The notes: a model not told the origin generated them from the sequence alone. A stretch of DNA of 64,000 bases from Parcubacteria group bacterium Greene0714_7 (GCA_007378985.1 VMHB01000001.1:128252-192251), one strand, 5' to 3'; shown: positions 1 to 64,000, counted from the stretch's first letter. Made by a program: numbers and translations.

Positions 1-1155
1 AGAAAAGCAGCGGGTGAGGCAGCTCTCAAACTTGGCTATCCTGTGCTTGTACGCCCCTCGTATGTGCTCTCAGGCTCCGCCATGGCAATTGCGTCTGACG
101 AAGCATCGCTCATGCGATTTTTGGAGCGTGCAGTCGATGTGTCTTCTGAACACCCGATTGTTATTTCAAAATTTATTGAGAATGCACGAGAAATTGAAAT
201 AGACGGGGTCGCTTCAAAAGGAAAGCTGGAAATCTACGCCATAACTGAGCATGTTGAGAACGCAGGCACTCACTCGGGAGATGCAACCGTGGTTTTGCCT
301 CCGCAACGTACTTACCTTGAAACGATTCGTCGAGCGAAGCGCATTGCAAAAAAAGTAGTTAAAGAGTTAAAAATTACGGGCCCATTCAATATTCAGTTTT
401 TGGCGAAAGAAAATAAACTACAGGTTATTGAAACAAATGTGCGTGCATCGCGTAGTTTCCCATTCGTCTCAAAAGTCACTGGTTACAACTTCATTGAACT
501 CGCCACAAAGGCAATGCTAGGCAAAGACATTAGTGGACACTACCAAACACTTGAGCTTGATTATGTTGCAGTAAAATCACCGCAGTTTTCATATAGTCGC
601 ATTAAGGGTGCTGACCCGCTTGGGTATGTCGAGATGGCATCAACAGGTGAAGTGGCTGCGTTTGGTGATTCATATCCTGAGGCTCTCTTGAAGTCCATGA
701 TGGCCGCAGGTTTTCGAATTCCTACAAAAAATATTCTCCTTTCTTTAGGTGGCGAAGAGAACAAAGTAAAACTTCTTCCCGCGATAGAAAAACTTAAAGT
801 GTTAGGGTTTAACTTTTTTGCCACTGAACACACCGCAGAATTTTTGAAAACTCATGGCATCCCGGCACAGCTTGTGCATAAAATAAAAACTGGAAAGAAA
901 GAAAATGTCGGAACGCTCCTTGATTCAGGGAAGCTTGAGCTGATCATCAACCTCGCAAATCGAGGGCTCGTGAGAGAGGGTAATGGTAACGGCGGTCCAT
1001 CAGATGGTTTTATTATTCGTCGCAAGGCAGTTGATCTCAATATTCCTCTCATCACTAACCGTCAGCTTGCAGAGGCGTTCGCCATGGCTCTCTCAGAGGT
1101 AGGAAAGAAAGGCTTAGAGTCAAAATCATGGGATGCATATAAGAAAGATGCTTAA
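1..1155 (+). CDS. carB: carbamoyl-phosphate synthase large subunit, C-terminal part (5' truncated by window edge)
   Basis: Frame 1 is open from nt 1. The ATP-grasp motif LGYPVLVRPSYVLSGSAM is followed by an MGS-like C-terminal domain. The pyr genes lie downstream. Confidence 0.8.
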   Translation, partial: RKAAGEAALKLGYPVLVRPSYVLSGSAMAIASDEASLMRFLERAVDVSSEHPIVISKFIENAREIEIDGVASKGKLEIYAITEHVENAGTHSGDATVVLPPQRTYLETIRRAKRIAKKVVKELKITGPFNIQFLAKENKLQVIETNVRASRSFPFVSKVTGYNFIELATKAMLGKDISGHYQTLELDYVAVKSPQFSYSRIKGADPLGYVEMASTGEVAAFGDSYPEALLKSMMAAGFRIPTKNILLSLGGEENKVKLLPAIEKLKVLGFNFFATEHTAEFLKTHGIPAQLVHKIKTGKKENVGTLLDSGKLELIINLANRGLVREGNGNGGPSDGFIIRRKAVDLNIPLITNRQLAEAFAMALSEVGKKGLESKSWDAYKKDA

Positions 1156-1166
1156 ATGATAGGGAT

Positions 1167-1793
1167 ATGGATGACATCACTCACATACTAAAAGAAGCTG
1201 GAGCTATAACCGAAGGCCATTTTATTGGTACATCAGGAAAACATTTGTCGGTGTATATAAATAAAAATAAAATTCTCATACACGTTGCTCTGACTTCACG
1301 ACTTTGTGAGGTGCTTGCAAAAAAGGTTGTTGGTTGGAATCCGGATGTCATCGTCGCTCCTGCAACTGGTGGCATAGCGCTCTCGCAGTGGATGGCATTT
1401 CATATGAGTGCACTGTTAGGAAGAGAGGTGCTCAGTGCCTACACAGAATCAATTGACGGAGTCCAATCCATTACAAAGCGCGGATATGATGCGGTGGTTA
1501 AAGGTAAGAGGGTTGTGGTAATTGAGGATGTTGTTAACACTGGCAAATCAATTAACGAGGTTGTTCAGGCAGTACAGATGGTTGGGGGTGAAGTTGTGGG
1601 AGCCGTTGCTCTTATAAATAGAAATTCAACCGACACACTAATTCAAGAATTGCTTGGTGTTCCATTCCACTCGCTGTCACTTATGCCACTTGATGCTTAT
1701 GCGGAAAACGAGGTTCCTGAATCGTTGAAAAAAATCCCCATTAACATTGAGCTTGGTCACGGTGCAAAATATCTTAAAGAACACTCGGAGTAA
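1167..1793 (+). CDS. pyrE: orotate phosphoribosyltransferase
   Basis: PRTase fold motif VVVIEDVVNTGKS, about 208 aa, pyr operon context. Confidence 0.75.
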   Translation: MDDITHILKEAGAITEGHFIGTSGKHLSVYINKNKILIHVALTSRLCEVLAKKVVGWNPDVIVAPATGGIALSQWMAFHMSALLGREVLSAYTESIDGVQSITKRGYDAVVKGKRVVVIEDVVNTGKSINEVVQAVQMVGGEVVGAVALINRNSTDTLIQELLGVPFHSLSLMPLDAYAENEVPESLKKIPINIELGHGAKYLKEHSE

Positions 1794-1794
1794 T

Positions 1795-2877
1795 ATGACC
1801 ACTACGCCCTTTTATGATCCTACGAAGTCATACGATGAAAACTATACGGATGGTCCGTTTGGTGGATTTAAAAATGCGCCAGTCTATGAAGAAAAGGGCG
1901 AGCCGATGCATGATGTTTTTGGGCATAAGGTGTACACGCCCTTTGGTATTCCTGCGGGCCCACTTTTAAATAGTGCTTTCATGAAGGGTGCGTTTGATAC
2001 TGGTTTTGATATTGCGGTCTACAAAACAATACGAAGCGGTGCCTATCCCTGCCACCCATTTCCTAATGTGCTCGCTGTGCATCCAGGGGAGCGCCTCACA
2101 CTAGAGCGTGCCCAAGCAGAAGCCTTGGTGGCGGATGTTAACTACACCGAACCTATTTCTATCACCAACTCATTTGGTGTGCCGTCGAAAGAAACACAAG
2201 TTTGGCAGGATGATTTTAAGACAGCTATTGTCTACGAGAAAAAAGGCCAGCTCGCGGTGTTGAGCTTCATGGGTACCGTGAAAGCAGAGCAGACTCAGAA
2301 TGAGTTTATCGATGATTACATTCTTGCAGGATCTCTTGCAGCAAAAACAGGCGCAAAGGTTTTAGAGGTAAATTTGTCGTGCCCTAACATCGGCAATGAG
2401 GGTCTGGTTTGCTACAACTTGGATGTTACGGAAAAAGTATGTGAAGGACTTCGTGCAGTTATTGGCTCAACTCCTTTGATGCTCAAGGTTGGGTATTACA
2501 AAAACAATGAGGATGTTGTGCGCTTAGCTCAAATTGCTGAAAAATATGCAAACGGTGTTTCCGCTATCAACACAGTGCAGGCAACTATTGTGGATGAGAA
2601 AGGAGAGCAAGCGCTCCCAGGGCCAAATCGTTCACGCTCAGGTGTGTGTGGTGCATCCATAAAGTGGGCAGGGCTCGAAATGGTACAGCGTCTGAAAAGT
2701 GCGCGTGATGCTGGTGGACTCACATTTAAAATTTGTGGTGTTGGTGGCGTGATTACTCCCGCTGACTATGCTGAGTATCTCCGCGCTGGTGCTGACATTG
2801 TTATGAGTGCAACAGGCGCTATGTGGAATACAAATTTAGCAAAAGAAATTAAGGAGATCGAAGGGCTTTCTCAGTAA
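1795..2877 (+). CDS. pyrD: dihydroorotate dehydrogenase family protein (class 1-like)
   Basis: NLSCPN active-site Cys motif and a TIM-barrel glycine-rich C-terminus (ICGVGGV). The ATG at 1795 directly follows the pyrE stop. The ORF-track start at 1747 overlaps pyrE and is less likely. Confidence 0.65.
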   Translation: MTTTPFYDPTKSYDENYTDGPFGGFKNAPVYEEKGEPMHDVFGHKVYTPFGIPAGPLLNSAFMKGAFDTGFDIAVYKTIRSGAYPCHPFPNVLAVHPGERLTLERAQAEALVADVNYTEPISITNSFGVPSKETQVWQDDFKTAIVYEKKGQLAVLSFMGTVKAEQTQNEFIDDYILAGSLAAKTGAKVLEVNLSCPNIGNEGLVCYNLDVTEKVCEGLRAVIGSTPLMLKVGYYKNNEDVVRLAQIAEKYANGVSAINTVQATIVDEKGEQALPGPNRSRSGVCGASIKWAGLEMVQRLKSARDAGGLTFKICGVGGVITPADYAEYLRAGADIVMSATGAMWNTNLAKEIKEIEGLSQ

Positions 2878-2968
2878 GAGTAATGATGCATCCCAGCAAT
2901 ACATTCCACTCTTTAATGTCCGTACCATAGGCTTATTCGCACGAATAAGGGATATACTGGTATGTAGG

Positions 2969-3238
2969 ATGACTGATGGAAAGAAACTAGAGAAAATATT
3001 GAAAGCGCTAGCGAACCATCGTCGATTAGCGATACTGAAGTATCTTTTAGTTAAGAAATCAGGGACAGTGGGAGATGTTGCGGGAATAATTAAGCTTTCT
3101 TTCAAGTCTACTTCACGGCATTTGGCAATCTTGAGAGGAGGAGAAATTGTGGAGCGAGAGCAGGTTGGCGTTCTTGCTAATTACTCGCTCGCACAACCAG
3201 TAGATCCTATTGTCCGAACAGTTATTTCTCGGCTCTAG
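2969..3238 (+). CDS. ArsR-family winged-HTH transcriptional regulator (small, 89 aa)
   Basis: ArsR/SmtB-like HTH (HRRLAILKYL ... GTVGDVAGIIKLSFKSTSRHLAILRGGEIVE). It is flanked on both sides by the palindromic repeat family. Confidence 0.6.
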   Translation: MTDGKKLEKILKALANHRRLAILKYLLVKKSGTVGDVAGIIKLSFKSTSRHLAILRGGEIVEREQVGVLANYSLAQPVDPIVRTVISRL

Positions 3239-3274
3239 TTTTTTCTAAATCTTTATTCCTCCTGTAATTATTTC

Positions 3275-3310
3275 ATATATACCCCTTATTCGCACGAATA
3301 AGGGGTATAT
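3275..3310. repeat. perfect palindrome ATATATACCCCTTATTCG-CA-CGAATAAGGGGTATATAT (family 1, copy 2)
   Basis: Seen directly. Other copies are at 2931-2959 (right arm complete, left arm partial), 5427-5464 and 5876-5909. Confidence 0.85.
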
Positions 3311-3392
3311 ATACATATAGAAAATTTGAATGGTTAGGTGCGTATGGCTGGTAGTGTGCTGAATTGAAAATATGGAGGTATAATCTCTTCTA

Positions 3393-4292
3393 ATGCAACA
3401 CATACTCGAGACTCAGCAGTTTGACCGCGAAGCCTTGAATAGTCTTTTTCAGGTTGCGACTTCTCTTGAAGGGAAGCGCACAAAGGATCTTGATGGAAAG
3501 ATTATGGCGTCGTTGTTTTTTGCACCATCCACGCGCACCCGCTTGAGTTTTGAGTCAGCCATGTACAGGCTCGGGGGGCATGTCATCTCAATGGAGAATG
3601 CGAGTGAGTCATCCTCCTCAACGAAAGGAGAGACCATAGAAGACACTATCCGCATCGTAGACAATTACGCGGATGTCATTGTTCTTCGTCACCCAGAAGT
3701 AGGGATGCTCGCGAGGGCTGCTGCTGTTTCGGAAGTCTCTGTCATTAATGGTGGAGACGGCATTGGTCAGCATCCAACGCAGGCGTTTCTTGATTTGTAT
3801 ACTATTTTTCGTGAGATAGGTCGCACTGATGATTTTCACATTGCATTCGTTGGAAACCTTGCGTACTATCGTGCCGCTCGTTCTCTCGCGTATCTTCTTG
3901 GTAAATACAACAATGTAAAAATGACATTCGTGTCTGGCCCGGAGCTTGCTATGAAAGACGATGTGAAAGAGTATTTGAAAGAGAGAGGAGTTCAGTTTAC
4001 CGAAACAGATGATTTAGTAGGAGCAATGCGCGAAGCCGATGTGGTGTATCAAACGCGTATTGCGGAAGAATGGATTCCTGATCACGATCAGTATGAAAAG
4101 CTTCGTGGCAAGTATGTCATTGACCGCGCATTGGTTGACCAGATGAAAGAAGGCTCTATACTCATTCATCCACTTCCACGAGCGGGCGAAATTACTCCTG
4201 AAGTTGATGATTCACCGCACGCAGTCTACTTCAAGCAAGCAGAATATGGCGTTCTTGTGCGCATGGCACTTTTGAAACTGTTACTTGGCTAA
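3393..4292 (+). CDS. pyrB: aspartate carbamoyltransferase catalytic subunit
   Basis: STRTR, HPTQ and HPLP motifs, about 299 aa. Confidence 0.85.
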   Translation: MQHILETQQFDREALNSLFQVATSLEGKRTKDLDGKIMASLFFAPSTRTRLSFESAMYRLGGHVISMENASESSSSTKGETIEDTIRIVDNYADVIVLRHPEVGMLARAAAVSEVSVINGGDGIGQHPTQAFLDLYTIFREIGRTDDFHIAFVGNLAYYRAARSLAYLLGKYNNVKMTFVSGPELAMKDDVKEYLKERGVQFTETDDLVGAMREADVVYQTRIAEEWIPDHDQYEKLRGKYVIDRALVDQMKEGSILIHPLPRAGEITPEVDDSPHAVYFKQAEYGVLVRMALLKLLLG

Positions 4293-4294
4293 AC

Positions 4295-5365
4295 TCAGGA
4301 AATCTTCCACTGAATTTGGAGGCGTTTAGCAGGATCTTCGTTATAGCCAAATGGACGAATGGTTTCGCCATTTGAAATTTGAACCAATGAGTCAATAGTC
4401 CAAGGGTTTTTGGTAAGAGTGGTTGTTTCTTCGTTTGGTGGAAGGCCATAAAACTTGGCTCCGTTTAAAGACGTAAATGTTTCTAGGTTTTCAAGTTTTC
4501 CCATATCTTCAAACACTTGTGTGTAGAGTTCAATTGCTGAAGGAACGGTAAAGATACCTGCTGCGGGTGGAGTTTTTTCTTTGGCGGACACTAGATGTGG
4601 CGCTGAGTCGGTACCAAGGAAAAAATGCGAGTCACCCGATGTTACTGCTTCGCGGAGGGCTTTTTGGTTTTCTTCATTTTTTATGACTGGCATACAGTGA
4701 AGGTACGCAGGTTCCTCGCTATGCTCTACATCCTCTCGATTTTCCATGAGGTGATGGAGAGTCACTGTTGAGCCAAGGCGATTGCTATTTTCGTTTCGTA
4801 CAAAGTCCACGGCGTCTTTCGTTGTTGCGTGCTCTAAGACTATTTTTAACTCAGGGAAATTTTTGAGGAGTGCGGGGAGGGTGGTATCAAGAAATACTTT
4901 TTCACGATCAAATGGGTCAATGGTATTTCCACTCTCATCTTTCAGTGCTTCTCCGTGCATAAGTATAGGCATGCCAACTTTTTGCATTGCCTCAAGAACT
5001 TCATATACCTTTCTAATATCAGTAACGCCTTGTGCTGAATTTGTAGTTGCACCAGCGGGATAGGCTTTTACTGCGGAAGCGATGCCATTTGTGAAGCCGT
5101 CCGCAATTTCTTTAGCCGAAGAGTTATCAGTGAGGTAGTAGGTCATCAAGGGCGTGAATGTTGGATACGCTTTGAGTGCTTCAGTTATTCGTTCTCTGTA
5201 CGCTTGTAGTTCGAGAGTGGTGGTGACGGGGTTTGGTGAGAGGTTGGGCATCACAATCGCTCGTCCAAAAGCCCGTGCAGTGAATGGCAAAACTGCTTCA
5301 AGCATTGCACCGTCTCTAAGATGCACATGCCAATCGTCAGGTTTGCGGATGGTTATTGAGTCCAT
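4295..5365 (-). CDS. pyrC: dihydroorotase, class II (E. coli PyrC-like)
   Basis: N-terminal IRKPDDWHVHLRDG and AIVMPNL closely match class II PyrC. It is convergent with pyrB. Confidence 0.8.
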   Translation of the reverse strand: MDSITIRKPDDWHVHLRDGAMLEAVLPFTARAFGRAIVMPNLSPNPVTTTLELQAYRERITEALKAYPTFTPLMTYYLTDNSSAKEIADGFTNGIASAVKAYPAGATTNSAQGVTDIRKVYEVLEAMQKVGMPILMHGEALKDESGNTIDPFDREKVFLDTTLPALLKNFPELKIVLEHATTKDAVDFVRNENSNRLGSTVTLHHLMENREDVEHSEEPAYLHCMPVIKNEENQKALREAVTSGDSHFFLGTDSAPHLVSAKEKTPPAAGIFTVPSAIELYTQVFEDMGKLENLETFTSLNGAKFYGLPPNEETTTLTKNPWTIDSLVQISNGETIRPFGYNEDPAKRLQIQWKIS

Positions 5366-5426
5366 AGTCTTTGAGCATATTCTACCACCACGCTTACAAT
5401 GTTTATCGCCACCTTGTTTGTTTTTT

Positions 5427-5464
5427 CCTTATATCCCTTATTCGCACGAATAAGGGATATAAGG
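5427..5464. repeat. palindrome family 1, copy 3 (CCTTATATCCCTTATTCG-CA-CGAATAAGGGATATAAGG)
   Basis: Seen directly. The arms carry TCCC/GGGA instead of CCCC/GGGG and stay perfectly complementary. Confidence 0.85.
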
Positions 5465-5528
5465 TTATATAAAAACCTAACGAAGGAGTCGGAAGGGTAG
5501 TGTGTGCATGGTATTTTAAGTATAAGTT

Positions 5529-5852
5529 ATGAAACCTAAAAGTGTTAAAAAAGCAGTTGTGTTCAAAAAAGATGCCTTCCTGCGCGCGAGGGGTGGTTAC
5601 TCGCGACTTTTAGAGCTTTCATGTGAGCACTGTAAGGGTGTGTTGTGTTTGTACCAAAAAGACGGGCCGGGAATTTTGAAACGTCTATATACCGATAGGA
5701 TGATTCCAGAACCTACTCGAACCGCGAAGCAGTTAGTTTGTGAACACTGTGAAAGAGTTCTTGGTGCACTCATTACCTACAAGAAAGAAGATCGGCCAGC
5801 GTATCGGCTTTTTGTTGGCGCGGTCGCCAAGAAAATAGTTAAGTCGCAATAA
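5529..5852 (+). CDS. hypothetical protein with two CxxC pairs (zinc-ribbon-like)
   Basis: CEHCKG ... CEHCERV pairs, basic, 107 aa. Palindromic repeats flank it. Confidence 0.4.
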   Translation: MKPKSVKKAVVFKKDAFLRARGGYSRLLELSCEHCKGVLCLYQKDGPGILKRLYTDRMIPEPTRTAKQLVCEHCERVLGALITYKKEDRPAYRLFVGAVAKKIVKSQ

Positions 5853-5952
5853 CTCACGGAAAACCTTTTTTGAATATATACCCCTTATTCGCACGAATAA
5901 GGGGTATATGCGTGGGTTTGACTTTGGGTTAGTGGAGATTTAGACTCAAAAT

Positions 5953-6168
5953 ATGAGAAATGGAATGGAGTCTCGCGTTATCCGTAAAGAAGCAACTCGA
6001 ACAGGTACTGCCTATCAAGTATTGGTAGATGGTATTTGGCACCTATTTACACTTGGAAGCGACGGGGATACAAGACGAGTAACTGTGCTCGGTGGCGGAG
6101 CGAATGTGGCAAATTGGCCTTTGGCGGAGAGATTGGCGAAGGAAGACAAGGAAGCACTCACCCACTAG
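5953..6168 (+). CDS. hypothetical small protein
   Basis: ORF only. It lies between palindrome copy 4 and dnaX. Confidence 0.25.
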   Translation: MRNGMESRVIRKEATRTGTAYQVLVDGIWHLFTLGSDGDTRRVTVLGGGANVANWPLAERLAKEDKEALTH

Positions 6169-6223
6169 ATTGTTGTTTTTTATACAGGCCGTATCGTAAG
6201 GTTTTTTGTTATACTAGAAAGTA

Positions 6224-7261
6224 ATGTCCACTTCAGATCTTTCTTTGTACAGAAAATACCGTCCCCAGGTCTTTAAGGATGTGTTGGGGCAAGATCATGT
6301 GGTTAAAGTGCTTGAGGGAGCACTCAAAGAAAAGCATCCAGCCCATGCGTATCTGTTTATAGGCTCTCGAGGAACAGGTAAAACGTCTGTTGCCCGCATC
6401 CTTGCACGTGAGCTTGGCGCAAACGAGCGGGACATTTATGAAATGGATGCAGCGTCGAACACTGGCGTTGATAACATTCGCCAACTTCGTGAAGAGGCGT
6501 TTGTAATGCCGTTTGAGTCTCCTCGGAAGGTGTACATCATCGATGAAGTGCACATGCTTTCAAAAGGTGCTTTCAATGCGTTTTTGAAAATTCTTGAAGA
6601 GCCTCCTTCACATGTGGTGTTTATTCTTGCGACAACGGAATTAGAAAAAGTTCCTGAAACTATTCAGTCCCGTTGCCAAGTATTTACATTCAAAAAACCC
6701 AGCCAGAAAGTATTGGTGGAAATGGTAACGAGAGTAGCTAAAGCAGAAGGCTTCACGCTCGAGCCCGCAGCGGCAGAATTAATTTCACTTCTTGCAGACG
6801 GATCATTCCGTGATGCGCACGGCACCTTGCAGAAAATCATCGCATCTTCATCTGACAAAAAAGTAAGTGTCGAAGAAGCAGTGCTCGTTACGGGGGCGCC
6901 TCGCCTTGAGCTCGTGGAAAAAGTCATTACGGATTTAAGTGAAGGGAAGGCCGATGGAGCACTTCAGGCAGTAGGGGAGGCAACGAAGGCGAATGCTGAC
7001 ATGAATGTATTTGCCATGCTCCTTCTTCAACGTTTGCGCATTCTTCTTATGCTTCGCTACTCACCTGAATTTGGGAAAGAGCTTGCGGCCGATTTGGCCG
7101 ACACTGACCGTGCATTTCTTGAGGCACTTGCTAAAGACGCAAAATCAAAAATAAATTCAGAAACCCTCCGAAAATTCATCCTCGCCTCAATAGAAATCCC
7201 TCGCTCTCCCGTTCCGCAGTTGCCGTTAGAGCTTGCAATAATGGAATTGGCTCAAAGCTAG
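6224..7261 (+). CDS. dnaX: DNA polymerase III subunit gamma/tau, short form (345 aa)
   Basis: YRPQVFKDVLGQDHV, Walker A GSRGTGKTS, the SRC motif (TIQSRCQVF) and DEVHML. It lacks the tau C-terminal domains. Confidence 0.85.
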   Translation: MSTSDLSLYRKYRPQVFKDVLGQDHVVKVLEGALKEKHPAHAYLFIGSRGTGKTSVARILARELGANERDIYEMDAASNTGVDNIRQLREEAFVMPFESPRKVYIIDEVHMLSKGAFNAFLKILEEPPSHVVFILATTELEKVPETIQSRCQVFTFKKPSQKVLVEMVTRVAKAEGFTLEPAAAELISLLADGSFRDAHGTLQKIIASSSDKKVSVEEAVLVTGAPRLELVEKVITDLSEGKADGALQAVGEATKANADMNVFAMLLLQRLRILLMLRYSPEFGKELAADLADTDRAFLEALAKDAKSKINSETLRKFILASIEIPRSPVPQLPLELAIMELAQS

Positions 7262-7467
7262 GTGTCAGGTTCCAGGTTCCAGGTTTCAGGAAAACAAAAT
7301 TAAAACTGGGAATTTCATCCGGGAGTCACTGTAAGTGTTCATTACTATAGCCGTCTTATTGTGAAGTGCTCTATTATATATGGGGCATTTAGAAAGTCTT
7401 TTAAGTAACTAATGCGGAGAGGGTCGCATTTCAATCGACGACATGCGACACGATTTCGCTAAATCGT

Positions 7468-8058
7468 ATGAAAACAGCTATAAAATTATTGCCAATTGCG
7501 CTTCTCGTACTCCCTCTTTCTGTAGGTGCCGCTTCTTTATACGGAAACACAGAGGTTATGGTTACATCGGGTTCTGATATTTCAGTAGGTGCCGACGTAG
7601 ATCTTAAGGGTTCTGATGATATTAACGACGACGTTAAGGGTGATACAAAAGTTGAAATTTCTGACGACACTAAGGAATTGTCAGTTGAGGATGATGCTAG
7701 CGCAGAGTTCAAATTATTTGCAGATGATGTAGAAGCAAAGAATGAAAATGTTGAAGCCGTTGAAGTTAATGGAGACGGCAGTGTTGAGGTAGCGTACCAG
7801 CATCAGGCACGATTTTTGGGATTTATTCCAATGAAGGTTACATCTCATACGAAGGTGAAGAGTGACGCTGATGGCAATGTAACGGTAACAGTGAAGTTGC
7901 CATGGTGGAGCTTCCAAGCGAATGCTGAAATTAAAGCAAATGCTGGCGCTCAAGTTTCAAACGAAACCCGAGCACAAATAGTAAATGCCATCATTGCGTC
8001 CTTGAATGCCGAAGCTACTGCTTCAGCGCAAGTGGAGGCAAGCGCAAAAGCAAACTAG
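7468..8058 (+). CDS. secreted acidic hypothetical protein
   Basis: N-terminal signal peptide (LLPIALLVLPLSVGAAS) and Asp-rich repeats. A rho-independent terminator follows. Confidence 0.5.
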   Translation: MKTAIKLLPIALLVLPLSVGAASLYGNTEVMVTSGSDISVGADVDLKGSDDINDDVKGDTKVEISDDTKELSVEDDASAEFKLFADDVEAKNENVEAVEVNGDGSVEVAYQHQARFLGFIPMKVTSHTKVKSDADGNVTVTVKLPWWSFQANAEIKANAGAQVSNETRAQIVNAIIASLNAEATASAQVEASAKAN

Positions 8059-8070
8059 TCTTTCTTTTAA

Positions 8071-8103
8071 AAAACACCCCGCTTCCCGCAGGGTGTTTTT
8101 TGT
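8071..8103 (+). terminator. rho-independent terminator
   Basis: The AAAACACCC ... GGGTGTTTTTTGTT hairpin is followed by a T-run. Confidence 0.6.
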
Positions 8104-8167
8104 TAAAGAGGTTGAAGTTTAAAGCTAAAACCTATAAGCTATCACCTGTAACCTAGAAGTTAGGTAT

Positions 8168-8238
8168 TGGGGAATCGTCTAATGGTAGGACAGAGGCCTT
8201 TGAAGCCTTTAATTGGGGTTCGAATCCCTGTTCCCCAG
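8168..8238 (+). tRNA. tRNA-Gln (anticodon UUG)
   Basis: Manual fold. Acceptor TGGGGAA/TTCCCCA starts with U1-A72 like bacterial tRNA-Gln. The D-arm is GTCT/GGAC. The anticodon stem GAGGC/GCCTT carries loop CUUUGAA. The T-arm is TGGGG-TTCGAAT-CCCTG. The discriminator is G and no CCA is encoded. A hairpin plus T-run follows at 8253-8282. Confidence 0.7.
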
Positions 8239-8408
8239 CTAGAGAAAGTTGAATCCCGATGTGAAAACATCGGGATTTTTATTTTCTCTCTGTGGACAGG
8301 GATTCGAAAGACGGAGGCGCGAAGCCACATGTTTCATGTGTTGCCGAGTCGGGGTCGAGCGCACTTAGTATTTTACGAATTTGAGGAGTAAAATACTTAG
8401 TGACGGGT

Positions 8409-8430
8409 GACCGAATCCCTGTTCCCCAGC
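8409..8430 (+). repeat. direct copy of the tRNA-Gln 3' end (T-arm plus acceptor), copy 2
   Basis: GACCGAATCCCTGTTCCCCAGC matches 8217-8238. Further copies are at 8684-8705 and, truncated, at 12611-12623. A tRNA 5'-half-like fragment sits at 8477-8501 and an inverted T-arm fragment at 8294-8308. Confidence 0.7.
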
Positions 8431-8683
8431 AGTGCACACGAATGAACACTTTTTCATTCCCCTCGCTCGCTAGACAGTAGGACAGAGGCCTTTGAAGCCT
8501 TGAATTAGAGTTTTTTGCGAGCGAAGCGATCCATTACAAAAAAGCTCGAATTCACTTCGCGGATGTTGCGTATAGCAACACAAGAAGCTAATTGGGGTAA
8601 AAATTAGAGTTGGGCGATTAGAAAATCGTGCCGAGAGGCTTCGCAAGAAATTTCAGTCAAGAAATTTACTTGTGACCGAATCC

Positions 8684-8721
8684 CTGTTCCCCAGCCAGCT
8701 TGAGATAGGTTCAATGTCCAG
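8684..8721 (+). repeat. left direct repeat (tRNA-Gln 3' end plus CAGCTTGAGATAGGTT) bounding a 3.9-kb element
   Basis: Its partner at 12611-12638 (TTTCCCCAGC CAGCTTGAGCTAGGTT) has the same junction sequence after the tRNA-derived part. Confidence 0.6.
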
Positions 8722-8825
8722 AGAGCCTATCCAAGCACTATTCTGAAAAGGCATACCTGCTGAGAGCAGTATTCAAACAAAAAGCCACCCAATGGGTGGC
8801 TTTTTGTTTGCACTTTAATCTCGAG

Positions 8826-9059
8826 TTAACCGGGGTATTTCTCTGGATCCTTGCCATAGGTGTGTTCAGTTTGGATCGTTCCGTCACTCTTGTGGATTAT
8901 GACTTGTCCGAGGCCTGCAGATTGCGCGAGTCCTTTTGCAAGCTGCACAGCATCTGATTTGTCTTCAAGAATTTTCACAGCGCGGTCTGCGCCCCGTTCC
9001 TTCACCTTCCAATCGTCGCCGTTTGGTGTTACGTGATATATGCGTCTTGGCATATGCAT
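8826..9059 (-). CDS. DUF2188 domain protein
   Basis: YHVTPNGDDWKVKERGADRA ... IIHKSDGTIQTEHTYGKDP matches the DUF2188 pattern. It is the first gene inside the repeat-bounded element. Confidence 0.5.
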   Translation of the reverse strand: MHMPRRIYHVTPNGDDWKVKERGADRAVKILEDKSDAVQLAKGLAQSAGLGQVIIHKSDGTIQTEHTYGKDPEKYPG

Positions 9060-9191
9060 ATTTTAGATTTCGTTGATAATGGTGGTGTCGACCGTTGGGT
9101 AGGGGCCCCCACCCTTGACTGCCACATGGTACACATGATACAGTTCCCACCACGGGAGTCAACATGAAGGTACTGAAGATAACCCAGCATT

Positions 9192-9479
9192 ATGCAATTA
9201 GTTGGAAAAGAAATCTTAATTACCTTCAAAAATGAGCATCCCGATGCGCGTTCCCAGGTCGAAGCGTGGGAAGCCGAAGTGGAGAGTGCCGAATGGAAGA
9301 CTCCTCACGAGATCAAGAGGTCATATCAGAAGGTCAGTCTCCCCGGTAAACGGCAGGCCATATTCGATCTGTGCTGGAATAAATATCGGTTATGGGTGAA
9401 GGTCGCATACAACACCGGTATCGTAATTGTAAAAGCCATCGGAACCCATAAAGAATACGAAAAGTGGAACATTGAATAG
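9192..9479 (+). CDS. higB: type II toxin-antitoxin system HigB-family toxin (RelE/ParE superfamily)
   Basis: 95 aa. WNKYRLWVKVAYNTGIVIVKAIGTHKEYEKW matches the HigB_toxin signature. Confidence 0.65.
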   Translation: MQLVGKEILITFKNEHPDARSQVEAWEAEVESAEWKTPHEIKRSYQKVSLPGKRQAIFDLCWNKYRLWVKVAYNTGIVIVKAIGTHKEYEKWNIE

Positions 9480-9482
9480 TGT

Positions 9483-10700
9483 ATGAATGACATCAAAATC
9501 ATAAAAACGAAAGAAGATTGTAATCGAGCCCTACTACTCATTGAAGGGCTTGTTGATCGTGATCCAGAGGTTGGATCCGTGGATGCAGACCGCCTTACGC
9601 TTCTCACTGCGCTAGTTAAAGACTACGAATCAAAGAATTTTCCTGAACATCTTCCTGATCCTATTGAAGCAATCAGATTCCGCATGGAGCAAGCTGACCT
9701 TAAGCCTGCAGACCTCGTGCCTTACATAGGCACTGCTGCACGAGTGTCAGAAATTCTTTCAGGGAAACGGCAACTCACGTTGGATATGGTTAGAGCACTT
9801 TCTACAGGTCTTGGTATTCCGGCAAAAGTTCTCATACAAAAACCTTCACGTAATTTTGAATCCCAAAACTGGGACACAGCGCTTGTACGCACAATGGAGC
9901 GACGTGGTTATTTTGGCAAAAAGACTCTCAAGGAGCATGACAAATCAGAATTGGTTAGCGGATTTTTTGCGATGTTTGGTCATTTACAACCCACCGTTCT
10001 TTATCGAAAGACTAGTTTCCGTTCTGCTCCCCGCACTGATAATAGTGCCTTACTTGCTTGGGGAGTTCGCGTGCTTCAAAAAGCCGCAAAAATGAAAGTT
10101 GTCACTAAGTATAAAAAAGGAACAGTCAATTTATCTTTCATGAGTGCATTAATGCAATTGAGTGCAAAAGATAAAGGCCCACTTCTCGCTCGAGATCATC
10201 TCAAGAAACATGGCATCAAACTAATCATTGAGCCACATCTTCCTAAGACTCATCTAGATGGAGCAACTTTCTTTGCCGAAAAAGAGAATCCAGTTATCGG
10301 ACTGACTATTCGTCACGATCGTCCTGATAATTTCTGGTTTACCCTGATGCACGAACTTGGACACGTCGCATTACACCAAGATAACGACATCGAATCCTTC
10401 TACGACGAGGCACTTCAAGACAAGGATGGTGTAGAAATCGACTCCAAAGAAAAGGAAGCAGATACCCTCGCCGAAGAGTCTATCCTTCCAAAGAGTAAGT
10501 GGGAAACAAGCGCAGCAAAGACAACCCCGAATCAGTTTTCTACCGAAGACTTAGCGAATGAACTGGGTGTACAAATCGCCATCATTGCTGGCATGATCCG
10601 TTTTAAACATAAAAACTTCTATTACCTGAACAAAATAGTAAACGATAAAAGTCTGAGTGTCAGACAGTACTTTATGGAAGAGTTTGAAGAAAAAATATGA
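9483..10700 (+). CDS. HigA-like XRE-family HTH protein fused to an ImmA/IrrE (M78) zinc metallopeptidase domain
   Basis: The central HTH is AARVSEILSGKRQLTLDMVRALSTGLGIPAKVL. The C-terminal HEXXH is LMHELGHVALH. The start is 4 nt after the higB stop. The stop overlaps the next gene's start (ATGA). Confidence 0.65.
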   Translation: MNDIKIIKTKEDCNRALLLIEGLVDRDPEVGSVDADRLTLLTALVKDYESKNFPEHLPDPIEAIRFRMEQADLKPADLVPYIGTAARVSEILSGKRQLTLDMVRALSTGLGIPAKVLIQKPSRNFESQNWDTALVRTMERRGYFGKKTLKEHDKSELVSGFFAMFGHLQPTVLYRKTSFRSAPRTDNSALLAWGVRVLQKAAKMKVVTKYKKGTVNLSFMSALMQLSAKDKGPLLARDHLKKHGIKLIIEPHLPKTHLDGATFFAEKENPVIGLTIRHDRPDNFWFTLMHELGHVALHQDNDIESFYDEALQDKDGVEIDSKEKEADTLAEESILPKSKWETSAAKTTPNQFSTEDLANELGVQIAIIAGMIRFKHKNFYYLNKIVNDKSLSVRQYFMEEFEEKI

Positions 10701-11842
10701 CTAAAGTAGTCAAACCATACGTCCCTATATTGCGCTGGAGACCTGCTGAAATGGCGGCATTAGAAAGATTATTTCCAGATGATAGAGAAAATGTGACGCC
10801 ATTGATTGAGTTCATAATGCCTGGACCTTCGATTGATAAAGAAACCCGCAAAGTGACAAAAACACCTAGAGACAAGTTTCTAGAAATACTACCTAATGTC
10901 ACGAAAGACTTACTGAAATCTTGCGGGAAAACTCCAACGTTTATTGATGTCCATCTCCTCGATGGAGATATCCGAGCTTCTTCGCTTGAACAAATTCTCT
11001 CTTCATCGAGCGAACTGGATTTATTCTCTGTTCCAGTTACTTACATTATTCCAGTGACTAGTACGAGCGCAGACATGGAAACCCGCACGGTGGCAGTCAA
11101 TTATGCAAAGTCCAGTGGACATGGACTCTGTATTCGTATCGACAAATCTCACCTCAAGGAAGCAAAGTTCTCATCGCATATTACCGATTTTGTTAAGGCG
11201 AATAAATTGGATGTTGAGAACACTGACTTACTTGTCGATCTGCGCGTCATTGAAAAGGAAACTGATATAACAGAAATAGTAAGACAGCTTACACAACTTC
11301 CAGACCTGAAAAAGTGGCGTTCATTTATCGTGTCTGGTGGTGTTTTCCCGAAAGATTTAAGTGCATTCACAGCCGGTGAGGTACATCCTCTTGAACGACT
11401 GGATTGGAAGTTATGGAAAGCCGTTCGAGAAGCCGGATTGATTCGTATGCCGTTTTTTTCTGACTATACGATCCAGCATCCTTTTTACGAATATGTCGCC
11501 GCCATTGGGAGTGCCAGCATACGATACACAGCTGATGATAAGTGGTGGATTTTTAGAGGTAAGATTCCAGGTCTTATTAATAGGAAAACAAAAGAAAAAG
11601 GTCCAGGACGAGAACAATACATAGGACACGCTCAAACACTTATCAAACGAGATTTTTACAAGAAGAAAGAATATAGCTTTGGTGATGGGGAGATCGCCAG
11701 AATTGCTGCTCCCGGTAATGAAAAGCCGGGGAGTCCAACCACATGGCTCACCATTGGCATCAATCACCACCTCACGCTGGTTGCACGTCAGGCCTCCAAT
11801 CTTGCCGAGAAGATTGCAGAACCTTCCACACGTGTTTCTTAA
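10697..11842 (+). CDS. sce7725-like / beta-protein family protein (partner of sce7726-type proteins)
   Basis: The N-terminal YVPILRWRPAEMAALERL ... TPLIEF pattern matches what I recall of the beta-protein family. The start is translationally coupled to the upstream M78 gene. The 3' end overlaps the convergent gene by 71 nt. Confidence 0.4.
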   Translation: MTKVVKPYVPILRWRPAEMAALERLFPDDRENVTPLIEFIMPGPSIDKETRKVTKTPRDKFLEILPNVTKDLLKSCGKTPTFIDVHLLDGDIRASSLEQILSSSSELDLFSVPVTYIIPVTSTSADMETRTVAVNYAKSSGHGLCIRIDKSHLKEAKFSSHITDFVKANKLDVENTDLLVDLRVIEKETDITEIVRQLTQLPDLKKWRSFIVSGGVFPKDLSAFTAGEVHPLERLDWKLWKAVREAGLIRMPFFSDYTIQHPFYEYVAAIGSASIRYTADDKWWIFRGKIPGLINRKTKEKGPGREQYIGHAQTLIKRDFYKKKEYSFGDGEIARIAAPGNEKPGSPTTWLTIGINHHLTLVARQASNLAEKIAEPSTRVS

Positions 11843-12386
11843 GTGGTTTGAGTTCCATTGATTCAGCAAGTCGTTCGTAGACTAATTCGCGCGGTTTTGA
11901 GCGGACCCCATCCGCTTTACCGAGATTCTCTAGTTTATCGAGTGCTTCACCTCTCCATAGCATTCGAGCGATCGAGACATGATCCTGTTCCGGGTTATTT
12001 TTCGGTTTTCTGATCTTGTTAAAAAAGACTTGACCGTCCTCTCCTATATGTGCGGTATCAATGCCCCACCATTCAGGAATCATCTTAAATGCATCAACGA
12101 AATGTTTAGTGCCCACAATAAGTGTCACTTGATCAAAGATCGCATTATAAGCGTGTATTTGCTCGGGGAGTCTACTGAGTGTGTCGCGATCGCTTTTGAT
12201 TTCAAAGCCGCGCAAGACACCGTTTACAACGGCAACGTCAATTCTTACGGCTCCATGCCAGATTCCCAGCTCTGGAAGCACCCGATAATTCGGATAGTCT
12301 TTTGAGAGTCGATTTACGAGCGCCTCTCTTATTATGGTGTCGTTTGTTTGATTTTTTGTCCCAAGGGCAACACGACACAAATTCAT
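11772..12386 (-). CDS. sce7726-like small PD-(D/E)xK-fold protein
   Basis: RIDVAVVNGVLRGFEIKSDRDTLSRLPEQ carries the D ... E-x-K motif and length typical of the sce7726 family. It is convergent with and overlaps the sce7725-like gene. Confidence 0.45.
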   Translation of the reverse strand: MNLCRVALGTKNQTNDTIIREALVNRLSKDYPNYRVLPELGIWHGAVRIDVAVVNGVLRGFEIKSDRDTLSRLPEQIHAYNAIFDQVTLIVGTKHFVDAFKMIPEWWGIDTAHIGEDGQVFFNKIRKPKNNPEQDHVSIARMLWRGEALDKLENLGKADGVRSKPRELVYERLAESMELKPLKKHVWKVLQSSRQDWRPDVQPA

Positions 12387-12610
12387 ATCTACATTCTACA
12401 CTTATTAAATCGCATAAGAATAGAGCGGCACTGTGGATGCGATCCTTTTACGCTATGGCAACAATCTTGTCCTTAATTATAATGGCGTGACTTGAAACAC
12501 CTTATCAGTTTGCGTCTCTCCTGATTCGATCCTGAAACCTAGTTAGGTCCGAGGGAGTGGGTTGAACTAGAGTATTCAATAGAGAAAAAAGCTTCAAGCG
12601 TAAGACTCCT

Positions 12611-12638
12611 TGTTTCCCCAGCCAGCTTGAGCTAGGTT
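12611..12638 (+). repeat. right direct repeat (att-like) of the 3.9-kb element
   Basis: See 8684-8721. One mismatch lies in the 16-bp junction segment. Confidence 0.6.
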
Positions 12639-12695
12639 ATCCTGCACGAGTCGCGTCGCTCAATTTTTGGTTCCTGTTCTGATAGAATATATCCT

Positions 12696-13046
12696 ATGAA
12701 ATGTTGGGGGTGTAATGAAAATAAGATCCCTTTCTTTACGTGGCTTGCTGGAGACAATCTATGTAGGGGTTGTACACAAAACATAACCTCTCCTGAAGTA
12801 AATAAGAATTACGCAGAGAATGTCGCTCTCATACACAAGAAAAATGTGGCACAGAATGAGAAAGTTGCAAAGCAAGCTGAAACGATAAAGGAACACGGGA
12901 AAAACATTCTCAGTTTAATTTTCGGCGGCATCGCACTGTTGTGGTTTGTTGTAATGCTTCCCGCTCAGCTCGACTTTGCTGGAATTGTTGTTGGTTGGGT
13001 AATAATCGGAGTCATATACCTAGCATTTAAAAGATTTTCTCGCTGA
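12696..13046 (+). CDS. zinc-ribbon membrane protein
   Basis: N-terminal CWGC ... CRGC with two C-terminal TM helices. Confidence 0.4.
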   Translation: MKCWGCNENKIPFFTWLAGDNLCRGCTQNITSPEVNKNYAENVALIHKKNVAQNEKVAKQAETIKEHGKNILSLIFGGIALLWFVVMLPAQLDFAGIVVGWVIIGVIYLAFKRFSR

Positions 13047-13050
13047 AAAA

Positions 13051-13269
13051 ATGAAACCGTATAAAGATTTGGATAAGAATTCTAGAATTGAAGCATATGA
13101 ATACGACGACCATCACATAACTCTTCACTTTAAGAATGGTGGAGAGAGGAATTATACAGACAAGATTGTTACGTTTTTTGATCTTGGTTCACTTAAGGCA
13201 AGGGCAGATATTGGGCAAGGCTTAGATGAGTACGTAAAGGAAATTGAAGGTGGGGCTAGTAAAGAATGA
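13051..13269 (+). CDS. KTSC domain protein
   Basis: IEAYEYDDHHITLHFKNGGERNYTD ... matches the KTSC domain pattern, 72 aa. Confidence 0.4.
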   Translation: MKPYKDLDKNSRIEAYEYDDHHITLHFKNGGERNYTDKIVTFFDLGSLKARADIGQGLDEYVKEIEGGASKE

Positions 13270-13374
13270 ATTTTTCACGCGTTCAAGTCGCGTCGATTTA
13301 ATAAGATAAAATTCAACTTCGTACCAGACTCCCAGCAATGACATAAAACAGCAAACCCTAAAAAGAGGTAGAAT

Positions 13375-13728
13375 ATGCGTATGTCGGACCTTCAAAGGCT
13401 TACCGAGGAGATTATTGCGTTTCGTAATGCTCGCGATTGGAAGCAATTTCATAACTCTAAAGACTGCGCTATTTCTCTTTCTCTAGAAGCAGCAGAGCTG
13501 TTGGAGCATTTTCAGTGGAAGAACAAGGAAGAGGTAAAAAAATATATTGAAACCAATAAATCTGATATCGGTGAAGAATTGGCCGATGTTTTGTATTGGG
13601 TTTTACTTATGAGTCATGATTTGGACATTGATATTTTAAGTGCGCTTGGAAAGAAAATTAAAAAGAATGAAGAAAAATATCCAATAGAAAAAGCGAAAGG
13701 AGTACATACGAAATATACAAAATTATGA
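13375..13728 (+). CDS. MazG-like nucleoside triphosphate pyrophosphohydrolase (small all-alpha NTP-PPase)
   Basis: RDWKQFHNSKDCAISLSLEAAELLEHFQWK and EELADVLYWVLLMSHDLDID are MazG/dCTPase-like EExxE/D motifs. The stop overlaps the downstream start (ATGA). Confidence 0.6.
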   Translation: MRMSDLQRLTEEIIAFRNARDWKQFHNSKDCAISLSLEAAELLEHFQWKNKEEVKKYIETNKSDIGEELADVLYWVLLMSHDLDIDILSALGKKIKKNEEKYPIEKAKGVHTKYTKL

Positions 13729-16001
13729 TTGTATACGAAGCCACAGCTAAAAAATTCATTGAGGATGTGGATTCTAATCAGATTCTTTCTGAGATTGAGA
13801 AGGCCTTCCGTGAAAAGCTCGGTAGAGGCATACCTCCTGGAGAGGTCAGTGCATATGTAAACTCACTACCTCATATGGAGAGGGTGGTCCGGCGGGCCGG
13901 AGTTGCGGACGATTGTGGAATTCTAATTGAGTACAAAATACCCCTGACCAACTTTCGCATAGATTTTGTGATTTCAGGGACAGACGAAGAAGGGAATAAG
14001 AATTTTGTAATTGTCGAATTGAAGCAATGGCAGAAAGCAAGAATTGCGGAGGGGGATGGGCTCGTTGAGTCATTTACGGGAGGTGCTCAGAGAGTAGTTA
14101 CTCATCCGAGCTACCAGTCCTCCAGGTATAAGGACTTCATGGGTGACTTTAACGAAGCGATATATAGCGGCTCTGTTAAGGCGTATTCGTGTGCTTACCT
14201 TCACAACTACCCCACAAGCGAGCCCGAACCGTTGCTCGATCATAAGTACCACAACGTTATTGCTAATTCACCCATATATTTCCGAGATGACCAAGCAAAG
14301 CTTCAGGACTTTATTGCAAAGTATGTAAAGTATGGGAAAGGTATGGACGTGCTATACGAAATTAGCAACGGAACCATACGACCCTCTAAGCGACTCATAG
14401 ATCATGTCGCCAGTATGTTCAAGGGCAATCAAAACTATATTCTAATGGACGAACAGAAGGTTGCCTTTGAGACTGCTCGATCCGTAGCCAATAAAGGTGA
14501 AAAAGCGATAGTAATAATTAAGGGAGGGCCAGGGACGGGCAAATCTGTAATCTCTGTTAATTTGGTGAGCGCTTTACTGACAGACAAACTAAATGCGTTA
14601 TTTGTTGCCCCGAATTCATCATTTCGCGACGTGCTGGTCAAAAAATTAACTCTTGAGAATTCTGCTCAAAGAATCAAGAACATCTTTAAGGGGTCTGCTT
14701 CTTTTTATAATGCAGAGGAGAACGAGTTTGATGTCCTAATTGTTGACGAAGCCCATAGGCTGAAGAAAAAAGGAGCTTTTATGTATGAGGGTGTGAATCA
14801 GGTCGCTGACGTTATTAAAGCTGCCCGAACGTCGATTTTCTTTATAGATGATGATCAGGCAGTTAGACCTGATGATATTGGAACCGTGCACGAATTGAAA
14901 CGACTAGCTGAGCAACACGACGCAAAAATATATGAAATGGAGCTAACAGCGCAATTTAGATGTGCCGGAGCGGAGGGCTATATAAATTGGCTGAATGACA
15001 CATTGCACTTAAAGGAAACTGCCAATTACGATGGCTGGGACAATAAGAGCTTCGATTTTAAAATTTTCGATGACCCAAACAAGTTGCGCGAAGCCATTAG
15101 CGAGAAATCAAAAAAGGGTAACGTTGCCAGAATCCTTGCGGGATATGCATGGGAGTGGACTGCTGCAAATAAGGGTAATGCGGACGGCGAAGTCGAGGAT
15201 ATCGTAATTTCAGAATTCGACTTCAGGATGCCGTGGAATTCACGCAAGGTTGGAACAACTTGGGCGATCGATGAAAAAGGAATTGAACAGGCTGGCTGTA
15301 TTCACACTTCCCAAGGATTAGAGTTTGATTACGTTGGTGTAATAATTGGAGACGATTTAAATTTTGATACGGAGAGTAAACTTTTCTCTACAGACCACAA
15401 GAAATATAAGGATAAGACTGGAAAGAAAGGCATGAAAGAGAAGCCTGAAGAATTGAATAGACTAGTCAGGAATATATATAAAGTTTTGATGACTCGTGGG
15501 ATGAAGGGCTGCTATGTCTATTTTTCGGATAAGGGGCTAGAGCATTATTTTAAAGAGAGAGTACGACTTACTGAGAGTAATTCAAGGCCTGGTGTACCTG
15601 TAGTGTCACCAATTACTCGAGAAATGCTTCAAATACCTCTAGTCGGATCGGCACCTTGTGGAGCTCCGTTACTCGGCCAGGAGAATATTGAAGAATATAT
15701 ATCTGTCGAGAAATCAAAGATCAGATCAGGGTTTGAGTACTTTGTTCTCAGAGCTGAAGGCGACTCCATGAATCTTGCTGGCATAAACGACGGTGACCTT
15801 GTGTTGTGTCGTCAACAATTAAAAGCGGATACCGGTGATAGGGTCGTGGCTTTACTTGGGGACAATGTGACGATAAAGGAATACGGTCCCCGCAAGGACG
15901 GAGTGCGCCTTCTTTTGCCAAAAAGTTCAAATAAAGATCACACACCAATTACCCCAAGCGAAGGAGATAGTGTGCAAGGAATTGTGCAAGAGGTCTTATG
16001 A
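13725..16001 (+). CDS. three-domain protein: N-terminal PD-(D/E)xK nuclease-like, DUF2075/SF1-helicase-like ATPase, and C-terminal LexA/UmuD-type S24 autopeptidase
   Basis: The PD-(D/E)xK region is RIDFVISG ... FVIVELKQW (about 13956-14035). Walker A is GGPGTGKSV (about 14521) and Walker B is VLIVDEAH. The UvrD_C-like region is CIHTSQGLEFDYVGVI. The S24 tail has the Cys-Gly site APCG (15657-15662), the Ser motif GDSM (Ser at 15765) and the Lys motif VTIKEY. Confidence 0.7.
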   Translation: MIVYEATAKKFIEDVDSNQILSEIEKAFREKLGRGIPPGEVSAYVNSLPHMERVVRRAGVADDCGILIEYKIPLTNFRIDFVISGTDEEGNKNFVIVELKQWQKARIAEGDGLVESFTGGAQRVVTHPSYQSSRYKDFMGDFNEAIYSGSVKAYSCAYLHNYPTSEPEPLLDHKYHNVIANSPIYFRDDQAKLQDFIAKYVKYGKGMDVLYEISNGTIRPSKRLIDHVASMFKGNQNYILMDEQKVAFETARSVANKGEKAIVIIKGGPGTGKSVISVNLVSALLTDKLNALFVAPNSSFRDVLVKKLTLENSAQRIKNIFKGSASFYNAEENEFDVLIVDEAHRLKKKGAFMYEGVNQVADVIKAARTSIFFIDDDQAVRPDDIGTVHELKRLAEQHDAKIYEMELTAQFRCAGAEGYINWLNDTLHLKETANYDGWDNKSFDFKIFDDPNKLREAISEKSKKGNVARILAGYAWEWTAANKGNADGEVEDIVISEFDFRMPWNSRKVGTTWAIDEKGIEQAGCIHTSQGLEFDYVGVIIGDDLNFDTESKLFSTDHKKYKDKTGKKGMKEKPEELNRLVRNIYKVLMTRGMKGCYVYFSDKGLEHYFKERVRLTESNSRPGVPVVSPITREMLQIPLVGSAPCGAPLLGQENIEEYISVEKSKIRSGFEYFVLRAEGDSMNLAGINDGDLVLCRQQLKADTGDRVVALLGDNVTIKEYGPRKDGVRLLLPKSSNKDHTPITPSEGDSVQGIVQEVL

Positions 16002-16387
16002 AAATAATACAAGACGACGTATTAAGTTATAGAGAAATGTGTAATTCTGAAAACCAGGAAGTTATGCAACGTGGTATGAATTTTCGTATGAACCCTTCGT
16101 ACTCAGTTATTTTGATGTCACAGAGAGCAAATGCACCATATTCAGACAAGGTTCATGGTGATGGGGTTACAATCGAGTACGAAGGACATGATATTTCAAA
16201 AGCTTATAGTAAAAATCCAAAAGTAGAAGATCAGCCAGAAAAACTTTCAAGCGGTAAGCTAACACAGAATGGTTTCTTTATTAAGGCTGTGAATGATTTC
16301 AAAATGAAAGGGGGAATACCAGAACTAGTAAAAGTATATGAAAAGTGTTTCCTGGAGTCTGGTCTTTTAAAGGGTACTTTGATTTAG
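15998..16387 (+). CDS. hypothetical protein, possibly the N-terminal part of the downstream HNH nuclease (frameshift)
   Basis: 129-aa ORF ending 43 nt inside the next ORF, which is in the -1 frame. The start overlaps the upstream stop (ATGA). Confidence 0.35.
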   Translation: MKIIQDDVLSYREMCNSENQEVMQRGMNFRMNPSYSVILMSQRANAPYSDKVHGDGVTIEYEGHDISKAYSKNPKVEDQPEKLSSGKLTQNGFFIKAVNDFKMKGGIPELVKVYEKCFLESGLLKGTLI

Positions 16388-16692
16388 TTGATTATAAAGT
16401 TGTTCACGATCAATATCGAAATGTATTTCGATACATTCTACAACTATCTGATCGCTCAGAAAGTTCGAATGTAGAAAAAAAGAAGTTGGAGCATAGCAGG
16501 TTGATTCCTTCAGAGGTTAAAAGAGAGGTTTGGAAAAGAGATGGGGGGGAATGTGTTATTTGTGGCGATAATAAAAATCTTCACTTTGATCATGATTTAC
16601 CATTTTCTAGAGGTGGAACTAGTTTATCGACAAAGAATGTTCGCCTGCTTTGTATGAAACACAATCTTCAGAAATCAGATAAAATTGAGTAG
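16345..16692 (+). CDS. HNH endonuclease domain protein
   Basis: CVICGDNKNLHFDHDLPFSRGG ... NVRLLCMKHN is an HNH motif with Zn-binding Cys/His. The true start is uncertain and a frameshift from 15998-16387 is possible. Confidence 0.55.
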   Translation: MFPGVWSFKGYFDLVDYKVVHDQYRNVFRYILQLSDRSESSNVEKKKLEHSRLIPSEVKREVWKRDGGECVICGDNKNLHFDHDLPFSRGGTSLSTKNVRLLCMKHNLQKSDKIE

Positions 16693-16778
16693 TAAATTTA
16701 TATTTGAAGATGTATTGGATGATCCCCGCAGACCTTGATACTAAAATGCGTAAAAATCACAGAAAGTCATAAATTCCC

Positions 16779-16838
16779 ATGCCCCTCATCTCCAAAACAA
16801 CCTTCCTTGAATTCCTGATGTGCCCCAAGAATGAGTGA
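16779..16838 (+). pseudogene. duplicated 5' fragment of the DUF2779 gene (homologous to the start of 28251-29756)
   Basis: ATGCCCCTCATCTCCAAAACAACCTTCCTTGAATTCCTGATGTGCCCCAAGAA encodes MPLISKTTFLEFLMCPKNE-stop. This matches MSTLISKTTFLEFLMCPKN at 28251 closely at nucleotide level. Confidence 0.6.
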
Positions 16839-16848
16839 GAGAAAGTAT

Positions 16849-16884
16849 CCACACCAAGGCGAACGAACGTTCGCCTTGGTGTGG
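16849..16884. repeat. 36-bp perfect palindrome CCACACCAAGGCGAACG|AACGTTCGCCTTGGTGTGG followed by TATAATTTTTT
   Basis: Seen directly. It lies between the DUF2779 gene fragment and the RhuM/Fic start, and could be a terminator, an operator or an insertion boundary. Confidence 0.6.
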
Positions 16885-16900
16885 TATAATTTTTTAAAGT

Positions 16901-17881
16901 ATGAAAAAGAAACCAGTAAAAAATAACGTAGTTATCTATCAAGCAAAAAACGGCGCTATTGAGCTTCGTGGGGATTTTGAGCATGAGAGTATTTGGGCAA
17001 CACAGGCTGAAATAGCTCGACTATTTGATGTGACTCCTCAAAATATTACTTTACACCTTGGAGGTATTTTTAAGGAAAAAGAGCTTGATCAAAAGGCAAC
17101 TTGTAAGGATTTCTTACAAGTTCAAACAGAGGGAGATAGGCAGGTAAAGAGAAACGTTAAGCTCTATAATCTTGATGTCATTATTGCTGTTGGTTACCGA
17201 ATTAATTCGGTAATAGGTACGAATTTTCGCATATGGGCAACCAAGACGCTCCGTGAGCACATAACCAAAGGCTACACAATAAACCGTAAGCAAATCGGCA
17301 AGAATTACGATTCTTTTATGAAAACGGTTTCGGACATTCAGGCACTGTTGCCCGAACACGTAACGCTCGACCCTAAAGCGATACTCGAACTTGTAAAAGA
17401 GTTCTCAAGTACGTGGGTGTCACTTGATGCCTATGACAAAGGAACGCTCAAGGCTGTTGGATCAACTAAAAAATCAATTACACTCACCGGTATTGAATTG
17501 ACTGAAGCGATTTTGAGTTTCCGTTCCGAGTTGTTGAACAAAGGTGAGGCAACAGAGATATTTGCACAAGAAAGATCTGAGGGAAGTGTTGAAGGAATAG
17601 TAGGGAACGTCATGCAATCATTCGGTGGCAAACCCCTCTATGTGTCTCTCGAAGAGAAAGCGGCACACCTCTTGTACTTTATGGTGAAGAATCATCCGTT
17701 TGTTGATGGCAACAAACGCTCAGGTGCATTTGCGTTCATTTGGTTTTTACGTAAAGCAAAAGTTAAAACAATGCGGAATATAAACCAGGGAGCGTTGACT
17801 GCGCTTACTCTTTTGATTGCAGAAAGCGATCCCGATAAGAAAGACCACATGGTTGCGTTGGTTACAGAGATTCTGAAGTAG
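16901..17881 (+). CDS. RhuM-family N-terminal domain fused to Fic/Doc (death-on-curing-type) domain protein
   Basis: The RhuM-like N-terminus is VVIYQ ... IELRGDFEHESIWATQAEIARLF ... NLDVIIAVGYRINS ... FRIWATKTL. The C-terminal Fic motif is HPFVDGNKRSGA. Confidence 0.65.
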   Translation: MKKKPVKNNVVIYQAKNGAIELRGDFEHESIWATQAEIARLFDVTPQNITLHLGGIFKEKELDQKATCKDFLQVQTEGDRQVKRNVKLYNLDVIIAVGYRINSVIGTNFRIWATKTLREHITKGYTINRKQIGKNYDSFMKTVSDIQALLPEHVTLDPKAILELVKEFSSTWVSLDAYDKGTLKAVGSTKKSITLTGIELTEAILSFRSELLNKGEATEIFAQERSEGSVEGIVGNVMQSFGGKPLYVSLEEKAAHLLYFMVKNHPFVDGNKRSGAFAFIWFLRKAKVKTMRNINQGALTALTLLIAESDPDKKDHMVALVTEILK

Positions 17882-18185
17882 TTTTTCCTAACAGTGAGCG
17901 CACCCCGGTGAGTATCAAAGTTAAGCCCAGAAAACTCTTGTGGGGCTTGATGGAGAAATTTACGGAACCGAAGATGTTAGTCAAGTAGAGTTCAATGTAC
18001 AAGGATCCTTTTATATTTTGAACAATTTTTAATGACTGAGTTCTAGAAAAAGTTACAGACGACGTAGAGCGAGGGAAATGAAACGTACTCATTTCATTTT
18101 CGAGCCGAGGAGGGGGGGTATGCTCGAAAACCACGGGGCTTGCTCCTGCGTACCTTTACAGACTTTTCTAGGATTCGAAACTGTT

Positions 18186-18845
18186 CTACTGATGACGGGT
18201 AGTGATACGAAAAGCTACAAAGACAATAAATGAACCAACAAGAATACCTGCAACATTTAAAAGAAAAATAAGCGCTGATTCATAAAAAAGATTTACATCA
18301 AAACGTCCGAGAGCGATAGCGCTCGCGATCAGGGGTGGCATGAGGGAGACAGCGATGCCGATACCAGTAAGAGCATTTCCCACTTTAACGCGCATCTGGC
18401 CGTATGATGCTATCGCTCCTGCTATGAGCGCGATTGCGAGGTCATAAAAGGGGTGTGCAATAAAGGAGATATATGTACCATTTATCGTAAACGGCGGAAG
18501 AAAGTGTGCAAAAATGCTCGCGACTACAGTTGCTACAAGCATGGCCAATACCAATACTCCAAAGGAGCGTAAGGCAATCTGCATGTCCTTTGTGGCGAAA
18601 CCTAAAGCTAACGCAAGGATGGGGGAGGCGAGCGGTGCGACAATCATGGCACCAATAAGAACGGGGATGCTGTCGAGTGCAATGCCACAAAGCGCGAACA
18701 GTGCCGCACCGACTGTGAGAAGATAGAAATCCCGATCAGGGGTCGCATTGTCTATAACATTCAAAACAGCGCTACGCCTCTCTTCATCTGTGTAGGGTCG
18801 TGACTGGAAGAGAGAGTTCATATCTAACAAACACTCTAACATCAA
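18186..18845 (-). CDS. DUF389 family membrane protein
   Basis: Polytopic TM protein with the glycine-rich helices typical of DUF389/TIGR00341. Confidence 0.5.
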   Translation of the reverse strand: MMLECLLDMNSLFQSRPYTDEERRSAVLNVIDNATPDRDFYLLTVGAALFALCGIALDSIPVLIGAMIVAPLASPILALALGFATKDMQIALRSFGVLVLAMLVATVVASIFAHFLPPFTINGTYISFIAHPFYDLAIALIAGAIASYGQMRVKVGNALTGIGIAVSLMPPLIASAIALGRFDVNLFYESALIFLLNVAGILVGSFIVFVAFRITTRHQ

Positions 18846-18867
18846 AAAATACTGTTAGACTGAATGA

Positions 18868-20367
18868 ATGAAACTTTTCAAATTCCTTTCTCTTATAGGA
18901 GCGGTTTTATTCCTTGTGCCATGCGTGGTAATTGCAGTTGATATGACTGCCCCTGTGGCACCCGAAATGCCGGCGGGTCCTTCAATTTCCAGCGTCTCCG
19001 TTACAGACATTACCAATACGAGCGCACGAATTGATATTAATTCTGATGAGGTAGTGCAAGGATACGTCGAGTACGGCACGAGCAGAGAGTACGGCATGTC
19101 GACACCACTTACGAGCGAGTTTAGTACGTCACCTTCTTTTTTGCTGGAAAATCTTTCTCCTGAGACGCTCTATCATTACCGAGTCATTGTCATGGATTCA
19201 AGTGGCACGGCGACAATAACGGGCGACGAGACCTTTACCACGCTCGCGACTCCCGAACCGGAACCTGAACCGGAACAATCACCAACACAAACTGCGACTA
19301 CAACGACACCGACAAGCGACACAAATACGGCCACATCAACCTCAACTACCACCGCTACCACGACCCCGCCTGCCCCGGCGCTCGCAGTCTCGAATACGGA
19401 GACCGCATCGGTGAGCACTTCGACCGTACGCATTACCTGGCAGACCAATAAGAATGCCGATGGTCAGGTGCAATATGGCACGACCAGTGCATATGGATCA
19501 CTGTCACTGCTTGGCACGATCTCCACCTCGCACTCGATATCGCTGTCGAGTCTTACGCCAAATACGAAGTATTATTATCGTGCCATTTCCAAAACTTCTT
19601 CTGGCGAGACAGCGTATAGCCAACCCCAAACATTCACGACTCTTGTCTATGTGCCACCCACTCCTTCAACCGCCACTTCCACTTCTACATCGGGTGCGCC
19701 TGTACAAACCGCTACCACAAGTCCAGTAACTGTAGCTTCTTCAACTCCGCCCGTTTCAAATAGTTCTACTGTCATTGGATCAGTAACCAAACCCGGAGGG
19801 CTACCGGTCGCGCCCACGCGACCGCTACTGGTGCGTGTTGAAGTAGGTGACAGAAAGGTTGCTTTTGCATGGAAAAAAGATGTAGGAGTAAAAAACGCCA
19901 CTATACATACGCTCATTGTGAAAAAGGAAGGGACTTCGTATGTCACTTCACGCGTTGATGGGGCAGTCATCTACGATGGCCCATCGACATCTTTTACTGA
20001 TACGAATGTTGAGAATGGAAAGGAATACCACTACGCTCTCTATTCATATGGTATGTATGGCAGGTTCACTGCCCCGTTTCGTTTCAAAGTGATACCTCGT
20101 GCCGAAGAAAAAGCCAATTTCACTCCTGAAGTTGAAACATTGCCTACTCCCGCGCTTACCCGTGATCTCTTCCAAGGAAAGCAGGGCGAAGACGTCAAAG
20201 CTCTGCAAACATACCTCGCGTATGAAGGGTACTATCCTGAAGCACTCATAACGGGTTATTTTGGTATTCTCACGAAGAATGCGGTTACTCGATATCAGAA
20301 ATTGAATGACATCATACCAATGGCAGGATATGTTGGTCCAATTACTAGGGAAGCTCTCGGTAGATAA
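18868..20367 (+). CDS. secreted cell-surface protein with fibronectin type III-like domains, Thr/Pro-rich linkers and a C-terminal peptidoglycan-binding domain
   Basis: Signal peptide and FN3-like repeats (GTSREYGMSTPL, YYYRAISKTSSGET). The C-terminal PG_binding_1-like segment is GEDVKALQTYLAYEGYYPEALITGYFGILTKNAVTRYQ. Confidence 0.6.
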   Translation: MKLFKFLSLIGAVLFLVPCVVIAVDMTAPVAPEMPAGPSISSVSVTDITNTSARIDINSDEVVQGYVEYGTSREYGMSTPLTSEFSTSPSFLLENLSPETLYHYRVIVMDSSGTATITGDETFTTLATPEPEPEPEQSPTQTATTTTPTSDTNTATSTSTTTATTTPPAPALAVSNTETASVSTSTVRITWQTNKNADGQVQYGTTSAYGSLSLLGTISTSHSISLSSLTPNTKYYYRAISKTSSGETAYSQPQTFTTLVYVPPTPSTATSTSTSGAPVQTATTSPVTVASSTPPVSNSSTVIGSVTKPGGLPVAPTRPLLVRVEVGDRKVAFAWKKDVGVKNATIHTLIVKKEGTSYVTSRVDGAVIYDGPSTSFTDTNVENGKEYHYALYSYGMYGRFTAPFRFKVIPRAEEKANFTPEVETLPTPALTRDLFQGKQGEDVKALQTYLAYEGYYPEALITGYFGILTKNAVTRYQKLNDIIPMAGYVGPITREALGR

Positions 20368-20453
20368 CGTTACTTTCTGAGTTTTTCTTTTACCTGAACA
20401 TTTCAGATACAAAAATGTACAGGTAGCGTAACGTATATTTTTATTGCTACAAT

Positions 20454-23400
20454 TTGTCGGTGCAGATGTTTCGGCAGACATTTGGTTTTTTACTTATTGT
20501 GCTCATTTTTTTAAGCGCACCTTTTTCAGCGTTTGCAGCAACTATCTACGCTAATAGTTCTACTGGGAATGATTCAACTGGTGACGGAACCTCAGGGTTA
20601 CCGTATGCAACTTTTCATAAAGCCTACACATCAGCGAGTGCAAATGACACAATCGATCTTACGGGCACCTTTACGTGGACAGATGCAGCAGAAACCGGAG
20701 ACAGCGCAACGACGGGCTACACCATCGGAAAGAATCTCACTATCCAAGGTCAGGGAAGTAGTGCGACATACATCCAAGCAGCGAGTGCTTCAACGACTGC
20801 CGACCGGCGTGTGTTCACTATCTCTTCTGGAGTCGTTGTAACGATGGCCGAAGTGAACATTCGACATGGACGTATTACCTCGACAAGTTACTATGGTGGC
20901 GGCATCGCCAACAGCGGTACACTCTCCATCACCGACAGCGAAATAAACAACAATACCGCAGGTGGCGGAGGTGGCGGTATAGATAACGTAGGTACGACGA
21001 CTGCACAACGCATTTCCGTGTACAACAACACGACTACCTACATGGGTGGCGGTCTTCTCAACGACTACTACATCGGCACGGGTGGCTACTTTGTCGTTGA
21101 GAACTCGACTATCTATGGCAACCGACAGACTTCGACCAGCGGATACCTCAATGGCGGTGGCGTGCATGTGCGTGGCGGTAGTATGTCGCTTACCAACAAC
21201 ACCATCACAGGCAACATCGCCAAAGGTGGAGGTGGTCTCGGAATGGAAACAACTGGCTCGGTGTATTTGATGAACAACATCATTGCGGGCAACACATCTC
21301 AGACATACGGCTCAACATATAATGACCTAAAGAAAGACTCAGGCACTATCGTTGATAATGGGTACAACATTATTGGTCAGCCAGGTGGCTACTCGCTCGC
21401 TGCAACTGGCGATTGGAGCGATACGAATGTTGATGGTACCTACAGTCTCTATACTGTCGGCACGACAGGCTCGCTCAATCTCGACACTGGAGCGAGCATC
21501 AATGACAATGCAACTTCAACGCCTACTTGGGCGGTTCTTGCAAGCTCAATTGCTATCAACAACGGCTCGACCGGAAGCAATGGGGCGACATCGACGGTGC
21601 CAACTCTGGACCAGCGTGGCGCTAGCCGTAGCGGTACGACCGATATCGGTTCGTTCGAATATAACGGTTCCGGGCTCACTATTTCTGCTCCCTCGACGCA
21701 AGCGAGCGCAGTGTCGTTCAGTGCAGTCGAATACTACAAGATGACGATCTCGTGGACCAACGGCAGTGGTTCGCGTCGCACTGTTTTCATGAAAGCCGCT
21801 TCGAGTGGCACGGCCTCTCCGGTCGACGGCACAAGCTATACTGCCTCGTCGGTTTTCGGCTCCGGTACGCAGATAGGTTCTTCCGGATGGTATGCAGTTT
21901 ATGAGGGACTCAACTCAAGTGTTACTGTGACCGGATTGTCGGAAGGCGTCACCTACAGCGTGCAGGTGTTTGAGTACAATGGGATTACATCGGGGGCGGC
22001 AACATATCAGACGGCGAGCGCATCGAATAATCCAAATACGCAGGCGTCGCATACGAAGACCACGCTCTACATCAATGCCTCCACGGGAAATGATTCGACG
22101 GGCGATGGCTCGTCCGGTTCGCCGTACGCTACCTTTCATAAAGGATATACGACGGCATCCGAAGGCGATACGCTGAATTTGACCGGCACGTTCACCTGGA
22201 CAGATGCAGCAGAAACCGGAGACAGCGCAACGACGGGTTATTCGATCGCAAAAGAACTCATTATTCAAGGGCAAAGCGCTACCTCTACTATTTTCCAGTC
22301 CGCAACCGCTTCGACGACTGCCGACCGGCGTGTGTTTACGACCAGTTCCGGAAAGACCATTGCGTTCAACGACGTAACTATTCGGCACGGCCGTATCACG
22401 AGTTCGTCCTCGAAAGGTGGAGGTATCTACAGCCAGGGAACGACGACGGTGACCCGTGCGACTATTACGGACAACTACGTGAACGGTTATGGGGGCGGTA
22501 TCGCTCAGGAAGATACGACGAATGGCGGTTCACTCACACTTACCTCGAGCACGGTGGCAAACAACACGGGAGTTTCGCAAGGTGGCGGCGTCTGGAACGG
22601 AACGAGCTCGACAGGCACCGTGGACATCGTGAACTCAACCATTGCATTCAATGTTCAGCAGGCTTCGATTGCGACCGTGGGTGGTGGTGGCGTCGCATAC
22701 CGAAGTGGCAGTGGCACCATTACGAACAGCACCATTGTCTACAACAACATTCAAAACGGTGGAACCGCAAACGGTGCGGGGGTTTGGTTTAGCCCCGACA
22801 CATCCCATACGATAGAGCTCAAAAACAATATCATTGCAAATAACTACAAATCCGGTGCAGCACTTTCGGGTTCATATTACGATATCTATAAAGGAAGTAG
22901 TGGCACCTATACAGACAACGGTGCGAACATCATTGGTAAGTATACGAGCTCGAACCTGACCGTCGCATCGAGCACGTTGATAGATTTGCAGGGGACGACC
23001 GGTACGGGTGATGGCACTTTCACACGTTCAAGCGATGGTGGAAGCGGTTCTTTGTATCTCGACACCGCACTTGCCGATAACGGTGTCCTAAAGACACAGA
23101 CGATTGCTCTCACAAACGCATCAAGTATCGCAATCGGCAACGGTTATAGCGGGACGAATGGTTCCATCTCCGTCCCTTCGGTTGATCAGCGTGGCGGTGC
23201 TCGTGTTGGGACACTCGACATTGGTGCATATGAATACGGCGCGACGGTTGATACGACCGCACCGACCGTTTCGCTTACCGCTCCCTCGGCGAGTGCGACC
23301 GTCTCTGGTGAATCCGTTTCTCTTACGGCGACCGCTTCCGATGGCATAGGTGTCGCAGGTGTTTCGTTCTACGTGGACGGCGTACTTCAGGGAGCGGAAG

Positions 23401-24698
23401 ACACAACTTCTTCTTATGGTATTACGTGGGATTCAACCGCAACCTCAACCGGCTCGCACAGTGCCTTTGCTGTCGCACGTGACACATCTAGTAATTATGC
23501 AACATCATCGAGCGTCTCATTCACCGTGGACAATACAGATCCTGTCATTTCATCGGTCGCAACCACAACGACGACGACGACGGCAACCATTTCGTGGACG
23601 ACCGATGAAGTGGCTTCGACGAAAGTGAATTTCGGTATCACGTCGAATTATGGAACATCGACCGCCGAGGCAGACACCTCGCCACGCGCAACGAGTCATT
23701 CGGTCACGATCACCGGTCTCAAAGCCTGTGCACGCTATTACTACAATGAGGAAAGTACTGATGCTGCTTCGAACACCGCAACATCAACCGCAGCGACATT
23801 CCGCACAACCGGATGCACGGGAAGCGCTTCCGTATCCTCAACGGGGGAGGGCACCATCACGACCGCCGCAGGCGGTACGCTTGTCGAAGGGAGGCTGACG
23901 CTCTCGGTACCAACCTCGTTCACCTCGACATCAAGTTCGGCGACGTTCCAGGCACACCTTCTCGACGGCAGTACTTTCTTTTCAAGCGCAGGAAGTCCTT
24001 CGGGGAAAAGTCGCGCAGGCAGTACGGTTTACAATCTCATTGCGCTCACGGACGCAACAACAACACTCTCGACATTTTCATCCTCACTTACCGTCACACT
24101 TTCCTACACTGCCGATGACGTTACCGGCCTCGACGAGTCCACGCTCCAAATATACCGCTACGATAGTTCAAGTTGGAGTGCGCTTTCGAGTTGTTCTGTT
24201 GATACTTCAGGAAAAACAGTTACCTGTACCACCACAGGCTTCTCTGATTTCGCTATTTTTGGTGACGAGTCTTCCTCAAGTTCGTCTTCAAGCACGACGG
24301 TCGGCGGTGGGGTGATTGGTGGCCCTCTTGGGCTCGGCTATCAAAAGACCTCAGAGGAGGCAACACCAAAAAAAGTTAAAGCGATCACAGATAATTCAGA
24401 CTTTTTTGCCACTACAGCCAAATATAGGTTTACGAGAACACTCCGCGCACGATCAAATGGTGAGGATGTGCAAGAACTTCAAAAATTTCTTAATGCAAAC
24501 GGCTTTACGGTTGCCACTAAAGGCCCAGGTTCGCCTGGAAATGAGTCAGACTACTTTGGCCCCCTGACGTACAATGCTTTAGTTAAATTTCAGGAAGCGC
24601 ACAGAGACGAAATTCTTACACCAGCAGGTTTGAAAAAAGGCACGGGAATTTTCGGTGCTTTCACTAGGGGTTTTGTAAACTTGCTAGTCTCTCACTAG
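20454..24698 (+). CDS. giant (1414 aa) secreted surface protein: duplicated right-handed beta-helix module, Ig/FN3-like domains, C-terminal peptidoglycan-binding domain
   Basis: Signal peptide. Parallel beta-helix repeats (NNTAGGGGGGI, GGGVHVRGGSMSLTNNTITGN). The roughly 500-aa N-terminal module is duplicated, with an identical 41-mer at 20677-20717 and 22198-22238. The C-terminus is GEDVQELQKFLNANGF ... FGPLTYNALVKFQ. Confidence 0.65.
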   Translation: MSVQMFRQTFGFLLIVLIFLSAPFSAFAATIYANSSTGNDSTGDGTSGLPYATFHKAYTSASANDTIDLTGTFTWTDAAETGDSATTGYTIGKNLTIQGQGSSATYIQAASASTTADRRVFTISSGVVVTMAEVNIRHGRITSTSYYGGGIANSGTLSITDSEINNNTAGGGGGGIDNVGTTTAQRISVYNNTTTYMGGGLLNDYYIGTGGYFVVENSTIYGNRQTSTSGYLNGGGVHVRGGSMSLTNNTITGNIAKGGGGLGMETTGSVYLMNNIIAGNTSQTYGSTYNDLKKDSGTIVDNGYNIIGQPGGYSLAATGDWSDTNVDGTYSLYTVGTTGSLNLDTGASINDNATSTPTWAVLASSIAINNGSTGSNGATSTVPTLDQRGASRSGTTDIGSFEYNGSGLTISAPSTQASAVSFSAVEYYKMTISWTNGSGSRRTVFMKAASSGTASPVDGTSYTASSVFGSGTQIGSSGWYAVYEGLNSSVTVTGLSEGVTYSVQVFEYNGITSGAATYQTASASNNPNTQASHTKTTLYINASTGNDSTGDGSSGSPYATFHKGYTTASEGDTLNLTGTFTWTDAAETGDSATTGYSIAKELIIQGQSATSTIFQSATASTTADRRVFTTSSGKTIAFNDVTIRHGRITSSSSKGGGIYSQGTTTVTRATITDNYVNGYGGGIAQEDTTNGGSLTLTSSTVANNTGVSQGGGVWNGTSSTGTVDIVNSTIAFNVQQASIATVGGGGVAYRSGSGTITNSTIVYNNIQNGGTANGAGVWFSPDTSHTIELKNNIIANNYKSGAALSGSYYDIYKGSSGTYTDNGANIIGKYTSSNLTVASSTLIDLQGTTGTGDGTFTRSSDGGSGSLYLDTALADNGVLKTQTIALTNASSIAIGNGYSGTNGSISVPSVDQRGGARVGTLDIGAYEYGATVDTTAPTVSLTAPSASATVSGESVSLTATASDGIGVAGVSFYVDGVLQGAEDTTSSYGITWDSTATSTGSHSAFAVARDTSSNYATSSSVSFTVDNTDPVISSVATTTTTTTATISWTTDEVASTKVNFGITSNYGTSTAEADTSPRATSHSVTITGLKACARYYYNEESTDAASNTATSTAATFRTTGCTGSASVSSTGEGTITTAAGGTLVEGRLTLSVPTSFTSTSSSATFQAHLLDGSTFFSSAGSPSGKSRAGSTVYNLIALTDATTTLSTFSSSLTVTLSYTADDVTGLDESTLQIYRYDSSSWSALSSCSVDTSGKTVTCTTTGFSDFAIFGDESSSSSSSSTTVGGGVIGGPLGLGYQKTSEEATPKKVKAITDNSDFFATTAKYRFTRTLRARSNGEDVQELQKFLNANGFTVATKGPGSPGNESDYFGPLTYNALVKFQEAHRDEILTPAGLKKGTGIFGAFTRGFVNLLVSH

Positions 24699-24836
24699 AG
24701 CGTATTTGGCTTGCCCTCCCTGTCTGCGACCTGGTTGATCTTGAATCAAGCAGGTGTTCGTGTCTGATTCAAAATGAAATAAATGTTAAGGAAATGGGGT
24801 CGAAAATGACGTCAGTCACCATTTCTCCATTTCTGT

Positions 24837-25313
24837 TTAACCCCGCCTTGCTGCATCAATAGTAGCGACATCGATTTTTTGCATTGTCATCATTGCGTCG
24901 AAGGCACGCTTTGCTTCAGCGCCACCGACTGCCAAAGCTTCAGTGAGGGTGCGTGGTGTTATTTGCCACGATACTCCCCATCGGTCTTTGCACCATCCAC
25001 ACTCACTCTCTTTGCCACCATTCCCCACAATTGCATTCCAGTAGCGATCTGTTTCTTCCTGAGTGTCTGTTGCTATCTGAAAAGAGAATGCCTCGCTTTG
25101 CTTAAACACAGGGCCACCGTTTAAGCCAATACAAGGGATTCCGCAAACAGTGAACTCTACGGTGAGCACATCGCCCGCCTTACCACTTGGAAAATCACTA
25201 GGTGCACGAAAGACAGCCGTTGCCTTACTGTTGGGGAAAGTAGCTGCATAAAAGTTCGCTGCGGTTTCTGCGTCCGTATCAAACCAGAGACAAATGGTGT
25301 TCTTTGATGTCAT
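24837..25313 (-). CDS. VOC-family (glyoxalase/PhnB-like) protein
   Basis: ICLWFDTDAETAANFY ... CGWCKDRWGVSWQI resembles PhnB/3-demethylubiquinone methyltransferase-like VOC proteins. Confidence 0.5.
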   Translation of the reverse strand: MTSKNTICLWFDTDAETAANFYAATFPNSKATAVFRAPSDFPSGKAGDVLTVEFTVCGIPCIGLNGGPVFKQSEAFSFQIATDTQEETDRYWNAIVGNGGKESECGWCKDRWGVSWQITPRTLTEALAVGGAEAKRAFDAMMTMQKIDVATIDAARRG

Positions 25314-25451
25314 AGTTGTATACAGTATATCTTTTTTTAGACGCTGAGCGTTTCTAATAGACTGGCGAACCTCATTCTTTGACAGCTACTAGTTTCATGT
25401 TATAAAGTGAGTTACTGGTTAGATTTTTGAATATCTCTGGCTGTAGTTTTT

Positions 25452-25979
25452 ATGTCGAAACTAATAATAAGTATAGGCCTTCCTGGGTCTGGTAAGACCT
25501 GCATTCTAAAGTCTTTTGCGGAAAGATATGGCTATGAATATACCGGTGTTGATCAGGTTAAAGAGAGTTATGGTTTAAGTCGAAACAATACAGCAACAGA
25601 GAGGGAGTGGGACGATATGCGTCAACAGATAGTCGAAAGTGCCAAGAACAATAAAACACTGGTCGTGGATGTGAGTTTTTTGATGGCAACTTCTCTTCGA
25701 CAAAGATTCATTGCATTTGCTCGTGAGAATGGTGTTACAAAAATTCAAGGGTTGTTTGTAGACACACCCGCAGAGCTTGCCTGGAAGCGTGCCGAATCAC
25801 GAAAGGTGAGAATAAGTCGGGCTGCTTTTGACAATAAGCTCACTATTCTAAAGAGTTTACCGCCAGACATTAACGACGGTTTTGATTCGTTATTTACAAC
25901 TGATGAGTGCGGGAAGTTGGTTAGATCTGAGATGGCGTATCGCCCTAGAGAATTTCAGCGAGAAAAACTTGTAGCATAG
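25452..25979 (+). CDS. P-loop NTPase / kinase-like protein
   Basis: Walker A IGLPGSGKT, 175 aa. Confidence 0.5.
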   Translation: MSKLIISIGLPGSGKTCILKSFAERYGYEYTGVDQVKESYGLSRNNTATEREWDDMRQQIVESAKNNKTLVVDVSFLMATSLRQRFIAFARENGVTKIQGLFVDTPAELAWKRAESRKVRISRAAFDNKLTILKSLPPDINDGFDSLFTTDECGKLVRSEMAYRPREFQREKLVA

Positions 25980-26162
25980 TTGTATTTATTTGATATTTGT
26001 TCATTTGAGGGTCGAACGCGAGAGGCAAATCTCTATTCCAAAAATAGTAGTTTTTATATACAAAATCAAAAATGAAATAAATGTTGTTTTTGAATGTATT
26101 AGTATTGGCAAGAGGAAAGTATCTTCTTGCACCATGGTTATTACTTACTAAATGATACAATA

Positions 26163-26723
26163 ATGAAAAATAAGTTAGCGCATATATCAAAGAAGTCTCG
26201 AATGATTGCGGCGACAGCTTTTGTTCTCGGGCTGGCAGTAGTTGGAGGAAACCTTGCGTACGCAGATACCCTGTCAGCAAGCGATAAAAATAATCCAATG
26301 AGCTCTCTCGTGTCTGCTATTGCAACCAAGTTTAATTTGAACTCGGCAGATGTGCAGGCTGTTGTTGACGAGGTCATGAAGACAGAGCGCGCTGGGCATA
26401 TGGCCGAGATGCAGGCAAATCAGGCAACCAGACTTGCTAAAGCAGTGACCGACGGAAAGCTTACACAAGCGCAAGCTAATCTTATTACTGCGAAGTTAGC
26501 TGAAATGAAAGCTTCGATGGAAGCAAATAGAACAGCTAACCAAAATCTCACGGAAGCAGAGCGAAAGACTAAGATGCAAGCTGAACATGAAAGTCTCAAG
26601 GCATGGGCAACGGCAAATAATATTCCAATGAACTTTCTTGCACAATTCGGAGGCAAGGGACATGGGTTTGATGGAGGCAAGGGCCCTCATGGAAACGGTG
26701 GTGCACCACGGCAAGGTAATTAA
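26163..26723 (+). CDS. secreted hypothetical protein
   Basis: Signal peptide (MIAATAFVLGLAVVGGNLAYA), coiled-coil-like and glycine-rich C-terminus. An alternative start is at 26127. Confidence 0.4.
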   Translation: MKNKLAHISKKSRMIAATAFVLGLAVVGGNLAYADTLSASDKNNPMSSLVSAIATKFNLNSADVQAVVDEVMKTERAGHMAEMQANQATRLAKAVTDGKLTQAQANLITAKLAEMKASMEANRTANQNLTEAERKTKMQAEHESLKAWATANNIPMNFLAQFGGKGHGFDGGKGPHGNGGAPRQGN

Positions 26724-26839
26724 ATACTTTCTCTAAGTAAACAGACGTTTCCATCAAAACAGCCCATTAAGGGCTGTTTTGATTTGAAATAATGCTGACT
26801 CGGCTAGTGTAGTAGTAAGAATAGTTATAGATTGAATAC

Positions 26840-27418
26840 ATGGATGAACACGCACCTCAATCAGACGAACAGATAGCGGGGCGTATTCAGAAAGGAGAAA
26901 AGGAACAGTTCGGGGTCCTTATGGAGCGGTACGATAAGAAATTATCGCGCTACGGAAGAAGGTTTCTGTGGGATAAAGATAGTATCGAAGATATTGTGCA
27001 AGACGTCTTCATAAGCACCTTTAAAAATATCAACAACTTCGACACCTCTCTCAAATTTTCTTCATGGATTTATCGCATCGCACACAATGCCTTCGTGAAT
27101 GGTTTGAAGAAACAGCAGAAAAATTCACTTCCTAACTTTGATTTTGATGTTTTTGTTTCGCATGTTGCGTATGAGGATCCTGCGGTAGAAGAGCGCGAGT
27201 ATGAAGAGATGCAGAAACTCATTGCAGGAGGACTTGATCAGTTGAAACCTAAGTATAAGGAAGCCATTATTCTCCACTACCTGGAAGACTTTAGTTACAA
27301 AGAAATATCAGACATTCTTCAAATACCCACGGGAACAGTAGGAGTGAGGGTAAAGAGGGGAAGGGAGGCTCTCAAGAAAGTATACGAAAAAATGAACATA
27401 CAAACACACCATGACTAA
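26840..27418 (+). CDS. RNA polymerase sigma-70 family ECF sigma factor
   Basis: Region 2 (DIVQDVFISTFKNINNFD ... WIYRIAHN) and region 4 HTH (ISDILQIPTGTVGVRVKRGREAL). Confidence 0.75.
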   Translation: MDEHAPQSDEQIAGRIQKGEKEQFGVLMERYDKKLSRYGRRFLWDKDSIEDIVQDVFISTFKNINNFDTSLKFSSWIYRIAHNAFVNGLKKQQKNSLPNFDFDVFVSHVAYEDPAVEEREYEEMQKLIAGGLDQLKPKYKEAIILHYLEDFSYKEISDILQIPTGTVGVRVKRGREALKKVYEKMNIQTHHD

Positions 27419-28157
27419 CAACCAACCACAAAAGAATAAAATCACCGATATTCTCGAGAGGATTAAGAAGAATGAGTTGGTGCAAAAGCCGAAAATTTAT
27501 TTTCGCCTGAAACTTGTGGCGCTCATTGTGTTACTTGTCGTAGTTACGGTGGTGAGTATTCTTCTTTCAAGTTTTATTTTGTTCAGTTTGAATGTAAGCG
27601 GACACGCCTCACTTATATATTTTGGAATGACAGGATGGCAGGCATTTCTTATCTTTTTTCCTTGGGAGCTTGCACTTTTTGAAATCATACTACTCGTACT
27701 TCTTGAGTATCTCTTGCGTTCGTTTCGCTTTGGTTACAAAATCCCTATTCTCTATTTATTTCTCGGTGTTATGGCACTCATGATAGTAAGTGGCGCGGTG
27801 GTTGAACAAACGCCACTTCACTCACGGATTCTTGAGCGGGCCGACCAAGAGCACCTTCCTCCACCTTTGGGGGTGTTGTATGAAAACACTCGAAGACCAC
27901 CCGCGCGTGATTCGGGAATCTTCCGAGGCACCATTGAGACGATTGAGGACTCACTGCTTATTGTTAGTCTTGATAATCCAAGAGGAAAGGGAACGACGAC
28001 TCCAGTTGCGGTGCGTATCCCTCAGGGTCAAGCTTTAGAAGAACTCATCGTAGGTGACAGGGTGTTCATTAGAGGTCGCCTCGAGGAGGAATCTATCAAG
28101 GCTATTCAGATTAAAAAGGCCTATGGTCACCTGCCTCCGCCTCCGCATATGAGGTAG
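27411..28157 (+). CDS. membrane protein, putative anti-sigma factor
   Basis: Its start overlaps the sigma factor stop. It has several TM helices and a C-terminal soluble domain. Assignment is by context only. Confidence 0.4.
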   Translation: MTNNQPQKNKITDILERIKKNELVQKPKIYFRLKLVALIVLLVVVTVVSILLSSFILFSLNVSGHASLIYFGMTGWQAFLIFFPWELALFEIILLVLLEYLLRSFRFGYKIPILYLFLGVMALMIVSGAVVEQTPLHSRILERADQEHLPPPLGVLYENTRRPPARDSGIFRGTIETIEDSLLIVSLDNPRGKGTTTPVAVRIPQGQALEELIVGDRVFIRGRLEEESIKAIQIKKAYGHLPPPPHMR

Positions 28158-28250
28158 GAAACACTGAACATATGCGAGTCGAACTTTCACTTCTCAGTTA
28201 ACGTATACTGCATTAGATGGCTCAGTAACTGAAAGGTAAAGGCACACGCT

Positions 28251-29756
28251 ATGTCTACACTCATCTCCAAAACAACGTTTCTTGAATTTTTGATGTGCCC
28301 AAAGAACATCTGGCTCAAGCTCCATAGGCCTGAGCTTATGAAGCTGTTTTTGCTCTCAGCGTTTGAACTTCAGTTGGCTGAACAGGGAAACGAAGTTGAA
28401 GCGTATGCTCGGAATCTTTTTCCTGGGGGCGTGCTTGTCACGGAAACGGGGGATGAAGCGGTCAGAGAGACGGAGAGGTTTATGCTTTCAGAAGTACCTG
28501 CAATATTTCAAGCAACATTTGTAGTTGATGGGTTTATTGCAAAAAATGATGTGCTCGCGTACGACAAAAAGAATGCGTGCTTCGATTTGTATGAAATAAA
28601 AGGCACAAACTCAATTAAGGAGGAAGGGAAGACTCGTGATCATATAGACGACCTCACTTTTCAAGCATCTGTTTTGAGACGTGCGAACGTTCAGACAGGT
28701 AAGTATTTTATTATTCATCTCAACAAAGAGTATGTGCGGATGGGTGACCTTGTCCCAGAGGAGTTGTTTAGAGTAGAAGACATGACTGAGAAGGTTGTTG
28801 CACGCCTGCCTCAGGTGGAAGAGCAGATGGAATCGGCTCGGTATCACTTAACACAAGAAGAAGAGCCCATTAAAGGGTGTGATTGTATTTTTTCAGGACG
28901 AAGTGCGCACTGTTCAACATTCAAACATTCTAATCCACAGGTTCCTGAGTATTCTATTCACGACTTGGCACGCATTGGAAGTAGTAAGAAGAAGCTTGCA
29001 ACGCTGGTGGAGCGAGAAGTGTTTAGTTTAGATGATGTTCCTGCGGATGTAGATTTGAGTGATATTCAATTGAATCAGCTTCTCGTGTATAGAAATCAGA
29101 AACCTATTATTGACCTTGATGCTATTCGCGCGGAGATAGAGGCACTCATATTTCCTCTGTATTTCTTAGACTACGAAACTTTTGCGCCAGCCATACCTAT
29201 GTTTTCCGGCTACAGTCCGTACAAGCGAATTCCGTTTCAATTTTCACTTCATATTTTGGATACTCCTGCCGGTGAACTTCGGCATGTGGAGTATCTGCAC
29301 GAAGAGCGCTCTGACCCTTCCGAGAAAGTAGCTGAAATGTTGGCGGAACATATTCTTCCGATTGGTAGTGTAATTTCATGGAATAAAAGCTTTGAGCAGG
29401 GAGTGAATAGGGAACTAGCTCTTAGGCAACCTGATGAGCGTATTGCCTTGGAGCGTATAAATACACAGATGTACGATCTTCGAGATGTATTTCAAAAGCA
29501 GTATTATGTGCATCCAGATTTTCGTGGAAAAACTTCTATTAAGAAAGTACTCCCTGCGCTCGTGGAAGGAGTTCGTCACGCTGATCTAGATATTTCAGAA
29601 GGTGGTGCAGCATCAGATGCGTGGTGGCAAATGATTTCTCCCACCATCACAGCGCCAGAACGCACAAAGATTGCTACAGACTTGAGAACCTACTGCGAGC
29701 TTGATACCTACGCCATGTACCAGATTTGGAAGCACCTCAAGGATATGGTGGGTTAA
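28251..29756 (+). CDS. DUF2779 domain protein (RecB/Cas4-like nuclease fold)
   Basis: The N-terminal ISKTTFLEFLMCPKNIWL is the hallmark start of DUF2779 proteins, 501 aa. Confidence 0.55.
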   Translation: MSTLISKTTFLEFLMCPKNIWLKLHRPELMKLFLLSAFELQLAEQGNEVEAYARNLFPGGVLVTETGDEAVRETERFMLSEVPAIFQATFVVDGFIAKNDVLAYDKKNACFDLYEIKGTNSIKEEGKTRDHIDDLTFQASVLRRANVQTGKYFIIHLNKEYVRMGDLVPEELFRVEDMTEKVVARLPQVEEQMESARYHLTQEEEPIKGCDCIFSGRSAHCSTFKHSNPQVPEYSIHDLARIGSSKKKLATLVEREVFSLDDVPADVDLSDIQLNQLLVYRNQKPIIDLDAIRAEIEALIFPLYFLDYETFAPAIPMFSGYSPYKRIPFQFSLHILDTPAGELRHVEYLHEERSDPSEKVAEMLAEHILPIGSVISWNKSFEQGVNRELALRQPDERIALERINTQMYDLRDVFQKQYYVHPDFRGKTSIKKVLPALVEGVRHADLDISEGGAASDAWWQMISPTITAPERTKIATDLRTYCELDTYAMYQIWKHLKDMVG

Positions 29757-29767
29757 AATTTGTAAAA

Positions 29768-32395
29768 ATGATTAGTAATCAAGACAAAAAATATTGGAGT
29801 GTATCGCCAGATTCGGTAGCCGATTTGTTAGACTCCTCTTTATTGGAAGGATTATCAGCCGAAGAGGCCACTTCACGGCTATCTGTATACGGACCAAATT
29901 CACTCAAAACTTCCGAGGGGACGGGGAAGTTGAAAATGCTTTTAGACCAACTTAAGAGCCCACTCATTTTTATACTTATTGCGGCAGGTATCGTTACACT
30001 CCTACTTTCTCATTACCGCGATGCTGTTTTCATTTTTATTGCCGTGATAGTTAATTCTGCATTAGGTTTCTGGCAGGAGAATAAGGCTGAAAAGGCACTT
30101 GCAGAGCTTAAGACTTATATTAAACAGCGAGCGAGAGTGATTCGAGACGGGCATGAACGAGAAATTGATGCCGAAGAAATTGTTCCTGGCGACATTGTGC
30201 GCTTTGCACAGGGCGACCGTGTGTCAGCAGATGCGCGAGTGATATTTGCGAACGACTTTCAGGTAGAAGAGTCAATTTTGACCGGTGAATCTCTTCCTGT
30301 TGAAAAGTCGATGAATGCAATTTCCGAAGTCGCATCCATAGCCGATCAGTCTTCTATGATCTTTGCGGGGACTCTTGTGACACAAGGGGTGTGTACAGCT
30401 ATTGTTTGTCGCACTTCCTCTCGTACTGAGTTGGGAAAAATTGCGTCTCTTATTACCTCGTCCCAAGATGAAAAGACACCACTCCAGAGGGCCATCGCGA
30501 CATTTAGTATTTATCTCAGCGTTATACTCACACTCTTAACTGTTGCTGTTTTTGTAATTGGAATTTTTTCAGGCACACCACTACTTGAAATGTTCCTTAC
30601 CTCAGTGGCTATTGCCGTATCTGCAATTCCCGAAGGGTTACCTATCGCAATGACGGTCATTCTTGCGGTTGGTGTTGAGCGTATGGCAAAACGAAAAGGT
30701 GTTGTTCGGAAGCTTGTTGCTGCCGAAGCACTGGGAAGCACGACGCTCATTCTTACCGATAAGACTGGGACTCTAACCATGGCAAAGATGCGCCTATCTG
30801 AAATTATTCCATTCAACTTGAGCGCTGATGATCTACTTGCTCGTGCTTTATTAAATGCTGATGTTTTAGTTGAGAATCCGGAGGATAGCCCTGAATCGTG
30901 GAGAATGAATGGCAGAATTATGGAAACTGCTCTCGTTCGCTCGGCGGCATTGCGAGGACTCCCCTCTGAGAAACTTTTTGTAAAATCCAACATACTTCAG
31001 ATGATGCCCTTCAATGCGGCACAGAAATTTTCAGCATCACTCATCGCAGATGCAGGTAAGTATTTTATTGTTGTGGTTGGCGCTCCGGACATTTTGCTCG
31101 CCCATGCCCCTCTTACTCCTACAAAAAAACAGAAGGTGTTGGATCAGATTAATGATCTTGCCTTCTCTGGTGAGCGAGTATTAGGTGTTGCAACAAAAGA
31201 AATTCAGAGTGTTGAGAATTATTCCTTAGCTAAGGACCTCACACTCTCGAAGCTGTCATTCGACGGGCTCATAACTTTTAGAGATCCTGTTCGTCCCGGA
31301 GTGCGACGGGCCATTGAGCGTATTCAACGCGCAGGCATTAGGACCATTATTATGACCGGTGATCATCGAGGCACCGCACTTGCGGTTGCCAAAGAGCTCG
31401 GCATGGTTGCAGATGAAACAGGAATTCTTGATGCTACTGAGATTGCATCGCTGTCGGATGAGGCACTTCGAGAACGGCTCGTTGATATTGCTGTGATATC
31501 GAGAGTTACACCGCTCGACAAATTGCGCATCGTTGAGTCATTCCAGCGATCGGGAGAGATAGTTGCTATGACTGGTGATGGGGTGAATGATGCACCAAGC
31601 ATTAAGCAAGCTGATGTGGGTATTGCCATGGGGTCAGGCACTGAAGTGTCGCGTACTGTGGCCGATTTGGTACTTCTTGACGACAATTTTGAAACTATCG
31701 TTGCAGCTATTGAAGAGGGGAGGCAGATACTTGGAAACATACGCAAAGTGCTTGTGTATCTGCTTTCGAATGTGGCAGACGGCCTGATATTGATTGGTGG
31801 CTCGCTTGCGATGGGAGTTCCACTTCCTCTAAATGCACTCCAGATTTTGTGGGTTAATTTCTTTTCCGATAGCTTTCCTGCTGTCGCGTTTGCCTTTGAG
31901 AAGGACTCTGACGCTCTCTCCCATAAACCAGGTGGTAAAAAAATAATTCTTTTTAATCCGCTTATGAAGTTTCTCATTGTTGTTATTGGAACATTGACGA
32001 GCGCCCTCTTACTCGTCTTGTATCTCACTCTTCTTGGACTTGGTTATGACCTTGCTCTTGTTCAAACCTTTATATTTGCTGCATTCGGTACCTACACACT
32101 TCTTTTTGCGTTTTCGGTGAGGAGTCTTGAGAAGAGCATATTTTCATATCCTTTGTTCTCGAATCCATATCTTACTGGGGGCATACTTGCAGGACTCGGC
32201 CTTATGGTTGCAGCCGTATATCTTCCGGTATTTCAGAAGTTGTTTGGCACGGTACCTTTACCGTTTTATTGGGTGGTTGGAGTATTACTTGTCGGTGTAT
32301 TCAATATTGTCTTAATAGAAATAGCGAAGCAGTTTTTCAAGTATGGGTCTTTTCGATCCGCGCAACATATGGAAGGGGTCGCTAGGTCGGCATGA
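29768..32395 (+). CDS. cation-transporting P-type ATPase (P2-type, Ca2+/Mg2+-like)
   Basis: DKTGTLT phosphorylation site, TGDGVNDAPS hinge and 10 TM segments. The alternative start at 29726 overlaps the upstream gene. Confidence 0.85.
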   Translation: MISNQDKKYWSVSPDSVADLLDSSLLEGLSAEEATSRLSVYGPNSLKTSEGTGKLKMLLDQLKSPLIFILIAAGIVTLLLSHYRDAVFIFIAVIVNSALGFWQENKAEKALAELKTYIKQRARVIRDGHEREIDAEEIVPGDIVRFAQGDRVSADARVIFANDFQVEESILTGESLPVEKSMNAISEVASIADQSSMIFAGTLVTQGVCTAIVCRTSSRTELGKIASLITSSQDEKTPLQRAIATFSIYLSVILTLLTVAVFVIGIFSGTPLLEMFLTSVAIAVSAIPEGLPIAMTVILAVGVERMAKRKGVVRKLVAAEALGSTTLILTDKTGTLTMAKMRLSEIIPFNLSADDLLARALLNADVLVENPEDSPESWRMNGRIMETALVRSAALRGLPSEKLFVKSNILQMMPFNAAQKFSASLIADAGKYFIVVVGAPDILLAHAPLTPTKKQKVLDQINDLAFSGERVLGVATKEIQSVENYSLAKDLTLSKLSFDGLITFRDPVRPGVRRAIERIQRAGIRTIIMTGDHRGTALAVAKELGMVADETGILDATEIASLSDEALRERLVDIAVISRVTPLDKLRIVESFQRSGEIVAMTGDGVNDAPSIKQADVGIAMGSGTEVSRTVADLVLLDDNFETIVAAIEEGRQILGNIRKVLVYLLSNVADGLILIGGSLAMGVPLPLNALQILWVNFFSDSFPAVAFAFEKDSDALSHKPGGKKIILFNPLMKFLIVVIGTLTSALLLVLYLTLLGLGYDLALVQTFIFAAFGTYTLLFAFSVRSLEKSIFSYPLFSNPYLTGGILAGLGLMVAAVYLPVFQKLFGTVPLPFYWVVGVLLVGVFNIVLIEIAKQFFKYGSFRSAQHMEGVARSA

Positions 32396-32439
32396 TGGGT
32401 GTAAAGTCCTCTTTACATAGCATAGGCTGATAGGTACAA

Positions 32440-32670
32440 TTGAATTATCAATTACATATGGAGGAAAAGATAAAAAATGAGGTGAGTACATACAGAGCAG
32501 AGATGGGCATGACGCAGGAGGATCTTGCTTCTAAGGTGAATGTGAGTCGGCAGACCATCATTGCTTTGGAGAAAGGGAACTATACGCCATCTATTTTATT
32601 AGCTTTAAAAATCGCTGGTTTCTTTAAGATACCTGTCGAAAAAATATTCAAAATATCCCATGAAAAATAA
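32440..32670 (+). CDS. XRE-family HTH transcriptional regulator
   Basis: MGMTQEDLASKVNVSRQTIIALEKGNYTPS. Confidence 0.7.
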   Translation: MNYQLHMEEKIKNEVSTYRAEMGMTQEDLASKVNVSRQTIIALEKGNYTPSILLALKIAGFFKIPVEKIFKISHEK

Positions 32671-33022
32671 TCTAAAAGAAATCATTATTACCGTAGCCTT
32701 GATTGTAATTGCAGTTTTGCTACTTAATCCGTTCCATTTCTGGATGCCAGACATGATGGTGATGGGCATGCTTGCAATAACATTAGGGCTTTTCGGGATG
32801 TTTGCCAGCTTCATTCTTCGAGAGAGCGTGGTTGACGAGCGTGATGGTCAGCACCGTACTCTTGCTGGAAGAAATGCATTTCTTGCAGGGTCAGGTGTAC
32901 TTACCCTTGGCATAGTGATTCAAGGCTATACGCATGCAGTAGATCCGTGGCTGGTCGTTGCTCTTATTGCAATGGTGGTAGTCAAAATTGGAACTCGCAC
33001 CTGGAGTGATACAAACCTCTAG
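32660..33022 (+). CDS. small membrane protein coupled to the XRE regulator
   Basis: Three TM helices. Its start overlaps the regulator stop. Confidence 0.45.
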   Translation: MKNNLKEIIITVALIVIAVLLLNPFHFWMPDMMVMGMLAITLGLFGMFASFILRESVVDERDGQHRTLAGRNAFLAGSGVLTLGIVIQGYTHAVDPWLVVALIAMVVVKIGTRTWSDTNL

Positions 33023-33135
33023 AAGAGACATCCTTACGTTTTCCCCAAAAACAGATGTAAAGTCAGCTTTACATCTGTTTTTCTTTTATTTATAGTAGTA
33101 GGTGCAGGGTTAATTAATAAATATCACTATTTTTT

Positions 33136-34056
33136 ATGAATAAAAACACAGGGATTATTGTTGGAGTTATAGCGTTATTGGTGATCGCTGGAGGGGCGTA
33201 TGCGTTTCTGAATAGTAAGGATGATGCAATGATGAAGAAAGAAAAAATGGAGCAGCAAGCTATGGAGGTTCAAAAGATGGCCGAAGAAAAAGCAGTGATG
33301 GAGAAAAAAGAAGTGGTGGTGATTCTCAATGCGCAGAATGGCTCAAACCAAAGTGGAAAGGCGACATTGCTTGACGTACAGGGGAAAACCAAGGTAACGA
33401 TTGCCGTTGCTTCTGGGACAACAAGTGGTCCACAGCCGGCCCATATTCACATCGGCGCATGTCCAAATCCTGACGCAGTGAAGTACCCGCTGACAAAAGT
33501 CGTGAACGGAACATCAGAAACGATACTTAATGTTTCTTTGTCGCAGCTTGCCAGCGAATTACCGCTTGCAGTTAATATTCACAAATCGGCTGCTGAAGCT
33601 AAGACATACACTTCATGTGGCGATATTGTAGTAGGGGCCATGATGGAGAAAGAAGCAATGATGAAAACTGATGGCGCTACAACCGACAGTATGATGAAAA
33701 AAGATGAGGCAGGTATGATGGACAAGAGTGAGACTATGGTGAAGGCTGGCTCATATGAGACATATGCGCCAGAAAAAATAGCTCTTGCTTCTGCGACTCA
33801 TGATGTGGTGTTGTTTTTCCGAGCAAGTTGGTGTCCCACCTGTAGGGCGGTAGACACAGATATAAAAGCAAATCTCAATAATATTCCTCCCTCTCTTGCT
33901 ATTCTTGATGTAAATTACGACGATTCAACGGCACTTAAACAAAAGTATGGTGTGACATACCAGCATACGTTTGTACAGGTTGATAAAAATGGAAACCTCA
34001 TCAAAAAGTGGAGTGGTAGTCCAACACTCATCGCGTTAGTTGCAGAAGTAAAATAA
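33136..34056 (+). CDS. secreted Met-rich protein with CHRD-like domain and C-terminal thioredoxin fold (WCPTC)
   Basis: Signal peptide, Met/Lys-rich segments and the AHIHIGAC motif (CHRD-like). The thioredoxin motif is FRASWCPTCRA. Confidence 0.5.
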   Translation: MNKNTGIIVGVIALLVIAGGAYAFLNSKDDAMMKKEKMEQQAMEVQKMAEEKAVMEKKEVVVILNAQNGSNQSGKATLLDVQGKTKVTIAVASGTTSGPQPAHIHIGACPNPDAVKYPLTKVVNGTSETILNVSLSQLASELPLAVNIHKSAAEAKTYTSCGDIVVGAMMEKEAMMKTDGATTDSMMKKDEAGMMDKSETMVKAGSYETYAPEKIALASATHDVVLFFRASWCPTCRAVDTDIKANLNNIPPSLAILDVNYDDSTALKQKYGVTYQHTFVQVDKNGNLIKKWSGSPTLIALVAEVK

Positions 34057-34057
34057 C

Positions 34058-35812
34058 ATGGTACTCCTCCTCATTTCATTTGTTGCGGGTGTTTTGACAG
34101 TTCTTGCGCCGTGCATTCTGCCACTTCTTCCTGTAATCATTGGTGGCTCTCTTTCGAATGGGGCAAATAGAGGAGATGGTGCAGGGTTCAACAAAAAGAA
34201 AGCTTTTACTATTATTATATCTCTTGGTGTATCAGTAATCGCGTTTACGTTGCTCCTTAAAGCAAGTACGCTTTTTATTGATATTCCCGAGTATGTGTGG
34301 AAGTGGATATCGGGAGGCATTATTATTTTTCTTGGTCTCGTCACTCTCTTTCCGTCACTATGGGAAAATCAATTTATTGCACGACTGAGTACAAAATCCA
34401 ATATCCTTCTAGGTAAAGGTAGTAAGAAAAATAGTTTCTGGGGCGATGTCATTGTTGGTTCTGCACTTGGTCCCGTATTCTCAACCTGTAGTCCAACGTA
34501 TTTCATAGTACTTGCCACCGTCTTGCCTGTGCGTCCTGCACTCGGAGTTCTCTATTTACTCGCCTACACTATCGGTCTTTGTCTCGCACTACTCATTGTG
34601 TCAATTGTTGGTCAAAAAATAATGAATGCACTCGGTGTTGCCGCAAATCCTAAAGGCTGGTTCAAGCGAATACTTGGAATTATTTTCCTTATCGTAGGTA
34701 TCGCTATTATTGGTGGACTCGACAAGAAGACTCAATTATTTCTTCTCGATGCAGGGTTCTTTGATGTTACAAAAATTGAACAGAAGCTTTTGGAAAAAAA
34801 TACCACCCAAACGGTGGACGCGAAAGCAGAAGAGGTTTCTGTGAAAAAAGATTCGACTCCATACCTCGGCGTGGGGCAGAAGCAAGTAATATATAAAAAA
34901 GTCCCCGAGCTCAGTTCTATTAATGGGTATGTTAATACTGAGGGAAAACCAATCACTCTTGAATCACTCAAGGGAAAAGTAGTGCTTCTTGATATATGGA
35001 CATACAGCTGTATCAATTGCCAACGCACCATACCCTACATAAACGAATGGTATAAAAAATATAAAGATCAGGGATTTGAGGTGGTAGGACTTCACACGCC
35101 TGAGTTTGCATTTGAAAAGGTGCAGACTAATGTTGAGAAAGCGGTACAGGGATTTAATATCAAATATCCCGTTGTTCTCGACAATGACTACTCAACATGG
35201 AACGCGCTTGGCAATCAATTTTGGCCGCGTAAATACTTGATTGATATTGATGGATATATTATTTATGACCATATCGGCGAGGGTGCCTACGAAGAAACGG
35301 AAAAAGCAATTCAGAATGCCCTCAAAGAACGCGCCCTGCGTATGGGTATGGAAGATACAGTATCTACAGACATAATAAAACCTTCAGTGATTGTAACTGT
35401 TGATTCAAGTAGAGTGAGGAGTCCTGAAGTATATTTTGGATCATCACGAAACGAGTATCTTGCAAACGGGAAGGTTGGACAGGTTGGCGAACAGACACTG
35501 AGTGTTCCTTCAGCCATATCCTTCAATAAACTGTACCTTGGTGGCACGTGGAGTATGACTCCCGAATATGCAGAAAATAAAAGCGCAGGGAGTATTGTTT
35601 TTAGCTATGAATCAAAAAATGTCTACATGACAGCTGGCTCAGTTAGAGGGATTGAGGTTGAGATATATAAGGATGATGTGTTTATCAAGAATGTGATGAT
35701 TAAGGACGAAACTCTATACCAACTCATCCAAGATTCAGACTATGGAAAGCATGTGCTTCGTATCGTCATACCAAAAGCCGGTTTGCAAGCATTTACATTT
35801 ACATTCGGGTAG
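34058..35812 (+). CDS. DipZ-like protein: CcdA/DsbD transmembrane domain fused to TlpA-like thioredoxin domain
   Basis: The N-terminal CcdA-like TM has paired Cys (VLAPCILPLLP). The central redoxin motif is WTYSCINCQ. It starts 1 nt after the upstream stop. Confidence 0.65.
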   Translation: MVLLLISFVAGVLTVLAPCILPLLPVIIGGSLSNGANRGDGAGFNKKKAFTIIISLGVSVIAFTLLLKASTLFIDIPEYVWKWISGGIIIFLGLVTLFPSLWENQFIARLSTKSNILLGKGSKKNSFWGDVIVGSALGPVFSTCSPTYFIVLATVLPVRPALGVLYLLAYTIGLCLALLIVSIVGQKIMNALGVAANPKGWFKRILGIIFLIVGIAIIGGLDKKTQLFLLDAGFFDVTKIEQKLLEKNTTQTVDAKAEEVSVKKDSTPYLGVGQKQVIYKKVPELSSINGYVNTEGKPITLESLKGKVVLLDIWTYSCINCQRTIPYINEWYKKYKDQGFEVVGLHTPEFAFEKVQTNVEKAVQGFNIKYPVVLDNDYSTWNALGNQFWPRKYLIDIDGYIIYDHIGEGAYEETEKAIQNALKERALRMGMEDTVSTDIIKPSVIVTVDSSRVRSPEVYFGSSRNEYLANGKVGQVGEQTLSVPSAISFNKLYLGGTWSMTPEYAENKSAGSIVFSYESKNVYMTAGSVRGIEVEIYKDDVFIKNVMIKDETLYQLIQDSDYGKHVLRIVIPKAGLQAFTFTFG

Positions 35813-35868
35813 GGAGCCTATATAAATGTTCGGACTCAAGGGAAAGAATGAGGTACAATGACGCATAG

Positions 35869-36300
35869 ATGGAAACCTATAGCTGGTACACACAGCTTGT
35901 TAAGCCGACATGGGCTCCACCAAGCTGGCTTTTTGGACCAGTGTGGACAGTGTTTTATGCAATCATTGCGGTTACGTATGGAACCGTATTTTACAAAGCT
36001 TTCACTAAAGAGATTCCATGGGTCGTGGCGCTTCCGTTTGCTCTTAATCTTATTTTCAATTTTGCATTTACACCAATACAGTTTGGGTTGAAAAATAATT
36101 TACTTGCCTCGATAGATATTCTTCTTGTCGTTGGTACGCTTATCTGGGCGCTCTGGGCGCTTTATTCTTTTGGTCTCACAGAGCACATTGAAACTGGAGC
36201 TCCCACATACGCGTGGATCATCTACGCCAACATCCCGTATCTTGTGTGGGGAATATTTGCCACGGTATTGCAATTAACTATTACATTTTTGAATAGGTAA
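35869..36300 (+). CDS. tspO: TspO/MBR family tryptophan-rich sensory protein
   Basis: WYTQLVKPTWAPPSWLFGPVWTVFYA signature. Confidence 0.7.
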   Translation: METYSWYTQLVKPTWAPPSWLFGPVWTVFYAIIAVTYGTVFYKAFTKEIPWVVALPFALNLIFNFAFTPIQFGLKNNLLASIDILLVVGTLIWALWALYSFGLTEHIETGAPTYAWIIYANIPYLVWGIFATVLQLTITFLNR

Positions 36301-36329
36301 TGTATACAAAAAAGAGATTGTAAAACAAA

Positions 36330-37454
36330 ATGAACACACCTCGGTATGAATACAGTCGCTCGACAATAGAAAAAACAATTAACCTACTCCTCAGTTTGTC
36401 GTCGCCATACGGACTCCAAGTTCGGTATGCGATAAAAGCGAATCCCCATCCTGAAATTATTACAATGATGGATGATAGGGGAATCTATTTTGATGCGAGC
36501 TCAAGCTATGAAGCGGAAGAATTGCTGAATCAAGGGATTCTAGGAAACAAAATTTCTCTTTCCTCACAGCAGTCACCGCACAATCTTGAAGTACTACTTG
36601 GCAGAGGTGTGCTCTTCACTGCAACATCTATGAATCAGTTGAAGCTTTTTTTGAATTGCGCTCATCATCCCAATACTCTCAGTGTACGAATTAACCCAGC
36701 GTTTGGCGCTGGTCATAATAATAGAACGAGCACTGGAGGCACGAGTGCGAGCTTTGGTATCTGGCATGAGTATATAGATGAAGTCCTTGCGCTTGCTAAG
36801 ACCGAACAGGTAACCATCAACAGATTAGATATTCATATTGGTTCAGGAACGGACCCTGCGTTATGGGGAGAGGTAATGGAGCGATCCCTCAGTGTTGTAG
36901 AAAAGTTGCCCGATGTCACCGTGCTTGATATCGGAGGGGGATATAAGGTGCATCGTTATGGCGATGAGAAAGAGGCTGACATGGTAGAAATTACAACCAC
37001 ATTTAGTAAACAGCTCCAGTTATTTTTTGAAAAAACAGGGCGGAAAATTTCTCTAGAGATTGAACCAGGCACCTATCTTATTGCGCACGCAGGAACTCTT
37101 GTTGCGTCTGTAGATGACATTGTCGATACGGGGAGTGGTGAGTATACATTTCTTCGACTAAATACTGGAATGAATGATTTTCTACGGGCTACACTCTATG
37201 GTGCGCGTCATTCAATTGAAGTTATGAATAGAAGTAGTGCCACAAAAGAATATGTGGTGGTAGGGCATAATTGTGAGTCTGGCGACATTCTCTCTCCAGG
37301 CAACGGTAACCCAGAAGAGATTGAGACTCGAACACTAAAAGAAGCAGAGATTGGTGATGAGGTACGGATATATGACACAGGTGCATACTGTGCCAGCATG
37401 CGCGCAAAAGGCTATAACTCATTTCCTGATGCGATTGAGGTGATGGTGGATTAG
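36330..37454 (+). CDS. PLP-dependent Orn/DAP/Arg decarboxylase family 2 protein (diaminopimelate decarboxylase-like)
   Basis: RYAIKANPHPEIITMM ... IYFDASSSYEAEELL and EPG..L motifs. Confidence 0.6.
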   Translation: MNTPRYEYSRSTIEKTINLLLSLSSPYGLQVRYAIKANPHPEIITMMDDRGIYFDASSSYEAEELLNQGILGNKISLSSQQSPHNLEVLLGRGVLFTATSMNQLKLFLNCAHHPNTLSVRINPAFGAGHNNRTSTGGTSASFGIWHEYIDEVLALAKTEQVTINRLDIHIGSGTDPALWGEVMERSLSVVEKLPDVTVLDIGGGYKVHRYGDEKEADMVEITTTFSKQLQLFFEKTGRKISLEIEPGTYLIAHAGTLVASVDDIVDTGSGEYTFLRLNTGMNDFLRATLYGARHSIEVMNRSSATKEYVVVGHNCESGDILSPGNGNPEEIETRTLKEAEIGDEVRIYDTGAYCASMRAKGYNSFPDAIEVMVD

Positions 37455-37467
37455 TTGAGAAAATCTT

Positions 37468-37995
37468 ATGGTGCAGAATTTAGGAAAAAGAATAGTGATT
37501 GTTGGCGTGAGCGCTTCGGGGAAGTCGGTGTTCGCAAGAAAGTTGGCTCAGAAAATAAATCTTCCACTCATCTTTGTGGATGCCATCATGTGGCAGACCG
37601 GTTGGAGCTATATTGGGGACGTAGAAACTGCTAAAAAACTTGATGAGGTTAGCTCTGCGTCAGAGTGGATTATTGAAGGTTACATAGTGAAGGAGGCTCG
37701 TTCTTTTGTTTTCGAGCGTGCCGACTCAATAATTTATTTGGACTATCACCCTCTCATTGCGTCACTTCGCTACATACAAAGGTGGTGGATGCATCGGAAA
37801 AATTCTCGCCCAGAGCTTGCAGGGAGTCCTGAGAAATTTAGTTGGAAGTTTCTCAAATTGGTCTGGACAAAGGGGGAGGCGGTATCACTTAATAGATTTC
37901 TTGCACAATTAAAAGATAAAAACAAAATAATTAAACTCCACTCTCCAAAGGAAGCAAAACATTTTTTATCTCATGCACGCATTACGGAAGTATGA
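37468..37995 (+). CDS. P-loop kinase-like ATPase
   Basis: Walker A GVSASGKSV, 175 aa. Confidence 0.5.
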   Translation: MVQNLGKRIVIVGVSASGKSVFARKLAQKINLPLIFVDAIMWQTGWSYIGDVETAKKLDEVSSASEWIIEGYIVKEARSFVFERADSIIYLDYHPLIASLRYIQRWWMHRKNSRPELAGSPEKFSWKFLKLVWTKGEAVSLNRFLAQLKDKNKIIKLHSPKEAKHFLSHARITEV

Positions 37996-38294
37996 AAACC
38001 AAGGTATATAGAGTAAAAAGTAAGGTGTGGCTGTACCCCGGAATGGCGGGGTGGCACTTTGTCTCTATAGATAAAAAACAATCAGAGGAAATTAAAAAGA
38101 AATTTGGCGGTATGAAAAGGGGATGGGGTTCACTGCCTGCTGTGGTGACTCTTGGCAAAACTGTCTGGAAGACCTCAATTTTTCCTGATACAAAAGCGGG
38201 GGCGTACCTACTTCCACTTAAGGCTGAAGTACGGAAAAAGGAAGGAGTGTATGCAGATGAATCAGTTTCTTTTTCTATAGAAATCCGAGGATGA
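37992..38294 (+). CDS. DUF1905 domain protein
   Basis: Length 100 aa and the WHFVSI / GSLPAVVTLGKTVWKTSIFP pattern. Confidence 0.4.
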   Translation: MKTKVYRVKSKVWLYPGMAGWHFVSIDKKQSEEIKKKFGGMKRGWGSLPAVVTLGKTVWKTSIFPDTKAGAYLLPLKAEVRKKEGVYADESVSFSIEIRG

Positions 38295-38315
38295 CTGAAG
38301 TACTTGCTTGAGCCC

Positions 38316-38681
38316 CTATTTCAATTCTTCAGTTTCTAGGATGAGACCCTCTTTTTCTGCGTATTTCTTTCCCGTCTTTCTTTTTTCCCTGGCAACTATA
38401 GTGTTTATGGCCCCGAGTATGCCAATAGATGTCGATGTCCAAAAAAGTGACATGACGGTAGCAGAGAGTCCCAAAGCGGGCGCACTAACGATAGCCGTAG
38501 CGAGAGCTGCAAACAGAGCAATGAATTGCGCTATCACCAACAGCACAGCTGCTTTTTCACGTGCCTCAGCCTCTCCAAGGAGTTTGCCTAATTTACGCTC
38601 TTTCATAGCTTTCAAAACAGCTATTGCTTGCTCGCCTTCGGCGGTTGGGGGATGTATTGGAGATGTTTCAGTCATTTTCAC
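38316..38681 (-). CDS. small membrane protein
   Basis: Two clear TM helices and a charged N-terminus. It is preferred over the low-complexity overlapping plus-strand ORF. Confidence 0.4.
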   Translation of the reverse strand: MKMTETSPIHPPTAEGEQAIAVLKAMKERKLGKLLGEAEAREKAAVLLVIAQFIALFAALATAIVSAPALGLSATVMSLFWTSTSIGILGAINTIVAREKRKTGKKYAEKEGLILETEELK

Positions 38682-38844
38682 ATGATATCACATAAAATCT
38701 ATATTGTCAAGTTTCCATGCGGAGACTATTGGAGAGTATGACTGTCAGCCATGGACTGTTGATGAGTCAAAATTTACACTGCCACCGAGCGTTACATTTA
38801 CAGAAGTCGGAGCTTAGAGATGACTATAGTAGAATACGTGGAGC

Positions 38845-39552
38845 ATGTTACTGCATCATGAATGGCATTCAAAAGGTGCGGGTGCAAAGTTAAATTGGCT
38901 TCGTGCGTCAGTTTTGGGAGCAAACGACGGCATTGTTTCGGTGGCTTCGATAGTTGCGGGAGTTGCTGGGGCTTCTGATTCATCGGGATTCATTTTGACT
39001 GCGGGAACGGCAGGACTAGTTGCAGGTGCACTTTCAATGGCTGTTGGAGAATATATTTCAGTCAGTACTCAAAGGGATACGGAGCGGGCACTACTCCAAA
39101 AAGAAAAATTTGAATTAGAAACGATGCCCGAGCAAGAATTTGAAGAGCTTGTTTCAATGTATGAAGCAAAAGGTGTGACGAGCCAAACGGCACGCATCGT
39201 TGCAAAAGAATTGACTGACCACGGTGCATTTGCAGCTCACATAGACGTGGAATTGGGTATTGATCCAAATAATTTGACGAACCCTGTGTCAGCGGCATTG
39301 GCTTCTGCCGGATCTTTTTTTCTGGGAGCACTCATTCCTCTTATTGTTGTTGTGTTTCCACCTGCGTCACTTCGTATGCCTGTAATGCTTTTTGCTGTCG
39401 TTGTTGCACTGGCAGGCACAGGCATGCTCAGTGCATATGCAGGAGGGGCAAATAAAACGAAGGCAACGCTGCGTGTAATGTTTGGTGGCATACTCGCCAT
39501 GGCAATAACCTTCGGTGTTGGAAAAATAATTGGAATCGTTGGCGGAATATAA
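38845..39552 (+). CDS. VIT1/CCC1 family Fe/Mn transporter
   Basis: LNWLRASVLGANDGIVSVASIVAGVAGA and the glycine-rich C-terminal TM bundle. Confidence 0.65.
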   Translation: MLLHHEWHSKGAGAKLNWLRASVLGANDGIVSVASIVAGVAGASDSSGFILTAGTAGLVAGALSMAVGEYISVSTQRDTERALLQKEKFELETMPEQEFEELVSMYEAKGVTSQTARIVAKELTDHGAFAAHIDVELGIDPNNLTNPVSAALASAGSFFLGALIPLIVVVFPPASLRMPVMLFAVVVALAGTGMLSAYAGGANKTKATLRVMFGGILAMAITFGVGKIIGIVGGI

Positions 39553-39564
39553 ATCTAAAAATTT

Positions 39565-40308
39565 TTAGAGACTGAGGGCGGTAAGAAGTTCTTTTAATTC
39601 AGCACCAGCAATGGGTCGGTGAGCCCCTGGCTTTAATTCACCGAGCTTTATATTCATCATGCGCACTCGCTCCAAGGTTTCAATGTTCACCCCGCACGCA
39701 ACGCACATTCTGCGGATTTGGTGTTTCTTTCCTTCAGTTAAGGTAATAGTAAATCCAAAATCATCTTCGATTTCAATAGTGCAGGGCTTTGTTACATAGC
39801 CTTCAATATCGACACCTGCCTCCATTCGTTTTTTAAAATTCTTCGGTATTTCATCGGTTGTGGTGACTCTGTATTCTTTTTCGTGCTCGTATTCGGGATT
39901 GAGAAGTTTGTCGGTAACACGCCTGTCGTCGGTAAGAATAATGAGCCCTGTTGATTTTTTATCGAGCCTGCCCACAGGGAACACTCCTTTGAGTGAGACG
40001 GCCATTAAAATATCTTTCTCGCCCTCCTGCGGGGAATGAGTAACAACGCCTTCGGGCTTATTGTATGCATAGTAGCGATACTCTTTTCGCGCGCCTTTTA
40101 CTTCTACAATATCTTTTTCTTCAACCTTATCTCCAAGAACTGCCTGCCTACCATTAATGAACACCAATCCTTGTGTTATGAGAACATCGGCATCTTTGCG
40201 TGTTGCATAGCCCTTATGGGCAAGGTATTTATTAATCCGAAGCGGCGATTTAGCGAAATCGTGTCGCGTACCGTCCATTAAAACGCGACGCTGTGGTATT
40301 TTACCCAT
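39565..40308 (-). CDS. pseudouridine synthase, RsuA/RluB family
   Basis: S4 domain (RINKYLAHKGYATRKDADVLI) and catalytic GRLDKKSTGLIILTDD. Confidence 0.75.
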   Translation of the reverse strand: MGKIPQRRVLMDGTRHDFAKSPLRINKYLAHKGYATRKDADVLITQGLVFINGRQAVLGDKVEEKDIVEVKGARKEYRYYAYNKPEGVVTHSPQEGEKDILMAVSLKGVFPVGRLDKKSTGLIILTDDRRVTDKLLNPEYEHEKEYRVTTTDEIPKNFKKRMEAGVDIEGYVTKPCTIEIEDDFGFTITLTEGKKHQIRRMCVACGVNIETLERVRMMNIKLGELKPGAHRPIAGAELKELLTALSL

Positions 40309-40358
40309 TTGTGCGCAGTATATAATAAAGAGAGAGTTACTAATAACTTTATACTTTT

Positions 40359-40763
40359 ATGAACGGATATGTTGCAAATATTGAAAAGGAGTCATTAGAA
40401 AACGAAAATTTTCGCACGGTCTTGTATACGGATGATCGCTTGCAGTTGGTGGTGATGAATTTGAAGCCTAATGAAGACATTGGAGAAGAGACACATACAC
40501 TCGATCAATTTATACGAGTAGAAAAAGGAGAAGGGAAGTCAGTCTTGGATGGTGAAGCACGCACCCTCGCTGATGGGTTTGCCGTAATTATCCCAGCCGG
40601 CACTCGTCATAACATTGTAAATACGTCTTCAGTGAATCCTTTGAAACTCTACACACTCTATGCTCCGCCAAATCACAAAAGAGGTACAGTTCATAAAACA
40701 AAGGCTGATGCTCTCGCCGACAAAGGCGAACACTTCGAATCCGCACCTCAAGAATTTGATTAG
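40359..40763 (+). CDS. cupin domain protein
   Basis: HTLDQFIRVEKGEG ... IIPAGTRHNIVN cupin motifs. Confidence 0.55.
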   Translation: MNGYVANIEKESLENENFRTVLYTDDRLQLVVMNLKPNEDIGEETHTLDQFIRVEKGEGKSVLDGEARTLADGFAVIIPAGTRHNIVNTSSVNPLKLYTLYAPPNHKRGTVHKTKADALADKGEHFESAPQEFD

Positions 40764-41338
40764 TATTTGGTGGGTGTGAATTCCCACGCACGTTTTAGTG
40801 CGGGATGTTCCCTTGTCTGAAGTATTTTAATTCCTTCAAAAACTCCAAAAAGAGCAAGTGCATATGAAATATCTCCGAGGAGCATATTTCGGAGGAACGG
40901 GAGTCCAAGTGTATAGCAGTACATAAGCCCTGAAATGCTTTTTTCATACCACGGAGAAAAGAGCCATACAGAAAAATTAGTTACAAGAAAGAAAAATAAT
41001 GATGCACTCAGGAGTACAAAACTAGTGGGAAGTATTTTGGGATATTTTCGCGCAATTATACCGAGGATACTAATGAGCATAAAGGATGCATATACGCCTA
41101 TTAGTATTCTCCAATCATAAAATCCAATAATCGCGTCGGTAATGAGCATGGTAATTATTGGAATGAGGATTGCAGAGAGACGCCCTACATATTTGCTTGC
41201 CGTAAGTGTTACTGCGGTTATTGGTGTCGCATTGGGGATGTGGGGAATTAAACGGCCAACAATACCCACTCCCACAAGACTTACTATGCTAAGGAGTTTG
41301 TTTGGCATATTTATTCTTTTGAAGTTGCAAAGAACCAT
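40760..41338 (-). CDS. DUF6580/ECF-S-component-like membrane transporter (putative cobalamin uptake)
   Basis: RLIPHIPNATPITAVTL pattern, 5-6 TM helices. It is adjacent to DUF4430 and B12 genes. Confidence 0.4.
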   Translation of the reverse strand: MVLCNFKRINMPNKLLSIVSLVGVGIVGRLIPHIPNATPITAVTLTASKYVGRLSAILIPIITMLITDAIIGFYDWRILIGVYASFMLISILGIIARKYPKILPTSFVLLSASLFFFLVTNFSVWLFSPWYEKSISGLMYCYTLGLPFLRNMLLGDISYALALFGVFEGIKILQTREHPALKRAWEFTPTKY

Positions 41339-41736
41339 TCAATGGAGTCTTCAGTCTTGAGTATGTACTGATCTGCTCCAATTTGAGGCATTACTCCGTT
41401 TACTTTGTATTGCCAGTATTTTTTATCTGCGCCATTTTTATGAGTGCCCATTCCTTCGACTAAAACACCAAGACCTTCGTAAGTTTTTGTGGAGAGGGTA
41501 AGTTGTGGATCTTTCTTGTTTAATTTTTCCAATACTGTGAGCACTGTCTCGCCCTCGGCGATGATTACTTGTTTTGCCTCATAGACATCTTGAATGGAGA
41601 GCGAGATTGTTGTAGTTTTTGTCTCCGAAACTTGAGTAGGTGAGGGTTTTGTTTCGTTAATTAAAAACGATACTCCTCCGATGAGAGCGAGAGCAAAAAC
41701 TATAAGGATGGAAACTTTAAGAAAATCTTTTTTCAT
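41311..41736 (-). CDS. DUF4430 domain protein (transcobalamin-like, secreted)
   Basis: Signal peptide and GETVLTVLEKL ... YWQYKVNG pattern. Confidence 0.5.
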   Translation of the reverse strand: MKKDFLKVSILIVFALALIGGVSFLINETKPSPTQVSETKTTTISLSIQDVYEAKQVIIAEGETVLTVLEKLNKKDPQLTLSTKTYEGLGVLVEGMGTHKNGADKKYWQYKVNGVMPQIGADQYILKTEDSIEWFFATSKE

Positions 41737-41757
41737 ATGGCTCGTAATTTGGATTAG

Positions 41758-42288
41758 TTAATATGACGGCGATGATTCCTGGGCTCTCGCTTCTGCTGCG
41801 GCATATCTGGCAAGTGCATAGAGAAAACTTGAAAGGCGATTAAGATATGCCGTGGATGTGGATGAAATAGTGTGAGTAGTGCTCACACTAATGACGACGC
41901 GCTCGGTTCTGCGTGATACAGCGCGAGCGTAATCTAAGAGTCCCGAAAGCTCTGTGGCACCTGGAATGATGAATGCGTGAGGGTTCTCTATTAGCTTTTC
42001 AATTGAATCCACAGCGTTTTCAAGTGTATCAACATGTTCTTGTGTGAGTACTTTTTCTGCTCCAGCAAGTTCCGCTTGAATGATGAAGAGCGATTCTTGG
42101 GATCTCTCTATACTGTTCTGCAATTGAAAGAGGCTGTATGAAACTAATCGTGCTCTGCACATTCCTAAGAGGGAATTTAATTCATCAAGTGCTCCCAGTG
42201 CGTCGTATATAGGACTATTCTTTGGTAGTCGGTCTTTGGTGCCGAAGAGTCCTGAAGTTCCGTCGTCTCCTTTTCGAGTATAGAGCAT
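41758..42288 (-). CDS. ATP:cob(I)alamin adenosyltransferase, PduO-type
   Basis: N-terminal YTRKGDDGTSGL ... KNSPIYDALGALDELNS signature. Confidence 0.75.
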   Translation of the reverse strand: MLYTRKGDDGTSGLFGTKDRLPKNSPIYDALGALDELNSLLGMCRARLVSYSLFQLQNSIERSQESLFIIQAELAGAEKVLTQEHVDTLENAVDSIEKLIENPHAFIIPGATELSGLLDYARAVSRRTERVVISVSTTHTISSTSTAYLNRLSSFLYALARYAAAEARAQESSPSY

Positions 42289-42294
42289 GTGTTT

Positions 42295-44136
42295 TTATGG
42301 AAGAAATAATGACGCGACTTTACTTAGAACGGATACCAAATATCTGCCGATAGCATCGAGTGGCGAGCTAGAAGTGATTTCTCTGGTTGGTTGATTACTA
42401 AATGTAATAATTGGAACTCCTGTCAGTTTTGGTTCCCTATCAGGTGGTGTATTGGTAACTGTAGAAATGGAAGCGCTACTGCTCTGAGTGCTTATGCCAG
42501 CAACAATGCCTACGGCCGCTGATGCGGTATGGGCTGAAGTGGAGGGTGTATTTTGGGACAATTCTAGAGTGACTTCTGTGGAAACTTGTTTGGGAAATGT
42601 TTGCAGTATTGTGTTCCATGATTTTCCTTGAAGTGCTGGCACGGCATAGGCGGTTGCCCAGATACGATTTTCGATAGTTGCTTCAATGGGTCCAAACCCT
42701 CCATCGGACGCTTGTAAGAGCGCCATGCATGACAATGGTGTAGACCCTCCCCACACCGCCCACGCAGAGGGAGATCCTCCAAGAGCTGTGATTGCCTGTA
42801 GTGCCCAGCTGGTTGAATAGCTATTCCCAAAACACCCGTTACTATCTTGGCGTGACACAAGATAGCTTCGTGCTTTTAGAATTGCTTCAGGAACGCCTTC
42901 GACATCAGACAGAGGTGCGAGTGCCTGAATTGCCGCGCTCGTGAGGTCAACACTTCCCCATGAACCATTTTGATCCTGGTTTGAAAGAATAAATGTTACT
43001 TCTTTTACAATAATTTCATCCCCTTTTGTATACCCCGCATGCATAAGAGGGAAGAGTGAGAAGATGTCATCATTAACTAGGTTAGGATCGCCAATCTGTA
43101 CGCCATCAAATTCAGAAATTATTTTTTGAATTGCGTCGCTATGTGCGTATGGATCTATACCGAGCGCCTCCAGAACCATGGCATGGCGCTCATAGTCAGT
43201 TACATTTGTTAGTTCATTTTGTCGCAAGAGGTGAGGCAAAAGAGCGTTTAGTGATGCTTGAGCTTTGTTGGTGCTACTAAGTGCAAGTGCAACCCAATCA
43301 TTTTGCATTGCGCTACCAAACGAACCATCGCTCCGTTGATGTTGGAGTAAAAATGCTAATGCCGCATCCGCATCTCCTTTTGAAGGCAACACACTGCCCC
43401 CACTTCCACTGCCTGATGTTGATGGAGCGGGTGTTGGAGTTTCAAGTGCAGTGCTTGGTGTTGGAGTGAGTGTTATGTGTTCGGTTGGTAAGAAGTTAGT
43501 TAGAGTGGCATATATCGCAAGCGAGTCAGTTGTTGTTGCAGTGAACATTGCGACTCCCTCCTCGTTTGGCGTAACGCTGTACGGGCCTACGTAGACGGTG
43601 CTATCTGATGCAGGGAGCCAAATCGGATTAAAGTTTGAGTCAAAAGAAAATTTTGAAACGGTTATTGCTGTTGGAGTATTTACCTCCGGTGATGCATTTG
43701 AAATACTTATTTTAAGTGGAAAAGTGCCAATAGAAAGGAGAAGTGTTTCGTTAGCGACTAGTTGATGTTTATTAAGAGCTACTGGTCCGAGCTCTAAGTT
43801 TGCAAACCATGTCCAGTAGTTGCCGAGTGATGAATCATTACTAATGCCGCTCATAGAATCGAGGAATGCGTCCTCGCCGTACCATGTCCATACAGTGGTA
43901 AGTCCTGATTGTTCGAGTGCGCAAAAGCCGTTTACTGTTTGTATCGTGCTTGCGGGGAAAGTAGTACACGCAGAAATAGTAATCGTACCGTTAAAGAGTG
44001 TTGCAGACGCCGTTTCTACGCGCAGTGTTATTGGTACTGGATCAGGTGCTGGTGTTGGAGTGCTTCCCTCGTCAGCAAGAAGTGGAGAAGGTACGAATGC
44101 CAATAGTAAGGAAAGGGTAAGAAAGATTTTTTTCAT
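42295..44136 (-). CDS. secreted prenyltransferase/squalene-oxidase-repeat surface protein (cobalamin-uptake-associated)
   Basis: Signal peptide and repeated QxxxGxW-like terpenoid-cyclase repeats (QDSNGCFG, QDQNGSWG, QRSDGSFG). Confidence 0.5.
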   Translation of the reverse strand: MKKIFLTLSLLLAFVPSPLLADEGSTPTPAPDPVPITLRVETASATLFNGTITISACTTFPASTIQTVNGFCALEQSGLTTVWTWYGEDAFLDSMSGISNDSSLGNYWTWFANLELGPVALNKHQLVANETLLLSIGTFPLKISISNASPEVNTPTAITVSKFSFDSNFNPIWLPASDSTVYVGPYSVTPNEEGVAMFTATTTDSLAIYATLTNFLPTEHITLTPTPSTALETPTPAPSTSGSGSGGSVLPSKGDADAALAFLLQHQRSDGSFGSAMQNDWVALALSSTNKAQASLNALLPHLLRQNELTNVTDYERHAMVLEALGIDPYAHSDAIQKIISEFDGVQIGDPNLVNDDIFSLFPLMHAGYTKGDEIIVKEVTFILSNQDQNGSWGSVDLTSAAIQALAPLSDVEGVPEAILKARSYLVSRQDSNGCFGNSYSTSWALQAITALGGSPSAWAVWGGSTPLSCMALLQASDGGFGPIEATIENRIWATAYAVPALQGKSWNTILQTFPKQVSTEVTLELSQNTPSTSAHTASAAVGIVAGISTQSSSASISTVTNTPPDREPKLTGVPIITFSNQPTREITSSSPLDAIGRYLVSVLSKVASLFLP

Positions 44137-44171
44137 AGTATGTTTGCATGTGTAATCATTGAGGTTTTGGT

Positions 44172-46499
44172 TTATGGTGTTGAAATAGTTTCTACCGCAA
44201 CAAACTCGTCTATTTCACAGGTTCCCCCAACACAGGCCAGCTCTTTTTTCTGTTCTGTTTCGTCCACGTGCTCGTAGGTGACAAGTTTTGAATAGTCTAC
44301 TCTCGGGAACTTCGCGGTCATTTCTTCGTATCGCTCTTTATCTATCGCTTCGTATGGTGCGAGTTGATATACATGGTCGAATCGTGGCAAGAAAGAAAGT
44401 CCGCCAATAATTTCCCAATTTTTTTGTATCCAGTCCACCACGGCAATCCATTCATTTTCACCAACAGAGATGGTGGCGGATGGATTGTGTTCCGTGTAAT
44501 TGAGTTTTACCAGTTTCCAATATTCTAGTTGTTGTAGAGCTGAGAAGTCATCTTTAAATACTGACCCTTTTGGTGACTCCACAGGAAACTCTAAAACATA
44601 GGTGCTTGCACTTTCTTTACTTTGTCCAACCTCAGGATAATAGGGAACACCTTGATCTTTGAGCATCTTAAAAAGAGAATCGGTAGCAGAGATACGCACA
44701 CGCCGTATGTAGTACTTTGAATGGCGCGGATGGATACCTGATGAGCAGTTGAATGTTTGCGAAACTGTACCTGATGGTTTGACCGCAGTAACTGAGAGAG
44801 ATTGTTTGATTCCAAATCTTTTTGCATACACAGCGTTTGTTTTTACTGCCACATCGCGCATGGCACGCAAGGTCTCAGGTTTCCGCGCGACCTCGCTGTC
44901 CCATTGACCTGTGACAGATACACCAAGAAGCCGTTCATCTTCACAGTGTTTCGTCCATTCCTTTGAGATGTAGTTAAACTTTGTGAGCGTTGACTGGTAA
45001 GTGCCAATAAGAGAAGCGATCCGCGCCTTTCGTAGTAAGGTTTCGTCGGTATCGTCAGCGCGCGCTATGATTTCTGACAGGTTGCAGAATTCTTTTGATT
45101 GCAGGATGATTTCGCCACAGGGGTTGGTACCGATGGAACCTTGTACCACTCCATTTTCACCAATGAACCCCACTTTTTTAAAATATGATTCCCTGCGTTT
45201 TGGCAGTGTATTTCCAAGAGCCCCTCTATTGAAGATACCGCGCTCTCCAGAACCTGACTTCATAAGCGCTACCCACTCCTCCATAAGCTCAGTGTTTGAA
45301 GGTTTCGCTTCGTACACGGCTGAGTTGTTTGCTACTGAGCGATAGGGTTCGGTAAGAAAAAATTGTCCTTTTTTTGCGTCACGCAAATCTGTATCATCAA
45401 GATCAGAAAGACTAATCATCGCCGTTCTGCGTACACCGCCCGACACAACACACTCACCTATTTTGCAGATGATGTCGTGTGCATCAATGGCGCGCAAACG
45501 TCGTCCTTGCCTGCGAAGAATTTTTTCACGTGCGAATGCAAGAAGTGAACGCAAGGGCTCGGGACCTGATGCTTTCCCGCCCATGGTTTTTAAGCGTTCA
45601 CCTGCTGGACGGATGTTGGAATAATCAAACTCAACATCACCGCCTGCATACCAAGTCTTTAGTCCCAGTGTCAGCGCATCGCACCAGCCTTCTTTTGAAT
45701 CAAGAACTATGTGTGTTGGTATTTTTTTATTTGTTTGTTTTTGAATTTGAGGCAGTTGTTCTATGTTTTGGCTTTCGACTGAAAATCCAACGCCACACCC
45801 CTGCATAGAGAGGTACATAATTTCTGCAAAGTCTTCAATTTTTGTTGGGGCGGTAAATGTGCAGTTGTACGCGCACGTGTTGCACCTCCGCGCTGGCTCT
45901 CCTGAAAATTGCATGAGTCGCATGGAAGGCATAACTTCTTGTCGAAGAATTGCCTCGCGCACTTCGGCGTATTCTTCACTCCCAAGTTTTGCTCCGAGGT
46001 TTTCTTTCATGAACGCTACATAACGGTCAACGGTTTCTATCCATGTCTCGCGACGGTTTTCTGATTCAATCCAGCGCGCGTAAGTTCGAAGGTATACAAA
46101 TTCTCCCAAGGGATTTCCTTTAAAATATTTTTTACTCTCTTCGGCAAGCTTTCTCACATGTTCAGGCACTTCACCCTGCACAGTGCGTAGGCGAGTGCGT
46201 TCAGCCCTATATAAAATGTAGGCTTTAGCAGTTGCGGGAAAGTTCTGTACCATAAGTATTTTTTCAACTTCGTCTTGTACACCCTCTACTGTTGGTACAA
46301 ACTTCGCATCGCTGGACTTTTTTGCATACAGACTTCTTTCTACTTCTTCAGCAATATTCGCGCATACACCGTCAGTAAATTCTCCCGCTGCTCGCATCGC
46401 TCTCTCTACGGCAACTGTAATTTTTTTAATGGAAAAAGGTACTCGTGTCCCATTTCGTTTAATAATGTGCGTTAGTAATGTGGATTGTTGTGATGACAT
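44172..46499 (-). CDS. nrdJ: adenosylcobalamin-dependent ribonucleotide reductase, class II
   Basis: N-terminal ATP-cone (IIKRNGTRVPFSIKKI) and NPCGEI active-site motif, 775 aa. B12 genes lie immediately upstream. Confidence 0.75.
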   Translation of the reverse strand: MSSQQSTLLTHIIKRNGTRVPFSIKKITVAVERAMRAAGEFTDGVCANIAEEVERSLYAKKSSDAKFVPTVEGVQDEVEKILMVQNFPATAKAYILYRAERTRLRTVQGEVPEHVRKLAEESKKYFKGNPLGEFVYLRTYARWIESENRRETWIETVDRYVAFMKENLGAKLGSEEYAEVREAILRQEVMPSMRLMQFSGEPARRCNTCAYNCTFTAPTKIEDFAEIMYLSMQGCGVGFSVESQNIEQLPQIQKQTNKKIPTHIVLDSKEGWCDALTLGLKTWYAGGDVEFDYSNIRPAGERLKTMGGKASGPEPLRSLLAFAREKILRRQGRRLRAIDAHDIICKIGECVVSGGVRRTAMISLSDLDDTDLRDAKKGQFFLTEPYRSVANNSAVYEAKPSNTELMEEWVALMKSGSGERGIFNRGALGNTLPKRRESYFKKVGFIGENGVVQGSIGTNPCGEIILQSKEFCNLSEIIARADDTDETLLRKARIASLIGTYQSTLTKFNYISKEWTKHCEDERLLGVSVTGQWDSEVARKPETLRAMRDVAVKTNAVYAKRFGIKQSLSVTAVKPSGTVSQTFNCSSGIHPRHSKYYIRRVRISATDSLFKMLKDQGVPYYPEVGQSKESASTYVLEFPVESPKGSVFKDDFSALQQLEYWKLVKLNYTEHNPSATISVGENEWIAVVDWIQKNWEIIGGLSFLPRFDHVYQLAPYEAIDKERYEEMTAKFPRVDYSKLVTYEHVDETEQKKELACVGGTCEIDEFVAVETISTP

Positions 46500-46558
46500 A
46501 ATGGGTGGAGATGATATATTGATAAGGGTCTATGAATTTAACATATAGATAGAGGTCT

Positions 46559-46924
46559 ATGGGTAAAAAACAGTTGGGGATAAAAAGTTCAAAAACAAAA
46601 ACAGCAAAGAGTAAAGTGGCTCTCACATACAAACGGCCCGCATGGGTAAAAAGTGGTGAAGAAGAGCTCTGCCCTGACTGCTTTAAAGTGGTAGGAGATA
46701 AGAGTCGATATACCCTTGTGTGTTTACTTGGGAAAACCAAAACAGGTATGACCGTTGGAGAGCTTACTGACCAGATGCAGTTGCGTCAGCCGACGATATC
46801 GCACCATTTGAATGTACTTCGCTCAGTTGATGCGGTGGAGAGCGAGGACCGTGGTCGCGAGAGGGTGTACACCCTCAACAGGAGTGCGCATTGTTTTGAA
46901 GACTGCCAAATACCTTTTAAGTAA
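46559..46924 (+). CDS. ArsR/SmtB-family metalloregulator
   Basis: HTH segment VGELTDQMQLRQPTISHHLNVLRSVDAV and an N-terminal CPDC pair. Confidence 0.65.
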   Translation: MGKKQLGIKSSKTKTAKSKVALTYKRPAWVKSGEEELCPDCFKVVGDKSRYTLVCLLGKTKTGMTVGELTDQMQLRQPTISHHLNVLRSVDAVESEDRGRERVYTLNRSAHCFEDCQIPFK

Positions 46925-46941
46925 TAATGTAATAAGTTTCT

Positions 46942-48165
46942 ATGTTTGAACCACTCTCGTATGTTTGGCAATACTTAGTGCAAGGTTTCGGACTTTTTAT
47001 TGCATATGTATTTGCAGGAATACTTTTATATCTTCTCTTAAGGCGTCTACACTCATGGAAGATAACAGTCGCGCTTTTGGTGATGTTTTTAGGCGTTTCC
47101 GTTTTCTTTTATGTTCCAAACGGTTTACCTCGCGCGTTTGAATATCCTTTCTTTCTTAAAACCTACGGGCCTTCAGCAGGACCGGTGTTGCCGTTCGCGA
47201 ATGTTTGGGAATTTTTAAAGAATTTTAATAATTTTGAACGAGTCGGAGATATTGCACGCAATCCTTTAGATATTCCACCCCCGATAGAGCGCTCCGAAGC
47301 AGAAGTAGTAAAAATAGAGTTAGTTACTAAAGAGGTTATTGCTGAGATGGCACCTGGTGTGACTTTCAACTATTGGACATTTAATGGGACGGTACCGGGG
47401 CCATTCTTGCGAGTGAAAGAAGGAGATATGGTTGAGCTGACGCTTAAAAACGACCGGACGAGCCTCCATGCGCACAACATTGACCTCCATGCCGTTAACG
47501 GTCCTGGCGGCGGAGCTTCGGCGACTAATGTGAATCCGGGGGAATCGAAGACATTCCGCTTCAAGGCCATGAACCCAGGCATCTACGTATATCACTGCGC
47601 CCACGGAAATGTACCGAGCCACATGACACATGGTCTGTATGGACTCATTCTTGTTGAACCAAAAGGAGGGCTACCAAAAGTTGATAAAGAATTTTATGTG
47701 ATGCAATCAGAGTTTTACAGTGCGGGTGCTCTGGGTAGACAGGGGTTGCAGCTGTTTGACGCACAGGCGATGCTCGATGGGAAACCGCAATACATTGTCT
47801 TCAATGGGCGCACAGGGGCTCTGGCAGAAAATATGAATGCAGAGGTCGGAGAAACGGTGCGTATATACGTTGGGAATGGGGGTGTTAATCTCATTTCAAG
47901 CTTCCATGTTATTGGAGAGATTTTTGATCGCGTTTATCGTGAAGGAGATTTAGTGAGCTCCCCTGCGAAAAGTGTTCAAACAACACTCGTTCCAGCAGGA
48001 GGTGCGGCAATGGTTGAGTTTAAAGTTGATTACCCTGGAAATTATGTGCTCGTTGATCATGCGTTGTCGCGAGTCGATCGAGGTGTATGGGGAGTGCTTC
48101 ATGTCACAGGTAAAGCGGACTCAACAGTATTTGATGGAGTAATAGAGAGCGGTGGAGGGCATTAG
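46942..48165 (+). CDS. nirK: copper-containing nitrite reductase
   Basis: HNIDLHAVNGPGGGA (type 2 Cu His) and YVYHCAHGNVPSHMTHGLYG (type 1 Cu Cys/His/Met). An N-terminal TM anchor is present. Confidence 0.75.
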   Translation: MFEPLSYVWQYLVQGFGLFIAYVFAGILLYLLLRRLHSWKITVALLVMFLGVSVFFYVPNGLPRAFEYPFFLKTYGPSAGPVLPFANVWEFLKNFNNFERVGDIARNPLDIPPPIERSEAEVVKIELVTKEVIAEMAPGVTFNYWTFNGTVPGPFLRVKEGDMVELTLKNDRTSLHAHNIDLHAVNGPGGGASATNVNPGESKTFRFKAMNPGIYVYHCAHGNVPSHMTHGLYGLILVEPKGGLPKVDKEFYVMQSEFYSAGALGRQGLQLFDAQAMLDGKPQYIVFNGRTGALAENMNAEVGETVRIYVGNGGVNLISSFHVIGEIFDRVYREGDLVSSPAKSVQTTLVPAGGAAMVEFKVDYPGNYVLVDHALSRVDRGVWGVLHVTGKADSTVFDGVIESGGGH

Positions 48166-48297
48166 ATATTCGGAGCCTTGGGTATGCCGTACCTTGTGCC
48201 TATAGACAGTAACAGGATTATCTGGGACAATAGAGGGGTCTAAGGGACTAAAGAAACAAGGTCGGATTTCTCAACAAAAAACAAAAAAAACAAAAAC

Positions 48298-48495
48298 ATG
48301 ACAGGAACAATAAAAACCCTGACGGATAGAGGATTCGGATTCATCTCACGCGAAGGCGAGACGAAGGATCTTTTCTTTCATTCAAAGGATCTCGTTGGTG
48401 TCACTTTTGATGAACTTAAGGCAGGCGATGTCGTCTCCTTTGAGGTTCAGCAAGGTGAAAAGGGACCAAGCGCAGTGAACGTATCTCGCGCATAA
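48298..48495 (+). CDS. cspA: cold-shock protein
   Basis: GTIKTLTDRGFGFISREGETKDLFFH RNP motifs, 65 aa. Confidence 0.85.
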   Translation: MTGTIKTLTDRGFGFISREGETKDLFFHSKDLVGVTFDELKAGDVVSFEVQQGEKGPSAVNVSRA

Positions 48496-48514
48496 TCCAC
48501 TCACTAGAGAAAAG

Positions 48515-48548
48515 AAAATACCGCCTTCAGGGCGGTATTTTCTTTTAC
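48515..48548 (+). terminator. rho-independent terminator
   Basis: The AATACCGCC-TTCAG-GGCGGTATT hairpin is followed by TTTCTTTT. Confidence 0.65.
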
Positions 48549-48606
48549 CTACTCCACGAGGCAGTTGTTTGATTTTTTGAAAAATTAATGTTATAATTAT
48601 AGAATA

Positions 48607-49116
48607 ATGAAAGATTTCAAAAAAGGAGGTGGTTTTGGTGGAGGAAGAAGCGGTGGTGGGTTTAAAAAACCTAGCTTTGGCCGTGGCGCTCCTCAGGGCG
48701 GTGGAAGTTTTCGAGGTGGCCCAAAGCGAGACTTCTCGGCACCTTTAGAAATGCATCAAGCAACATGTGTGGATTGTGGAAAAATGTGTGAGGTACCATT
48801 TCGCCCAAATGGAAAGAAGCCAGTATTTTGCAGAGATTGTTTTGCAAGCAAGCGAGAAGATTCATCGCGTTCTTTTTCACACGCTCCTTCAAATGCACGA
48901 CCAGCTTTTCGCTCTAATTCTTCTGAGGGTGGTGAGAGACAGGGAAATGATCTGAAAAACCAAGTTGAGCTGTTACACTCTAAGGTGGACAAGCTGACGC
49001 GAATGATTGAGGCACTTGGTGCCACTCCATCTGAGGATAAAACTGTTAGACCTTCAGGGAAAGCGTTAGTAAAACCGTCTGTTCGAAAAGCTAGTCCAAA
49101 GGTTTCGAAGAAATAA
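48607..49116 (+). CDS. CxxC-x17-CxxC domain protein with Gly/Arg-rich N-terminus
   Basis: CVDC, then 17 residues, then CRDC exactly. The GGGFGGGRSGGGF repeats resemble RGG boxes. Confidence 0.6.
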   Translation: MKDFKKGGGFGGGRSGGGFKKPSFGRGAPQGGGSFRGGPKRDFSAPLEMHQATCVDCGKMCEVPFRPNGKKPVFCRDCFASKREDSSRSFSHAPSNARPAFRSNSSEGGERQGNDLKNQVELLHSKVDKLTRMIEALGATPSEDKTVRPSGKALVKPSVRKASPKVSKK

Positions 49117-49182
49117 CTTCGAAAAATTTGCCATAGCGCACCAGTATTTCAGTATCCACTAAAAGCTTTTTAAATACACATT

Positions 49183-50640
49183 ATGGCAACAGCTCGTGGA
49201 GAAGTAATAGTTCGATTTGAAAAAGTCTCACACGACTTTACTATTCGAAAACCCATTTTGCGTGAGGTGGATTTTTCTATACGGAAAGGAACAAAGATTA
49301 CTCTCATGGGTCAAAATGGTGCGGGCAAAAGTACTATTTTTGGTTTGATTACTAAGACACATGAACCTGAAGATGGTCAGATTCATTTTCAGCATGGCCT
49401 CACTATTGCACTCGGTAGACAAGTGATTCCTCGAGACCAGATGGATCTTACAGTGCGTGAATTTTTCCAAAAGGTCTTTCCTCATAAGGTATATGATATT
49501 GATCCTCGTATTGACGCAGTTTTGGAAGTGGTGAACTTAGTTGCTCCCTATGAAAAGGTGATACGAACGTTTTCAGGTGGACAGCAAGCACGACTTCTTT
49601 TGGCATCCGCACTTATTCAGAATCCTGACTTGTTGCTTTTGGATGAGCCGACGAACAATCTCGACAAGGAAGGAATTGCGCATCTTACGAAGTTCCTCAT
49701 TGAGTATAAAAAGACCGTCGTTGTTATTTCACACGATGCAGAATTTTTGAATTCGTTTACACAAGGAGTGTTGTATTTGGACATCCATACACACACCATT
49801 GAGCAGTATGTGGGTAATTATTCTGACGTGGTTGCAGAAATTTCTGTGCGTATAGAAAAAGAAAATCGTAAGAATGCTCAGCTCGCTAAAGAAATACAAG
49901 AGAATAAAGACAAGGCGAACTTTTTTGCTAACAAAGGTGGGCAAATGCGTATGGTTGCAAAGAGAATGCGCGCAAAGGCTGATGAGCTTGAGGAGGCAAA
50001 AGTTGAAGTGCGTAAAGAAGATAAAGCTATTCGTTCATTTCGTATTCCATTCCAGCAGGGACTTATTGGAGAGATTGTGACTATTTCTTCGCTTACGGTG
50101 GTGAAAAAACATAAACCAACAGAGCGTAAAGTTAAGGTGGCGCTCCGAAAGAATGAGCATCTTCTGCTCGCTGGTCCAAATGGTATTGGTAAGAGTACTC
50201 TTTTGCAATCGCTTGCCGATGGAACAGCAAAGGGTGCTGATATTATGTCGGGGGTACGCATAGGATATTATCGTCAGGATTTTTCAAATCTTGATTTTGA
50301 TAGCACTGTGTATGAAGAATTGGCATCAGTACTCAGTACCCGCATTGAAGAAGATGTACGTAAGGTTGCTGCTGGATTTTTATTGAGTGGTGAAATTTTT
50401 CACTCAAAAATAGGTACACTTTCTGAAGGTCAAAAAGGTTTAGTGGCTTTCGCTCGCTTAGTATTGTTAAAACCAGGACTTTTGATTTTGGATGAGCCAA
50501 CCAACCACATAAACTTTCGTCACTTGCCCCTCATTGCGGAAGCTTTGAGCGCGTATGAAGGACCAATGATTCTCGTTTCTCACGTGCCAGACTTTGTCGC
50601 ACAAATTCGTATTGACGAAATTTTGGACTTGAACAGTTAG
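49183..50640 (+). CDS. ABC-F family ATPase (two fused ABC domains)
   Basis: Two Walker A sites (GQNGAGKST, GPNGIGKST) and two signature/Walker B sets. There is no TM domain. Confidence 0.8.
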   Translation: MATARGEVIVRFEKVSHDFTIRKPILREVDFSIRKGTKITLMGQNGAGKSTIFGLITKTHEPEDGQIHFQHGLTIALGRQVIPRDQMDLTVREFFQKVFPHKVYDIDPRIDAVLEVVNLVAPYEKVIRTFSGGQQARLLLASALIQNPDLLLLDEPTNNLDKEGIAHLTKFLIEYKKTVVVISHDAEFLNSFTQGVLYLDIHTHTIEQYVGNYSDVVAEISVRIEKENRKNAQLAKEIQENKDKANFFANKGGQMRMVAKRMRAKADELEEAKVEVRKEDKAIRSFRIPFQQGLIGEIVTISSLTVVKKHKPTERKVKVALRKNEHLLLAGPNGIGKSTLLQSLADGTAKGADIMSGVRIGYYRQDFSNLDFDSTVYEELASVLSTRIEEDVRKVAAGFLLSGEIFHSKIGTLSEGQKGLVAFARLVLLKPGLLILDEPTNHINFRHLPLIAEALSAYEGPMILVSHVPDFVAQIRIDEILDLNS

Positions 50641-50693
50641 AGGAAAGAATGTGCTAAACCCGGGTTTGGCACATTTGATATAGAAAAAATAGA

Positions 50694-52031
50694 ATGAGTG
50701 CAAAAACCAAAGTACCGGCAGTAACCCCTACAGCAAAAGAAGTTGTGTGGGATGTGGTGGTCATTGGGGGTGGCCCTGCAGGCATGATGGCTGCAGGAAG
50801 GGCTGGTGAGAGAAGGAAGCGTGTTTTGTTGCTTGAAAAAAATTCTAAAGTTGGAAAGAAACTTCTCATTACGGGCGGTGGTAGGTGTAATGTTACGAAC
50901 AACAAGCCTGATGTCCGCACGATGCTTGCGAAGTATACAAAGAGCGACCAGTTTCTTTTTTCAGCCTTTTCACAGTTTGCCGTAGCGGAAACTATTCGTT
51001 TTTTTAGCGATAGGGGAATGGAAATGAATGAGGAGCCAGAAGGAAGAATGTTTCCTGTTACAAATAAAGCGGAGACGGTATGGAATGTTCTTACTGAGTA
51101 TATGAAAGCAGGGCGAGTGAAGGTGCAGACGAAGGCTAATGTATCAGGAATTACCTTTAATAAGTTTTTACATAGAGTGATTATTACGTTGACGGATGGA
51201 TCTACTATTTCCGCTCGTTCGTGTATTCTGGCGACGGGTGGAACATCCCATCCAGAAACAGGTTCCACAGGCGAAGGGTTTGGGTGGCTGGAGTCACTTG
51301 GTCACGAGGTAATAAAGAATGATGCGGCATTGGTGCCTATTGCCTTGAAAGATAGTTGGATACACAGCGTTGCCGGTGTAGTGCTTAAAGATATTAAACT
51401 TACGATTTTTAAAAATGACATAAAACAGCAAGTGTACAAAGGGAAATTACTTTTTACGCATGTTGGCATTAGTGGTCCAACGGTTTTGAATATGAGTAGG
51501 GAAGTCGGCGAACTTTTAACTTCTTCCGAGGGGGATGAGTACTTGAAAGGGAATGCGGTATCGAAAGTACCAAAGAAGAGTGATGTCACTATTATGCTTG
51601 ATATGTTTCCGATGTTTGACCACGGAGTATTGCGAGAAAAACTACAAACAGTACTAACTACTGAGAGTAATAAAAAAATAAAAAATTCACTCTCTTCTTT
51701 TTTGCCCCCCTTGCTCGTTGCCCCTCTTTTAGAACTTGCGCAGGTGGACGGTGAAACCTTCAATCACTCTGTGCGCTCTTTTGAGCGCACAGCACTCGTC
51801 TCTATTCTAAAGGCGGTTCCTCTTCATGTTTCAAAGCTTTTGGGTAAAAATAAAGCAGTTGTTTCATCAGGAGGTGTGACGCTCCGCGAAGTGAATTTTA
51901 AAACTATGCAGTCGCGTATTGTGCCAGAAATCTATCTTGTAGGAGATGTGTTGAATATCAATAGGCCATCAGGCGGATACAGCTTACAACTGTGTTGGAC
52001 TACTGGATATATTGCAGGAAACAGTTGTTGA
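50694..52031 (+). CDS. HI0933/BaiN-family FAD-dependent flavoprotein
   Basis: VVVIGGGPAGMMAA ... LLLEKNSKVGKKLLITGGGRCNVTN. Confidence 0.7.
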   Translation: MSAKTKVPAVTPTAKEVVWDVVVIGGGPAGMMAAGRAGERRKRVLLLEKNSKVGKKLLITGGGRCNVTNNKPDVRTMLAKYTKSDQFLFSAFSQFAVAETIRFFSDRGMEMNEEPEGRMFPVTNKAETVWNVLTEYMKAGRVKVQTKANVSGITFNKFLHRVIITLTDGSTISARSCILATGGTSHPETGSTGEGFGWLESLGHEVIKNDAALVPIALKDSWIHSVAGVVLKDIKLTIFKNDIKQQVYKGKLLFTHVGISGPTVLNMSREVGELLTSSEGDEYLKGNAVSKVPKKSDVTIMLDMFPMFDHGVLREKLQTVLTTESNKKIKNSLSSFLPPLLVAPLLELAQVDGETFNHSVRSFERTALVSILKAVPLHVSKLLGKNKAVVSSGGVTLREVNFKTMQSRIVPEIYLVGDVLNINRPSGGYSLQLCWTTGYIAGNSC

Positions 52032-52132
52032 GTATTAAGTTCGGTATACCCCGTGAGATACGTCATTTAAAAATGATGTAGGTATTCGACAGAAAGGCAC
52101 GGTCGACCAGCATAGGTGAGTGGAACAATTAC

Positions 52133-52160
52133 TATCTCATGGGGTATACCCCATGAGATA
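52133..52160. repeat. 28-bp perfect palindrome TATCTCATGGGGTA|TACCCCATGAGATA (family 2), with half-site copies at 52043-52060 (inverted) and 52198-52214
   Basis: Seen directly. A T-run follows the central palindrome. Confidence 0.8.
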
Positions 52161-52191
52161 GGAGTTATTTTTACTACGCGCTTTTTTCTAG

Positions 52192-52794
52192 GTGTTTTAT
52201 CTCACGGGGTATACTGATTTTGTGAAAGAAACTATAGCAATTATTGCTGCATTGTTAGCGATTGTAGGGAACGCGCCCTATCTCATTGATATTTTGAAGG
52301 GGCGGGTAAAACCTCATGCATATACATGGTTTGTTTGGAGTATTGTTTCAGCAATTATCCTTTTTGGACAATTGAGCAAAGGTGCGGGAGTGGGGGCGAT
52401 CCCAACTGCTGCATCTGAGATTTTTACCATTATAATTTTTTTGTTCTCATTAAAATTTGGATTCAAAGGAATTACCAAAATAGATACTTTCTTCTTATGT
52501 CTTGCGTTACTCGGTCTCATTCCGTGGCTCTTGACTAAAGATCCAACAGTTTCGGTGATTATTGCAGTCTTAATAGATGTCATTGCTTTTGTACCAACCA
52601 TCAGAAAAACGTGGCTAGAACCAAAGACGGAAACCTCGATTCTTTTTGGAATGAATGTAGTGCGACACACTCTCGCACTCTTTTCTTTGCAGGCATATAA
52701 TATTGCAACAACCTTGCACTCTATCGTTATGATTACCGCAAACTCACTTATGACAGTATTGATTCTTCAAAAAAAGAAAAGAAAGTATACATAA
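52192..52794 (+). CDS. membrane protein
   Basis: 6 TM helices. The annotated start overlaps palindromic repeat C, so the true start is probably downstream. Confidence 0.4.
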   Translation: MFYLTGYTDFVKETIAIIAALLAIVGNAPYLIDILKGRVKPHAYTWFVWSIVSAIILFGQLSKGAGVGAIPTAASEIFTIIIFLFSLKFGFKGITKIDTFFLCLALLGLIPWLLTKDPTVSVIIAVLIDVIAFVPTIRKTWLEPKTETSILFGMNVVRHTLALFSLQAYNIATTLHSIVMITANSLMTVLILQKKKRKYT

Positions 52795-52800
52795 AAATAT

Positions 52801-53724
52801 ATGATAAAGATAAAAACACTCCTCTCTATTTTTTGTGTTCTCGCAATTGTGTTGGCGGGTATATTTTTTGTGTTTCGCAACACCTCTATTATTGAGCCTG
52901 TCATAAACGAACAATCAACCTCTCTGGCGTCGGTTTTGCCGAGCGTTATCATAGCGCTGACCAATACTGACCGAGTGAAAAATGGTTCCCCGCTTCTTCT
53001 TGAAAATCCACTTCTCACTAAGGCGGCACAGATGAAAGCTGACGACATGCTCGCGCGTCAGTATTATTCGCACACAACACCTGAAGGACATACCCCGCTT
53101 TATTTTTTGGATGCCGTTGGTTATAAATATTTAAATGCAGGAGAAAATCTTGATTTAACCTATGAGAGTACCGCAGATGATGTGCATACTGCATGGCTTA
53201 ATTCGCCCGCGCATCGTGCAAATCTTTTGTTACCGCAATACACTGAGATAGGGGTGGGGGTCGCTGAAGGAGAATACCGAGGTGAACATGTTACTTTTGT
53301 TGTGGAAATTATGACGACGCCGATGCCGTTAGTTAGCACTCTACCTCTGTGCTGTGAATCAGTTGAAGTAATCAAAAAACCTACGGTTAAAGCCAAAGCG
53401 CCAGTTGCATCTCCACAATTCATCCCTGTTATACCCGTTTCTTCACCAGCGTCAGTACAAACATCCTCTGAGACATTCATTTCTACTACCACATCAGCAC
53501 TTCCGCCAGTATTAGAGACAGTGCTATCTCAAGTTGCTTCAAGCTCCCTGCCATTGCCTACGCTTATTTTGTCAGCTTCAAGCACCCAAAGTGCCACTCA
53601 GCTTCTCGAACTATTTAAAAACACAAAAGTTTCTTTTATTGATTCAGTCCGCTCCTTCGTATCTAGTTTACAGAGAGTAACAAAAGAGCTCGTTATCCGT
53701 CTTGGAGAGAGTGTCCCGTTTTAA
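52801..53724 (+). CDS. CAP (SCP/PR-1-like) domain secreted protein
   Basis: N-terminal TM/signal. YYSHTTPEG ... GENL ... WLNSPAHRANLL CAP motifs. Confidence 0.6.
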   Translation: MIKIKTLLSIFCVLAIVLAGIFFVFRNTSIIEPVINEQSTSLASVLPSVIIALTNTDRVKNGSPLLLENPLLTKAAQMKADDMLARQYYSHTTPEGHTPLYFLDAVGYKYLNAGENLDLTYESTADDVHTAWLNSPAHRANLLLPQYTEIGVGVAEGEYRGEHVTFVVEIMTTPMPLVSTLPLCCESVEVIKKPTVKAKAPVASPQFIPVIPVSSPASVQTSSETFISTTTSALPPVLETVLSQVASSSLPLPTLILSASSTQSATQLLELFKNTKVSFIDSVRSFVSSLQRVTKELVIRLGESVPF

Positions 53725-53746
53725 TGTAAAATAACATTTAGTCGGT

Positions 53747-54400
53747 ATGGACAAAAAACTCGTTATTTTGATCAGCATAGCTGTTGTCGCGGTTACTATT
53801 TTTGTAGGGCTTGTATGGTATGGGGGACAAAAAACTCTCCCTATTACAGAAATACCTCTCGACAGCCCCATACTGGACGATGGCACACAATTTCATAGCT
53901 ATGGCGCTGTAACAATAAGGTTGGGTGAGCAGATAGTCTTCAAAGACCTGAGTGTAAAAGTTATTTCACTTGAAGAAGATAGTCGCTGTCCGACAGGTGT
54001 AGAGTGTATTCAAGCGGGGACAGTGCGTGTGAAAATTGAGATAGTCTCAGGGTTGGGAACAAGCACTCCTATAATAGGTTTAGGAAAATCAATCACAACT
54101 GAGGCAGAAGTCATTACCTTTACTGCAACAACGCCTTATCCAGCACGGGATGTTTCTATAGTCCCAAATGAGTATCAGTTTATTTTCACTGTCACAAAAC
54201 GCACCGCCCTAGGTTGTTTTATTGGAGGATGTTCTAGTCAAATTTGCAGTGACCAGCCTGACGTAGTGTCTTCTTGTGAATATCGCTCTGAGTATGCATG
54301 CTATCAAAAAGCTACCTGTGAAAAGCAGGTGAGTGGGAAATGCGGTTGGACAGAAACCCCCGCGTTCAAAGCATGCCTTCTTAATCCTCCTTCGCTTTAA
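53747..54400 (+). CDS. secreted Cys-rich hypothetical protein
   Basis: Signal anchor and multiple Cys in the C-terminal part. Confidence 0.4.
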   Translation: MDKKLVILISIAVVAVTIFVGLVWYGGQKTLPITEIPLDSPILDDGTQFHSYGAVTIRLGEQIVFKDLSVKVISLEEDSRCPTGVECIQAGTVRVKIEIVSGLGTSTPIIGLGKSITTEAEVITFTATTPYPARDVSIVPNEYQFIFTVTKRTALGCFIGGCSSQICSDQPDVVSSCEYRSEYACYQKATCEKQVSGKCGWTETPAFKACLLNPPSL

Positions 54401-55239
54401 TGCATCCGCCATACACATATGTGGCAGTCGGAGAACGATACAAAGTCCTCGAGAAGAAAGTCGGCGATACGCCGCTTCAGGTACTTGAGGAATTGCGAAG
54501 CAATAATGAATGGCTTCAGGGTATCTCGCTCACATACGCAGGCAGGCTTGACCCGATGGCAGAAGGGAAGCTTCTCATTCTCATAGGAAATGAATGCAAA
54601 AAGAGAGAACGGTACAACGGACTAGATAAAGAATATGAATTTGAAGTATTGCTTGGTTTTTCGAGTGATACGGGAGATGTGCTTGGGGTGGCTGAAGCGA
54701 GTGGGGAAAGGTATGCAGAACCTTCAGGAAAAGAGTTAGAAAAAGTTGTGCGCTCATTCATAGGCACTCATGAGATTAACTACCCAGCGTTTTCTTCAAA
54801 GACTATTAACGGTACACCTCTTTTTCAGCATGCACTTCAAGGCACTCTTCCAAATGATATGCCAACGACTACGATACACATATATAGAATGGAGTACCTC
54901 GGGGCAGAGATAGTAGAGACAAAAGAGTTAGTAGGGAGGGTTGTTAACAAAATAAATACACTTCAAGCTCCGGCAGATTCAGGAAAAATAGGAGCAGATT
55001 TCAGAAAAAAAGAAATTATAGAAAGGTGGCACTCTTTTAAAAATGTACAAAACAAAGAGTACACGCTCCTTAAGTTTAAGGCGGTTGTGTCTTCCGGCAC
55101 ATATATTCGTGTCCTCGCACCCTTAATTGCTGAAAGACTAGGAGTATCAGGATTGGCCTACTCTATACATCGAACAAAAATTGGTCGCTACCAAACCCTG
55201 ACAGGACATTTCGGTTTTTGGAGAAAAACCTTTACTTGA
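54400..55239 (+). CDS. truB: tRNA pseudouridine(55) synthase
   Basis: GRLDPMAEGKLLILIG catalytic motif. Confidence 0.7.
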   Translation: MHPPYTYVAVGERYKVLEKKVGDTPLQVLEELRSNNEWLQGISLTYAGRLDPMAEGKLLILIGNECKKRERYNGLDKEYEFEVLLGFSSDTGDVLGVAEASGERYAEPSGKELEKVVRSFIGTHEINYPAFSSKTINGTPLFQHALQGTLPNDMPTTTIHIYRMEYLGAEIVETKELVGRVVNKINTLQAPADSGKIGADFRKKEIIERWHSFKNVQNKEYTLLKFKAVVSSGTYIRVLAPLIAERLGVSGLAYSIHRTKIGRYQTLTGHFGFWRKTFT

Positions 55240-55298
55240 AAATGAAGTTTTTGTACGGGCATTTTCATTGTGCGCTATAGTAGGAAATAGAGACCAGT

Positions 55299-56399
55299 AT
55301 GGAAAAGAAATCTCCGAACGAGTTTATGACAAAAAAGAAGGTGTCACTTAGAGCCACTGTGGGTATATGCGTAGGATCTCTTCTACTTTTGTATCTTGTG
55401 GGTCATATAAATATTTTTGAGACAACATATTCTGTTGCAGAGGCTGAGGTGAGTGTGAAGACACCTGCTCCGAGGGCACCAGAAAAATTAGACAAGCTTG
55501 CCTACGATACACGACTCGTAAAAAATGCTAACTATGCAAGTACGACTTTAGCAAAGCGCACAGCCTCCTCCAGCCCACTCATGTGGCCAGCAAAGACTGT
55601 GTATCCAAACGCTGGGGCGATATTGCCCTTTAAACGCATTGTCGCCTATTATGGAAATTTTTATTCAAAAGGTATGGGAGTACTTGGTGAGTACCCAGCT
55701 CCTGAAATGATTAGAAAATTGAAAGCAGAGGTTGCTGTATGGAATGCAGCCGACCCGCACACACCTGTTATTCCTGCTATCAACTACATTCTCATCACAG
55801 CACAAGAGAGTGCAGGTAAGGATGGAAAGTACCGTCTTCGTATGCCGGACACTCAAGTTGACCGCGCAATTGAGCTTGCAAAAGAAGTGAATGGAATAGT
55901 TATTTTGGATGTTCAGGTAGGCTTGAGTAATCTTTCTACAGAGCTCCCTGTGTATGAAAAGTATTTCAAGATGCCACAGGTGCACCTTGGAATTGATCCA
56001 GAATTTGCGATGCCGAGCGGAGTGCGCCCTGGCCGAGTCATTGGTTCGTTTGATGCGTCCGATATTAATTATGCAGTGAACTATCTTTCAAAACTCGTCA
56101 AAGACAATAATCTTCCGCCGAAAGTTCTCGTTGTGCATCGCTTCACTGAAAATATGGTTACTAACTATAAGCAGATTAAACCTACCCCTGAGGTGCAGAT
56201 AATTATGGACATGGATGGATGGGGTTTTGGTGCAAAGAAAATCAATACTTACAATACTGTTGTGGCCTCAGAACCAGTACAATTTACTGGGTTTAAACTT
56301 TTTTATAAGAATGACTTAAAGCCTCCTTCTACTCGTTTACTCACACCAGCTGAAATACTCTCTCTCACTCCTCAGCCGTTGTTTATTCAGTACCAGTAG
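55299..56399 (+). CDS. membrane-anchored hypothetical protein
   Basis: N-terminal TM helix, 366 aa, no recognised motif. Confidence 0.4.
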   Translation: MEKKSPNEFMTKKKVSLRATVGICVGSLLLLYLVGHINIFETTYSVAEAEVSVKTPAPRAPEKLDKLAYDTRLVKNANYASTTLAKRTASSSPLMWPAKTVYPNAGAILPFKRIVAYYGNFYSKGMGVLGEYPAPEMIRKLKAEVAVWNAADPHTPVIPAINYILITAQESAGKDGKYRLRMPDTQVDRAIELAKEVNGIVILDVQVGLSNLSTELPVYEKYFKMPQVHLGIDPEFAMPSGVRPGRVIGSFDASDINYAVNYLSKLVKDNNLPPKVLVVHRFTENMVTNYKQIKPTPEVQIIMDMDGWGFGAKKINTYNTVVASEPVQFTGFKLFYKNDLKPPSTRLLTPAEILSLTPQPLFIQYQ

Positions 56400-56564
56400 T
56401 TTTTTAGTCTAGAATGAACATGGAGTAGGTGTGTGTAATAAAAACACATCTGCACCGTCATATTTCTAGAGCGGTTTTAAAAGACTCACGAGTAATTGTA
56501 ATTATGCGATAACTCGAGATATATATGTGTCCTTTATTACTATTTATATATTTATAATAAAATT

Positions 56565-57131
56565 ATGACTAAGAAAAATATACTCATCGCAGTTGTTGTT
56601 ATTGCCATTCTTGCGTTTGGCACTTGGTATCTGGTCTCTAAAAATGCAAACCCTGTCTCGACGACAGGGACAGATATAACTACCGGTATCCCCGACACAT
56701 CTGGTACTACAAATCCGGGTACTGTCGTAACACCCACAAAGGGAACGGGTGCGCTTAAGACCGCATTTACTCAAGGTGGAAATTACATCTGCACACTTAA
56801 TGCGCTTGCAGATGATAACGGAAAGACTGCGGGAACAGTGTATGCATCTGCCGGAAAGACACGAACAGATTTTCGTGCAGAGAGTGCGGGTGGAGTAGTA
56901 ACAGAACTTCATATCATCCGAGACGGAGCATCGGCATACACGTGGATATCAGGTCAGACAACGGGAACCAAGACCGCAATCACTACTGCAAGTCCGTTTG
57001 TTCCTCGTCAGCCCTCGGGAGCCGGTATTGCTATAACTGATGAATCCTCGGTTGACTGGGATTGTCACCCTTGGTTCACTGACAAAGCGCAGTTTGTTCC
57101 TCCATCAAACATTACCTTTATTCAAGGATAA
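56565..57131 (+). CDS. secreted Thr/Gly-rich hypothetical protein
   Basis: Signal anchor. A terminator hairpin (AAACCTCTCA-CTT-TGAGAGGTTT plus T-run) follows at 57168-57196. Confidence 0.45.
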   Translation: MTKKNILIAVVVIAILAFGTWYLVSKNANPVSTTGTDITTGIPDTSGTTNPGTVVTPTKGTGALKTAFTQGGNYICTLNALADDNGKTAGTVYASAGKTRTDFRAESAGGVVTELHIIRDGASAYTWISGQTTGTKTAITTASPFVPRQPSGAGIAITDESSVDWDCHPWFTDKAQFVPPSNITFIQG

Positions 57132-57514
57132 AGACCTGTAGAGGAAGTTCGATTTCTTTAATTAACATAAAAACCTCTCACTTTGAGAGGTTTTTATGTA
57201 CCCGCTCTCGCTACCTTCATTATTTGTGGGGTACAGGGGCTTAGCGTATATTCTATTAAACATATGAGCCAAGAAGGAAACAGGAATCGTTTTAAGGTGG
57301 GAGGTAAGCATCGGGGTAATGGGCAGGAAGGCTCAAAAGATAAGGTAAGGAAATGGTGTAGTGGCTGTGAGCAAAAAAAGAAGGTGTTTCCAAAAAATAC
57401 ACTTTGCCCTGATTGCGGAGCAGTGCTTTCAAGCACATAACGTCAATCCACAGTAGGCTATTTGTGCCCCGTGCTATTATCTACAGCCCAACTTTTAAAT
57501 TAAAGGAATAATCC

Positions 57515-58351
57515 ATGTTACCTACAGCCGTTATCGCGTTCAGAGAGTTTTTTGAAGCCTTCCTTATTGTTGGTGTATTTTTAGGTGTCTCTAAAGCCCT
57601 TGGACTAAAGAGGGAAGTAGAAATTGCACTGGCAGCGTCCCTTGGAATACTTATGTCGCTAGTGCTCGTTGGGGGCACATATTTCTTTAGTGGCCAGTTA
57701 GGTAATTTTCTCACCGAGAGGACTGTTGAGCTCTTGGAAGGTTATGTAATGGTTTTCTCAGGACTTTTCCTAGTGTATGTCATCTTCTCTCTCCACTCTG
57801 TTATGAGTGCGAGTCGCAAAGACATGATGGGTAAAGCAGAGGCGCGTTTTAAGGAAAATGTTTTTGATATCTCATTATTTTTTACTATCGTTTTTCTTGT
57901 TATACGCGAAGGGTTTGAGATTGCACTTTTCACTGCGAGTATTGCGCTCTTGACGACATTCATTCAAAACTTCTTGGGGTTGCTCCTAGGTCTTACTGGA
58001 GCAAGTGTCCTCGGTATCTCTACCTTTTTTGCCTACACCCGTTTTCCTATAAGGAAAATATTTAAGATAACGGAATATATGGTTATTCTTTTGGGTGCGT
58101 CGTTAACACAAAACGGCATCACTAAGCTTTTTGAAAACTACTTCAACATACATCTATCTAACATAGTACCCATTAATCTCTTTTTTCTTCCAGACGCAGG
58201 GAGTGTGGGAGGGCATTTGATTCGAAGTCTTATAGGTATTGAGCAGGAATTCAGTCTTGTTCGTTTGGGTATTATGCTTGTATATATTGCCCTTATATAT
58301 GTACTCTTCATGCGTACACGAACAAAAAAAACTCTCATCACAAAAGAGTAG
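57515..58351 (+). CDS. FTR1-family iron permease
   Basis: Two RExxE motifs (REFFE, REGFE) in TM helices. Confidence 0.65.
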   Translation: MLPTAVIAFREFFEAFLIVGVFLGVSKALGLKREVEIALAASLGILMSLVLVGGTYFFSGQLGNFLTERTVELLEGYVMVFSGLFLVYVIFSLHSVMSASRKDMMGKAEARFKENVFDISLFFTIVFLVIREGFEIALFTASIALLTTFIQNFLGLLLGLTGASVLGISTFFAYTRFPIRKIFKITEYMVILLGASLTQNGITKLFENYFNIHLSNIVPINLFFLPDAGSVGGHLIRSLIGIEQEFSLVRLGIMLVYIALIYVLFMRTRTKKTLITKE

Positions 58352-58416
58352 TCTGTATTACCTAGCATATTTGCCGCTCTAGTTCCGCTGGCTTAACTTC
58401 TGATACCCTGTGCAGT

Positions 58417-59073
58417 ATGAGCTTTTCTGTTGAAGAACATGCAGATGCTGAACTTGAAAAAAGTGGTGCGCTGACCACAGCACGCATTCAGTCTCTAGGC
58501 GACAACATTTTTGCATTTGCGATGACCATATTGGTGTTGAATTTTCTTCTTCCAGAACTTGGACGAGAGGTGAGCTTAGGGCAAGTGCTGTCAGGACTGT
58601 CATTTAGTTTTCTCACCTATGTGATGAGTTTTATTGTACTCGGCGTTATGTGGGTGAGTCAGCAAAACCAGTATCACTTCATAGAACGCACCGATCGCTT
58701 CTTTCTTTGGATAAATATTTTCTTCTTAATGTTTGTCGTGTTTATACCATTTTCAACCAACATGCTTGGGCTCTATTACGATTCTGCCCTTGCGGTTCTT
58801 ATATACGGTCTTAATTTACTCATTTGTGGTGCACTTCTTTACATGCATTGGTCATATGCCACACATGCGCACCGTCTCGTTGCACCAAATTTAAGCGATC
58901 GCGTCATTAAGGTTATTTCATTTCGTTTTATTTTCATTATTCTTTGGGTATCGGTTGCTGTTCTTGTGTCTTTTCTTTCAATTCCCGCTGCATTTTTCCT
59001 TTTTGTTCCGGGCATGATTTTAGGGATGATGCCTACCCTGATGGATCGGCTCGCGCACCGCTTTTTTTCGTAG
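58417..59073 (+). CDS. DUF1211 (TMEM175-like) membrane protein
   Basis: RIQSLGDNIFAFAMTILVLNF matches the TMEM175/DUF1211 signature. Confidence 0.5.
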   Translation: MSFSVEEHADAELEKSGALTTARIQSLGDNIFAFAMTILVLNFLLPELGREVSLGQVLSGLSFSFLTYVMSFIVLGVMWVSQQNQYHFIERTDRFFLWINIFFLMFVVFIPFSTNMLGLYYDSALAVLIYGLNLLICGALLYMHWSYATHAHRLVAPNLSDRVIKVISFRFIFIILWVSVAVLVSFLSIPAAFFLFVPGMILGMMPTLMDRLAHRFFS

Positions 59074-59444
59074 CCGACACGTTTTGCTGTTTTGGTATAT
59101 ACTGGCATTAGTAGTGTCTCCCATCAGTATTGATATGAAAAAACAACCAGCAAAGCCCGTTCGTGTAAAACCACCATATGCTCCAAAGCTTACAAAGAGC
59201 GCAATTTTGGTGTGCACTTGTGGTGTCCGTTATATAAAAACTCGTGTTGACCAAATGGTATGCATTACCTGCTTAGTGCAGGAGCGCGACTTACAGAAAT
59301 AGGGCAGGCACACCGTTTGCATGAATCCCGTTAGAGGTGTAAACGTTATGAAAAACATACCGTACAATAGAATTATGCTTTTAGTTGTACCTTTACCCGC
59401 TCTACATAATATACGGATGCCCGCGGCATCCTACCTCTAACGGG

Positions 59445-60005
59445 ATGAAAAATGCACTGGTACTCCATGGCACGAATGATTCCTCGAAAGGAAATTGGTT
59501 CCAATGGTTACGGAAAGAACTTGAAGAAAAGGACTGGAAGGTGTGGGTTCCTGATTTACCACAAGCCGATGCTCCCAATATAGAGAGGTATCAGAATTTT
59601 ATTTTCTCTTCCGATTGGAAATTTAATAATGAATCCGTCATTGTTGGTCATTCATCAGGCGCAGTAGCGATCTTAGGGCTTCTACAAATGCTGCCTGAAG
59701 ATGTTGTTATTGACACTGCAGTCTTTGTTGGTGCATTCAGAAATGATCTTGGTCGCGATGATTTGAGGGGACTTTTTGAAGAGCCATTTAATTTTGCAAA
59801 AATACGCGCTTCGGCGAAGCGTTTTGTTTTTCTTCACTCTGATAATGATCCCTATTGCCCTCTTGAAGGGGCTGAGTATCTTTCAGGGGAATTAGGAGGG
59901 AAGCTCATTGTTGTTCCGGGAGCATCGCACTTTAGTCTTGGTGCAGGAGGTGACTCATATGAAAAGTTGCCCGCTTTGTTAGATATTCTCAATGACAAAA
60001 AGTAA
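59445..60005 (+). CDS. alpha/beta hydrolase (RBBP9/YdeN-like serine hydrolase)
   Basis: VIVGHSSGAV nucleophile elbow. The ORF-track start at 59385 is probably too early. Confidence 0.5.
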   Translation: MKNALVLHGTNDSSKGNWFQWLRKELEEKDWKVWVPDLPQADAPNIERYQNFIFSSDWKFNNESVIVGHSSGAVAILGLLQMLPEDVVIDTAVFVGAFRNDLGRDDLRGLFEEPFNFAKIRASAKRFVFLHSDNDPYCPLEGAEYLSGELGGKLIVVPGASHFSLGAGGDSYEKLPALLDILNDKK

Positions 60006-60399
60006 ATTAGGGATGGTATTCGGTGTGTTTGATGGACTTCATGAAGGACATCAGTTTTTTTTGAATTCAACATCCGAGCAGTGCGAGAAACTTATTGTGG
60101 TTGTTGCTCAAGATGACGCTTCGTTTGCATTAAAGGGTAGAAAACCGAAGCACTCTTTTGAAGAGCGTGTGCGAGCACTTCGGTCATTAAATTCTTCGTG
60201 GATAGTGGTAGCAGGTGACTCTATGCAAGGAGAGTGGAGTGCATTAAAAACCTACACACCAGACATGGTGTTTTTAGGACATGATCAGAGGGCGATTGCT
60301 GATGCTCTAGGGGAGATAGGAATACAGTTTTCGTTCATAGAAGCTCATCGACCTTTTGAGTTTAAGTCGAGCTTACTGCATCACTTTAAGGCAAAATAA
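59992..60399 (+). CDS. cytidylyl/adenylyltransferase-like (HxGH) nucleotidyltransferase
   Basis: GVFDGLHEGH motif, 135 aa. Confidence 0.5.
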   Translation: MTKSKLGMVFGVFDGLHEGHQFFLNSTSEQCEKLIVVVAQDDASFALKGRKPKHSFEERVRALRSLNSSWIVVAGDSMQGEWSALKTYTPDMVFLGHDQRAIADALGEIGIQFSFIEAHRPFEFKSSLLHHFKAK

Positions 60400-60814
60400 G
60401 GTACAAGAGGTGCTTGACATATTACCTAATAAGCGTACTATTGCATCTAACGGCGATATTGCCCCGAGAACTTTAATTCTCACTGCACTGTGGTCGTATA
60501 ATCATCCATTTTTGCCCTATGGGCGTGTAATGGTTCAGGTCGAATTTATCAACAATGTTTATTGTAAAAAATGTCTATTTTCAAAGGAGAGGCTAGATCA
60601 ATCAGTAGAGTAGATGGAGAAAATGAGAGAAAGTGTGAAGGTTGTGGTGCTATGTTAACGCTCGGACGAAGAACTTGCCAGAAATGCGGTATGTGGAATT
60701 AAATTAGTAAACCGTAAAGGTAAATAAATACAGTAAGCCCCGATGGGGACGACATAGAAAGAATAAACTGCTCATGGCAGTTTTTTTATTATCTACCCTT
60801 GCTATAGTGTTTGT

Positions 60815-61777
60815 ATGGCTATCCACGATACCTTACGTACGATTATGCAAGACGGTAAGGGTGTACTTGCAGTGGATCAAGATGCACCCACACTCCAAAA
60901 ATATTTTTCTATTTTTAATATTCCAAACACAGAGGACTCGCGCCAAAAATATTTTGAACTTTTGTTTGGAACACCGGGAATAGAAAAATTATTATCCGCA
61001 GTTATTGTGCCTGAAGAAAGGGTAAAGCAAAGCTCACGGAGTGGAGTTCCATTTTCTGATCTGATTGCTTCTAAAAATATTCTGGTGGGTGTGCATATTG
61101 ATGAAACTGTTTCTGGTGATCTATCGGCACGCCTACAAGAATATAAATCACTAGCCGTTGTCTGTGCAAAAAAAACTGCACTCGTTGAAGTTACAGATAC
61201 TCCTAGAGCGGAAGAGTTTCGTGTCTACACACAAAATCTTGCTGAGTTTGCACTCATCTGCCAAAAGAAAGATGTCGTGCCGATTGTTGGGCTAGAATTA
61301 GTACACGAGGGTCCACATACAACAGAACAAGCCGAAGCAACTCTTGTTGAAAAACTTACCATTCTTTGTGATTCCTTAGCTTCGCGTGGAGTAGATTACA
61401 AGGGATTAATTATTGAGGTGAGTATGGCATCCTCTGGGAGTGAAAATCCATTACCTGCAGAGCCTAAGGAAGTTGCTGAAAGGACGATGCGTGCACTTTC
61501 CAGCTTGATTCCAGGGTCTATTGGGGGAGTTTTATTTTTTTCTGACGGAGAAACCCCTGAAATGGCAACCGCTAATTTAAACGCCATCGCTCGCCTAGAG
61601 CCTTTCCCTTGGCCTGTTGCGTTTTGTTTTTCTCGCGCGCTTCAAGAGCCAGTTCTTCGTGTATGGCAGGGCAGTGACGAGCATGTGGTGGAAGCGCAGG
61701 CAGCGTTTTATGAACGCCTCCTATTAAATGTACGAGCAGATGCCGGGGGATATGGTCAAGGAATGGAATCTCGTTGA
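60815..61777 (+). CDS. fba: fructose-bisphosphate aldolase, class I
   Basis: GKGVLAVDQDAPT ... NTEDSRQKYFELLF matches the class I FBA N-terminus. Confidence 0.65.
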   Translation: MAIHDTLRTIMQDGKGVLAVDQDAPTLQKYFSIFNIPNTEDSRQKYFELLFGTPGIEKLLSAVIVPEERVKQSSRSGVPFSDLIASKNILVGVHIDETVSGDLSARLQEYKSLAVVCAKKTALVEVTDTPRAEEFRVYTQNLAEFALICQKKDVVPIVGLELVHEGPHTTEQAEATLVEKLTILCDSLASRGVDYKGLIIEVSMASSGSENPLPAEPKEVAERTMRALSSLIPGSIGGVLFFSDGETPEMATANLNAIARLEPFPWPVAFCFSRALQEPVLRVWQGSDEHVVEAQAAFYERLLLNVRADAGGYGQGMESR

Positions 61778-62133
61778 GTTTTGTGTTGTATTTTGTTTTT
61801 GAGGCTTAGCTAGTTTTCTTTAAACAGGAATCGATACTTTTGTATGTCCCACAAAACGGCTCTTATGCGTACTTTTGGGACGACGCCCCACCAAAAAGTT
61901 TGACACCGGCAGTCTTTGTTTCTTTTTGATTTTTTAATTGATATCCACACGATTTTTTTGAGACTCCGATGTCCACAGACATGTAGAATGCTCTATACCT
62001 CCTGTCATTCCTGTTGTAATCTGTACATCCGACTTACATTTTGATTTACCGATTCTTGCGAAAAATAATTCTTGCAAAATCGTAGAAAAATTATTAAATT
62101 ATTCCGTTTTCGGACGGGCACCATCTCTCGACC

Positions 62134-64000
62134 ATGACTAGTACGCAGAAAACAAAGAAACGAAATGGCACCATCGTTGATTTTAATCAGGGGAAAATTG
62201 TTTCTGCAGTTTCCAAAGCATTTTTTGAGGTTCTTCAAGATACTCATGCTGATGAGTCACAGGCAATAGGTGAGGCGGTGGCGAGTGCGGTCAGACTTCG
62301 CTATGCGGGCACGGCGTCTATTCCTTCGGTTGAGGAAATTCAAGACCTTGTTGAGCATTCATTGATGGAGCGGTCATATTTTGATGTTGCAAAGGCATAC
62401 ATAATTTATCGCTATGAACACGCGAAGATTCGGGAAGAAAAACAAGAAGAAGTTGTAAAGAAAATTGAAGAGCGAGGACTTTTGATTCTCAAGCGAAATG
62501 GTGAGCGCGAAATATTTTCAATCGATAAAATTAGAAAGACTATTGAGTTTTCGGTGCTTCCAGAAAATGCACGAGGTGTTGATATCGACGGTTTTATTTC
62601 TCAGGTACAACGCGAAGTGTATGACGGCATTTCAACAAAAGAAATTGAGCGCACACTTATTATGGTTGCGCGCTCAATGATTGAGCGAGATCCTGCATAC
62701 AACCAACTCGGAGCCCAGCTCATGCTGAACTCTCTCTACAATGAAGTGCTTCACACGGACGCCATCTCGATAGTGTCGAGTGATTTCGACAGCATCTATC
62801 GTGCAGCGTTTGTAAAAAATGTGAAGACAGCGGTTGAATTAAAACAACTTGATGAAAGAATACTTTCATTTGATCTTTCAAAAATTGCAGCAGCACTTCG
62901 ACCTGAGCGCGATCGCTTATTGAAGTACATTGGCGTTGCAACGTTGTCTGATAGATATCTTATTCATAGTCGAGAAAACAAACAGCCGCTAGAAACTCCA
63001 CAAATGCTCTACATGCGCGTTGCAATGGGAGTTGCTTTGAATGAGAAAGAAAATCGTGAGGCATGGGCAATTCGTTTTTATGAAATGCTCTCGACTCTTC
63101 GTTTTGTTCCTTCTACGCCGACATTGTTCCACTCCGGTATGCCACGAGCGCAACTTTCTTCTTGTTACTTGAACACTGTCGATGACGATTTGGATCAGAT
63201 ATTTAAGGTCTATGGAGACAATGCACAAATGTCCAAGTGGGCAGGAGGTATTGGCACTGACTGGACGAACCTTCGTGCAACTGGAGCATATATAAAGAAG
63301 GCAGGCATTACTTCGCAGGGCGTTGTTCCATTTTTGAAGATTGCCAACGACGTTACCGTGGCTATAAACCGCTCTGGTAGGCGTCGTGGGGCTACGGCTG
63401 TATATCTTGAAACGTGGCACTACGACATTGAAGATTTCTTGGAGCTTCGTAAAAACACAGGAGATGAAAGGCGTCGTACTCACGACATGAATACCGCCAA
63501 TTGGATTCCGGACTTGTTTATGAAGCGTGTGCGTGAAGACGGTTCATGGACACTCTTTTCTCCCGATGAGACACCTGACCTCCACCATATCTATGGAAAG
63601 AAATTTGAAGAAGCATACGCACGCTATGAAAAGCTTGCTGACGAAGGGAAAATAAAACTCTTTAAGCGCATGAAGGCGGGGGATTTATGGAAGAAAATGC
63701 TCGCCATGCTTTACGAGACAGGGCATCCATGGATCACTTTCAAAGACCCATCAAACATTCGTTCTCCTCAGGATCATGTGGGTGTCATTCATAACTCAAA
63801 CCTTTGTACTGAAATTACACTGAACAACTCCAAAGATGAGACTGCTGTTTGTAACCTAGGTTGGGTGAACTTTGCAATGCATGTGACCAACGGAATGTTT
63901 GATCGCGAAAAAGCAAGAGAAACTGTAACAGTAGGTATGCGCATGCTTGATAACGTTATCGACCTTAACTTCTACCCAACAATTGAAGGAAGAAATTCAA
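62134..64000 (+). CDS. ribonucleotide reductase large subunit (class I NrdA/NrdE-like or class II), 3' truncated by window edge
   Basis: ATP-cone (KRNGTIVDFNQGKIVSAV), the PSTPTLFHSG motif and NLCTEI plus CNLGWVN active-site loops. No stop is reached before the window ends. Confidence 0.7.
   Translation, partial: MTSTQKTKKRNGTIVDFNQGKIVSAVSKAFFEVLQDTHADESQAIGEAVASAVRLRYAGTASIPSVEEIQDLVEHSLMERSYFDVAKAYIIYRYEHAKIREEKQEEVVKKIEERGLLILKRNGEREIFSIDKIRKTIEFSVLPENARGVDIDGFISQVQREVYDGISTKEIERTLIMVARSMIERDPAYNQLGAQLMLNSLYNEVLHTDAISIVSSDFDSIYRAAFVKNVKTAVELKQLDERILSFDLSKIAAALRPERDRLLKYIGVATLSDRYLIHSRENKQPLETPQMLYMRVAMGVALNEKENREAWAIRFYEMLSTLRFVPSTPTLFHSGMPRAQLSSCYLNTVDDDLDQIFKVYGDNAQMSKWAGGIGTDWTNLRATGAYIKKAGITSQGVVPFLKIANDVTVAINRSGRRRGATAVYLETWHYDIEDFLELRKNTGDERRRTHDMNTANWIPDLFMKRVREDGSWTLFSPDETPDLHHIYGKKFEEAYARYEKLADEGKIKLFKRMKAGDLWKKMLAMLYETGHPWITFKDPSNIRSPQDHVGVIHNSNLCTEITLNNSKDETAVCNLGWVNFAMHVTNGMFDREKARETVTVGMRMLDNVIDLNFYPTIEGRNS

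Follow-up and report, generated by a model that had tools for sequence, protein, structure and literature searches.

Organization of the locus

The window, a stretch of 64,000 nt given as one strand, originates from Parcubacteria group bacterium Greene0714_7 (GCA_007378985.1 VMHB01000001.1:128252-192251), and the locus at positions 13375-16692 was followed up by computational analysis. The following features are present at this locus or directly behind it:

13375-13728, + strand: MazG-like all-alpha NTP pyrophosphohydrolase, DCTPP1/RS21-C6-like, 117 aa (PF12643 match)
13725-16001, + strand: gene of the 758-aa nuclease-helicase-S24 protein (ORF call)
13725-14444, + strand: PD-(D/E)xK restriction-endonuclease-fold domain, aa 1-240 of the 758-aa protein (predicted structure)
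14502-15530, + strand: DUF2075/Schlafen-group-3-type SF1 helicase-like ATPase, aa 260-602 (PF09848)
15531-15635, + strand: variable linker from the helicase to the LexA-type cleavage-site region, aa 603-637 (alignment of fused homologues)
15636-15965, + strand: LexA-derived S24 autopeptidase domain, aa 638-747 (PF00717)
15657-15662, + strand: predicted scissile bond Cys645-Gly646, inside the conserved IPLVGSAPCGAPLL segment (LexA/UmuD alignment)
15998-16692, + strand: SRA-HNH endonuclease gene (TagI/ScoMcrA-like), split by a frameshift into 15998-16387 and 16345-16692
16849-16884, strand not assigned: perfect 36-bp palindrome 3' of the operon, terminator-like (16-bp stem, T-rich tail)

All ORF and motif positions given by an earlier sequence-only reading of this DNA were recovered. 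The translational coupling that it had proposed is likewise present, as ATGA stop/start overlaps, read directly from the sequence, connect the MazG-like gene with the gene of the 758-aa protein (13725-13728) and the latter with the SRA-HNH gene (15998-16001). The operon probably ends on its 3' side at the palindrome, which has 10 G-C pairs in its stem and the T-rich tail on the + strand. No SOS-box-like site was found upstream of the operon, and neither recA nor a separate lexA was found within the 64-kb window. The palindrome also sits just 5' of the TATAAT of the following gene.

The surroundings are those of a defence island, as had been expected. A complete PD-Lambda-2 defence system is located between a tRNA-Gln (8168-8239) and the operon, and RhuM-Fic/PDC-S23 follows downstream. 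The island had been described as tRNA-linked and as containing toxin modules; the tRNA is indeed present, but 5 kb upstream of the operon, and the supposed toxin modules are the PD-Lambda-2 system. At other loci of the family, TIR/SMODS, HEPN-NTase, Zeta toxin and Type I R-M genes occur as neighbours, and UvrD/AddB-type genes were found near some loci.

The two downstream ORFs, previously taken for HNH nuclease ORFs, do contain an HNH motif (PF01844 in 16345-16692, 21.7 bits, cut-off 21.4), but together they make up a single gene. Once joined at nt 16345, the two match unbroken proteins of 231 aa from end to end (98% identity to P0241), and the DNA alignment shows that the A-run at 16341-16344 has lost a single A (GA-AAAG in the window versus GAAAAAG), which disrupts the reading frame. 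The joined polypeptide combines an SRA fold with the HNH catalytic motif, as is characteristic of SRA-HNH Type IV restriction endonucleases. It differs from TagI/ScoMcrA-type enzymes in its short form of 231 aa, the absence of a Pfam SRA match, its translational coupling to the nuclease-helicase gene and the frameshift. Genes for SRA-HNH proteins are recurrent but optional neighbours of the cassette and not a fixed component; McrB-N-like neighbours also recur. Judged by these alignments, the SRA-HNH protein is a separate, optional, predicted modification-dependent Type IV-like endonuclease, which often travels with the cassette and is inactivated by the frameshift in this genome.

The nuclease-helicase core

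The N-terminal 240 aa of the 758-aa protein gave no match in Pfam. The predicted structure of this region is a restriction-endonuclease-like PD-(D/E)xK fold modelled with confidence (pLDDT 86), in agreement with the N-terminal nuclease that had been suggested from the motifs RIDFV (aa 78-82) and VELKQW (aa 97-102); D80 and E98-x-K100, placed on neighbouring strands of the alpha/beta core, are the putative catalytic residues. The proposed DUF2075-type ATPase was confirmed by a match to DUF2075/SLFN-g3_helicase (PF09848; aa 260-602, E 5.7e-99, 332 bits), which covers the complete profile (1-354 of 354). Both Walker motifs are present, A as GGPGTGKS at aa 267-274 and B as VDEAHR at aa 340-345, and GGPGTGKS and DEAH are invariant.

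The architecture had not been recognized as that of a named defence system. Its core does have a known counterpart: it is laid out like Nhi (S. epidermidis SERP2475; Bari et al. 2022) and Nhi-like (Millman et al. 2022), nuclease plus DUF2075 proteins with a validated role in protection against phage. Judged by domain layout and by the description of the family, the 758-aa protein likewise carries an N-terminal predicted nuclease of the PD-(D/E)xK type followed by a DUF2075 (PF09848) SF1 helicase-like ATPase in one polypeptide, and defence islands are the setting of both kinds of proteins. Loss of a DNA methylase lets phages escape Nhi-like, and modification-dependent endonucleases have been noted beside DUF2075 genes. 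Homology to Nhi is only partial: the PADLOC models AbiO (1.6e-18) and Nhi (2.8e-16) both aligned over aa 235-499 only, the latter (PDLC02372) at model positions 178-409 of 470, so that the nuclease head is not detectably of the Nhi family. The consulted parts of the sources present both Nhi and Nhi-like as single proteins and mention neither a MazG-like partner nor an S24 tail. No description of a system of MazG, DUF2075 and S24 was found in the literature searched.

The same helicase-type ATPase family (PF09848) is present in human SLFN11 (Schlafen group 3), which links the sensing of ssDNA or replication stress to a nuclease output. This likeness is an analogy of logic and not a membership. 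SLFN11 possesses an N-terminal tRNase domain and has neither a PD-(D/E)xK head nor a protease switch.

The LexA-type tail

That the protein ends with an intact S24 domain was borne out by the match to Peptidase_S24 (PF00717; aa 638-747, E 1.4e-20, 73.6 bits, cut-off 23.3) and by alignment with LexA. Ser681 in the GDSM motif (aa 679-682) and Lys718 in VTIKEY (aa 715-720) align with Ser119 and Lys156 of LexA, and according to this alignment they are the predicted nucleophile and general base of the domain, respectively. Cys645-Gly646 in APCGAP (aa 643-648) falls on Ala84-Gly85 in the alignment with E. coli LexA and on Cys24-Gly25 in that with UmuD. The designation of this site as UmuD-type has to be corrected, because the LexA repressors sampled from Patescibacteria and Nitrospirota also possess a Cys-Gly site (xPCGxP or TCG) and the NCBIfam score of the tail is better for lexA (8.7e-21) than for UmuD (9.7e-14). 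The tail also matched the LexA structure 3k2z (1e-13), is 52-58% identical to two LexA sequences of Patescibacteria, which also carry the PCG site, and shares 49-60% identity with its LexA-annotated matches.

The 758-aa protein was also considered as a LexA repressor itself. This was ruled out, since no match to the winged-helix domain LexA_DNA_bind (PF01726) was obtained in Pfam for any part of the protein and the LexA repressor model TIGR00498 was matched below its cut-off (74 versus 111 bits) and in its C-terminal part only. The protein thus shares with LexA and UmuD the complete C-terminal domain, the cleavage-site loop, the Ser-Lys dyad and the X-Gly scissile bond, but instead of a winged-helix DNA-binding domain a nuclease-helicase of approximately 640 aa occupies the N-terminal position, and it is consequently neither a repressor nor a polymerase accessory factor. 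As far as can be deduced from these comparisons, the complete C-terminal half of a LexA, comprising the cleavage-site loop and the predicted Ser-Lys S24 catalytic and dimerization core, has been taken over by the nuclease-helicase.

S24 tails occur on a minority of the family members (roughly 15%) and form two subtypes, which both score above the Pfam threshold; because the sampled loci rank by their similarity to a query that carries S24, the fused fraction among them is inflated. Ser and Lys are present in 50 of 50 distinct tails, (C/A)-Gly in every fused tail that was aligned or read by eye, and the full site pattern was retrieved by regular expression in 48 of the 50. The linker (aa 603-637 in the 758-aa protein), by comparison, is variable in length and sequence among the fused homologues, and the tails are joined to differing heads (PD-(D/E)xK or GIY-YIG). 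The identities of tail and core are uncoupled, with 45% in the core and 82% in the tail at one locus (L013) and 71% and 47%, respectively, at another (L009). On the core tree the distribution is patchy, since by parsimony one subtype needs at least 10 changes and the other at least 7, and the nearest unfused neighbours of fused members show core identities of up to 82-88%. These patterns indicate that the tails have often been gained, lost or swapped. Since most family members have no S24 tail, it is dispensable for the function of the core. The predicted N-terminal cleavage product of approximately 645 aa matches the length of the free-standing enzymes of approximately 617 aa, which make up the bulk of the family.

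The MazG-like partner

The first gene had been proposed to encode a MazG-like pyrophosphohydrolase, and this was substantiated by its match to PF12643 (E 1.9e-19, 70 bits, cut-off 27) and by its metal-binding residues; E38, E41, E44, E68 and D71 are conserved to 95-100% in 80 distinct neighbours of family members. Matches in the PDB were 4qgp (7e-20) and DCTPP1 (6sqw/2a3q, 2e-14, full length). With DCTPP1/RS21-C6 and the archaeal 4qgp the protein shares the alignment over the full length, the ExxE...ExxD metal-binding residues and the pocket tryptophans, whereas DCTPP1 is not known to share an operon with a nuclease-helicase.

Of 89 distinct loci, which span 36-80% identity, 80 (90%) have a MazG homologue as an adjacent gene in the same orientation, and in 61 of these 80 cases it is located directly upstream, often with overlap. 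Both Bacteria and Archaea contain the pair of MazG and nuclease-DUF2075, and S24 may be present or absent; examples of the pair are found in Saccharibacteria, on a Priestia plasmid and on a haloarchaeal plasmid. The conserved unit is the MazG-like gene together with the nuclease-DUF2075 gene. Whether the combination of MazG, DUF2075-S24 and HNH is conserved had been raised as a question: the MazG gene lies beside about 90% of the members, but S24 belongs to a minority and HNH is optional.

The preferred substrates of DCTPP1 are 5-methyl and 5-halo dCTP, whose incorporation into DNA it restricts. By analogy, the MazG-like enzyme probably acts on modified dCTP, a substrate extrapolated from this distant eukaryotic relative. 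The role in nucleotide depletion that had been considered for it remains one option, although DCTPP1, the closest characterized relative, is a sanitizer of 5-modified dCTP.

Proposed function and alternatives

Our main reading, to which we assign a probability of about 0.5, is that the locus represents a two-gene phage/MGE-defence cassette, with the LexA-derived tail as an autoproteolytic switch that responds to RecA*. Its core would consist of a DCTPP1-like MazG-family dNTP pyrophosphohydrolase and an Nhi-like PD-(D/E)xK/DUF2075 SF1 ATPase/helicase. At rest, the tail would keep the enzyme tethered, dimeric or auto-inhibited. RecA-ssDNA filaments, arising from phage replication or recombination intermediates or from DNA damage, would stimulate self-cleavage at Cys645-Gly646 as in LexA, and the nuclease-helicase of approximately 645 aa released in this way, a counterpart of the free-standing enzymes, would degrade or unwind the invading DNA. 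The MazG-like partner would most likely hydrolyse non-canonical nucleotides of the 5-modified dCTP type, which might either keep modified bases out of the host DNA as self-protection or starve phages that need them; the former assumes a system that may target modified DNA. The domain composition suggests an immune enzyme that is switched by the DNA-damage signal of the cell. The direction of the switch (on versus off) is not readable from the sequence, and we infer it.

LexA is inactivated by its cleavage, which parts the dimerization domain from the DNA-binding part, and the tail of the 758-aa protein comprises the whole C-terminal domain of a LexA, with its dimerization core. RecA*-stimulated cleavage during the SOS response of the host might accordingly remove a needed dimerization domain, or expose a degron as in LexA, and switch the enzyme off to spare ssDNA gaps and repair intermediates of the host. 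Self-damage would be a real risk, since Schlafen-type helicase domains engage ssDNA according to PMC13056530. Nevertheless, we consider an off-switch unlikely, because the cleavage product has its counterpart in the free-standing 617-aa enzymes, the dominant form of the family, which argues that this product is functional, and because the tail occurs on very different cores and heads, which a generic inhibition explains more easily than a required dimer. A tail that acts otherwise than through self-cleavage appears even less probable. It could serve as a dimerization module, as a module docking to filaments of ssDNA-RecA or of phage recombinases, or as heterodimer partner of the host LexA, coupling the enzyme to the SOS regulon. 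The C-terminal domain of LexA is the part that binds RecA* and dimerizes, and the identity of the tail to the two LexA C-terminal domains of Patescibacteria makes heterodimerization conceivable; however, retention of the scissile site and of Ser and Lys throughout two divergent subtypes points to selection on catalysis and on the cleavage site and not on a binding surface only.

It is also doubtful that the MazG-like partner is an effector which depletes canonical dNTPs, e.g. dCTP, and thereby stalls phage replication, instead of sanitizing modified nucleotides. Its catalytic residues are conserved, DCTPP1 hydrolyses dCTP as well, and dCTP deaminase and dGTPase are defensive precedents for dNTP depletion according to the literature. 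On the other hand, the gene is constitutively co-transcribed and translationally coupled and its 117-aa product has no recognizable regulatory domain, an unregulated loss of a canonical dNTP would be costly, and the recurrent SRA-HNH and McrB-N-like neighbours and the escape from Nhi-like by methylase loss point to modified DNA. S24 and MazG have classical roles in DNA-damage physiology and UvrD/AddB-type genes lie near some loci, which would suit a module for repair or damage tolerance in which MazG would sanitize the pool, the nuclease-helicase would process forks or gaps and S24 cleavage would set a UmuD-like timing. Such a function outside immunity is highly improbable in view of the patchy and mobile distribution, which includes plasmids, the consistent position of the cassette in defence islands, its coupling to a Type IV restriction enzyme and the experimental defence phenotype of proteins with the same architecture (Nhi, Nhi-like).

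A wider, more tentative view, which we hold with less than even confidence, would be that immune effectors have repeatedly acquired the C-terminal half of LexA as a portable proteolytic fuse that senses RecA*, linking phage-induced ssDNA-RecA filaments post-translationally to the release of a Schlafen-helicase-type nuclease. An obligate DCTPP1-like partner would keep modified cytosine nucleotides away from the host genome, so that a modification-sensing nuclease-helicase spares self, and both together would form a widespread unnamed two-gene system (MazG-like plus Nhi-like) in Bacteria and Archaea.

Implications

If the tail is a RecA*-triggered fuse, a defence effector would be under post-translational control by the SOS co-protease and not under transcriptional control. 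The mechanism of such a fuse is simple, and the phylogeny suggests many origins or transfers. The near-universal MazG-like partner implies that 'single-gene' Nhi-like proteins may be two-gene systems involving control of the nucleotide pool, which would alter the annotation and the reconstitution of Nhi-like loci. The helicase family in common with human SLFN11, which also ties ssDNA and replication stress to a nuclease response, represents a cross-kingdom parallel. Finally, the cassette adds to the thin knowledge of immunity in genomes of candidate phyla (Patescibacteria).

Composition of the cassette

The cassette comprises a MazG-like gene and the gene of a 758-aa protein. A third gene (15998-16692), interrupted in the window, follows. 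Every ORF and motif cited in the sequence-only reading was found at its stated coordinates, and so were the two ATGA overlaps. Its annotation was largely correct and the finding is real, but the framing of the operon had to be revised. The following domains were detected.

Domains encoded by the cassette and the third gene
13375-13728, MazG-like gene (Pfam PF12643, 1.9e-19)
13725-16001, 758-aa protein, aa 260-602, SLFN-g3_helicase/DUF2075 (Pfam 5.7e-99)
13725-16001, 758-aa protein, aa 638-747, Peptidase_S24 (Pfam 1.4e-20)
16345-16692, ORF with HNH domain (Pfam, borderline)

Pfam and PDB sequence searches with the head of the 758-aa protein (residues 1-240) yielded no match. The architecture had not been recognised as a named defence system; however, a core of nuclease and DUF2075 is already known. 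Nhi, described by Bari et al., and the Nhi-like proteins of Millman et al. combine an N-terminal nuclease with DUF2075, and their role in defence has been validated. Since the PADLOC models of Nhi and AbiO matched only the helicase part, the 758-aa protein was classed as Nhi-like on its architecture, without being assigned to the Nhi sequence family. A literature search for DUF2075 together with MazG, for an S24-fused defence helicase and for Schlafen with S24 found no description, and the bacterial Schlafen papers of 2025-26 treat the RNase domain, not the DUF2075 helicase-type family.

The MazG-like partner

Relatives of the nuclease-DUF2075 core were inspected for their neighbours in 92 distinct members with flanking DNA. 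In three of these loci the relevant flank was not covered, which left 89 usable loci. A MazG-like gene was located directly upstream in 61 loci (≤100 nt, often overlapping), directly downstream in 9 and 100-1200 nt upstream in 10; it was found elsewhere in one locus and was absent from 8. The pairing therefore occurs in 80 of the 89 usable loci (90%). It also occurs with proteins lacking the S24 tail, for example in Saccharibacteria and in locus L119, and a Priestia plasmid as well as a haloarchaeal plasmid carry an annotated "nucleotide pyrophosphohydrolase" 5' of a "DUF2075 domain-containing protein". The conserved partner of the nuclease-helicase is thus MazG, not HNH. Of the arrangement of MazG, DUF2075-S24 and HNH whose conservation in defence islands the sequence-only reading proposed to check, the MazG pairing stood, whereas the S24 tail is present in a minority and HNH is mostly absent.

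Among 80 distinct neighbours, the five acidic metal ligands of the MazG-like enzyme are 95-100% conserved, and the partner is accordingly predicted to be active. The characterised proteins that match it best are the archaeal pyrophosphatase 4qgp (7e-20) and, over the full length, DCTPP1/RS21-C6 (2e-14). DCTPP1 prefers 5-methyl and 5-halo dCTP and curbs their entry into DNA (PMC4491611).

Origin of the S24 tail

Alignments of the tail with LexA structures begin at the cleavage-site loop and run through to the C-terminus, and the LexA model (8.7e-21) scored better than the UmuD model (9.7e-14). It shares 52-58% identical amino acids with two LexA sequences of Patescibacteria, and for matches annotated as LexA (LexA_DNA_bind plus S24) in Patescibacteria and Nitrospirota the value is 49-60%. 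The Cys-Gly cleavage site had been regarded as UmuD-type. The sampled LexA proteins of these two phyla read ...IPLVG(T/S)APCGAPLL..., so that Cys-Gly is the normal LexA site in this lineage and no hallmark of UmuD. The tail is a captured LexA C-terminal domain.

The S24 fold predicted by the sequence-only reading was detected, and its catalytic dyad aligned with those of LexA and UmuD. When 24 fused homologues were aligned to LexA and UmuD of E. coli, X-Gly, the serine (GxSM) and the lysine proved invariant, and serine and lysine are kept in all 50 distinct S24-bearing tails collected. The most tail-like free-standing S24 proteins (P0157 and P0167, 126-136 aa) were considered as split partners, but they do not adjoin DUF2075 genes. 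One of them is encoded near a Y-family polymerase gene; both are UmuD-like genes and not split versions of the fused protein.

Distribution of the tail within the family

The core family is large, with more than 8000 matches in a word-indexed search and 763 clusters at 50% identity (E ≤ 1e-30) in an exhaustive search. A typical member has about 617 aa and ends just past the helicase; only a minority carries an S24 tail. The tail was found in 19 of the 120 best-scoring matches and in roughly 15% of the full-length representatives. The higher fraction in the locus sample (37/92) is biased upward because the query itself carries S24. The family is commonly carried on plasmids. A phage origin was rejected, as only one full-length homologue occurred among 50,697 phage records.

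Two types of tail were distinguished. Type 1 is the LexA-like tail of the window and is found chiefly in Patescibacteria and Saccharibacteria. The more divergent type 2 contains an insert, with the site AACG or AAAG and the motifs G(H/R/E)SM and (S/T)(I/V)K. It also lies above Pfam's S24 threshold, occupies the C-terminal ~190 aa (L050, L059, L065, L073, L075-L079, L083 and L087-L111) and includes human-gut contigs as well as gut and environmental metagenomes.

In three loci (L012, 4716-6740; L014, 4431-6500; L118, 2986-5004) a GIY-YIG head replaces PD-(D/E)xK, while the DUF2075 ATPase, the upstream MazG-like gene and a type-1 tail (66-80% identical to that of the window) are retained. Divergence of core and tail is uncoupled (L013: core 45%, tail 82%; L009: core 71%, tail 47%). 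A neighbour-joining tree was built from 201 core sequences; on it, the presence of S24 takes at least 10 parsimony changes for type 1 and at least 7 for type 2, and the nearest unfused neighbours of fused proteins are often 82-88% identical. Because it is patchily distributed, swapped among cores and heads and diverging independently, the tail is a mobile accessory module. That such a module keeps its catalytic apparatus argues for selection on self-cleavage.

The SRA-HNH gene

The two ORFs 15998-16387 and 16345-16692, which had been taken for separate HNH nuclease genes, join at nt 16345 to one 231-aa protein, for which an intact counterpart with 98% identity and thousands of uninterrupted homologues exist. 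In the window one A of an A5 run is missing, and a 90%-identical copy has one A more. A programmed frameshift is unlikely in view of these homologues and the copy with the extra A; the gene is probably non-functional in the window. It belongs to the TagI/ScoMcrA-like modification-dependent endonucleases (Type IV). Such enzymes have been seen beside DUF2075 genes before (Lutz et al.).

In L013, L024-26, L047, L118, L119/120 and L061 the SRA-HNH gene lies 3' of the nuclease-helicase gene, and the two often overlap by 4 nt; in L035 it lies 5' of the MazG gene. Although recurrent and often translationally coupled, it is missing from most loci and is no obligate third component. It is a separate Type IV enzyme and a frequent fellow traveller of the cassette.

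Genomic setting

The cassette lies in a defence island, with the following features around it.

Features flanking the cassette
8168-8239, tRNA-Gln
9192-11842, + strand, complete PD-Lambda-2 system (PADLOC), upstream of the cassette
9192-9479, + strand, PD-Lambda-2 A, HigB-like (PADLOC 8e-34)
9483-10700, + strand, PD-Lambda-2 B, HTH/M78 peptidase (PADLOC 2e-133)
10697-11842, + strand, PD-Lambda-2 C, 'Beta protein' (PADLOC 2e-43)
11772-12386, - strand, sce7726 family gene (NCBIfam 1.7e-45; PADLOC 'cll' 4e-23)
16901-17881, RhuM-Fic gene, PADLOC candidate PDC-S23 (E 3e-110), downstream of the cassette

The toxin modules noticed beside the cassette are present, yet they are parts of the complete PD-Lambda-2 system. 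The sce7726 gene, on the opposite strand, shares about 70 nt with the 3' end of PD-Lambda-2 C. In other loci, the cassette is accompanied by TIR/SMODS, HEPN-NTase, Zeta toxin, Type I R-M or a McrB-N-like reader. On the Priestia aryabhattai plasmid NZ_CP083270 (L115, 2548-5866), a DUF3578 gene (McrB-N-like modified-DNA reader) overlaps the MazG-like gene, which is followed by the DUF2075 gene beside Type I R-M; here another modified-DNA reader is attached to the cassette.

Two further exact copies of the 3' 18 nt of tRNA-Gln (GAATCCCTGTTCCCCAGC) are present, at 8413-8430 and at 8678-8695 (chance expectation 0.01 copies), and a segment of its anticodon arm is copied near 8478-8503. These copies look like stacked integration scars. 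The window contains no distal copy of the tRNA 3' end, the repeats being situated right beside the tRNA; an att-bounded island was thus rejected. Between 18868 and 24698 the GC content is 0.51-0.55, in comparison to about 0.43 elsewhere, and this region spans two predicted secreted Thr/Ser-rich proteins (499 and 1414 aa) that contain internal repeats.

No SOS box was found upstream of the operon. A perfect 36-bp palindrome is present at 16849-16884, whose centre, CGAACGAACGTTCG, is an exact Gram-positive-type SOS (Cheo) box (CGAACN4GTTCG); TATAAT and then the RhuM-Fic gene follow immediately 3'. The palindrome may function as a terminator or as an operator, or in both roles. Its box is unsupported as a LexA operator, as boxes of this type are absent upstream of two lexA genes of related lineages. 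In L121 (2950-3618), a Paceibacterota lexA with the Cys-Gly site is located between the gene of an N6/N4 DNA methylase and ThsB-TIR genes; GTATACTATT occurs twice in tandem immediately 5' of the lexA start codon and may be its operator.

Proposed mechanism and significance

Like its LexA parent, the tail would cleave itself at C645-G646 upon the signal of the RecA-ssDNA filament (RecA*). Cleavage would release an enzyme equivalent to the free-standing family members, and it is therefore read as activation; a main rival is that the tail serves as an SOS off-switch. The tail might also be a non-proteolytic docking or dimerisation module, but conservation of both the scissile bond and the Ser-Lys dyad speaks against a purely non-proteolytic role.

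The MazG-like enzyme may act on modified dCTP-type nucleotides. This would fit the theme of modified DNA seen in SRA-HNH, in the McrB-N-like neighbours and in the escape from Nhi-like of phages losing their DNA methylase. Alternatively, it could be an effector depleting dNTPs, and the whole cassette might function in repair instead of defence; both are main rivals.

The conserved unit is the MazG-like protein together with an Nhi-like nuclease-helicase, and the LexA-derived S24 tail is its recurrent, mobile add-on. Two testable ideas follow: an immune nuclease gated by RecA*, and an overlooked, obligatory nucleotide-pyrophosphatase partner of Nhi-like proteins.
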